A stretch of DNA of 54,851 nucleotides, the filler included, from Bipalium vagum (lineage: Eukaryota): assembly GCA_037834085.1 (NCBI GenBank). It is 3 parts of 3 records of this genome, joined end to end, with 100 filler letters (N's around TTAATTAATTAA, not from the genome) between each part and the next. Parts side by side here need not be neighbours in the genome. Positions count along the whole stretch, not along the records: positions 20,884 to 37,544 come from JBBMKC010100133.1; 2 more parts are not named here. One strand, given 5' to 3'. Within the stretch, counting starts at the first letter, position 1, and each line of letters begins with the position of its first letter. The notes under the pieces are model-generated. The model ran no database searches. It was not told the DNA's origin and worked only from the letters and a program-made list of their open reading frames with translations. Both the position numbers and the translations under genes were made by a program. Below, one piece after another: positions 1 through 54,851 of the stretch.

Positions 1-144
1 TTTAATGATCTATTAATCAATATATAATATAAGAAATTGATAAAAAATTCATACATTGCGGTAGAACAAATTAGTGGTTGTCGATTAATTTAAAAAATTA
101 AAACAAAAAAATTTAATTAGATGCGAAATGCTACAATTTATAAA

Positions 145-174
145 AACGGCAGGAACTTAGTTGCCAACCTAATA
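145..174. mobile_element. Mariner-type terminal inverted repeat (end of an element extending left of the window)
   Basis: Reverse complement reads TATTAGGTTGGCAACTAAGTTCCTGCCG, a typical mariner TIR with terminal TA. Confidence 0.6.
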
Positions 175-429
175 TATTCATTGTGTTATCACTATTCTAT
201 TGGTTTATAATCAATAACACGGATTTTGTTAAACAATTTCTATAATAACATAACAAATCGGATCATTTAAACAAATTTATTCAAACCATGGGTATAAACA
301 TAAATAATACATTTATATTTTCTATTTATTATGTTTTCTTCAGGGTTTCTATTGTAATCTATTCTTTGACGTTAGGCCATTTGTAATCCATTTTCTTATT
401 TTCCATATCTTAACAATCTAATTATTATA

Positions 430-960
430 CATTGTGTTGTTTGGTTCAATGTCTTCTTCCTTTTTGAATATTAACAATACATCATCAACATACCGTTTAC
501 AAACTAGTGGTCTATTTCCATTACAATCTTTTATTTTCTTTTCTAAGCTTACCTTAAGTAAAAAGGCCAGTGTTGGTCATAAAAGTGATCCCATAGGAAC
601 TCCGTCTCTGGAGATTTTAATAGAAATATACCACTAGTGTATAAACGGTATGTTGATGATGTATTCCTAATATTCAAAAAGAAGAAATTGAACCATTCCT
701 AGAAAAACATCAATAATCTCCATCCTAATATAAAGTTCACTATTAGAAAGGAAAGTGAGAACAAATTACCATTCCTAGACGTATTAGTGAAAAAAGAAAT
801 ACAAGGTAATAGATTGAAAACATCAGTATATAGAAAAAAGCAGATACCGGCTTATACACATCCAATAACAGCTACTGTGAAGAAAAGTATAAAAATGGCC
901 TAATGAAAGGATTATTACTCCGGGTGTGGTCCTTAACATATTGGTAGTTGCAAAGAAAGA
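430..960. mobile_element. Penelope-like retroelement (PLE) reverse transcriptase fragments in inverted arrangement
   Basis: Minus 612->430 reads RDGVPMGSLL*PTLA...RPLVCKRYVDDVLLIF. Plus 631->950 reads PLVYKRYVDDVFLIF / NLHPNIKFTIRKESENKLPFLDVLV...TSVYRK / SYCEEKYKNGL. GxPMGS, YVDD, HPNIKFT and LPFLDV are PLE RT motifs. Stops and frameshifts are present. Confidence 0.8.
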
Positions 961-1779
961 CAAGGAAATAAATATGCAAAAGAAAATGAGGGTAGTGTAG
1001 TAATGACCAACGATGAAGAAAGAAAAATATGCAATCCAATAGTAAATAAAAACTGAAACCAGAAATTAATTCACAACATGGAGAAAACAGGAATTAATGG
1101 AATTAATCAATATTTTAAAAATATTAAAAAATTATACTATTAAAGTTTTTGAATGAAAAAGGTTTTTTACTTTTGTCTAATAATAATGTAGATAATTTTA
1201 TTAAAAATAGTGATATCATTTGAAGATAAACATCGAAGAAGAATAAAATTGACTGAAGAAGATTTGAAAGAGATCGAAACATGGTTCAAGATAGTAGTAT
1301 AAAAAAATTTGCGTTCAAAAATGCTTTTTAAAATGCGTAAACTTGAAATATATATATATATTATTATAATAAATAAATATTTATAAAATATAATAAAATT
1401 GTGAAAAAATTACATTTTTTTCTCTGTTAATATTAAAGAAATTTAAAATATTATTTATTTACGTAATTATTTTAATTACTTGTTCAATGGGCTTAAACAA
1501 TTTAAATTTATTTCAGTTCTGTCATTTATTAAAATGAAGATTGTTATTGGAAATAATTTTTGAATAATAATGAATTACAATGACAATTAATTTTAGACGG
1601 GAACCCATCACGCTTCTCTTATCACAGTAGACTTTTTGGAGAACATTTTAATTGCATTTTTCTCTGTTTCAAGAAAATTATTATTTCGATAATTCTTTAA
1701 TTATTATTTTGTGAAAAATTTTGAGATTGATTAAAATTTATTTTAAAAAAATATGATAAAAATAATTAATTCATATAGT

Positions 1780-2294
1780 GCTGTTAACAATATTGATCGG
1801 GTGATACCCACTTATAGAGCTTTATGGTCTTTCCAATTTGCTTCATATGATGACGAAGGTTGATACGTCAACGTTGAGTTCTTCAACAACTTCTTGAGTA
1901 ATTTTGAGAGTATCATCTTCGGTTAACTGCTTCAATTTTTCATTATCAATGGCTAATGAGTTACATCATCGACGCTGGTATAGCCGGAATGAAACTTCTG
2001 ATACCAATGTTGTACCGTCATTTGTTGACACTTGCCTCGATCGATTTAAGCTGTACTACGCCATAGCTTGTACTCATAAAAGAAAATATTGAGAAAATTG
2101 CGTTTCGACATCTCTGAAAAAAATAAAATTATTGACAGAAAAAATACTTACAATAAATTTTAAACAAATATTTATAAATACAATTAGATAGCTTATAAAT
2201 GACATAACTTATTGATCTAAACTTATTAATTTGTTTTCTTAACTTAAAAAATACAAAACATGAAAAACCTGCATTTATATTTCATCAACCTAAT
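1780..2294 (-). mobile_element. Mariner 5' remnant (TIR plus HTH region)
   Basis: TIR TATTAGGTTGATGAAATATAAATGCAGG at ~2267-2294. Broken frames give MSKRNFLNIFFYEYKL...TVQHWYQKF...IDNEKLKQL...EVVEELNVDVST..HMKQIGKTIKLYKWV, resembling the Hsmar1 N-terminus. Confidence 0.7.
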
Positions 2295-5200
2295 ATGTTG
2301 GCGCAAGTGCATAAGACCAGTTTGATGTTATAAAACTATTTTGTGAACAGGCTCCATTCGTAAAACCGTGATTTTATTTGTTTCATTTTTGTCTTTTCCC
2401 TATCAGGCCTCAAACGCACCATGATGAAATATTGGTCGATGTTTTCTGTGAAATGAACTTTAAAGTTTTGGTGTATTTCTCTTTACAAAAAATTATTCTG
2501 GGTCGTTTGAAGGTCGATTTAAATATGGAGGTCTTGTGTTAGATATGTTGTAACTATTTTAACTTTAATATCAAAAACAATTTTCGGTTTACTGCAACAT
2601 TTGAATTAGTGTGTTTTTCTAAAATTTATTTATTTGCCTCAAAATAAATACGACACAATTTTTATTGTTTTTTTCTGAAATCTATTTTTACAATTTTATT
2701 TTGATTAATGTTCTTTTTAACAATAACCTTAACAAATAATCAATAGTTATAATATCAGACTTTCGAAATATCATCAAGATTTGGCATTGCACTTTGAGAA
2801 CAAGGTAAGAGGTTAATAGAAATATCAAATTATTTAATTGGGTATGTCTCAAAGTCTACATTGCAACGATGGACGACAAGATTAAGTAAGCAGGATAATT
2901 TAATACTCAAATCTTATACAGGTCATAAACGAACATCAAGGACGTTTTTAAAGTGTCCCATTTATTTTGATTTACCCGATATTTCAAATCAAAAGAAAAC
3001 ATAACCAAAAACAACGATTTCCTAATGAAAAAGAGTAAAAATAGGAGTTTTAAGAATCTTCAAAAAATTTGATTGTATCAGAATTGATTCAGGTATGGAA
3101 GACCGAAAAAAATTGAAACAAAATAATCTCAATTCAATGAAAAAGTTGAACGTGAAGCCTAAGTCCACTTTGAAACAAATTTGTACCGAAATCGAAATGA
3201 GCCCGTTGACCATTTAGAATTATATTCACAGTGGTTTTTCTGCAAGGTCATATAAAATTAAAATGTAAAAATATTTGTACGGAAAAGAAAAAAAGTTTTG
3301 ACATCATTAAATCTAAAAAGAATATACAGAGCTTTTGAGTAATTAAAATAAGAGACTTGTAAAGACCAATAAGAGGAATTTTGATATATTTGAAATCGTT
3401 TTTATATCACCATATGTAAAAATAAACAGTGTAATTTGTAAATAATGTAAGTTTCTTTTAAAAAGAGATTTATTAAAAGGTACACATAATATCTCCGGAT
3501 ATTTTCTGGTTTCATATGGCAAACGGTATTAGTAAACATTGTTTTAATATTCATTAAAATTTAATATTTAAAACTACTGGGAGTCTTTCCAGTGATCTGG
3601 GACTCAGACGGAAATGCGCTGAACTGCCGTTAGACCACTTTTAGATTTCTTTTATGGAATAGTATCTAACTCTTAGTAAAAGGCAATCAAAGTCTTACTA
3701 CAATTCTCAACTTCGTACTTATGTGAAATAAATAAAATAAAAACCGTGAAAGACTTAAAACCGTTGAAGAAAAGTTAAGGGTATCTCATTCTCACATGGA
3801 CCCACAAAAAAAACCAGTAGTAGTAAAGAAGCACCAGGTACAATTCTTCCACTGATAAACACCATTATTATTCTATACCCGGTATTGTATTTATGACTCA
3901 AATATTTTGTGAATAAAATTCTCCTTATATGACATTCTTTGTTTTATATTATTTCATTGAAAAGTCTTTATGAGTTGAACAGAAAGTGTAAAAAATGGCT
4001 GGAAACCACTGATACAGAGTGATATGGAAATATTAGGACCTCGAATCTTCTTTGTCAAAATCCTTTAGAATTCAGTTTACTGAATAATCTGAGTTTGAGA
4101 TTACAATACATTTCTTTCAACTCTCCTTTACTTCATGTCTTGCAGTATCGACAAAATTAATAAAATAAAGTTTTTGTTTGAATTAAATTAAAGTTATTAT
4201 TTGTAAAAGTATTTCTTGTTTTATTAATTATCTCTTTTTTTTCTTTTCATTCCAAAAACTTTGGGATTATATTCTCTTTATTGGCAGATTAGGCACATGG
4301 ATATCAATTAACTAATAAATAAGGTCAGGTTTTGAAACGGATCTATTTATCGGATTTTGAAGTAATTAGGATTTAGAACTCAAGTGAAGCCAATGATCAC
4401 AACTGAGATTCGACATAGATCTTGATTTATCTATAATAGAATCTGTAATTGTTTTGTATAATCTTAGAACTACTTTTGATGCTCCATTTCAATTATACTT
4501 AACGCGCCTCCTGAGTGAGAAAAGCAAATTATAAATAATCACGATAAGTTAATCACATTAATAATGACAAAAATATAAATATTTTATTTTTATTTATTTT
4601 ATATTTGGATAACAACAATACCATCATTCACTTTACTTTGGGATATTGATGAAAAAAATGAGCAAACTTTATTTGTTTTAATGATTGAGTATAAAAATAA
4701 ACAAATATTTATTTTGAAAAATAAAGCTTAGATCGGGTCTTGACAATGAGAGTGCTGTATAAATGAAAATAAATTTTCCTGCTGAATTTCCCAAATAAAG
4801 TCTTCGATTTATTGTCTCTGGAAAAGTAGAAAATCCGTAATAAAATGAGCATTTATTTTCATTTATAGCTGGCGTAAGTGAATAATTGAACCCATTGATT
4901 GCTTAGGCAAATATTGAAAGTTGGGGATTTCGTGAAGCCTAAAACATGATACCCAACATTTCCCGATTCTCCACTGCTTCTTTATTCATTAATTATCTGG
5001 TGTAAAAATATAAAATTTATATTTTTACAATGCCAGAAAAAAACAGCAGTCAATAAAAACAAAGCTGAGACTGTGTATTGTTAACTGGGTCAAGACTATT
5101 AATAAAATATTATTACATAATTATTAATACTGTACATTTGTGGACTTCTTACTGATAATGACAATATTTCCATGATTTGATCCAGTTTTATTGTTAATTA

Positions 5201-5667
5201 GAAGAAAATATAATTATTTATATCATCATTACCTCAAATAAGAAAATGGCGAACAGTCTGATGAGGCACATTAAGATACATTCCTTTTAATTGTAAATGG
5301 AACGATATTAAATGTTACACAAATAAATAAAATTTAATTTTTTAATATATTTTATTATTATTATTAATATTTGGACTTACTAAAAATAAATAGGATATTT
5401 GAAGCCTTGGACTTTCTATCTATACAAACCTTTTTTATGATTATACTTTTAATATCACTAAATTCTAAAATTGAAGAAGAGTGAGGCTTGTCAAATTTTC
5501 ATTTCGATCTGGATTCATTTGATACTATTGATAATATGTTAATATTAACCAAATTCCACTTATCTCACTCGATATCTTTTTACCAGAGACATACGGTTCA
5601 CCAGTTAATAGATATATATGATAGAATTATGCTTATTAATAACGAAATTTAAGATCAAATTAAATAT

Positions 5668-6430
5668 TATGGGTGAATACAAGTAACATTTTATATAACT
5701 CTAAACAATTTTATATTTATATAAATAAAAGCACCGACATTTAATCATCAAAATAGTTTCCATTACATTCTATGACATTTTCTATCTGATTATCAATTCC
5801 TCAACCCCAGTTTTAAAAAAGATTTGCTTTAATTAGTTTAAGCTGTCAGGAAAGGTATTTTTCATAAGAATTTAAAGTTTTCATAATTTTCATAAGTTCT
5901 TCCGTTTAGAAATTATTGTACTGATCTGATTCGCTGAAAATTAGAGGGAGCAAGATCAGATTTTTTTCGATTGAGAAGGACTGAATGTTTTTCCACGATG
6001 GTTGCTTTCAATTTGTCCAGCTGATCACAATAATATTGTATAATAATTGTTTCCCAGGCTTTAAGTATTTCAAAGTGAACCACATCACAAAAACATAAGC
6101 AATTTTGGTTCTCTGAATTTTCTGGGTGGTTCTCTAATAGAAATCCATTGTTTTCTCAAAACTATCTGTTCATGCATAATCCATTTCTCGGCTACCGTTA
6201 TGAGGTAATGAAAATTATTTTTCTTTTTTATGAAGGTTTAAGTGTATGCTGTATTTCAAAGACATATTTTCGAATAACTGGGATGATAGGGTACCAATTT
6301 GCTGGAATGCACAACTTCACAATGCTTTTCAAGTGCCCTTGAGCTGCTGCTCATGAGGTATCTTTCTTTTGTGAAATTTCCTTAATTGTTTAAGTAGAGT
6401 CTTCTTCCACAAATGAATATTGTACAAACT
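5668..6430 (-). mobile_element. Degenerate mariner element
   Basis: Minus-strand fragments VVHFEILKAWETIIIQYYCDQLDKLKATIVEK and the C-terminal SFFKTGVEELIIR*..VIECNGNYFDD*. Confidence 0.65.
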
Positions 6431-6469
6431 TTAGATATTTCATTTCATGTTAACGTTAAAAATTTATTT

Positions 6470-7100
6470 TACGAGGTGTAGCGGTAAATAATGTAGATTT
6501 ATATGATAAAAAACAGAAATTCTTAAAAGATACATTGAAATATTTTATTCAAAGAAATGACCATTATTATTATTTTTGTATGTCATTCATCTTTTAGGTA
6601 ACTTGTGTATGCCGAACCAAAAGAAAATATCTTGTTTCGACAAACCAATTTTTGGACATCTTTGTAAGTCTTGAAATGCTGCTCAACAAGTTCATGTATC
6701 ATCGTCCGTATCAAATGGAAATCAACAGGATCTTTTGAATTTGATGAGTGGGTGAGTACTTTTAGGCTAGATCTTTTAACATGGTTTTGAATACTTTAGA
6801 AGTAAGAGATGATTTGTTGACAAACAGCAAAATTACTTAAACACGTCTTTTGGCCAATTTTGAACTTTAGGATCAGTTCTATTATTTCATTTTAATAATA
6901 ATCAAAATGAATAGTCTCACTGAGCTTCGAAGATCATAATATTCAACACCCTTTTGATCAAACCCAACGCAGGGCATTGTTTTCTTTCTAAAATGATTTT
7001 GTCTAGAGCCGGTTTTGAACCTGGATATTCACTATTTTTCACGATGAAATCATAATTTTTGAGGTGTTAAAATCAATTATCACAGGTATCCTGAGATGGT
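6470..7100 (-). mobile_element. Degenerate mariner 3' part
   Basis: TIR-like TACGAGGTGTAGCGGTAAATAATG at 6470; minus-strand SKQDIFFWFGIHKLPKR* resembles a mariner C-terminus. Confidence 0.5.
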
Positions 7101-8179
7101 GTATACCTTGCAAAGTATACAGTAAGTTTCTGAAGTAGTTTCTGAATACTAAAAATTTATTAATATCTAAGCTATTAATATCCTACTAAGCAATGTATAT
7201 TAAAACAAAATACAATATATAATCAATAAGATTTCTTTTATCTTATATCATAAAAATAGATTTTAAAAATCCGTATTATTTAACGGTGCAATCATAAATA
7301 TTTGTAGAATAAAATTGCTCTGATCTTTCCGTTCAGGTATGTACCTAACAATGTTAAGTAATTATAATAAAGTTAGTACTCCCTTATACAAATAAAGGAG
7401 ATTATACATTCTTTCATGCATTAATTAATGGTAATGATATCAACGTTTGATCTCCAAACTCTTGATGAATACTTTAAAGCAGGAAAATATAAATAAATAG
7501 CAAGATCACAGTTTCACGAATATTGAAACAAAATATTGGAACATATTAATGAGGAAGCCATTATTGTATTTGATGTTCATTAGCACTGTCAAAATAAATT
7601 GCTTTTATAAAATAATCTTCATTCTGCCCACAGCGATTATTTTATGATTAATGTAAGCAATTTTTATAATTGAGGACATTTTCAAAGAGGATTTCACATT
7701 TCTCCTTCCCAATTTAAATCATATCAATATCCCTACCACAGATAAAAGCAATTTACAATCAATAAAATATAAAATAATAATAATGTAATGCTAAAATTAG
7801 ACGTCACTAATTTTATTTTTAGTCATTTATAAAAAAAATTAATAATATTTTTACTTGGGAGCGTTTTATTTCGGTTCTGTGGACAATTTCCATTTGAATT
7901 TTTATAAGAAAATTTAATTCAGAATTATTTATTAAAAAGAGAAGATAAAAATAATATAATATATCGGTCTCTCTTTATAAAAAAATAAATAAATAAAAAC
8001 TTAAAAATAATAACAAAATATTATGTGTTTACCTATGAAATTGAAGTTCTAGGGCAAATTACAAAATTAATTGTTGAGACACCTTAGTATATATGATTTC
8101 GTGTTTGAACATACAGTTAGCCTTTTTATATTAATTTGCATTTAAAATATTTTCTTTGTTTTACTAAATTTAATCAATT

Positions 8180-8500
8180 TTTTGCTGAAATTGAAACTTA
8201 CAAATTAAGATACATTTTAGAGCATGAGTTCCACAGTGGAACAAATGATGCACAAACAGCAAGAAACATAAACGAAAAGGTTTGTGGGGAAATTATCAAA
8301 GAACGTGGAGTTCGATTTTGGTTTAGTCATTCAATGCACTAACCGGCCTGAGACAAATATCAATAATAATGAATTGAAGACATTGGTTGAAAATGAATCC
8401 ATCTCTATCTTCGTCAGAATTAGCAACGAGATTATATGTTTGCATCAAAACAATGTACCATTTTTCTAAAATTGATAAAATCAAAATATTGGAAAACTAA
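8180..8500 (+). mobile_element. Mariner N-terminal remnant, truncated at the adjacent Tc3-like element
   Basis: LRYILEHEFHSGTNDAQTARNINEK..GE..KERGVRFWF and NRPETNINNNELKTLVENES match the mariner HTH region. Confidence 0.7.
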
Positions 8501-8502
8501 TA

Positions 8503-8612
8503 CAGTGCTCCAACTAATTATTGCCGCACTAAGAAAATGCATATTTTTTGTATATTGAAGCTATCAAAGTTATGAATATTTATATATAAGTAATATAACA
8601 ATATATCCATCC

Positions 8613-8643
<31 letters not shown>

Positions 8644-9769
8644 TTATTTATTTACGAAAAGAAATATAATGAAAAAAAAGTTTTTAAAAAGTAAAAATTA
8701 ACTTAAAAAATACCAATAATTTATTGGACATATTTACAAAAGACGTATATCATAACAAAAAAATACATTTTGAATTATTTTTCGATTGTTAATATTTAGT
8801 TGAACTTCCATGGGAATAAATCACTTCATAAAATCTATTTGGCATAGAATTTACCAGTGCTCTCAGGACGCTGTTATCGACTTCTTCCACACAGCGAATT
8901 ACCTCTCGTTCCAGTTCTGAAATTGATTCATATTGTTTCCCATTAGCATATACCCGACGTGATAGTATCCCTCAAAGATTTCCTATGGAATTCAGGTCTG
9001 GTGAATAGGGTGGCCAAGATATAACGTCGATATTTTTGTCGTGTAGCCATTGCGAAGTAGAACGTGCAACATGGCATCGACAATTATCCTGTTGGAAAAT
9101 TGGTTTGTCTTCGCCAAAATCATTCATAAAGGAAAGTTAATGTTCTCCTAAAAGCATTTGATAATCAAATTGATTTAGCCTACCGCTAATAATCGCGAGA
9201 GTTGACCTCCAGTGGTAGTTGAAACAACCACAAATCAACAAGGAGCCTCCTCCAGTGTGTCTATTCGAAAAAGATATCTCCTACTTCCGCAAATCGTGTT
9301 AATAATATGCGTAACCATCAGGTTCATCCTAATTAAACTTCTCGTACTCCAGATGACCTTTTCCCATTCGATGACCCACGACATTTTCTCTTTAGCCCAG
9401 CAGAGACGATGAATTTTATATTGTGGCTTCAAAGGGGGTTTTACCATCATCTTCTTATACCGGATCGTCCCAGATTAATTTAAAATCTTTCTAATTCTCT
9501 TTACCAATTTAGGTTGAATAGCGTTTTTATTTTCGCACAGGATATGCTTTGGTTGCTGGCATTCCTAATAATGGAACTCTTCGTTACTGCGTAAATCTTC
9601 GCCTTAGGACCCCGAGTCTTCTTTTCTTTATTTTATTCTTCAAAAAGTATCTTATACTACTTTCATTCTTCCCTGACTTAGTGTCGATCGACCTGTTCGA
9701 TTTTCCGGCGTCGTGGTAGGCATAGATCATTCCTTTCTAGGTGTCGGTTAATCTTGCCATTTTACTCAT
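8503..9769 (-). mobile_element. Tc3-like (Tc1 superfamily, DD34E) transposon, near full-length transposase pseudogene 9769->8789
   Basis: TIR TA|CAGTGCTCCAACTAATTATTGCCGCAC at 8501-8529. Motifs: KPPLKPQYKIHRLCWAK..WEKVIWS, DEPDGYAYY*HDLRK, FSNRHTGGGS, FQQDNCRCH, WPPYSPDLNSI.NL*GILSRRVYANG, LVNSMPNRFYEVI..GSSTKY*. The 5' TIR was not recognised. Confidence 0.85.
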
Positions 9770-11285
9770 CTAATATTTTTTTTATAAAATCTTAGTATTC
9801 GACAGACAGAAGTACTTACATTTAATATTTAATCTTCAAAAGTTTAATTTATATAATTAGATTTAAATAATTTCGCTCAGCGTGTACCTAAATTAAAATC
9901 GCACATCTTCGAATTCAATTCATAATCTTATGTTATGTTTATGTTACCATTGTGACTCCAAACATACGTGGTATGGTCTGGATTGTATATTAATTTCTGT
10001 AAAACAATTTTCGAAGTGTCTTTTTGAAAAAAGGTTAATTTCAAAAATATACATTTAGATAAATCAATTTTTCGATATATATGTTTTAGAAGGCACAAAA
10101 GATTCTTGGGTTAGATACTAAAAAAATTAGATAAATAAAAAGTATTTTCTGCAAAACTTTTTTTATATTACTATTATTTATCCAAAAGCACAGTAAAATA
10201 TTTTAAAAATTCCACGCAAAATATCGAAAAATAAATAATTTTTTTTAGTTTCAGTCTTCCAGTAACATTAGGTAACCAAAAATAAAAATACAGTTCGGTA
10301 ATGTGTAACTATTATATAACATAATATTATTATGATAATTTATTATTATTTTTATTTATATTTTTATTTATATTTTTATTAATCTTGACATGTACTTGAC
10401 ATGTAACGATAAAATAAACTAAAAATTGATTAAAATAAAATAAAAATATTCTGAAAAATAATTCTTTTTTTTGCGCAAAGTAAAATTATTTATTACAATA
10501 TTTCATAAATAATATTTTTTCTTTTTTTTTCCTAAATTTTCAATAAGTTCTCGACATATCAAATAAATGAATACATTTTTCTTTCATTTATTTCAAGGAT
10601 TTATTATTTCATCTAAATAAAATAATTCCCCATATAATATTTCTCGATATAGAAAAATTACAATTGGTGTTAATGATTTTTTCTCAGTTAATTGATTATA
10701 CTCATATCCGAATGGTAAGCGTATAACGGATCTCATATATCTCACTGTCTACCATTCAACCACTCCATCTTTCTATTGTGAAAACCACAGTATTGATTTT
10801 AGCATAAAATATTATAATTTTAACAGGATTTCTTTTTCCAAATATTGAAAATTATCCCGTCATTCATTTTTAAGAATATTTCCTCATTCACCGAGAAGAC
10901 CGAGGCTCCAGTCTTCAGCTTAATATCAGATATTTTAAAGAATGCTACTTAACAGTAAAAATCGTTATTCTGTTGAACTTATATCTTTTCTTTGGTAGAA
11001 GAAAGTGACAATGAACGGATATCACTTAAAAAAAGAAAAATCAATATTATTGAAAGTATTAAAAATTAAAAAATCATAATTAAATATTAATAAATACTTA
11101 CATCATTGTTATTTCTATTATTGGTATAATAATAATTCTGTTTATATCTTTTATATCGATTATTATTATTTTTTTTTTATTATTATTATTATTAATTTTT
11201 TTATTACTTTATTATTATTAATAATATTATTATTATTAATCGAGCTGTTATAACTTATAAAAAGGTTTAAATATTCGTCTAAATA

Positions 11286-12537
11286 TCAGGTTGTGTAGTA
11301 TGAAATTTGTAAAATGAAAAACAAAGTTTATTAATAAATTAAAAATAAAAGAAACTATGCTATTCATCAAAATAGGCACCCATATTGTCAATACATTTTT
11401 GCCATTTAAGCGGCAGCTTGTTCATACCGGTCATGTAAAACCCTGGCGGGCGAGAGTCAAGGAATTCCTGGTAGGCCAACTTTATATCATCGGCAGATTT
11501 GAATTGTTTTCCACCGAAAAAGCTGTCAAAATTGCGAAAGAAATAGTAATCAGTGGGAGCTATGTCTGGTGAGTATGTATTTTATTTTTGCCACACTCAT
11601 TTTCGCCGTTTGTGGTTTAGCATTATCCTGCAATAAAATAGGAATTGATCTATTGATTAATTTTGGCTGTTTTATTTTAATTTTTTTCACCATTTCGTCC
11701 AATGACTTACAGTACACTTCTGCTGTGATCGATGAGCCCAGTTTCAAGAATTCATAAAGAATCAGACCTGCACTACACCACCAAAACACTCACCATTAGT
11801 TTCTTTTCATGGATATTACGCTTTGGAATGTGTGTCGGTGGTTCATCTTTGTCAAACTACTGCGAAGAGTGTTTGGGGTTGTCATATCTTATCCATTTTT
11901 CGTCACAAGTGACAATACGATTCCAAAATGGATCAGATTTTTGACGAGAAAGGAACATCAAACAGGCTTGCAAACGCTTTTCTTTTTGTTTTGTATTCAG
12001 TTCATGAGGAACCCATTTATCTAATTTTTTTACCTTTCCTATTTGATTTATATATGAGTTTTTTTGGTGACACCAAACTTTACAGATAAATCCTGGGCAC
12101 TCTGACATGGGTTAGATTCAATGATTATCTTTAATTTTTCGTTTCACACCTTTGATTCTGGACGACCACGTGACTCATTTTGGAGGTTAAAATTATCCTT
12201 ACGAAATTTTGAAAAACAATTGGAAACTGTTTGTTGTGTAGTTACCAAAGTCCCAAATACTGCATTAATGTTTTCAGCTGTCTGCGATGCCGTTGTTTTG
12301 CGTAAAAACCCATATTTCATAATTACGCGTATTGCCGATATATCCAATTTTAATAAAAATGATTAACTTAAACAATTGATTTATACTTTTTCAGATTAAA
12401 ATGATATTTTCAAACAAGACAGATATATAATTTACCAACGCAAAAAACAGAATGGTAAAATATCAAGCCAACAACAAATAAACAACAATTAAAGTTGGCA
12501 ATTTCATTACCTACAAATTTCATACAACACAACCTGA
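11286..12537 (-). mobile_element. Full-length (1252 bp) mariner element with defective transposase (12347->~11360), Hsmar1/cecropia-like
   Basis: 26-bp TIRs TCAGGTTGTGTAGTATGAAATTTGTA (11286-11311) and 12512-12537, 1 mismatch, with TA on both sides. Motifs: GKVKKLDKWVPHEL, RIVTCDEKW, LLQDNAKP, RWQKCIDNMGAYFDE*. Frameshifts and loss of YSPDL. Confidence 0.95.
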
Positions 12538-25900: not shown

Positions 25901-28900
25901 GATTCCAGATATCGCTGACGAATCTCAGGAGAGTTATGACAACTCTCCGAAACAAGTGATCGTCATTGGAAAAATGTAATTTGATATTTGATCTGAACTT
26001 TATATTTTACATTTTATATTTGAATTGATATGCATGAAAAGGCTTCGTAAGACATTATTTTTATTTTTATATCTCTGAAAAATTCGTCCGAATATTTTCT
26101 TGATGATTACTCATTAAAGATTTTGTAATTTTCGGCATTTAAAATATTTATTATTAAAACAATTTTAATTTTATTGTCTTTATTGACTATAATTTTTTTT
26201 ATTACCTTTATTGCCTTTTAAAATGTTTCTTGACTTTATTTACTTTTTGTGGTCCTAATTATTATCAATTTATTATTAATATTTTTTTAAAATCGATAAA
26301 ATAATTTTTTTAAACTTTTTTCCAACTCTCATGTTGCCATGAAGAAATTTCGTTTTAAAAATCGAAAGTAAACAAAATATTTATATATATGGGCTAAAGT
26401 ATCAAATAATATTTTCTTTTTTTCTTGAATTGTCTGAGGAACTATTTTTTTTATTTAAAAAATTAAAAAACGAACCCGATTTCAAGTCAAGCATGTATAC
26501 CATGTTCGAGAAACCTTTTGTCGGGATATCATTAAGTCCACCAATCACGTACACCTGATCGTTTAAAAGAACGCAACTGTTGAATATGTTTCGGTAATCA
26601 CTGGGGACAGCAGGCAAAGAACGCCAGGCTTTGGAACGAAAGTCATAACAGTTACAAAATGCGGAAAACAACTTTCCTTCTCGACCACCTAGATAATATT
26701 TAAGATATAATCAAATCAGCGGGTGATCAATCTCGAACTAACACCTTCAAAAAAGCAAATTCGCTTGATACATGCCAAAATTATCATTCAATATCATTAT
26801 CAACGAGAAAAGTTTCATGTAGTGATCAGTGAGACTAACATAGACAGTTGATTAAGAAAGAGAGGTTGCGCTTTACTTTGTGGTACAATTTAAAAAATTA
26901 TGCTTGTATGTAATCATTACATACTCGTAAAATTTAAAATATGGTCACATTAAAATAACTGGTACAACAATTAATAAAAGTGGTAAAATTAAAGTTATTT
27001 GATGAAATAAAAATATAATTAAACACAATAATAAAAATTAATAAATTAAAAACAACGAATATTTAATCTACCTAAATTTATTTTATGAAATGGGATAATA
27101 TTCCCGTATATATCGCAAAAACTCTTCAAAGCCATCGACACAATTTAAGCACCATTTCCGTCTGGCGAGATATTCGCATAAAGTGGCCTCAAATGCCTCT
27201 TCATTCGGCTGTCGTTTCCGAAACCAATTCTTCATCGGCCGTCTTGATAATAACATAATCCCTAATATCATTGAACCTTGAACTACATGGAGAAGGAGCA
27301 GCAGAGCAATGTGAAATCATCCGACAAACCGGCAGCTTATACTCCCCCCCACCTGAGGAAGCGTGAAGCTGCCAGATGTAACATTTGTTCCCTAAAAGCC
27401 TGTTCGTTCAGTTCAGACGAACAATGATCAGGGGTGGAGACAAGTGACAAATTCTAAGAGGAATTAATCAACTAAGACGAAAATGTCGATTTTTTCAAAA
27501 TAAATTGATTGACTTTTTAAGAAGCGAGGGATTATGTTGTCCAAATCTTGTTTGTTGTCCATTAAGACAACAAATTTTATTAAAACAAAATAATAAATTT
27601 TATATGGTACAATTTATTATTTATAATGTCATCAAAATTTATGTGGTACAAAAATTAAATTACATGATGATTGCGTAATGGTTTTTTAAATTGTACCATA
27701 AAGTAAAGCGCAACCGAAAGAGATAAGACTAAACAAAAACGAAAAGATTGAGGTGAAATTTAGAAATTTTTCGTAATAAACGATTCAGAATCAAAAGAAA
27801 AGACAAATCACGCAAATGAACAGATATTACTAAACTACAATCAATATCATAAACAAAAATAGGAGGAAAATAGATTACGTGTCGAACTGTATGTCTAGTG
27901 TAATTGAAATGTTGAATCCATTGCCGAGCGTTTTCTTAAAATTAATAATTATTTTATTTTCATTTTCGTAATCAATATAAAAATATCTTTCTCTCGCTCT
28001 CAGTATAAAAGTTGTGTTTTTTGACAATTCAGAAACCCGTAACAATGAAAATGGGTTGAAAATTAATTAATTTTATGAAAAAAAACATATAACATTTTCA
28101 ATAATTAAGAATATATTTTTTACTGGTCGGATAATAAAGTCCGTGTTAGCATTACACTTTAAACACAAACAAATTAAGTTGAACTTTATTAATGTAATAA
28201 AAAATGTTTTAAATAATATAATAGTAGATCAAATAATTGAAATTGGTCTAAAGTACAGGGTGTTTCATAAATATTTATACGGGTTTAAACAAATAAGAAT
28301 TAATCAATTTGTCAATGAACATGAATCAATTTCATATATTATTGTAGAGAAATCATTTAAAAAATAAATATTTTACAAAAAGCAATAAATTCGGTTGAAA
28401 ATCAGTTGATTATTTTGCTTTAAAGCCGTATACATATTTAAGAAACAATAAAATTTTTTTAAATATTACAACTTTTAGTGAAAAATTTAAATATGGATAA
28501 AATTCTTGTAAGAGCAATTTATCATTATGAAATCAAAAAACCCATGGAACTGCAAAGGTCAACCGAAATATCAATGGTGCATTCTGTCAGTGAAGAATTA
28601 ATAAGCGTATCATCCGTCGATAATTCCAATGCTTTTGACATGATGACAGTTTTGCTGATGAAAAAGGTTACGGACGTCATCGCAGAATGGTTACAAGTTA
28701 GCCACTCAAGGGTTCTGGATCACCTATACCTATGTCACTTGGGCTATGTGAGAAAGCTTGACAAAGGTATGGCTCACGATTTAAAAGAAAAACAAACAAA
28801 TCGTCGTTTTACTAAGTATGCTCGACCCTTCTTTTGCGAAATATCAACTACTCGATATTACTATCCTTTACTCGAGCACACAGAAAAATGCGACAAAAAA

Positions 28901-31900
28901 TCACATAATTCATGTGGTTTTTCTTTTATATTTTAAGCTAAAAAACATTTTTCTTACATATATTTCTATTTTTCTTCGTTCTGTAAAACCTATTCCCATT
29001 TTCTGGTAAGCTTTCAATACTCCTTCTATTACAGTCTGGGAAGGAAATATCTGGCGAATGCAGTGAATGAATTATTATTTTTTATTAAGGTTCTCAGTTT
29101 CTCTAACGTAATCTTTATAACATGCGGCGTACATTGTCATGATGAAACAGAACCCTTCTCTTAACCAAAGGTGGTTATTTTTCCATTGGTGCCTGGCTAG
29201 AACGATCAAACTGATTACAATTAACATTTCTATTGATGGTTTAAATTGAATTCATTAATTCAAAGTTACCACATTTTTGTCTCCAATTCAAGAACAACTC
29301 AACCGAGAAAGAAGATTAGTACACATTAATTCTTTGCATTAGGTCATTTTCAGAGACTAGAAACTTTATTAATACTTTTCAGGTGCCGATGAATGGAGGA
29401 CTTCATTGAATCCAGTTACATTGTTAGATTTTCAACAGTTACAGTTTCATTCTGCTCATCTGCCACCTTGAATAAATCTTCAACGACTTCCATTAGTTGT
29501 CCAGAGCGATTTGCATCCTGGAGACTGTAGTTTCCGAGTCGACATTTTTCGAACTACCGTTGCTATGGACATACACTAATAGTTGATTTCAAATATATTT
29601 GGCATAAAGTTTTGAAGTTCTGATCACATTTTTATGTTTATTATATTCGTAAAGCAAAATATGACGAATATGAGCCTTCAATAATACCAGTCCAAGTACG
29701 CTAAAAAAATATAAATTTTTAAATCTTACGTTATATTGAAGGCATAATCGATAAGATTCTATCTTATTAAGTAAATGTCGTTGCGAAAATTCCACAGAAT
29801 GAAATATGATATTTTACTTCATCTTCCATATTCTCCTGATTTGTCGACTACTAATTGTCATTTTTTCGAAACTGATTTTTTCATCATGTAAAATGTTCAA
29901 TAACCAAGGCGCTACCGAATGCTTTCCTTCAATTTGTTGAATCCAGCCATATTTTCCACCAACAATTTAATACTCATATTTTTATTTTAAATTCAATGGA
30001 ATAACATACTATTTTTCTAGGTTCATTTTAAAAGTAAAATTTTCTTAAATCGATAAGAAAATAATAAATGAATATTAATGGTTTCCTGTTGACTTTTAAT
30101 GAAAGAAAAAATGTTTTAATAATCAAAAAATTAAAAATTAGAACCCAAAATAGTAAGGATATTGAGTATTACTTTGAAATCAAAAGTTCATTAGATAAGT
30201 TTAATTAAAATACCTGTAGTGAAAGTGGAAAAATAATAATGTTAAATATAATAATTAAAATTATTAATAATATTATACATCATTATAATATAGGATTTTT
30301 GCATAAGTTTTACCGATGAAAACATTTATTTGATGAATTACATGGAAAACAAAGTTTATCAGTGTCTCTCAAATGTTGAAAATAATAAACTTTACTTTTA
30401 AGGCATTTCTGCCAACGATTTGGAAGCTATCTTATTTCAACTGATAAGAATTTATGAGACTTTGAACTAAACCATTTTTTATGTCAACGAGTTCTTCAGA
30501 AGTTTGGTACTTATTTCCATATATTGAAGATTTCATTTGAGAAAATATGTAATAATCAGACATATAAAGATCCGGAGAGTAAGGAGGACGAGGAAGAACT
30601 TTGAACCCAATCTCCAAAAGCTTTTGAGTAATTCTACAAACATGCGGACGTGTATTATCCTGCAAAAAGTGGAACTTTTCAAAACTTCCTAACATTCGTC
30701 GTCCATTTTGTCGAAGAGTTATCCAGCTGAAGATAGTAAATTTCTGAATTTGTTTATATTTTGGAGTGCATCGCATAGCAAGATTCCTTTACAGTCCTAA
30801 AATATTGTGGAGAGATGTTCTCTGGGATTCAGCGATTTTTTAATTGACTTAAATGGATGATCATAAGAAAAATACCACAACCTATTGTGATATGACTTTT
30901 TCCCATTATCCGAATATAACCAAACTTCTAGAGTAATAAGTTGTGAAAGCAAATCGTTACCATTGTACATGGCCAGCAATTCATCACAAAGTCTTGCGCT
31001 ATTTTGTTTGTTTTCTTCCGTAAGAAGATGTGGTAGCTATCTATTTACAAGATATTTCTTCCCCATTTTACGTGAATGTCTAATCAATGTAGCATGATTT
31101 ACATCAAATTCCTCTGCAGTAAATTATTGATGTTTTCTTCAAAGTTATCGATCTTTTAAGAACACTCATTCCGCTCTTTATCTTCGACGTTGAAATCGTT
31201 ATAACATCTTAGAAATTTCTTGCTGAAAGGGTTCCATCTCAAAAAACAAAATTTATCTTCTTAGCAATATCAGGAGTTCTCATTTTTTCCATCCATAAAA
31301 ATATATTAATTTTTTTAAAACTATTCTATCAAATCCAATATCTAAAATAACAAAATATATACATTATGTAATTAATTTTATTTAGATTATAAAAATAAGA
31401 TTTTAAAACAGATATATTGTATTTGATTGGCAATTAAGTCCATTCAGTTTTTTAGAAGACATAAAAACAAATTTTTTATTGATAAAAGCAATCTCAATCA
31501 ATGATGTGTAGTCCATTTTATTAATAACTTCCTTCCACCTGTCTACCAATTTCATTATTCCTCTTTCGTAGAATTCCTAAATTTTATTTTCAAAAAACGA
31601 ATCAAGATGCCTTTTGTGGACTCCTCATTGGTGAAAGTTTTCCCGTTTAAGAAATTCTGCAACGACTGAAATAATTGGTAGTCTCTAAGACCCAAGTCGG
31701 CGGAATATGGTGAATGTGGCAAAAATCCCACCCAAGGCTCGTTAATTCTTTCAGGGTGATCATTGAAATATGAGGCCTGGCATTGTCGTGTTGTAAGACA
31801 ACACCCCTGCGATTTGCCAACTCTGGAAGCCTTTTGTAAATTTAGTTAATTGAAAGCAGTAAACATTTGAATCAATCGCTTTGCCAGAAGGTAACATTGA

Positions 31901-34900
31901 AGATAACACCTTTATAAATACAACCAAACTGAAATTATTCTTTTTCGGATGTAATCCTGCTCTTGGTTTTTTTTTTTGGTGGCTGGGAACTGTGTCCCAA
32001 TGATCTCTTAAGCACTGCATTGTCGTAAGAAACCCATTTTTCATCACCAGTAACCTAGTTGCGTAAAATGGATGTCTTTCTTGCCGTTTTAGGAGCAAAT
32101 CGCAGATTGATATTCGTGCTGGTCTCAGTGAGTACCATACAGTAAGTCGAGAAAGGTAATCAATTTTATTTAAATGTTTTTCGACAGATTTATGTGATAT
32201 TTTAAGTCTCGTAACTATTTCCCGAACCGTCTGAGTTGGATTATAATAAGAATAAGACTAAAATTTTGAAACAGCGAAGAATTATAAAACTAAGTTATTA
32301 TATTTTAATAACTTAACAAATTTATCGGAAAAGACTTATGCAACAAACCTATATTTATTTCTTAATTTATTTATCTATCTTATATGAATACTTATCATTA
32401 ATATTAAAAAATTCCTACCTATAACATAAAGATTGTCGTTATACAAAAACGAACCAGCACTGAAATGGGAAGTTGGCATAGGTGGAAGTTCTTGCCAGTT
32501 TCCAACTTTCAAATCAAGCATTCCAAAATTTTTAAGAGTTACCATATCAGTAGTAAGGCCACCGCCACAATAAATAACATTATCTAAATAATAAAAATAA
32601 TAATTATTATAATGTTCAATTTCAAATTTCAAGCCAAAAAATAATAAAAAATAGTCATTAATAAATAATAATTTTTAAAGATGTAACCATGACAAAGATT
32701 TACCTCTGTTAACCACAATAGATCCTTGTGCAGGATTGGAAAGAGAAGGTGCTTGCGTCCACGAGTCAGAAGTAATATCGTAAATGTCAACTTTGTCCAG
32801 CTGCCGCTGCTTGTCATAAATTCCTCCAATAGTGACTATCTTCTCATCTGAAATAAAAATCAATGTCCATAAAATCGATTTTAACTTTGATTATTTGAAC
32901 CGCAAAAACAAAATGATGTATCAATCATCAAGTTACAAAGAATTTCAAAACCATTTTGAGATTGACGTCCACATGTTAACAACTTCCCATAGTAAAACAG
33001 TTAATATTTATGTAAAAATCTCTAGAGAAGCATAAATTTTACAAAGAAAGCTTTAGAATAGTGTGCGCTTTGTCGAAAATAAACGTATCACATAAATACA
33101 TCCTGTCATCAAATAAATTTGTTAGCTTATGAGAAACTCAAACATCGAACCTTTTTACATATTTCAGCTTCTTTAAATGATCATAAACAGTTGAATTATC
33201 GATATTCTATATTTCTACAATGTCGTCTAATGAGGATTTCCATCAACTATCGCCATTCTTTTAGCAACTTTGAACAACCATCCTGATCAAGGTCGTTAAT
33301 ATCAAAATCAACTTTATGAAATTTCTAGAACCACCGATGACATTGATGTTATTTGACACTTTATTCACCAAGCTTGAAGTGCGTATTTCTCTTTGCGAAA
33401 AAAATAATAAAACATTTAAAAAGCATATTTTCAGCTTCCATTTCAAATTGTAGCTAAATGTGCGAAAATTAAAAGAAAAAATTTTCCAAACCATAGATTT
33501 ATATCCACTCATTAATAATACACAAATAAAAAATTGTAAATTAAAATGATTTCACAAAATTAAACTAATAGATGTATGCATAAGTATTAAACCATTTTAA
33601 TCATTGTTTAAATAAATCAACAAATTATCAAAAAACCCCGTTAATTTAAATTTCGTTATTTATATTGTATATTTATTGAAAAGTAAATATTGCCCTTTAA
33701 TTGTTATAGAATATCAAAAAATTTTGGATTTAGAAATGAGTGACCAAAATATATACTATCGACATCGTATCAGATATTATTTTCAGCAAGGAAAAAGAGT
33801 TTTTGCATCATCTCAATCCATATTCTCTGTTCTAGGAGAGAAGGCTATCTGGTATAGTACATATAAATATTGGTATCGCCGATTTAAAGACTGGAATTTG
33901 ATGTAAACAATCTACTACGAACCCTGAGAAATTAGAAAAGCTACTCTGTGAGAATACTGCCCAAACACAAGAACTTGAGAAACATTTTGGAATCGACCAA
34001 GAAAGCAGTCATAGATTAAAAAAATTCAGAAGATTTGAATGAACTCTCAGAAATCGTCGCTTCTTGCTAGACAAAGAAAGACTTTGCGGCAAATCGTCAC
34101 TGGAGATGAAAAGTGGATTGCTTACGAAAATCTAAAGCGCATTCAATTTTTGGTAGACCTCGGTATACCAGCAACTTGAACCTCAAAAGTAAATATTCAC
34201 AGAAAAAATGCTCCTTTAAATGTGGTGGGACATGAGAGATTCAATTTATGATGATCTTCTCCAGATTGGCAACAACCATTAATTCAGAGCGTTACAGAAA
34301 ACAGTTGTTTCAATTGGGTTAAAAAATAAAGAAAAAAACCTTTTCAGGTTGAGAAGTTCTTCCTCGTGCAGCTATCTTATTCCCCGGATCTAGATCCTAC
34401 AGATTACCATTTGTTACGATCAATGCAACACTTTTTAGCAGGACATTGTTTCAAAAATGTTTCTGAGACTCAAGAATTTCTAGATAATTTCTTTGCTTCA
34501 AAACCTATCGTTCGGGAATTCGTCAATTACCTTAAAGATTGGAAAAAGTGCTGGACAGCAACGGATCTTACTTTGCTGATTGATTTTTGTATCTATGCTG
34601 TGTAAAACTAACTTTATTAGCTATTTTATCTAAATATTTAACCGTTAAAAATAGGCCTAATATTTCAATCTGATATGAGAATGTGTAACGGCTTTTTCAA
34701 CAACTTGATATTTAAATTTTAATATACTGCTGATTTCGGTTACGAAGAATATATATGGATCACATTTTATCCATTTTTTATTCCTTGTGTTTTTTATAAT
34801 GTTTATCCGATCTAATTCATAATAAAAACTAAAAAACATTGACTTAATGCTGAACAAATTTACTAATTTGTTTATTTTACTAATTAATCAATTATTCTAA

Positions 34901-36404
34901 TTTTCATTGCTCTTTTATATTTTATACAATTTATAATAACGGTCTTTCTAACATTTAAATATATGGAATTTGTTTCAGATTTGAAAATCAATCAAATTTT
35001 TTTTCTTGTTTACGTCCATGTGCTTGTATCTTGAGTAAGTTATAAACCATCAAAAATGCTCAAAACAACTACATGACCATAAGCTTAAATACAAGAGAAA
35101 CAGTTACTTAAACTAATACAGTCAATCCATAAACGAAAAGTTGAAAAATGGGAAAAAATAGTAGAGCAAGGTCTATTGAATGAAGATTCACAAAATCAAC
35201 ATTTGGCTTTCTTAGTTAATTTAACTCAAAAGTCTATTTCATTGAGATCCTGAACCAAGGAAAGCAGGTGATCAAAGTGTCAAAAGAAACTTGCAAAGTT
35301 TGATTGAAATGAAGTCTTTCATGCGTCGAAATCAGGAATAAAATATTTATTCAAATAAGAGACTGAAAAAAGAATAATAAATCATAGACCAATTCTCGAA
35401 TTCAACAGTAAAGCCTATTCATAGTTGAAATCAGTATTGTGTGAATAATGGAATCTATGGTATGTGAAGAAATGCAAAAGAAACAATGTGATCAACCAAT
35501 ACTGAGCTAAATGGAGGAAAAGTGATATTGTTTGCTACATGACTAAGTCTGACTAAAGGTTTTAAAATTTTTGGAAAAATCGATAGTGTTCGTAACTCCC
35601 GCCAACTCGATAGATATTGCCCCATCGGCTTATTCATGGCACACGGTCTTCTAGAGTAGGACTACCAATTGAAACCAAATTAATTTTTCTTTGATGGAAT
35701 TCATAAATTATCCAACGTTTTGCTTTGTTTATTACACAAGCTTACTTGTACTTTTTTCATTGTTATGGAAATTTTTATCATGTTTTGAGCTACAAGTCAC
35801 AATCTGAAACCCTGACATTTGGTCTTGTGGTTCTTCTATGCATTAAAACCCGCTCATAGTTAATTTTGTAGAGAAACGATTGACTACCAACATTTTTAAA
35901 TTGCGATTTTCGATTTTAAACGCCGGTCAAAGAAATTAAGATTTACGATAAGACTTTCTGCGATTTATCAGAAAAACGAAACAGGTGCATCACAAACTGT
36001 GGACTGTAACTTTCATGTTTTTGTACATTAGTATTGCTGAAAATATTGAACTGTCCGCATACATTGTGGAATTTTTTTGAAAGGAAGACTGGCGGTTTTA
36101 TAGTCCCTGATTTAATTATTTTGGTGATAAGAGTTTGGAATATTTCAGAAATAGTTATAAAAATAATAATTATAAAATCATAATCCATACCGATAGTAAC
36201 AATCGCAGAGCCAGCTTTTACGCGTGGCATATCTGATATGTTGATGAATTCTTTTCGATTCAATAAATCAATATATTGAGATGACTTCAAAGCCAATCCT
36301 TTCATGTCACAGCCACCAAAAATAAATAATTTAAATCCCACTACAGTAGAACAGTTATAAGTACAACATTCTTTAAGTAATGGAAGCTGATTATATATCA
36401 CCAT
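22909..36404 (-). CDS. KLHDC8: Kelch domain-containing protein 8-like (kelch-only beta-propeller), 6 exons, 339 aa
   Basis: Exons 36404-36191, 32847-32704, 32583-32419, 26688-26476, 23690-23598, 23099-22909. All introns are GT-AG and phase 1; 1020 nt open from ATG to TAA. Repeated GG...Y..W kelch motifs plus KLHDC8-like segments FGGCDMKG, PRVKAGSA, PMPT, GGREGK, KARADF, AGGMGN. No BTB domain. Confidence 0.9.
24020..25287 (+). mobile_element. Full-length rosa/DD41D-like transposon with disrupted transposase, in KLHDC8 intron 4
   Basis: Imperfect TIRs CACAGTGTTTATTATGTATGTTAACATACTTTC and GAAAGTATGTTAACATACATAAAAAACAATCTG with TA flanks. Motifs: KFDKTGSVHDKAKSGRP, IIWSGEGKFMLNGVVNRHNC, HDGASTH, IGRRGPFE*PPRSPDL, LFLWGYVKQNVY. 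Confidence 0.9.
25370..25780 (+). mobile_element. Mos1-like mariner N-terminal remnant
   Basis: MLNEKEHVREALIFLFHLKKNASDPHKLMIETYG..LAERTCRNW...GNFDLNDK...MGKMKKKGKWVPYQL. Confidence 0.8.
26864..27715 (-). mobile_element. Non-autonomous Merlin (IS1016-related) DNA transposon, 852 bp, in KLHDC8 intron 3
   Basis: 34-bp TIRs starting GG (26864-26897 and 27682-27715, 1 mismatch). Perfect 8-bp TSD GAAAGAGA (26856-26863 and 27716-27723). Minus-strand RPMKNWFRK...LCEYLARRKW...FEEFLRYIREYYP* resembles a Merlin transposase C-terminus. Subterminal TGGTACA repeats. Confidence 0.8.
27287..27467 (+). other. Putative captured two-exon mini-ORF (48 aa) inside the Merlin element
   Basis: 27287-27377 joined to 27412-27467 across a 34-nt GT..CAG segment gives MEKEQQSNVKSSDKPAAYTPPHLRKREAARFQTNNDQGWRQVTNSKRN*. 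Visibly GC-richer than its flanks. Confidence 0.45.
28253..29960. mobile_element. Cluster of fragmented mariner/Tc1-superfamily remnants on both strands
   Basis: TACAGGGTGTTTCATAA TIR at ~28254. Plus: MDKILVRAIYHYE..LGYVRKLDKGMAHDL and ILLHLPYSPDLSTTNCHFF. Minus: LFHHDNVRR and HIRHILLYEYNK. Confidence 0.65.
30291..32351 (-). mobile_element. Mariner element (outer) interrupted by a second mariner
   Basis: TIR pair TAGGATTTTTGCATAAGTTTTACCGAT (30291-30317) and ATCGGAAAAGACTTATGCAACAAACCTA (~32324-32351). Transposase remnant 30380-31280 includes FLQDNTRPH..VLPRPPYSPDLYMSDYYIF. Confidence 0.75.
31420..32240 (-). mobile_element. Inner mariner (5'-truncated, mellifera-like)
   Basis: TIR-like TATTTGATTGGCAATTAAGTCC at 31420; ISICDLLLKRQERHPF, LVTGDEKW, LPHSPYSADLG..DYQLFQSLQNFLNGK, FYERGIMKLVDRWKEV. 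Confidence 0.8.
32900..33520 (-). mobile_element. Degenerate mariner fragment
   Basis: HLKKLKYVKRFDV*VSHKLT resembles the WVPHEL region. Confidence 0.5.
33568..34640 (+). mobile_element. Internally deleted mariner in KLHDC8 intron 1
   Basis: MSDQNIYYRHRIRYYFQQGK...WYRRFK, LRQIVTGDEKWIAYEN, YSPDLDPTDYHLLRSMQHFLAG. Confidence 0.85.
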
Positions 36405-37544
36405 ATCAATAATTAATTTTCAGTGAAAAAAGGACAAAAATTTAAAAAAATATTAAAGATAAAATTGTGGTTATATAAACAAATGTTACAATTTACAGAT
36501 TTTTTACATATTATTATTTAATTAACTAAGATTAATAAATTTAAATTACATTTTGTATGACTGGCATATTTTTGGTTTAAAACCTTGTCGGAATTCATAC
36601 CAAAATTACTAGACGTATTTTTATAAATATTTATAGTAGTTAATTTTAAAAATTTTAAAGTGAACATTTTCAAAGGCTAAAAAAGGACTGAAAATTAATA
36701 TCGGAAATTTTATTTTCAAAAATTTAGGAAAAAACTAAAGAAGGAACATTTAAAAATTGAGATCAAAATATTGAAAACTCAAAATGTTCTGAATTTAATA
36801 TTCAATTGAGAATATTTATAATCTTAATGAGACTGTCATTTTCCGAAGGAGCACGCAAAATTCACCATTGAAAACGTACGTGCAAAGAATATTTCAGTTT
36901 CATCCGCTAAATTAAAATTAACTGAAACCTGGAAAAGCCTTATATGTAAGTGTTTGTTTCGACGCATACTGCGAGATCTAATCTCGAAAATATAAAAATG
37001 CTAACTCTATTAATATAGGTTAGAACTGGGCTCACCAACTACGTCAAAGGTAGTGTAACAAATAGGTATTCTAAGATACGAACTAAGTCTAATTAAATTA
37101 ACTAAAATAACACGTTTTATATTACAAAAATATATTTTGTAAAACAAATACAAATCTTTCTATCACAATTATAATATTAATTAATTAAAGTCATCTTGGT
37201 TTTATGATAACCGAAGAAGCCCTGGTGTCAAAAATACGTATTCTGTGGTCTAGAGCGAAGCAGAATTGAATTTTCAAGAAAACAAACAAAAGAAACGAGA
37301 AGATTAATAAAAAGAACGTATTGCAGAGTATTTGCTCTGAACACGTTAATGGTTATTTAATTATTATGATTTTTCTCAAAAGAGATCGATTTATAAAATA
37401 GCAAAAGCGTATTTTATTTAACTTTATTTATTACCGGCTGTAACTTGTTAAAACGAAGTTAAGTGCAAATTGAATGAGAAAACCAAGAGCTTATATACTC
37501 CTGATTTTCACATTCCTGATCTCTTGATTGGTGGAAAATAAAAC

Positions 37545-37644
37545 NNNNNNNNNNNNNNNNNNNNNNNNNNNNNNNNNNNNNNNNNNNNTTAATTAATTAA
37601 NNNNNNNNNNNNNNNNNNNNNNNNNNNNNNNNNNNNNNNNNNNN
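37545..37644. other. Assembly gap with artificial six-frame-stop linker
   Basis: 44 N + TTAATTAATTAA (37589-37600) + 44 N. Confidence 0.95.
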
Positions 37645-37703
37645 ATAATAATAATAATAATAATAATAATAATTAATAATAATAATAGTAATAATAATAA
37701 TAA
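37645..37703. repeat. (AAT)n microsatellite at contig edge
   Basis: Direct tandem AAT units. Confidence 0.9.
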
Positions 37704-38732
37704 AAAGTATAAAATTGTTTGATTAACCAGTCGCATCCATTTTAAAAGTTTTTCGACCTAAGTCTTTATTAATTAATTAATTTTAAACTTAACACACTAA
37801 CACTTTGCAAGGAAAAGCAAAATAAATCATATTGTAAAATTTTAATTTAATTTCCACATTTGATTAATAATAAAATTTATTATCAAAAGAAAATAAAATT
37901 GAACTTTCTTTACAAGGTATTATTTCGAGATTCACCTTTAAAAATATAATTACAAACAATAAACTGGAAAATATTTTCTTTTGAAGTACGATTAGTATTG
38001 GATAATCTTAACAATAAAATAGTTTTATTAATTTTGAAAATATGCAAGAAAGAAAATAGAAGAATTTTTCATAAATAAAAATGATAAATAAATAAATAAA
38101 AAAAAATAATATTGAAAATATTTCTTGTTTTAATGTTTTAAATTGGAGAGGACAATTCAATCAAATTTGTATAATAATATTATTAAATAATTGTTGTTTA
38201 TAATATTTTCCGATATTTGAAATTTAATTAAATTATTTTTTTTAATTGAAATAATCAAATCATAAGATGAGACTTGTACCATCAGTGTATTGTTTTTCCT
38301 ATGAATTTATAAGGGGTAAAATTCCTTCTAATTTTACTTAATTAAATTATTTTTAGAATTTTTTAATTACAGTAATTAAGAGCTGCGTAAAATTAACGGC
38401 ACTAAATCCATGGGAGAAATTTCCAAATTAATTGTGAATATATTTTTCTAGAAAATAATAAATAATTATTATAAAATTTTTCATTTATCGTAATATTTAT
38501 ATTTTTGTTTATATTTCATGTTCAGCAAATAATACTTTTAATAAAAAAAAAATTATAGAAATTAAATTTTCGAAAAACAAATCCAGCTGATAATTATATT
38601 TAGTTGATTAACGTAACAAATATTATTTGCGTTAATTTATATTATATATCTTGCTTAAAATTAATATTAATATTAATTATTTTATTATTATTAATATAAT
38701 TCATTAATATTGTTCTTAATTTGTTTATGTAA

Positions 38733-39390
38733 TATTAGGTTAAAGTTCGTGGAAAAATTTTAAATTATTTTTATTAAAATATCGATTTTAGAATTTATTT
38801 TTGTTGTAAAAAATAATATGTATAATAATCAATTTATTTATAATTTATTTTGATTTTATAAATTATATTTGTTGAAAAATGTCTTATATTGGTTACAAGA
38901 TTACAAAATTCGAGATTTTGGTGTTGTTACATCACTACTGGAAGAAAGGATTGACAATAAGATATTCTACTGAAAAAATCAATAAAATTGAACGCGAAAA
39001 GACAATCGGGAAAACTGCTGCAGACAAGTGATTCAATCGTTTCAATGAAGGCAACTTTGATTTGGAAGACAGCCGTTATTCTGGACGACCTACTGTTTTA
39101 GACAAAAGTGACTTGTAAGGTGCTTTGGATGCGGAACCCTCTGGAAGCACTTGCGACTTAGAGACTGTACTTGGAGTTTCCCACATGACAGTATGGAAAA
39201 GACTGCACAAACATGATTTTGTTCACAAGAATCCGCGACAAGATCCACATAACAAGCCAACAAGCGAGTTAAAATTTGCCATTAATTGCTTAACTTTACA
39301 TTGGACGATGGATTATGGAAGCAAACTGTGACGTCGGACGAGAAATGGGTGTATTTAGTCAACGATATTCGAGACTAGCGATGGGTTTAG
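38733..39390 (+). mobile_element. Mariner 5' half (TIR, HTH domains, first catalytic D)
   Basis: TIR-like TATTAGGTTAAAGTT; ILVLLHHYWKKG...FNRFNEGNFDLEDSRYSGRP...LGVSHMTVWKRLH; KQTVTSDEKWVYLVN. Confidence 0.8.
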
Positions 39391-40195
39391 ATTGCCAATG
39401 GTCATGAAAAAACAAATTTCACAGTTATGCTTTACGTGACTGCAGATGGTAATAAACTGCCACCATTAGTAATCTTCAAAAGGAAGACATTCTCCAATAA
39501 AGAAAAATTTCCAACTGGAATTATTGTTAAAGTGATTCCAAAGGGCTGAGTTAATTTTGAAATTATGAAACAATGGATACATGAAGTTTGGGAAGGAAGA
39601 CCTAGTTCCTTTTTTAATCTAAAGTCTTTGCTTATTCTTAATTCTGCTATAGTTCATCTAACTGATGAAGTTAAGAACAATGTTAAATGTTGTTCACAAC
39701 AAGCACTGATTCCAGGAGTTCTAACCAAAGTTTTACAATCTTTAAATATTTCAGTGAATCGCTACCTTAAATCAAAATTGCGTGAGAGGTGGAGTAGATG
39801 GATGTCAGATGAAACTCATTCATTTACAAAAAGTGAAGCAATGAAAAGAACTGCCAATGGATTGTTGACTCATAGAATGAAGTGACAGTTGACTACATCA
39901 AAGGTGATTTTTTATAAAACTCGCCTTTTACCACCACCCGACGGTATTGAAATGGATTCATTTAGTGGATCAACCGAGGAGGAATTTAATGGTTTTGAAT
40001 AAACTTTATTTGTTTATTTCTATTATTTTGCATATCTTATTGACTATATGTGTAATGTTTGTTTTTTATCATAAGTCACATGTTTTGATTTGTTTAAAAT
40101 TTTTAATAAAACTCTAGATATGTCGCAATCAATTTTATTTTAAAAATTGTTTTTTTGTAAGATCGGCCACGTTATATATACGGGATTATACGGTA
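39391..40195 (+). mobile_element. pogo/Tc2-like (DDE_1) transposon 3' half
   Basis: GHEKTNFTVMLYVTADGNKLPPLVIFKRK, LLILNSAIVH, IPGVLTKVLQSLNISVNRYLK; terminal ATATACGGGATTATACGG|TA is a reversed CCGTA-type TIR. Confidence 0.85.
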
Positions 40196-40378
40196 ATAAT
40201 TATTTTCAATAAATATAATAATAATTATAATATTATTATTATTTATTAATAAAATAATTGCATTTCTCAATTATTATTTTACATAAATAATATTACTCAC
40301 AATATATAAAATAATGAACATTTATGAAAATAAAAAAAATTCTTCTCTAGTATATTTTTAATTAATTTTTTGATTAAC

Positions 40379-43133
40379 CTGGAAAGTAATGACACGGTGT
40401 TCTGAAATCTCATCAATTCTTCCGTTAATCTGCGATCGAGAATTTTTTGAGCCACAACTTTATTATGGAAACTAATTTTTTTGTAATTTTATTAAAATTT
40501 TCAATCACAAATTACTCTTTGATAATTTCAGGGACTTTGACGAAAATATTTCGATATCGCTGTCTGATATTGGATAACAGTTCTCCCCGCTCAATACAAT
40601 CAATGGTAGTCTGTTTTATACAAATACAGAAATCCTTTAAGCCACAATTTATCCCTTCTTACTTCTTTTATAACTTCATGAAATATTATATTGTACAAAT
40701 CTTGTTCCTTTTTTACAAAAAACAATAATTTATGCAAAGACGTCGGCAGGTCAAGCTCTATGGAATCGTTCAAGCCACCTTTTTGTAAAATGTCGCAAAG
40801 ACTGTGATAAATTCTGCTGGATTTTTCATTTATATTTGGAATCCTAATTTAGAATATTATTATTTATTAAAATATATTTTCTTTTACATTAGCGGCAGCG
40901 ATATTTTGTGATTATTATGATCAATCGGTTTGGTGGAATATATTCTAAATTTCATAATTCGCTGAAAAATGCAAAGAAATTTTTACTCATCGTAAAACTG
41001 GATGGGCTTCGTTCCTTGATGAATGGCCAGTGTCAGTTCCGAAGTGAGAATCATTTCTGGTATTTTAATAGCCTTTAAGAAAAATTATAATTAAAAATAA
41101 AAATCAGAATTATTTTAATGGATTTATATATTATTAATAATAAAAAAAATAATAAAAAAAGTAATAATAATAATAATAAATTTAAATATCTCAAAAACAA
41201 GATGACAGAAAAATTATAAATGAATAATAAATAAGAACAAAAATTACGATAGAGTGAATTTATTTATAGACTATTTAAATATTCTTTTATTATTTTTATA
41301 CTTTATAATTTATGTTTATTACAAGATTCATGTTTTTAATGGAAAATATATGTAAATGGATCAACCATATCTAACGCGACTGGCGCCAATGACTTTAAAA
41401 TAAGTAATCATGAAATAATTTTAGACGTTATTTATTACTATTAATAATAAATATTATATTATGTTTACTATTTACTTTATTTATTTTGAATTTCATCAAA
41501 TAAATGTACAAAAAATCAATTTGAAAAAAATTGATTAATTTTGTTTATTTATTGTTGTTTGTCAACTTAAAAAATAGTGTCATCTTCGAAAATTCGAAAA
41601 TAGAACATACAACCTTTTAGACATTATCGGTCGGTCATCCAATTTTGATGATGAATAATTGATCGTGAAAAAGGACGGTCGTGAAACAGCAATCCAATGA
41701 CAATAAAATGGGTGTTATAAAAAACTGGGTGCTCCTGTGTTGTATCAGTTGAACGAAAATATTAAAGCCATTAAAATCTTTCATCTTAAAATCTTGATAG
41801 ACACAGAGCACAAGTGGCTATAAGAAACAGTTTCTTCATCGAATCATCATGAGAGAAGAGAAATTATATTTGTATACAGGTTTGAAACATAGGAAGGGGT
41901 AGTTGGATCCAACTTGTACAGTAACGTCCAAAATTTTAAAAAGATTTGCATCCAAAGAAAATCATGATCTCTATTTGATGTAATTTGGTTGTTTTCAACA
42001 ATGTGAAATGATCCATAAAAACCAGACAGTATAAATTTGCCACGCTCATTCTTTAGTATGATAACGCAAAACAGCATACAGCAAATATTGTCAAAATCAT
42101 CCTCCTTATTCTTCAAACCTTACGCGAACATATTTCTATCTTTACACTCGCTTTATAACCAAATGAAAGAAATACTTTTGAAAAGGAGCACCACCTTGAA
42201 AAGTGGTTGATAAATTTCTTTTTGGTAGATCTAGTGATTTTAGTAATAAAGGTTTCGAAAAAATGGTTGAAAAGCAGAGTGTTCTAAATATTAAACGAGC
42301 TGATATTAACCGAGTTCGACTGTAATAAAGGAAATTATATTATCGATTTATTTTTTATTATTATTTGAAAATAAATGTTTCATTGATTATAAATCTATAT
42401 TATTCAAAATAGCGAAAAATTAAGTTACAACCCAAAACTTCCATCATTAAATACTTCGAAACATCACATACATTTATCACAAAATTAATATTTTTATTGA
42501 AAATAAAAACTCAATGTTGCAAAGTAATATTTACTAATAATAAAATTATATTTATATTGAAATTATCAATAGATAAGTCATGCTCATATAGTAATCACAA
42601 ATTATCAGAATTTACATGAAAAAATAATCTAATATTAATTTTATAATTTTTACATAAATCGTCAGCCGAAAATGAGGAATATTTTCAAAATAATATAAAG
42701 ATTAAAACAAAAACCGTCTTTTCTTCAATTTTTTTATTTCTCTTTCGTTGTTTTTTCCCATCAATATTTCCAATTCCTGCTCCTTTTTCTGTGAAAGAGT
42801 TGGGTAGATTATCATACAGAAATGATAAATCACTTATATAATGTATTATTAATATAAAAATAATAAATATAAATACTCTCCGGTGCCGCAAATACAAATA
42901 GGATTATTTGAAATATGCTTGAATTTTTCTCTTTGTTTAGAGCTTGTCCATAAATTTGATACTTTTCCTTCATACAGAGATTTCACGGTGTCAGTAGATG
43001 ACTGAATATTTGTCAAAACCTCGTTTGGTAAAAAGGCTGATACATTGTTTAAAGTTTTCCTTGGTATTATTTCTTTTAAAGTTAATAGTGGAAGTCTCGG
43101 TTTAATTGAAGCACTGGGAAATAACTGTTCCAT
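40379..43133 (-). CDS. AXDND1: Axonemal dynein light chain domain-containing protein 1-like, 5' part (7 exons, 3'-incomplete)
   Basis: Exons 43133-42877, 42832-42715, 41072-40987, 40944-40888, 40843-40663, 40610-40516, 40471-40379; all GT-AG, phase-consistent, no stop. Segments LWTSSKQREKFKHISNNPICICGTGDDLSFLYD, PTSLHKLLFFVKKEQDLYNIIFHEVIKE, TTIDCIERGELLSNIRQRY and LDRRLTEEL match my recollection of vertebrate AXDND1. Confidence 0.85.
41540..42324. mobile_element. Mariner debris plus a Tigger/pogo-type TIR in AXDND1 intron 2
   Basis: Mariner-like fragments on plus; terminal GATATTAACCGAGTTCGACTG|TA at ~42302-42324 is a reversed CAGTCGAACTCGG TIR. Confidence 0.5.
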
Positions 43134-43549
43134 TGAAAGAAAACTAACAAAATGTAATAATAAATATATTATTCATTATAAGATTTGAAATTGATTCGCT
43201 TGATGTAGTCATGATATCATATTTAAACAATTGTATTTTATAAACTACTTTGAATTAAATGATATTTAAAATTTATCATTTAAAAAAAAAGAACTTTTAC
43301 GAAGCTAATTTTTTAAGTTAAACTTTTTTTTTAAAGAGAAATTTAATTTTATATTAAATTTCATAATTAGTTTTCACTAAATTTAATTCAAATATCATTT
43401 TTAAAAAAACTTAGAATTTGACAGTATTTACGTTGCTCTTATCATGTTATTTAACAAGTAAAACTAAATAAAAATTTAATGGTAATACTAACCAGTTTAT
43501 CACTTATATTAAAATCATTTTAAAGATAAAATGTTTAAATTTCTCAGTG

Positions 43550-44340
43550 TACGAGGTGATCCGGAAAATTCTGTGGATTTTTAAAAATATATAAAAAAAC
43601 CCAACGGGCTTTTAAATTTTATTTAGCAAAATATTCTCCATTATGATTAATTACTCATCTCCATCGGACTGAGAGTTCTAAAATGATTCTTAATATAATT
43701 CCATGGGATTTTTGTAGAAGTTATGTAATTGTTTTTGATGGCCTCCAATGAATCCAGCTTCCTCCCAATTAATTAATTTTGGAGGGATAAAAATTGTTAT
43801 TTGAAGTTACACGGTCAGATGAATATAAGAGTTGATTTATAAGATACCATTTATAATCCAGAATATTTTACCTCACAAACATTGAAACGTGCAGTCTGGC
43901 ATTATTATGACATAAGACAAAGTACAGGCAGTAATATCTTTCGTGAATGAAACAAAACCTTGGACTTTCAGTTGCCTCATTCCAGGACATATTTCTCGTG
44001 AAATTATCATATTTTATCAATTTCTTATCTTCTCTTATAATCTTATTTTAAATAGGTAGATATTTTTTTGCACTGAAAATCCCAGAGCAATTCGATTCTC
44101 TTTACTTAATTTATGGAGAAATCAAATATCGTAGCGTATATAATCGTGAATGGTACGTAGTTTAAAAAATATTTCTGCCAATTTTGAAACATTCAAGTGA
44201 GGATTATGAAAAAATAGCATCTTCTGCAAATACCATCACCCCCACCAGAAGGGAGTCTAGAAAAGACATTTTCCAGATTATATTTCTGTTCTTTGAATTT
44301 CAGAAACCATTGTCGAATTTCTTACAAAACCTTTTTCATT
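43550..44340 (-). mobile_element. Highly degenerate mariner
   Basis: TIR-like TACGAGGTGATCCGGAAAATTC at 43550; minus-strand HNNARLH (cf. HDNARPH). Confidence 0.5.
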
Positions 44341-45257
44341 GAGTTCACAAAATTTATTTGTAGGAATTTAAACATTTTTACTCTTTTTAAAATTAAATAC
44401 AAATGTTTCTCTTTTCATATGATCCATGTAAAACAGCGATTACAAAGTTCATTTTTAATAACATGAAGTCTTTCACCATCAACTTGACGTGCTGTAACCA
44501 TGGAATGATTTAGCAGTTTAAAGAATCTCAAGAACGACTCTTGAACTTCTCTCCACTCTATAAGATACAAATCTTCTTCTTGTTGTTTACTGTATTGTTC
44601 CGTCAACTGATTTAAATAGTCTCCTGGAATATTTCTTCTCATTGTGACAATACCATTTGTATTTGCATAGTGCAAGAACTCATTTGAAAATTACTATATT
44701 CAACTGCGCTAGTGCTGATTATGTTTTCTCAACGCACAAATTGACCTAGTCGATCTCGGCCTTCTGTAGGAAACCTTAACTTAGTCCATTATAACCTTTT
44801 TTTGATCATCGCAATTTTATATTTTCTATTTTAATTCTGTTTCATTTCTTAGTTTTATTAAATAACAGTTTTGCATTTTTTGTAATATTTATTTTTCTAA
44901 TATTTAATTTTATTAACTTTAAATTATTGCGTAATTATTACAATAATAGAATAAAATTATATTAAATATTATTTTCAATTTAATATATAATTTATACAAC
45001 AATTAATTTTTAAAAAATATTAATATAATTTATTAAAAAATTAATTTAGTAATTAATATTAAATTATTTAAATAATAAAGTAAGAAGAAAAAGAAAACAA
45101 CTATCTATAATAATAAAATATTTATTTAAATTATTTCAAAAAAACATTTTCATTGCTCTGCTCAATATGTTGCCATTAAAATTTTGAAAGAATCACATTG
45201 GTTTTATTTATGATTGAAGATTTTGAGTTATCTTGAAAGTTTGTTGTTAAGAGTATT

Positions 45258-45421
45258 GACATTATCCATTTCGACCAAAGGATCCATGTTAAGCTTTCCT
45301 AATTAGGAAAGAAAGCCGTGACGGTCTATTTCGTGATATGGACTTTATCCATTTCCTCCTAAGTATCCATATTTTGCTTTCCTAATTTGGACTGGAAGCC
45401 GAAACGGTCTATTTTGTGATA
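45258..45421. repeat. Diverged tandem duplication, 83-bp period, 2 copies, in the putative cdc25 3' UTR
   Basis: ACGGTCTATT occurs at 45321 and 45404; TTATCCATTTC, ATCCAT and GCTTTCCTAATT recur at the same 83-nt offset. Confidence 0.9.
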
Positions 45422-45481
45422 TCCCCCTCAAGTTGGATAATATCTTCAATCATTAACTGGGATTAAACTAATATCATTATT

Positions 45482-46979
45482 CTAATTTCTTCCTATTACG
45501 GGGTGTGACAAAAACAGATTGACGATGTCTTCATTTTTCTTGGATGCTTTTAATATTGCTTGAAATCTCTTTTCAGATTCGTGAACTTGGTGAATGTAAA
45601 TCTTTTCTCTTTTACATTTACCACTGTCTATTTTTGTTGAACTGGTCATTGTAATGTATGAATCTGCTTTAGACACCTTCATCTTCACATATCCATGAGG
45701 AATACAAAACTCCTGTCAATTGATTCAATAAAAATAGAGCATCTCCATTAATTAAAAAAACATACCGGATACGTTTCATAAAAGTCCTTATATCCTCCGT
45801 GGAGAATATAAATATTTGGTATGAAAAGACCTGAATCGCCACAATGGGCTAATCGGTCCAACATCCGAAGACTCTGGGCTCTATATCAAATGTTAAAAAA
45901 ATTTAATTAAAGAGAAAATGTCTAATGTATAGTCAATATGATTATCTCATAATGGTTGTAGACCTTATTGGATAATGAAACTCTTACAAATTTGGCGCAC
46001 GATAACTGCTGTATTCGCAGTAAAAGATGTAGATTCTCTGATCTTTCTTCAAATGCTTTCTTACTGCATTAAAGTCGTACTCTCCTTCAGAATCATCTGA
46101 GAAAGGTTTTTGTACGCCAAAAAATGTCTGCACCAATTGTTGGCAAGTGTAAACGTTCACCGAATTTAATATATGTCCTCCTGAATATTCGTATGGAAAT
46201 CGACAATCAAAAATTGTTATATTATTTTTCAGAGTCGGATTTCCTGATAGAAGATTGGTGAGAGTCGATGGTGATATTTGTGGGATCATAATATCCTTCG
46301 TTGATTCTGAGATGATTGGGAGCGAATATCCCTGTGTGATGGAAGTTGCAGATGAATAGCAACGATCTTTAATCTGTTTATTTAATCATTAATGAACCAA
46401 AATAAAAATGTCCTTTTTACCTTTGATATTTCTTCTGTTAAATTCTCATAAGCCATTTTATCAAAATTGTTATATAAACTGGAAACGCTATCTTCATCGT
46501 TTGATGTTGATGCAAATGACAAGAAGCTTTCATTTTCGAATCCAGAATCCAAGGAATCATCACTGCTATGGAGATCGTTCTTCGCACAATTTCTATTTTT
46601 CAGTCGCTCAACCTTTGATAATTAGTATTGATGGAAATATTCCAAAGAAAAGAAAATAAAATCACTTACATCGAAAAGTGGTTTTGATAAAACATGTTCG
46701 TTTATATGTAAACGATCAGGATCTGGATCAGAGAGATCAAACGGATTAAAAAATTCCGTTCGCCGTTTATCAAGAGTGTTTTGTTTTCTGAATGAATATT
46801 TTAATTAATTAATATTACCTCATATCAAAGATATTCATTAAGGTATTAAAGTGATAAACCTACCTTTCTCGAGCTACTTCTGCAACAGCCTTCTTCCAAT
46901 TTTCCGCTTTATTTTTACAATATTTATATTTTAATATGCTAAGTTTTTTGGTAAAACTTTTGAATCTCTGAATTATCAT
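45482..46979 (-). CDS. CDC25: Cdc25 M-phase inducer phosphatase (rhodanese-fold dual-specificity phosphatase), 6 exons, 385 aa
   Basis: Exons 46979-46864, 46787-46670, 46612-46421, 46373-45988, 45880-45766, 45712-45482; GT-AG, phase-consistent, 1158 nt. Motifs: IFDCRFPYEYSGGHI, FYCEYSSYRAP (CX5R), LRMLDR, PNIYILHGGYKDFY, FCIPHGYVKM. AATAAA on minus at 45203-45208. The start codon is less certain than the catalytic exons. Confidence 0.92.
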
Positions 46980-47799
46980 TTTGTAATGAAACTCACAAAT
47001 ATTTATATTACAAGCTTTTTTCTAATATATTAAAACGACTTATTTGACAATTTTTTGCATTTATTTTATAATTTTTTTTAAAACTATTTAAAAAAAATCG
47101 ACCAATCAAATCGCAGATTTTTCATATTACTATTTTTGTATTTTTTATTATAATTTATTACGTTATTAAAGGGGATTGGTTTTGATCTTATAACAACAGA
47201 GTGGTCATTTAAAACAATCACTTTCCAAAACCCTTTTTGCTCTTTCTTCCCTTTTATTTGTGATAGAAAGAACATGTTACAACCTCAGACTCTAACATTT
47301 TTGAATAACCTTTTAATCATAAAATATTTGGAAAAATTTGTTCGGAAAATTACGATTTTAAATTTTATAAAAGGACCAAATGAAAGTGAAAGTATAAAGT
47401 AAACTTGTTTCATTTCGAAATTTTCATTTTAAAAGTTTTATAAAAATTTTCAAAATTTATCAATCAACCTTTTGTTTTGTTGCCACCTTTAATAAAATAT
47501 TAATAAAAAATTGGTTCTGTATAAATCACAATCATAATTTCACATTTTCTGTACAATAATAAAAATCTACGGAAAATGAAAAGCTTTAATGCGAAATAAG
47601 AATTTATTAAATACGAATTGTGTAATTGTACGAATTTTTATAAGATGTAATTTGGATGTTAATCCTTTCTAAGTTTTTTTCTGAAGAACATCTGGTTAAT
47701 GTGCTTTGGAAGTAGCTTTAGAGTTTATCTCCTAAAACCTTTCGTTTATCACCGACAGCATAAGCAATTTACCACTTTTGCCAAGTTTAACTTATCAAA

Positions 47800-48546
47800 A
47801 AACATTAGGGTAGGAAAGGAAAAGAATATTTTCAAAGTTATTAAACGTTGTGTTTGCTTTAAATATTTCCACTGTATTATTACGTTGCGCAGTATGAAAT
47901 GTCCGTTTAAATATCATATGTCCTTTTTATATGAGTGGAAAATGGAACAATACTCAAGAAGCTACTAGGTACATTAATTATTCATTTAGCAAAGATTCCG
48001 CTAACGCATATACCAAATGTCGTTGGTTTGACAAATTTAAATCCGGTGATCTAAACATGACAAACAGTCACCGGAGAGGGCCTAACACCGACATTGTTGA
48101 TAAGGAATTACAAGTAGCAGTTGAACTGCATTCGAGACGATCCATTCGCGAAATGTCAAAACAATTTTATGTTTGTGCCAGAATGAACTCAACTTATTTA
48201 AAAGCCATTGATAAAGTAAAAAAGAAGGAATAATAGGTACCACATTTATTGAACAATTCTCAAAAAATTAATCATTTGGAAATTTGGAAATCATTAAAAA
48301 TCATGAAAAAGATCCAATAAATCCATTTTTCGCAGACCATGAATGTGTAAAAAAATCTACTCGGACTTTATCAATTCTAGAGACGAAGATTTTTAAGTAA
48401 ATAGAATCAGGAAACGTGTATCCCTTGAAGAAGTGTTGCACAGCTAATGGCGTATATTTTACTTTAATAAAAATTATTTATTGGTACTTTTTTTCAATTT
48501 TAAAAATTATTATGAAATCAGAAATTTCATACCGCACAACTTGATA
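47800..48546 (+). mobile_element. Internally deleted mariner
   Basis: EATRYINYSF...RWFDKFKSGDLNM..SHRRG, AIDKVKKKE**VPHL; the terminal AAATTTCATACCGCACAACTTGATA resembles the TIR of the 11286-12537 element. Confidence 0.7.
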
Positions 48547-48576
48547 AATGGTTTTTGAGATTTCTACTTTTACTTA

Positions 48577-49720
48577 CAGTATGAGTCATATTATTATAAC
48601 CTTTGTATTTCTTCATGCTTTTTCTAATTTATCTTAACCTATATATATATAAATATATAATCTATTTTGTGAACAGTATTTCTTGTTGATCAAAAGTTTA
48701 GCGTGAAAAAGAATAATTAAAAATTAAAACTATATCGTTTTAAAGTTTTAATAGTTTTAATGAACAATTAAGAATATTTTCATCTAGTAGAATATATGGC
48801 CACCTTTAGCATCTATCACTTGCTGCTAACTCTTGGGCATTCTGTCAATAGATCTGTGGAGCATCTCATAAAAAATTTTCATTATGGAATTAGATCTTGT
48901 GGATGCTGCTGATAAGATCCTTCTTTATTGGATGAGTCAACTCGTGCAGATTACTCTACATAATGTCAGAGATATTTTCATATGTGTTCAGATCCAGAGA
49001 ATTTAATGGTCAGGATAGGATATTAACTTTGTCGTTAAACAAAAAAGTTGGGAACTTAGGGTTTATGACAGGGCGCGGAATCATGCATGAATATGCAGTC
49101 CAAAGTTGATCTGAACCAGTTTTTGAGCTGTGAAAACATTTGTGTTCCCATGTCATCTAGATATTGTATCTTGCTCATAATGATTTCACCTACATAAAGA
49201 CACCCAGGCTTTTAGAGATGATAACGGTTCACAATATGTTCTTGACTCGATACTTAACGGTTTCTGTCACCAGTGGTGGACTACCCGGTGTTTGCCAAAT
49301 GTGTTTCTTGCTAGTTGATTGACACTCGAATATAAATTCATCACTGAAGCACATCTTCCTCCAGAAATCAATGAATTTACTAGCAAACTTAATACTCTTG
49401 ACTTTCTTAGTTTTAGTATAAAGACTTACATCCAAATTCATTGAGACCACGCTGTACTGTGCGTAGTAACATTCCCTCCCGCTCTACTAATTGTCCTTTG
49501 ACCTGATTAGCTGCCAGCATCTTGTCTTGTCTTCTCACGTGGATCATAGCAAGACCATTTTGAACTTATGTCTTCCATTTTGAGCCACATCTGCTGAATC
49601 TAGATTTCGTAAATCCTCTCTTGATTTTGAGTACACTTGAATGATGGATATAGCATTGGGTAACTATCTATCTTGTAACTATCTCTCTAGCCTGTGCCGT
49701 AATAATATCTGAAATTGGCC
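48577..49720 (-). mobile_element. Degenerate Tc1 (DD34E) element
   Basis: TIR TA|CAGTATGAGTC; FWRKMCFSDEFIFE, SPDLN-like region and terminal QQVIDAKGGHIY. Confidence 0.7.
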
Positions 49721-50259
49721 AACAGTAATAGTTTAAATCTTTAAATTAAATAAATTCTTAAAATTCAAATCAGATATTAGAATGAATTTTACATAAGAAA
49801 ATAAGACGTAAATGAAAAAGAGATGTAAAATAGATAACCTGTTTTTAATATTTTCATTATTTCTTTTTATTTCCATCTTTGTTTGGAACGTAGGAAATAT
49901 TTTTAAACTATTTTTACATAATAAAGGAAGTTTAGTCTTAATTCTATATGATTTATAATGTAATGGTCAGGTTTTTGTTCTTGTTTCAATTAAAAAGTAC
50001 CATTGTAAAAATTTTGTATTTAAAACACATGATGCAAATATTTAGGAAGATTTAAACAAACCTTAACTACCTGCACCGCATAGTAAAATTTATTACTATT
50101 ATTATTAAAAAGTATTATTTATTAAATGATAATAATAAGTTGTAAAATGATCAGTTAAAATTATATACAACTTACTACTAATAAAAATAAAGTTAATAAA
50201 TAGATTAAGATGAAAGCACAATATGAAATTAAATATTAATTATGTTTTAATTATTAGCC

Positions 50260-51000
50260 TAAAGACAGTTGGCAGAAATATCTCTTCATTTTGTTATACC
50301 ATCAAAGAGATAACTGTAATACCTGAGAGAAGAAATGTCGAGAAAACAATTCAATCATGATACGATTACGCTGTAGAATATTTTGAAATAATATCAAAAG
50401 TCAGTGAATCTAAAATAATATTTCTAGATGAAGTTGGCTTCAATGTCTCCATGAGAACAAAAAAGGGAAATCGCTTATTGGCACCGCCGCAGTACAAGTT
50501 GTTCCAGGATTGCGAATGTTGAATATATCGGTTTGTGCCGCAATGAATCGGGATGGTGTTATCTACTACGCATCTCAAACTCAGGCTTTTAAAAGATCTT
50601 TCTTAGAATTTTTGAAGAAACTATTCATTAAACTCAAGGCTAAGGGATTGGAAAATTCATTTATTGCAATGGATAATGTGCCCTTCCATAAGCACAAAAT
50701 GATTAGAGAAGAAATTGAGTAATACAGTCATACACTCGTATTCCTTCCTCCTTGTTCGCCTCCTTAACCCTATTAAAAATATGTTTTCCATATGGAAACA
50801 TTCCATAAGGGTAGGACAGCCAAAAATGAGTGAATTGTTTGATTTAATAGAAACCAGTTTGAGCCAAATAACACCCGAGGATTGCTCAGTATTTTACAGG
50901 AATATATTTTCCTTCCTACCGAAATGTCTCAACAAAATACCAATCAGTGATAGTTGACTTTGTGTATTTTGCATTTTTTTGTGTTTTCTAAATTTTTAAT
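50260..51000 (+). mobile_element. IS630-like / Gambol-type DD34E transposase pseudogene (catalytic domain)
   Basis: IIFLDEVGFNVSMR, VPGLRMLNISVCAAMN, IAMDNVPFHK, FLPPCSP/LNPIKNMFSIWK; about 34 residues between the second D and the E position (now K); frameshifts. Confidence 0.8.
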
Positions 51001-51439
51001 ACATGTTGTATTTTGATATTAAAATAAAAATCTAATTTCTAGTTTCTAAATCCAATTGTTTCTGTTTCGAAATGTAAAATGTGTTTTGATAATTCTATAA
51101 TATTCACGGTAAATGTCAGTTTAAAAATGAATTGACAAAATTTAAAAATTGACGTGGCAAACCCTATAATAACAAAATCAATAAAATATTATTGAATTAA
51201 ATTTAATAAAATAGCTACATTTTATGAGACAATTGTTGATATTCGACTCCAGTCGTTTCAGTTGTATATTTCTTTTCACTCAAACTATAGAAAAATAATG
51301 AACTGGCTATTTTAATATTATTTATTTTAATTATTAAAAGTAATTTAAAATTATTTAAATAAATTTTAAAAACAAAATTTATTATTCACTAATAAATGAT
51401 GGTTTTATTAAAAATTTTTTAAAAGATGGTTTTTATTTT

Positions 51440-52263
51440 AAGAGAAAAAATTCAAATTTCTTTTAAAAGACTCCAATACTTAGATTTTACTTTTAAGACA
51501 TTCTACAGGTCTAGAGTCAAATAATTTTCTCAGTTCCTCGTGAAGAGTTTCTTTAGTTTCAAAGCAATATCCTCGAAAAATGTGATATTGAGCAATTGAG
51601 ATAAATGTCAACGACTGCAATATCTGGAAAGTATAGCGAGTGTGGCCATAGTTCAATTCCATCAGGACTGATGATACTAGTCAGTGATTTCCGAGATATT
51701 CGCTTGTATTAAAACCTTCCAATCAATTAAAGAAGAATATTTCGATGTCATAACTTTAAATCTCTTCAATTTTGATGATTCAGCTCCTTGCCTTAAAGCC
51801 CGATCAGTTACAGGGGTTCTACGACAAGAAAGAAATCCAAAATTTGCAATAGTCAGGAAATTCTTCAAATATGAACCACATTGAAAACTTGTGGGAGATG
51901 ATTAAACGGAAATTAGAAAAATTATCTCATAAAAAATATGGTAATCTTATATCGAAATTGAATCAAGTTTGAAATTGATACATTGAAAGAAATCTAAAAA
52001 ATTGTGTATTAATACAATTCCCGATCGTATTATGGCTCTGATAGCTGCAAAGAGTGGTGTGATAAAATACTAAAAATAACTAATACATTTCTATTTCAGG
52101 ACTTGTGATTTCATAGTCATTTTAATGTTTTTATACAATTGCTTACGTAATATTGTATTGAATCTTTAATTACTTAAATTAAGCTTAAGCTGTCCGTTGT
52201 GGTTTTATAAGCTCAAATTAACGAAAAATTAATGTGTCCACAATTATTTGGTAACCTACTGTA
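51440..52263. mobile_element. Mariner C-terminal fragment (minus, to ~51680) and Tc1 3' part (plus, ~51690-52263)
   Basis: Minus: YHIFRG..FETKETLHEELRKLFDSRP. Plus: DDSAPCLKARSV, MNHIENLWEMIKRKL, IPDRIMALIAAKSGVIKY*, and a TIR ending ...CCTACTG|TA. Confidence 0.7.
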
Positions 52264-53154
52264 AATAATGTAACAAATAATCTTAAGAAATTATTTTATT
52301 ATAATTATTTAAAAGGAAAGATTTTTCATTGAAATAGTTAATTATAAATATTAAATATATATAATAATAAAAATTTAGCTTTTCTAACTTTTGAGTAATA
52401 AGTTCTATGAGCTGGTTGTATAATTTTAAATATACAAAAAATATAAAATATAAATATGAATCCATCTGTTCATAAAAAATATTATAAAAAATATTATGGC
52501 GTGAAATACAGAAACAGAATTATTTTTATTCTTAATGTAAAATCCCTTTAAATAATTGGATGATAAAAGATTAATTGGAAAGAATTGAAAATATTACATA
52601 TCAGTATGAATAAAGTATTATTAATAAATGTAAAAGCTGTAGTTAATAGATTTAGAAGCCCAAGATGTATAATTACAATTAAAAAATTAATAATTAATAA
52701 TATTTCAAAAATTAATTAATTATTATTCCAATAAGCCTCATTTATTAATTGAAATGTACTTATAATCAGACTTTGTCCATGAATATAAATTAATATTAAT
52801 GAATATGAATATTAATTTTAAAAAATTAATAAATTTTAATACATTTTATTTAAAAAAATAAATTTAAAATTTATTAAAATGAAAAAAAAATAAAATTTTA
52901 AAAATAAATAAATAATTAATTAATTATACAATTGTCGCATTTCTCACAAATAATCAGTAGAAATTTTATTTTGATGATGATGAATTGATATTTTAATTAT
53001 TATCAAAAACTTTAATTGTATGATTTCTTATTTTTATTATTTTTCAAAAAAATAATATATTTTAAAATTTCAGAATCAGCTTAAGAGAAGATGTAGAAAT
53101 TTTTATGTAAGATTGAGTGTTAGACGAGAGAAAAATAATAATGAAAAAACTGTA

Positions 53155-53375
53155 TTATAATAATAATATAATATAATAATAATATAATTATGATAATAAT
53201 AAAAATATTCACAATAATAAAACATTAATATCGTAATAACTTGTCAATTAATTTAATAATAATAGTGATAGCAATAATATTAACAATAATAATAATTAAT
53301 AATAATTATAAAATAATAATAATTATTATTATAAATAATGATAATAATTATTATTATTGTTAAAAATAATTATTT
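53155..53375. repeat. Degenerate (AAT)n low-complexity tract upstream of the spondin-like gene
   Basis: Repeated AAT/ATT triplets. Confidence 0.75.
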
Positions 53376-53618
53376 TTATATGCCCTATATTTATAAAATA
53401 TTTTTCACATTATTTGAATGGCACCAATTGTTATTCTTACTGTAGTAAAATATGTATAAAATTATATCTTTTCTGATTGGTCATAATTACTGCCAATTCC
53501 GTGCTTAATGAGCATCAATTCTCTTTGGATAGATCCACTTATCAAAAATATGTAAAATATATTATAAATAACCTGGTTTCTATTATTTTCATTATTAAAA
53601 TTATATTTTGCTGATGAA

Positions 53619-54354
53619 ATGTATTTTCCCTTATTTGTCGTTTGGTTTATATTTTTAACGAATATCGTCAAAAGTTCCGACTTTTGTGGAATTCAAGTAC
53701 CAAAGTCAAGTGTTTCTTTTTCTAAAAACTTTGAACTTTTGACGGAAAACGGTGAAAAGAATTTTATCAATGTCACTTCTTATACACCATCGAAAACGTA
53801 CGGTATCATCGTATCACTGACACCGAAAGCTTTAAATGACCAATTGTCAATCAAAGAAATGTTTGTCATAATTGACAGGGTCCCGTATAACAACGAAGAT
53901 AACCGTGAGCAAAGGTCGATAAATGTAGGAGAAATCTTGTTTAATGAGAGTTATCCGTCAGAAGTAAAATTATGCAACCAACGAGGTTACATTCAATACT
54001 TATTCAATCAACCGCGAAACGCCAATTTTTATTGGACTGCTCCAAAAATGCCCGAGATTTGTCTTAGGTTAACTGTCATCCTCAATTTGAAAAATAAACA
54101 ATCACGAAGCTTTGTAGAAGAGAACTCTCAAACATTTTGTAAACAGCAAAGGCAAATCAATGATGAAATGCAATCGGATCAAGCAGACCCACAGATATGC
54201 AAATGGAAAAAGAAATTCGATCAAACAAAAAAATGTAACATTGCTTCCAGTGCGGTGTACAGAATGACAATCGAGAACAAATGGACCTCTTTGAACCACT
54301 GGAAAGATTGGCCTGGCAAGGACGGATATAGTCCGAAATTAACACAATACCTTG
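53619..54354 (+). CDS. SPON1: F-spondin (spondin-1)-like secreted protein, first exon (signal peptide, Reeler-like domain, start of Spondin_N domain)
   Basis: Longest ORF in the window. Hydrophobic N-terminus MYFPLFVVWFIFLTNIVKS; Reeler-like SYTP.KTY and FYWTAP....C; Spondin_N-like CNIASSAVYRMTIENKWT..NHWKDWP. Likely phase-1 donor G|GTAACT after 54354. Downstream exons were not identified. Confidence 0.7.
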
Positions 54355-54851
54355 GTAACTCAATATTACCTTGTTCTCAATAAATTATCATTACTATTAA
54401 TAAAAAATCTTTTATTATTAGTAGGAATCATATCCATGACATTCAGGTTTAATAATAGATACTCAATGTACCTTGCTTTTATACTTCACCTTCCTTTTGT
54501 TTTAGACGAACAATCATGACAGGAAAGAATTTTATGAGAAATTGCACAAAAATATCTGAAAATAAAAATTTAGGACGTGTATGGTATTGTAAAATTTTAT
54601 ATATATAATATTATATATTTTTTCTTAATTTGAGTGTTCTGAAACATCCAAGGAATTTTATTTCGACAAAAATTCTGCATACTTAAAATTATTAGGTCGG
54701 AGAAATCTTATATGAACACGTTGGGTATCTTCATGATTCCATTAGCTTTTGCGAATGAAATTTATATTTTATATTTATTTTCATTAAATAAAAGATATAT
54801 ATTTATATTAAAAAATAATGAGAAAATTAATAATTATAATAAAAATAAAAT

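What the first reader, a model, noticed from the sequence alone, without database searches (positions are those of the whole stretch)
26864..27715. Merlin transposon carrying an apparently captured, intron-containing gene fragment (Pack-type capture)
Seen: intact 34-bp TIRs and an 8-bp TSD enclose a Merlin-like transposase C-terminus on minus (~27242-27083) and a possible N-terminal stub (MDNKQDLDNIIPRF from ~27562). The catalytic middle is missing. In its place, on the opposite strand, is a GC-rich ~180-bp segment. Removing a 34-nt GT..CAG interval (27378-27411) gives an open 48-aa peptide, MEKEQQSNVKSSDKPAAYTPPHLRKREAARFQTNNDQGWRQVTNSKRN*. Known: YxPPHLR is the eIF4E-binding-type motif at the N-terminus of DDX3/Ded1/PL10 helicases, and eIF3a C-terminal tails often end in a DxxGWxxV-basic motif. 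Gene capture is well known for Pack-MULE, CACTA and Helitron elements; I know of little such description for Merlin. Inference: DNA-level capture of part of a translation-factor gene. It lies antisense within a KLHDC8 intron and could yield a decoy micropeptide or small RNAs against the donor gene.
Basis: partly seen in the sequence, partly recalled or inferred. Interest (0 to 1): 0.72.

Follow-up and report, generated by a model that had tools for sequence, protein, structure and literature searches.

The report
Jumping DNA carrying spliced mRNA copy
A cut-and-paste jumping gene (Merlin family) in this animal genome carries a short piece of the host's eIF3a translation-factor gene with both introns precisely missing, so the piece was most likely copied from messenger RNA into a DNA break and then spread to at least 12 places, where it appears to be decaying without function.

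Summary
The element is real: 34-nt TIRs, an 8-nt TSD and a Merlin (IS1595-type) backbone. The donor is eIF3a (G000:C257126), not DDX3. It has two introns (55 and 44 nt) in the captured stretch, and both are precisely absent from the element, so the 257-nt cargo is a spliced-mRNA copy. The proposed 34-nt intron is donor exon sequence; an 8-bp deletion private to this copy creates the illusion. The 'N-terminal stub' is mid-transposase. Twelve copies share the cargo at different sites with different TSDs, so it was amplified by transposition after one capture. Junctions show no TSD, no poly(A), a 12-bp target deletion, 2-nt microhomology, a 7-nt filler and an adjacent snap-back inversion. This fits repair of a break with a reverse-transcribed product (inferred). 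Copies decay neutrally; 2 of 12 keep the full frame. No RNA holder was listed. Closest precedent: Helitron-amplified retrogenes in bats; the animal Pack-TIR survey filtered out intronless cargo. Eight paper searches found no Merlin or multicopy TIR-transposon case.

The parts
26856..26863 (.). Left target-site duplication, 8 nt
   Evidence: identical to 27716-27723
26864..26897 (.). TIR at the 3' end of the transposase sense; begins GG
27083..27243 (-). Remnant of the last transposase exon, downstream of the catalytic Glu (lost)
   Evidence: aligns to the last exon of longer copies L018/L023/L019; no Pfam hit on its own
27244..27252 (.). About 9-nt junction sequence; here 187 nt of transposase (second Asp, an intron, the Glu) are deleted relative to empty copy L013
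27253..27276 (+). 24-nt inverted copy of adjacent transposase sequence (snap-back type insertion, primed at a 7-nt inverted repeat)
   Evidence: the 7-bp stem is predicted in the empty copy
27270..27289 (-). 20 nt of native transposase; its antisense strand supplies the ATG at 27287-27289; last 2 nt are microhomology with the donor
27288..27519 (+). Intronless copy of the 3' end of eIF3a mRNA: 45 + 99 + 113 nt of the last three exons (60 codons, stop at 27465-27467, 72 nt of 3' UTR); this copy has private 8-bp and 20-bp deletions
   Evidence: 3.1% substitutions against donor exons
27335..27336 (+). Exon-exon junction 1 (55-nt donor intron C257126:6930-6984 absent)
27379..27380 (+). Site of the copy-specific 8-bp deletion that frameshifts the cargo and suggested the false intron
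27426..27427 (+). Exon-exon junction 2 (44-nt donor intron C257126:6787-6830 absent)
27499..27504 (+). AATAAA; the cargo ends 15 nt after it (likely the donor's poly(A) site)
   Evidence: 5.6% of positions in this stretch have such a hexamer 10-30 nt upstream
27520..27526 (.). 7-nt filler of unknown origin; 12 nt of transposase deleted at the insertion point; no poly(A), no TSD
27527..27575 (-).
27682..27715 (.). TIR at the 5' end of the transposase sense; begins GG
27716..27723 (.). Right target-site duplication
26689..32418 (-). Host intron (5,730 nt, GT..AG, phase 1) of a kelch-repeat gene; the element ends 175 nt from the acceptor; cargo is antisense to the host transcript

Best explanation
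This is a non-autonomous Merlin transposon whose middle holds an intron-free copy of the last 257 nt of the host eIF3a message, most likely patched in by repair of a DNA break with a reverse-transcribed product and then spread by ordinary cut-and-paste mobilisation. Steps: (1) SHOWN: a deletion derivative lacking ~710 nt of transposase existed; L013 is an empty example. (2) INFERRED: a break inside such an element was repaired by end joining with snap-back synthesis, leaving a 24-nt inverted copy and a 187-nt deletion. (3) SHOWN: spliced eIF3a sequence sits antisense to the transposase with a 12-bp target deletion, 2-nt microhomology at its 5' end and a 7-nt filler at its 3' end. INFERRED: reverse transcription began at the mRNA 3' end and stopped after ~260 nt, and the product was joined without LINE endonuclease. 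Steps 2 and 3 may be one event, or the palindrome from step 2 may have broken again. (4) SHOWN: at least 12 copies sit at different sites; INFERRED: moved in trans by the family's transposase. (5) INFERRED: the cargo is a passenger decaying neutrally.
For: Donor is the only non-element match among 13 of 13 candidates scored and is eIF3a (PF22591 E=9e-88; PDB eIF3a E=6e-134). Junction 1 is spliced in 12 of 12 copies, junction 2 in 11 of the 11 that reach it. Both introns are GT..AG, AT-rich and contain stops if unspliced. A paralogue (67% identical over 300 aa) has a phase-1 intron two codons from intron 1, so that intron predates the capture. Cargo ends 15 nt after AATAAA (chance 5.6%) and is 5'-truncated. 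Copies share the breakpoints, a 3-nt insertion (11 of 11 covering it) and one substitution (9 of 10 covering it) against the donor: one origin. Six copies with both TIRs have six different TSDs, four exact. 7 of 7 exact snap-back junctions lie in cargo copies. Reverse transcriptase is plentiful: 150 of 150 scored matches pass the RVT_1 cut-off. Junction features match RT-product-mediated repair in mouse zygotes (PMC4516963) and snap-back SD-MMEJ (PMC5728401). Neutrality: 52 nonsynonymous to 22 synonymous distinct changes, expected fraction 0.74, p=0.28; 2 of 12 copies keep the full 62-codon frame.
Against: No RNA data show the donor's splicing or poly(A) site directly. The assembly is fragmented (272,664 contigs), so a free retrocopy that served as a DNA template could be missing. 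Intron 1 has a 4-nt repeat at its two ends, so its loss alone could be a DNA deletion; intron 2 has only 1 nt. No snap-back copy without cargo was found, so the order of steps 2 and 3 is open. The 194-column tree is a star and does not group cargo copies; it neither supports nor rejects one origin. With 74 changes the neutrality test has little power (raw pN/pS 0.67-0.75). Which enzyme made the cDNA is unknown.
Confidence: 0.62

Rival explanations
1. Ordinary LINE-driven retroposition put an eIF3a processed pseudogene into a Merlin element; a later small deletion removed the poly(A) tail and one target-site repeat before amplification.
For: 3' end at a likely poly(A) site with 5' truncation; many open RT frames in the genome; this route is documented for bat Helitrons (PMC4224331).
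Against: No copy has a poly(A) tract or a TSD around the cargo; 12 target bases are lost rather than duplicated. It needs a second event that trims exactly to the cleavage site.
Confidence: 0.2
2. A free processed pseudogene of eIF3a arose elsewhere first; the Merlin element copied part of it at DNA level during gap repair (Pack-TIR mechanism).
For: 2-nt microhomology equals the median for Pack-TIR breakpoints (PMC8277862). The cargo differs from the donor by one shared substitution and a 3-nt insertion. Capture of existing retrogenes is known for Helitrons.
Against: No free copy among 13 DNA candidates or 16 protein candidates (donor and paralogue only). Contig depth over the donor's upstream exon is flat (weak, not a copy number).
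Confidence: 0.14
3. One reading: DNA-level capture of an intron-containing gene fragment that is spliced to give a 48-aa decoy peptide.
For: A GT..AG interval can be drawn in this copy that restores the frame.
Against: The interval is donor exon (41% GC against 16% and 27% for the real introns); the real introns are absent; the frameshift is private to this copy.
Confidence: 0.02
4. Whatever its origin, the cargo is functional: antisense RNA from host introns or an eIF3a-tail peptide modulates the donor.
For: The junction ATG is in frame with the eIF3a tail and the poly(A) signal is kept; this copy is antisense inside a host intron; copies are 93-98% identical to the donor.
Against: 10 of 12 copies lack the full frame; substitutions are neutral-like; this copy is frameshifted.
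Confidence: 0.07

Closest known systems
Helitron-amplified nested retrogenes in Myotis bats (Thomas et al. 2014, PMC4224331; passages read)
   Same: A spliced, 5'-truncated mRNA copy lands inside a DNA transposon, which then amplifies it; empty relatives exist. The authors call theirs the first such report for any DNA transposon.
   Different: Carrier is a rolling-circle Helitron and those inserts have poly(A) and TSDs of LINE-1 retroposition. Here the carrier is a cut-and-paste TIR element and the insert has neither.
Pack-TIRs in animals (Tan et al. 2021, PMC8277862; passages read)
   Same: TIR element with a host gene fragment replacing internal sequence, short microhomology, some multicopy.
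   Different: DNA-level duplications; the pipeline discarded intronless captures from multi-exon genes. 'Merlin' occurs 0 times in the main text (supplements not read). One ARF6 retrogene in MER20 is noted as ambiguous.
[quoted passage not shown] 2015, PMC4516963; passages read)
   Same: Partial spliced mRNA copies in a break, no poly(A), short microhomology.
   Different: Induced CRISPR breaks in mouse zygotes and cells; single events, not amplified by a transposon.
Merlin superfamily, DDE_Tnp_IS1595 (Lopes et al. 2021, PMC8101967; passages read)
   Same: TIRs of 24-462 bp beginning GG, 8-9-bp TSD, PF12762 domain in longer copies.
   Different: This copy is non-autonomous with host cargo; no host-gene cargo is described in the passages seen.
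Turtle REP-21 CPB, a PIF/Harbinger element with an internal CR1 fragment (bioRxiv 10.1101/2021.11.26.470093; passage read)
   Same: A retro-derived insert amplified by a TIR transposon.
   Different: The insert is a LINE fragment, not a host mRNA.

Membership tests
Merlin (IS1595/IS1016-like) DNA transposon | TIRs of 24-462 bp starting 5'-GG | tested here: met
   34-nt TIRs, both begin GG; definition from PMC8101967
Merlin (IS1595/IS1016-like) DNA transposon | 8- or 9-bp TSD | tested here: met
   exact 8 nt here and in 3 other cargo copies; near-exact in 2
Merlin (IS1595/IS1016-like) DNA transposon | DDE_Tnp_IS1595 transposase with D, D, E (family level) | tested here: met
   PF12762 above cut-off in L018 (36.3 bits) and L023 (30.2; cut-off 27); triad read in translations. 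The window copy itself has lost all three residues.
Pack-TIR / Pack-MULE (DNA-level capture) | Host fragment between TIRs with TSD | tested here: met
Pack-TIR / Pack-MULE (DNA-level capture) | Cargo colinear with genomic DNA (introns kept) | tested here: not met
   both donor introns absent; such cases were excluded in PMC8277862
Retrocopy (processed pseudogene) | Precise loss of introns | tested here: met
   2 of 2 introns
Canonical LINE (TPRT) retrocopy | Poly(A) tail | tested here: not met
   at most one extra A, then a 7-nt filler
Canonical LINE (TPRT) retrocopy | TSD flanking the insert | tested here: not met
   12-bp deletion against empty copy L013
RT-product-mediated / endonuclease-independent break repair | Spliced insert, no tail, no TSD, microhomology or filler at joints | tested here: met
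   features from PMC4516963
RT-product-mediated / endonuclease-independent break repair | Direct copying from RNA or cDNA, with no chromosomal intermediate | tested here: inconclusive
   no free retrocopy found, but the assembly is fragmented
DDX3/Ded1/PL10 N-terminus | Cargo derives from a DEAD-box helicase gene | tested here: not met
   donor is eIF3a
Functional retrogene or micropeptide | Purifying selection and conserved frame | tested here: not met
   2 of 12 full frames; p=0.28 for a nonsynonymous deficit (low power)
Functional retrogene or micropeptide | Expression | not testable with these tools
   no RNA holder listed

The most novel reading that the evidence does not exclude
Cut-and-paste transposons trap mRNA: breaks made inside an element (by transposase or by a snap-back hairpin) are repaired directly with reverse-transcribed host message, and the patched element amplifies the retrocopy. 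This would be a natural germline record of RT-product break repair with its junctions preserved in 12 replicates, and the first Merlin and apparently first multicopy TIR case in the papers searched, of a class that Pack-TIR screens filter out by design.
Probability: 0.4. Interest if true: 0.65.

Novelty: new variant of a known kind. Interest (0 to 1): 0.5.

Why it matters
Gene capture by TIR transposons is treated as a DNA-level process, and the main animal survey discarded intronless cargo (PMC8277862). This locus shows an RNA-level route into a TIR element followed by amplification. Donor, empty precursor and 12 replicate copies lie in one genome, so the junctions can be read base by base. 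It suggests re-screening genomes for TIR elements with spliced cargo to measure how often breaks inside transposons are patched with cDNA. There is no sign that the cargo does anything for the host, which limits the importance.

Tried and rejected
The 34-nt intron: rejected. N-terminal stub: rejected. DDX3/PL10 donor: rejected. Cargo as ordinary Merlin sequence: rejected; longer copies have transposase there. Other cargos: none seen in 17 non-cargo loci, no unmatched internal gap over about 80 nt, some loci partial; one search scored only 40 of 105 candidates, so this is not a census. Snap-back copies without cargo: none among 7 exact matches (exact matches only). Recent intron gain in the donor: unlikely for intron 1 (paralogue shares it); not tested for intron 2, which the paralogue lacks. 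Tree of the shared transposase exon: star-like, uninformative; 22 rows, dropping L021 (same element as L010) and loci with under 140 aligned nt. Expression: no RNA holder listed; the one run laid is an unlabelled contig set that may be the assembly's own source and is not independent support. KLHDC8 orthology: not resolved. Rice retrogenes inside MULEs (Wang et al. 2006): recalled only; the paper is not held, so a plant TIR precedent is not excluded.

Full report
OBSERVATION. The window holds 34-nt inverted repeats at 26864-26897 and 27682-27715 (97% complementary) and an exact 8-nt duplication on both sides. The 852-nt element is G000:C100133:5981-6832. The same search gave 115 matches from 40 of 105 candidates scored. 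Two longer relatives (L018, 1,477 nt; L023, 1,468 nt) encode an interrupted transposase that passes the Pfam DDE_Tnp_IS1595 cut-off and shows the D, D, E residues in translation. TIR length, GG ends and TSD size fit the Merlin definition in PMC8101967 (passages). The window copy has lost all three catalytic residues.

THE CARGO. A search with window 27292-27527 scored 13 of 13 candidates: 12 are Merlin copies (this one included) and one is a gene on C257126, matched in three pieces. That gene is eIF3a (PF22591, E=9e-88; PDB eIF3a chains, E=6e-134). Its best named homologues are flatworm proteins at only 38-40% identity, so the host is an animal, probably a flatworm; I did not go further. The gaps between the pieces are two GT..AG introns of 55 and 44 nt (27% and 16% GC) with stop codons if unspliced. 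Splicing both gives a tail ending in a DxxGWxxV-basic motif like those at the ends of P0002 and P0005. The elements lack both introns exactly: junction 1 in 12 of 12 copies, junction 2 in 11 of the 11 that reach it (L006 is cut by its contig end; L009 passes the junction by 3 nt). The cargo is 45 + 99 + 113 = 257 nt: 60 codons, the stop and 72 nt of 3' UTR. Copies differ from the donor exons by 2.4-6.7% substitutions, this copy by 3.1%. A second eIF3a gene (C94777, 67% identical over the 300 aa searched) has a phase-1 intron two codons from intron 1 and lacks intron 2, so intron 1 is older than the capture. Intron 1 has a 4-nt terminal repeat that could allow a precise DNA deletion, but intron 2 does not; exact loss of both points to a spliced template.

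THE FALSE INTRON. The interval 27378-27411 lies in the donor's penultimate exon. Ten of the 11 other copies have 8 more bases at 27379 (L011 has a larger deletion), and with them the frame needs no splicing. Unspliced, this copy reads 46 codons into a wrong frame. The ATG at 27287 comes from the antisense strand of the transposase, sharing two bases with the donor.

JUNCTIONS. L013 (772 nt) has the same ~710-nt internal deletion as the cargo copies but native sequence where they carry cargo, so it represents the empty precursor. Read along the transposase, the cargo copies show: native sequence, a 7-nt filler, the cargo antisense from its 3' end, 2-nt microhomology, 20 nt of native sequence (12 nt lost at the insertion point), a 24-nt inverted copy of the neighbouring sequence, about 9 further bases, and a 187-nt deletion. 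The inverted copy starts at a 7-nt inverted repeat predicted to pair in the empty element (z=-2.8 for the 111-nt region, which also holds a second hairpin). This is the snap-back signature described for synthesis-dependent microhomology-mediated end joining (PMC5728401, passages). All 7 exact matches to this junction are in cargo copies. The cargo ends 15 nt after an AATAAA; 5.6% of positions in this stretch have such a hexamer 10-30 nt upstream. There is no poly(A) tract and no TSD around the cargo.

AMPLIFICATION AND FATE. Six cargo copies have both TIRs detectable, with six different TSDs: four exact, one with a mismatch, one with a 1-nt indel; the other six show one TIR, five of them cut by contig ends. 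Shared breakpoints, a 3-nt insertion and one substitution against the donor show a single capture. The tree of the shared transposase exon is a star with cargo and empty copies interleaved: uninformative on one origin, consistent with capture during the family's main burst. Distinct coding changes are 52 nonsynonymous and 22 synonymous against an expected fraction of 0.74 (p=0.28); two copies keep the full 62-codon frame, one keeps 58 codons, nine are broken earlier or lack the ATG. This copy lies in a 5,730-nt intron of a kelch-repeat gene, 175 nt from the acceptor, with the cargo antisense to the host transcript. Expression could not be tested.

MECHANISM. Shown: spliced cargo, single origin, insertion into a deletion derivative, different insertion sites. 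Inferred: a break inside the element was patched with cDNA begun at the mRNA 3' end, without LINE endonuclease, in the same episode as the snap-back deletion or after the resulting palindrome broke (0.62). Reverse transcriptase is plentiful (150 of 150 scored matches over the RVT_1 cut-off, from 5,450 candidates). A function for the cargo is a separate question (0.07).

COMPARISON. It works like the bat Helitrons that amplified nested retrogenes (PMC4224331, passages), but the carrier is a TIR element and the LINE hallmarks are absent. Its junctions resemble RT-product-mediated repair at CRISPR breaks (PMC4516963, passages). It fails the Pack-TIR test on intron retention; that survey discarded intronless cargo and its main text does not mention Merlin (PMC8277862, passages; supplements not read and may list further families). 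A TIR element amplifying a LINE fragment is described in turtle (bioRxiv 10.1101/2021.11.26.470093, passage). Passages of PMC5861414 and PMC13317346 gave no TIR case. Eight searches (listings only, apart from the papers named) turned up no Merlin capture and no multicopy TIR family with a host retrocopy. The library lacks most subscription papers, and I recall rice retrogenes inside MULEs from a paper that is not held, so priority is not established. The DDX3 eIF4E-binding reading of the YxPPHLR motif is recalled, not tested.

VERDICT. A real, well-resolved new variant: a Merlin subfamily carrying a processed eIF3a fragment. Mechanistically informative, probably functionless. Interest 0.5.

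Noticed in passing
L046 (G000:C257126 minus) and L057 (G000:C94777 plus): The genome has two eIF3a genes, 67% identical over 300 aa. Their C-terminal tails are otherwise dissimilar, but both keep a YxPPHLRK motif just after a shared intron; the motif resembles the DDX3 N-terminal motif (recalled).
   Followed up: partly
L023:389-1856, L018:1501-2977: The Merlin transposase gene of this family appears to be split by three short introns, and its N-terminal part has a Cys/His pattern with no Pfam match. No intact autonomous copy was seen.
   Followed up: partly
L015:1501-2204: A family member with an extra internal TIR at about 1801-1833, possibly a tandem or nested arrangement.
   Followed up: no
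window 25467-25880, 29390-31850 and 33800-34600: Several decayed Tc1/mariner-like transposase fragments (read by eye from translations) lie in and around the introns of the kelch gene.
   Followed up: no
window 28463-28933 (+): A 157-codon open frame inside the host intron with no Pfam match.
   Followed up: partly
cargo copies L001-L012 against donor: The copies have each drifted about 4% while their shared state differs from today's donor by one substitution and one 3-nt indel; changes are mostly G>A and C>T (41 of 90), only 10 at CpG.
   Followed up: partly
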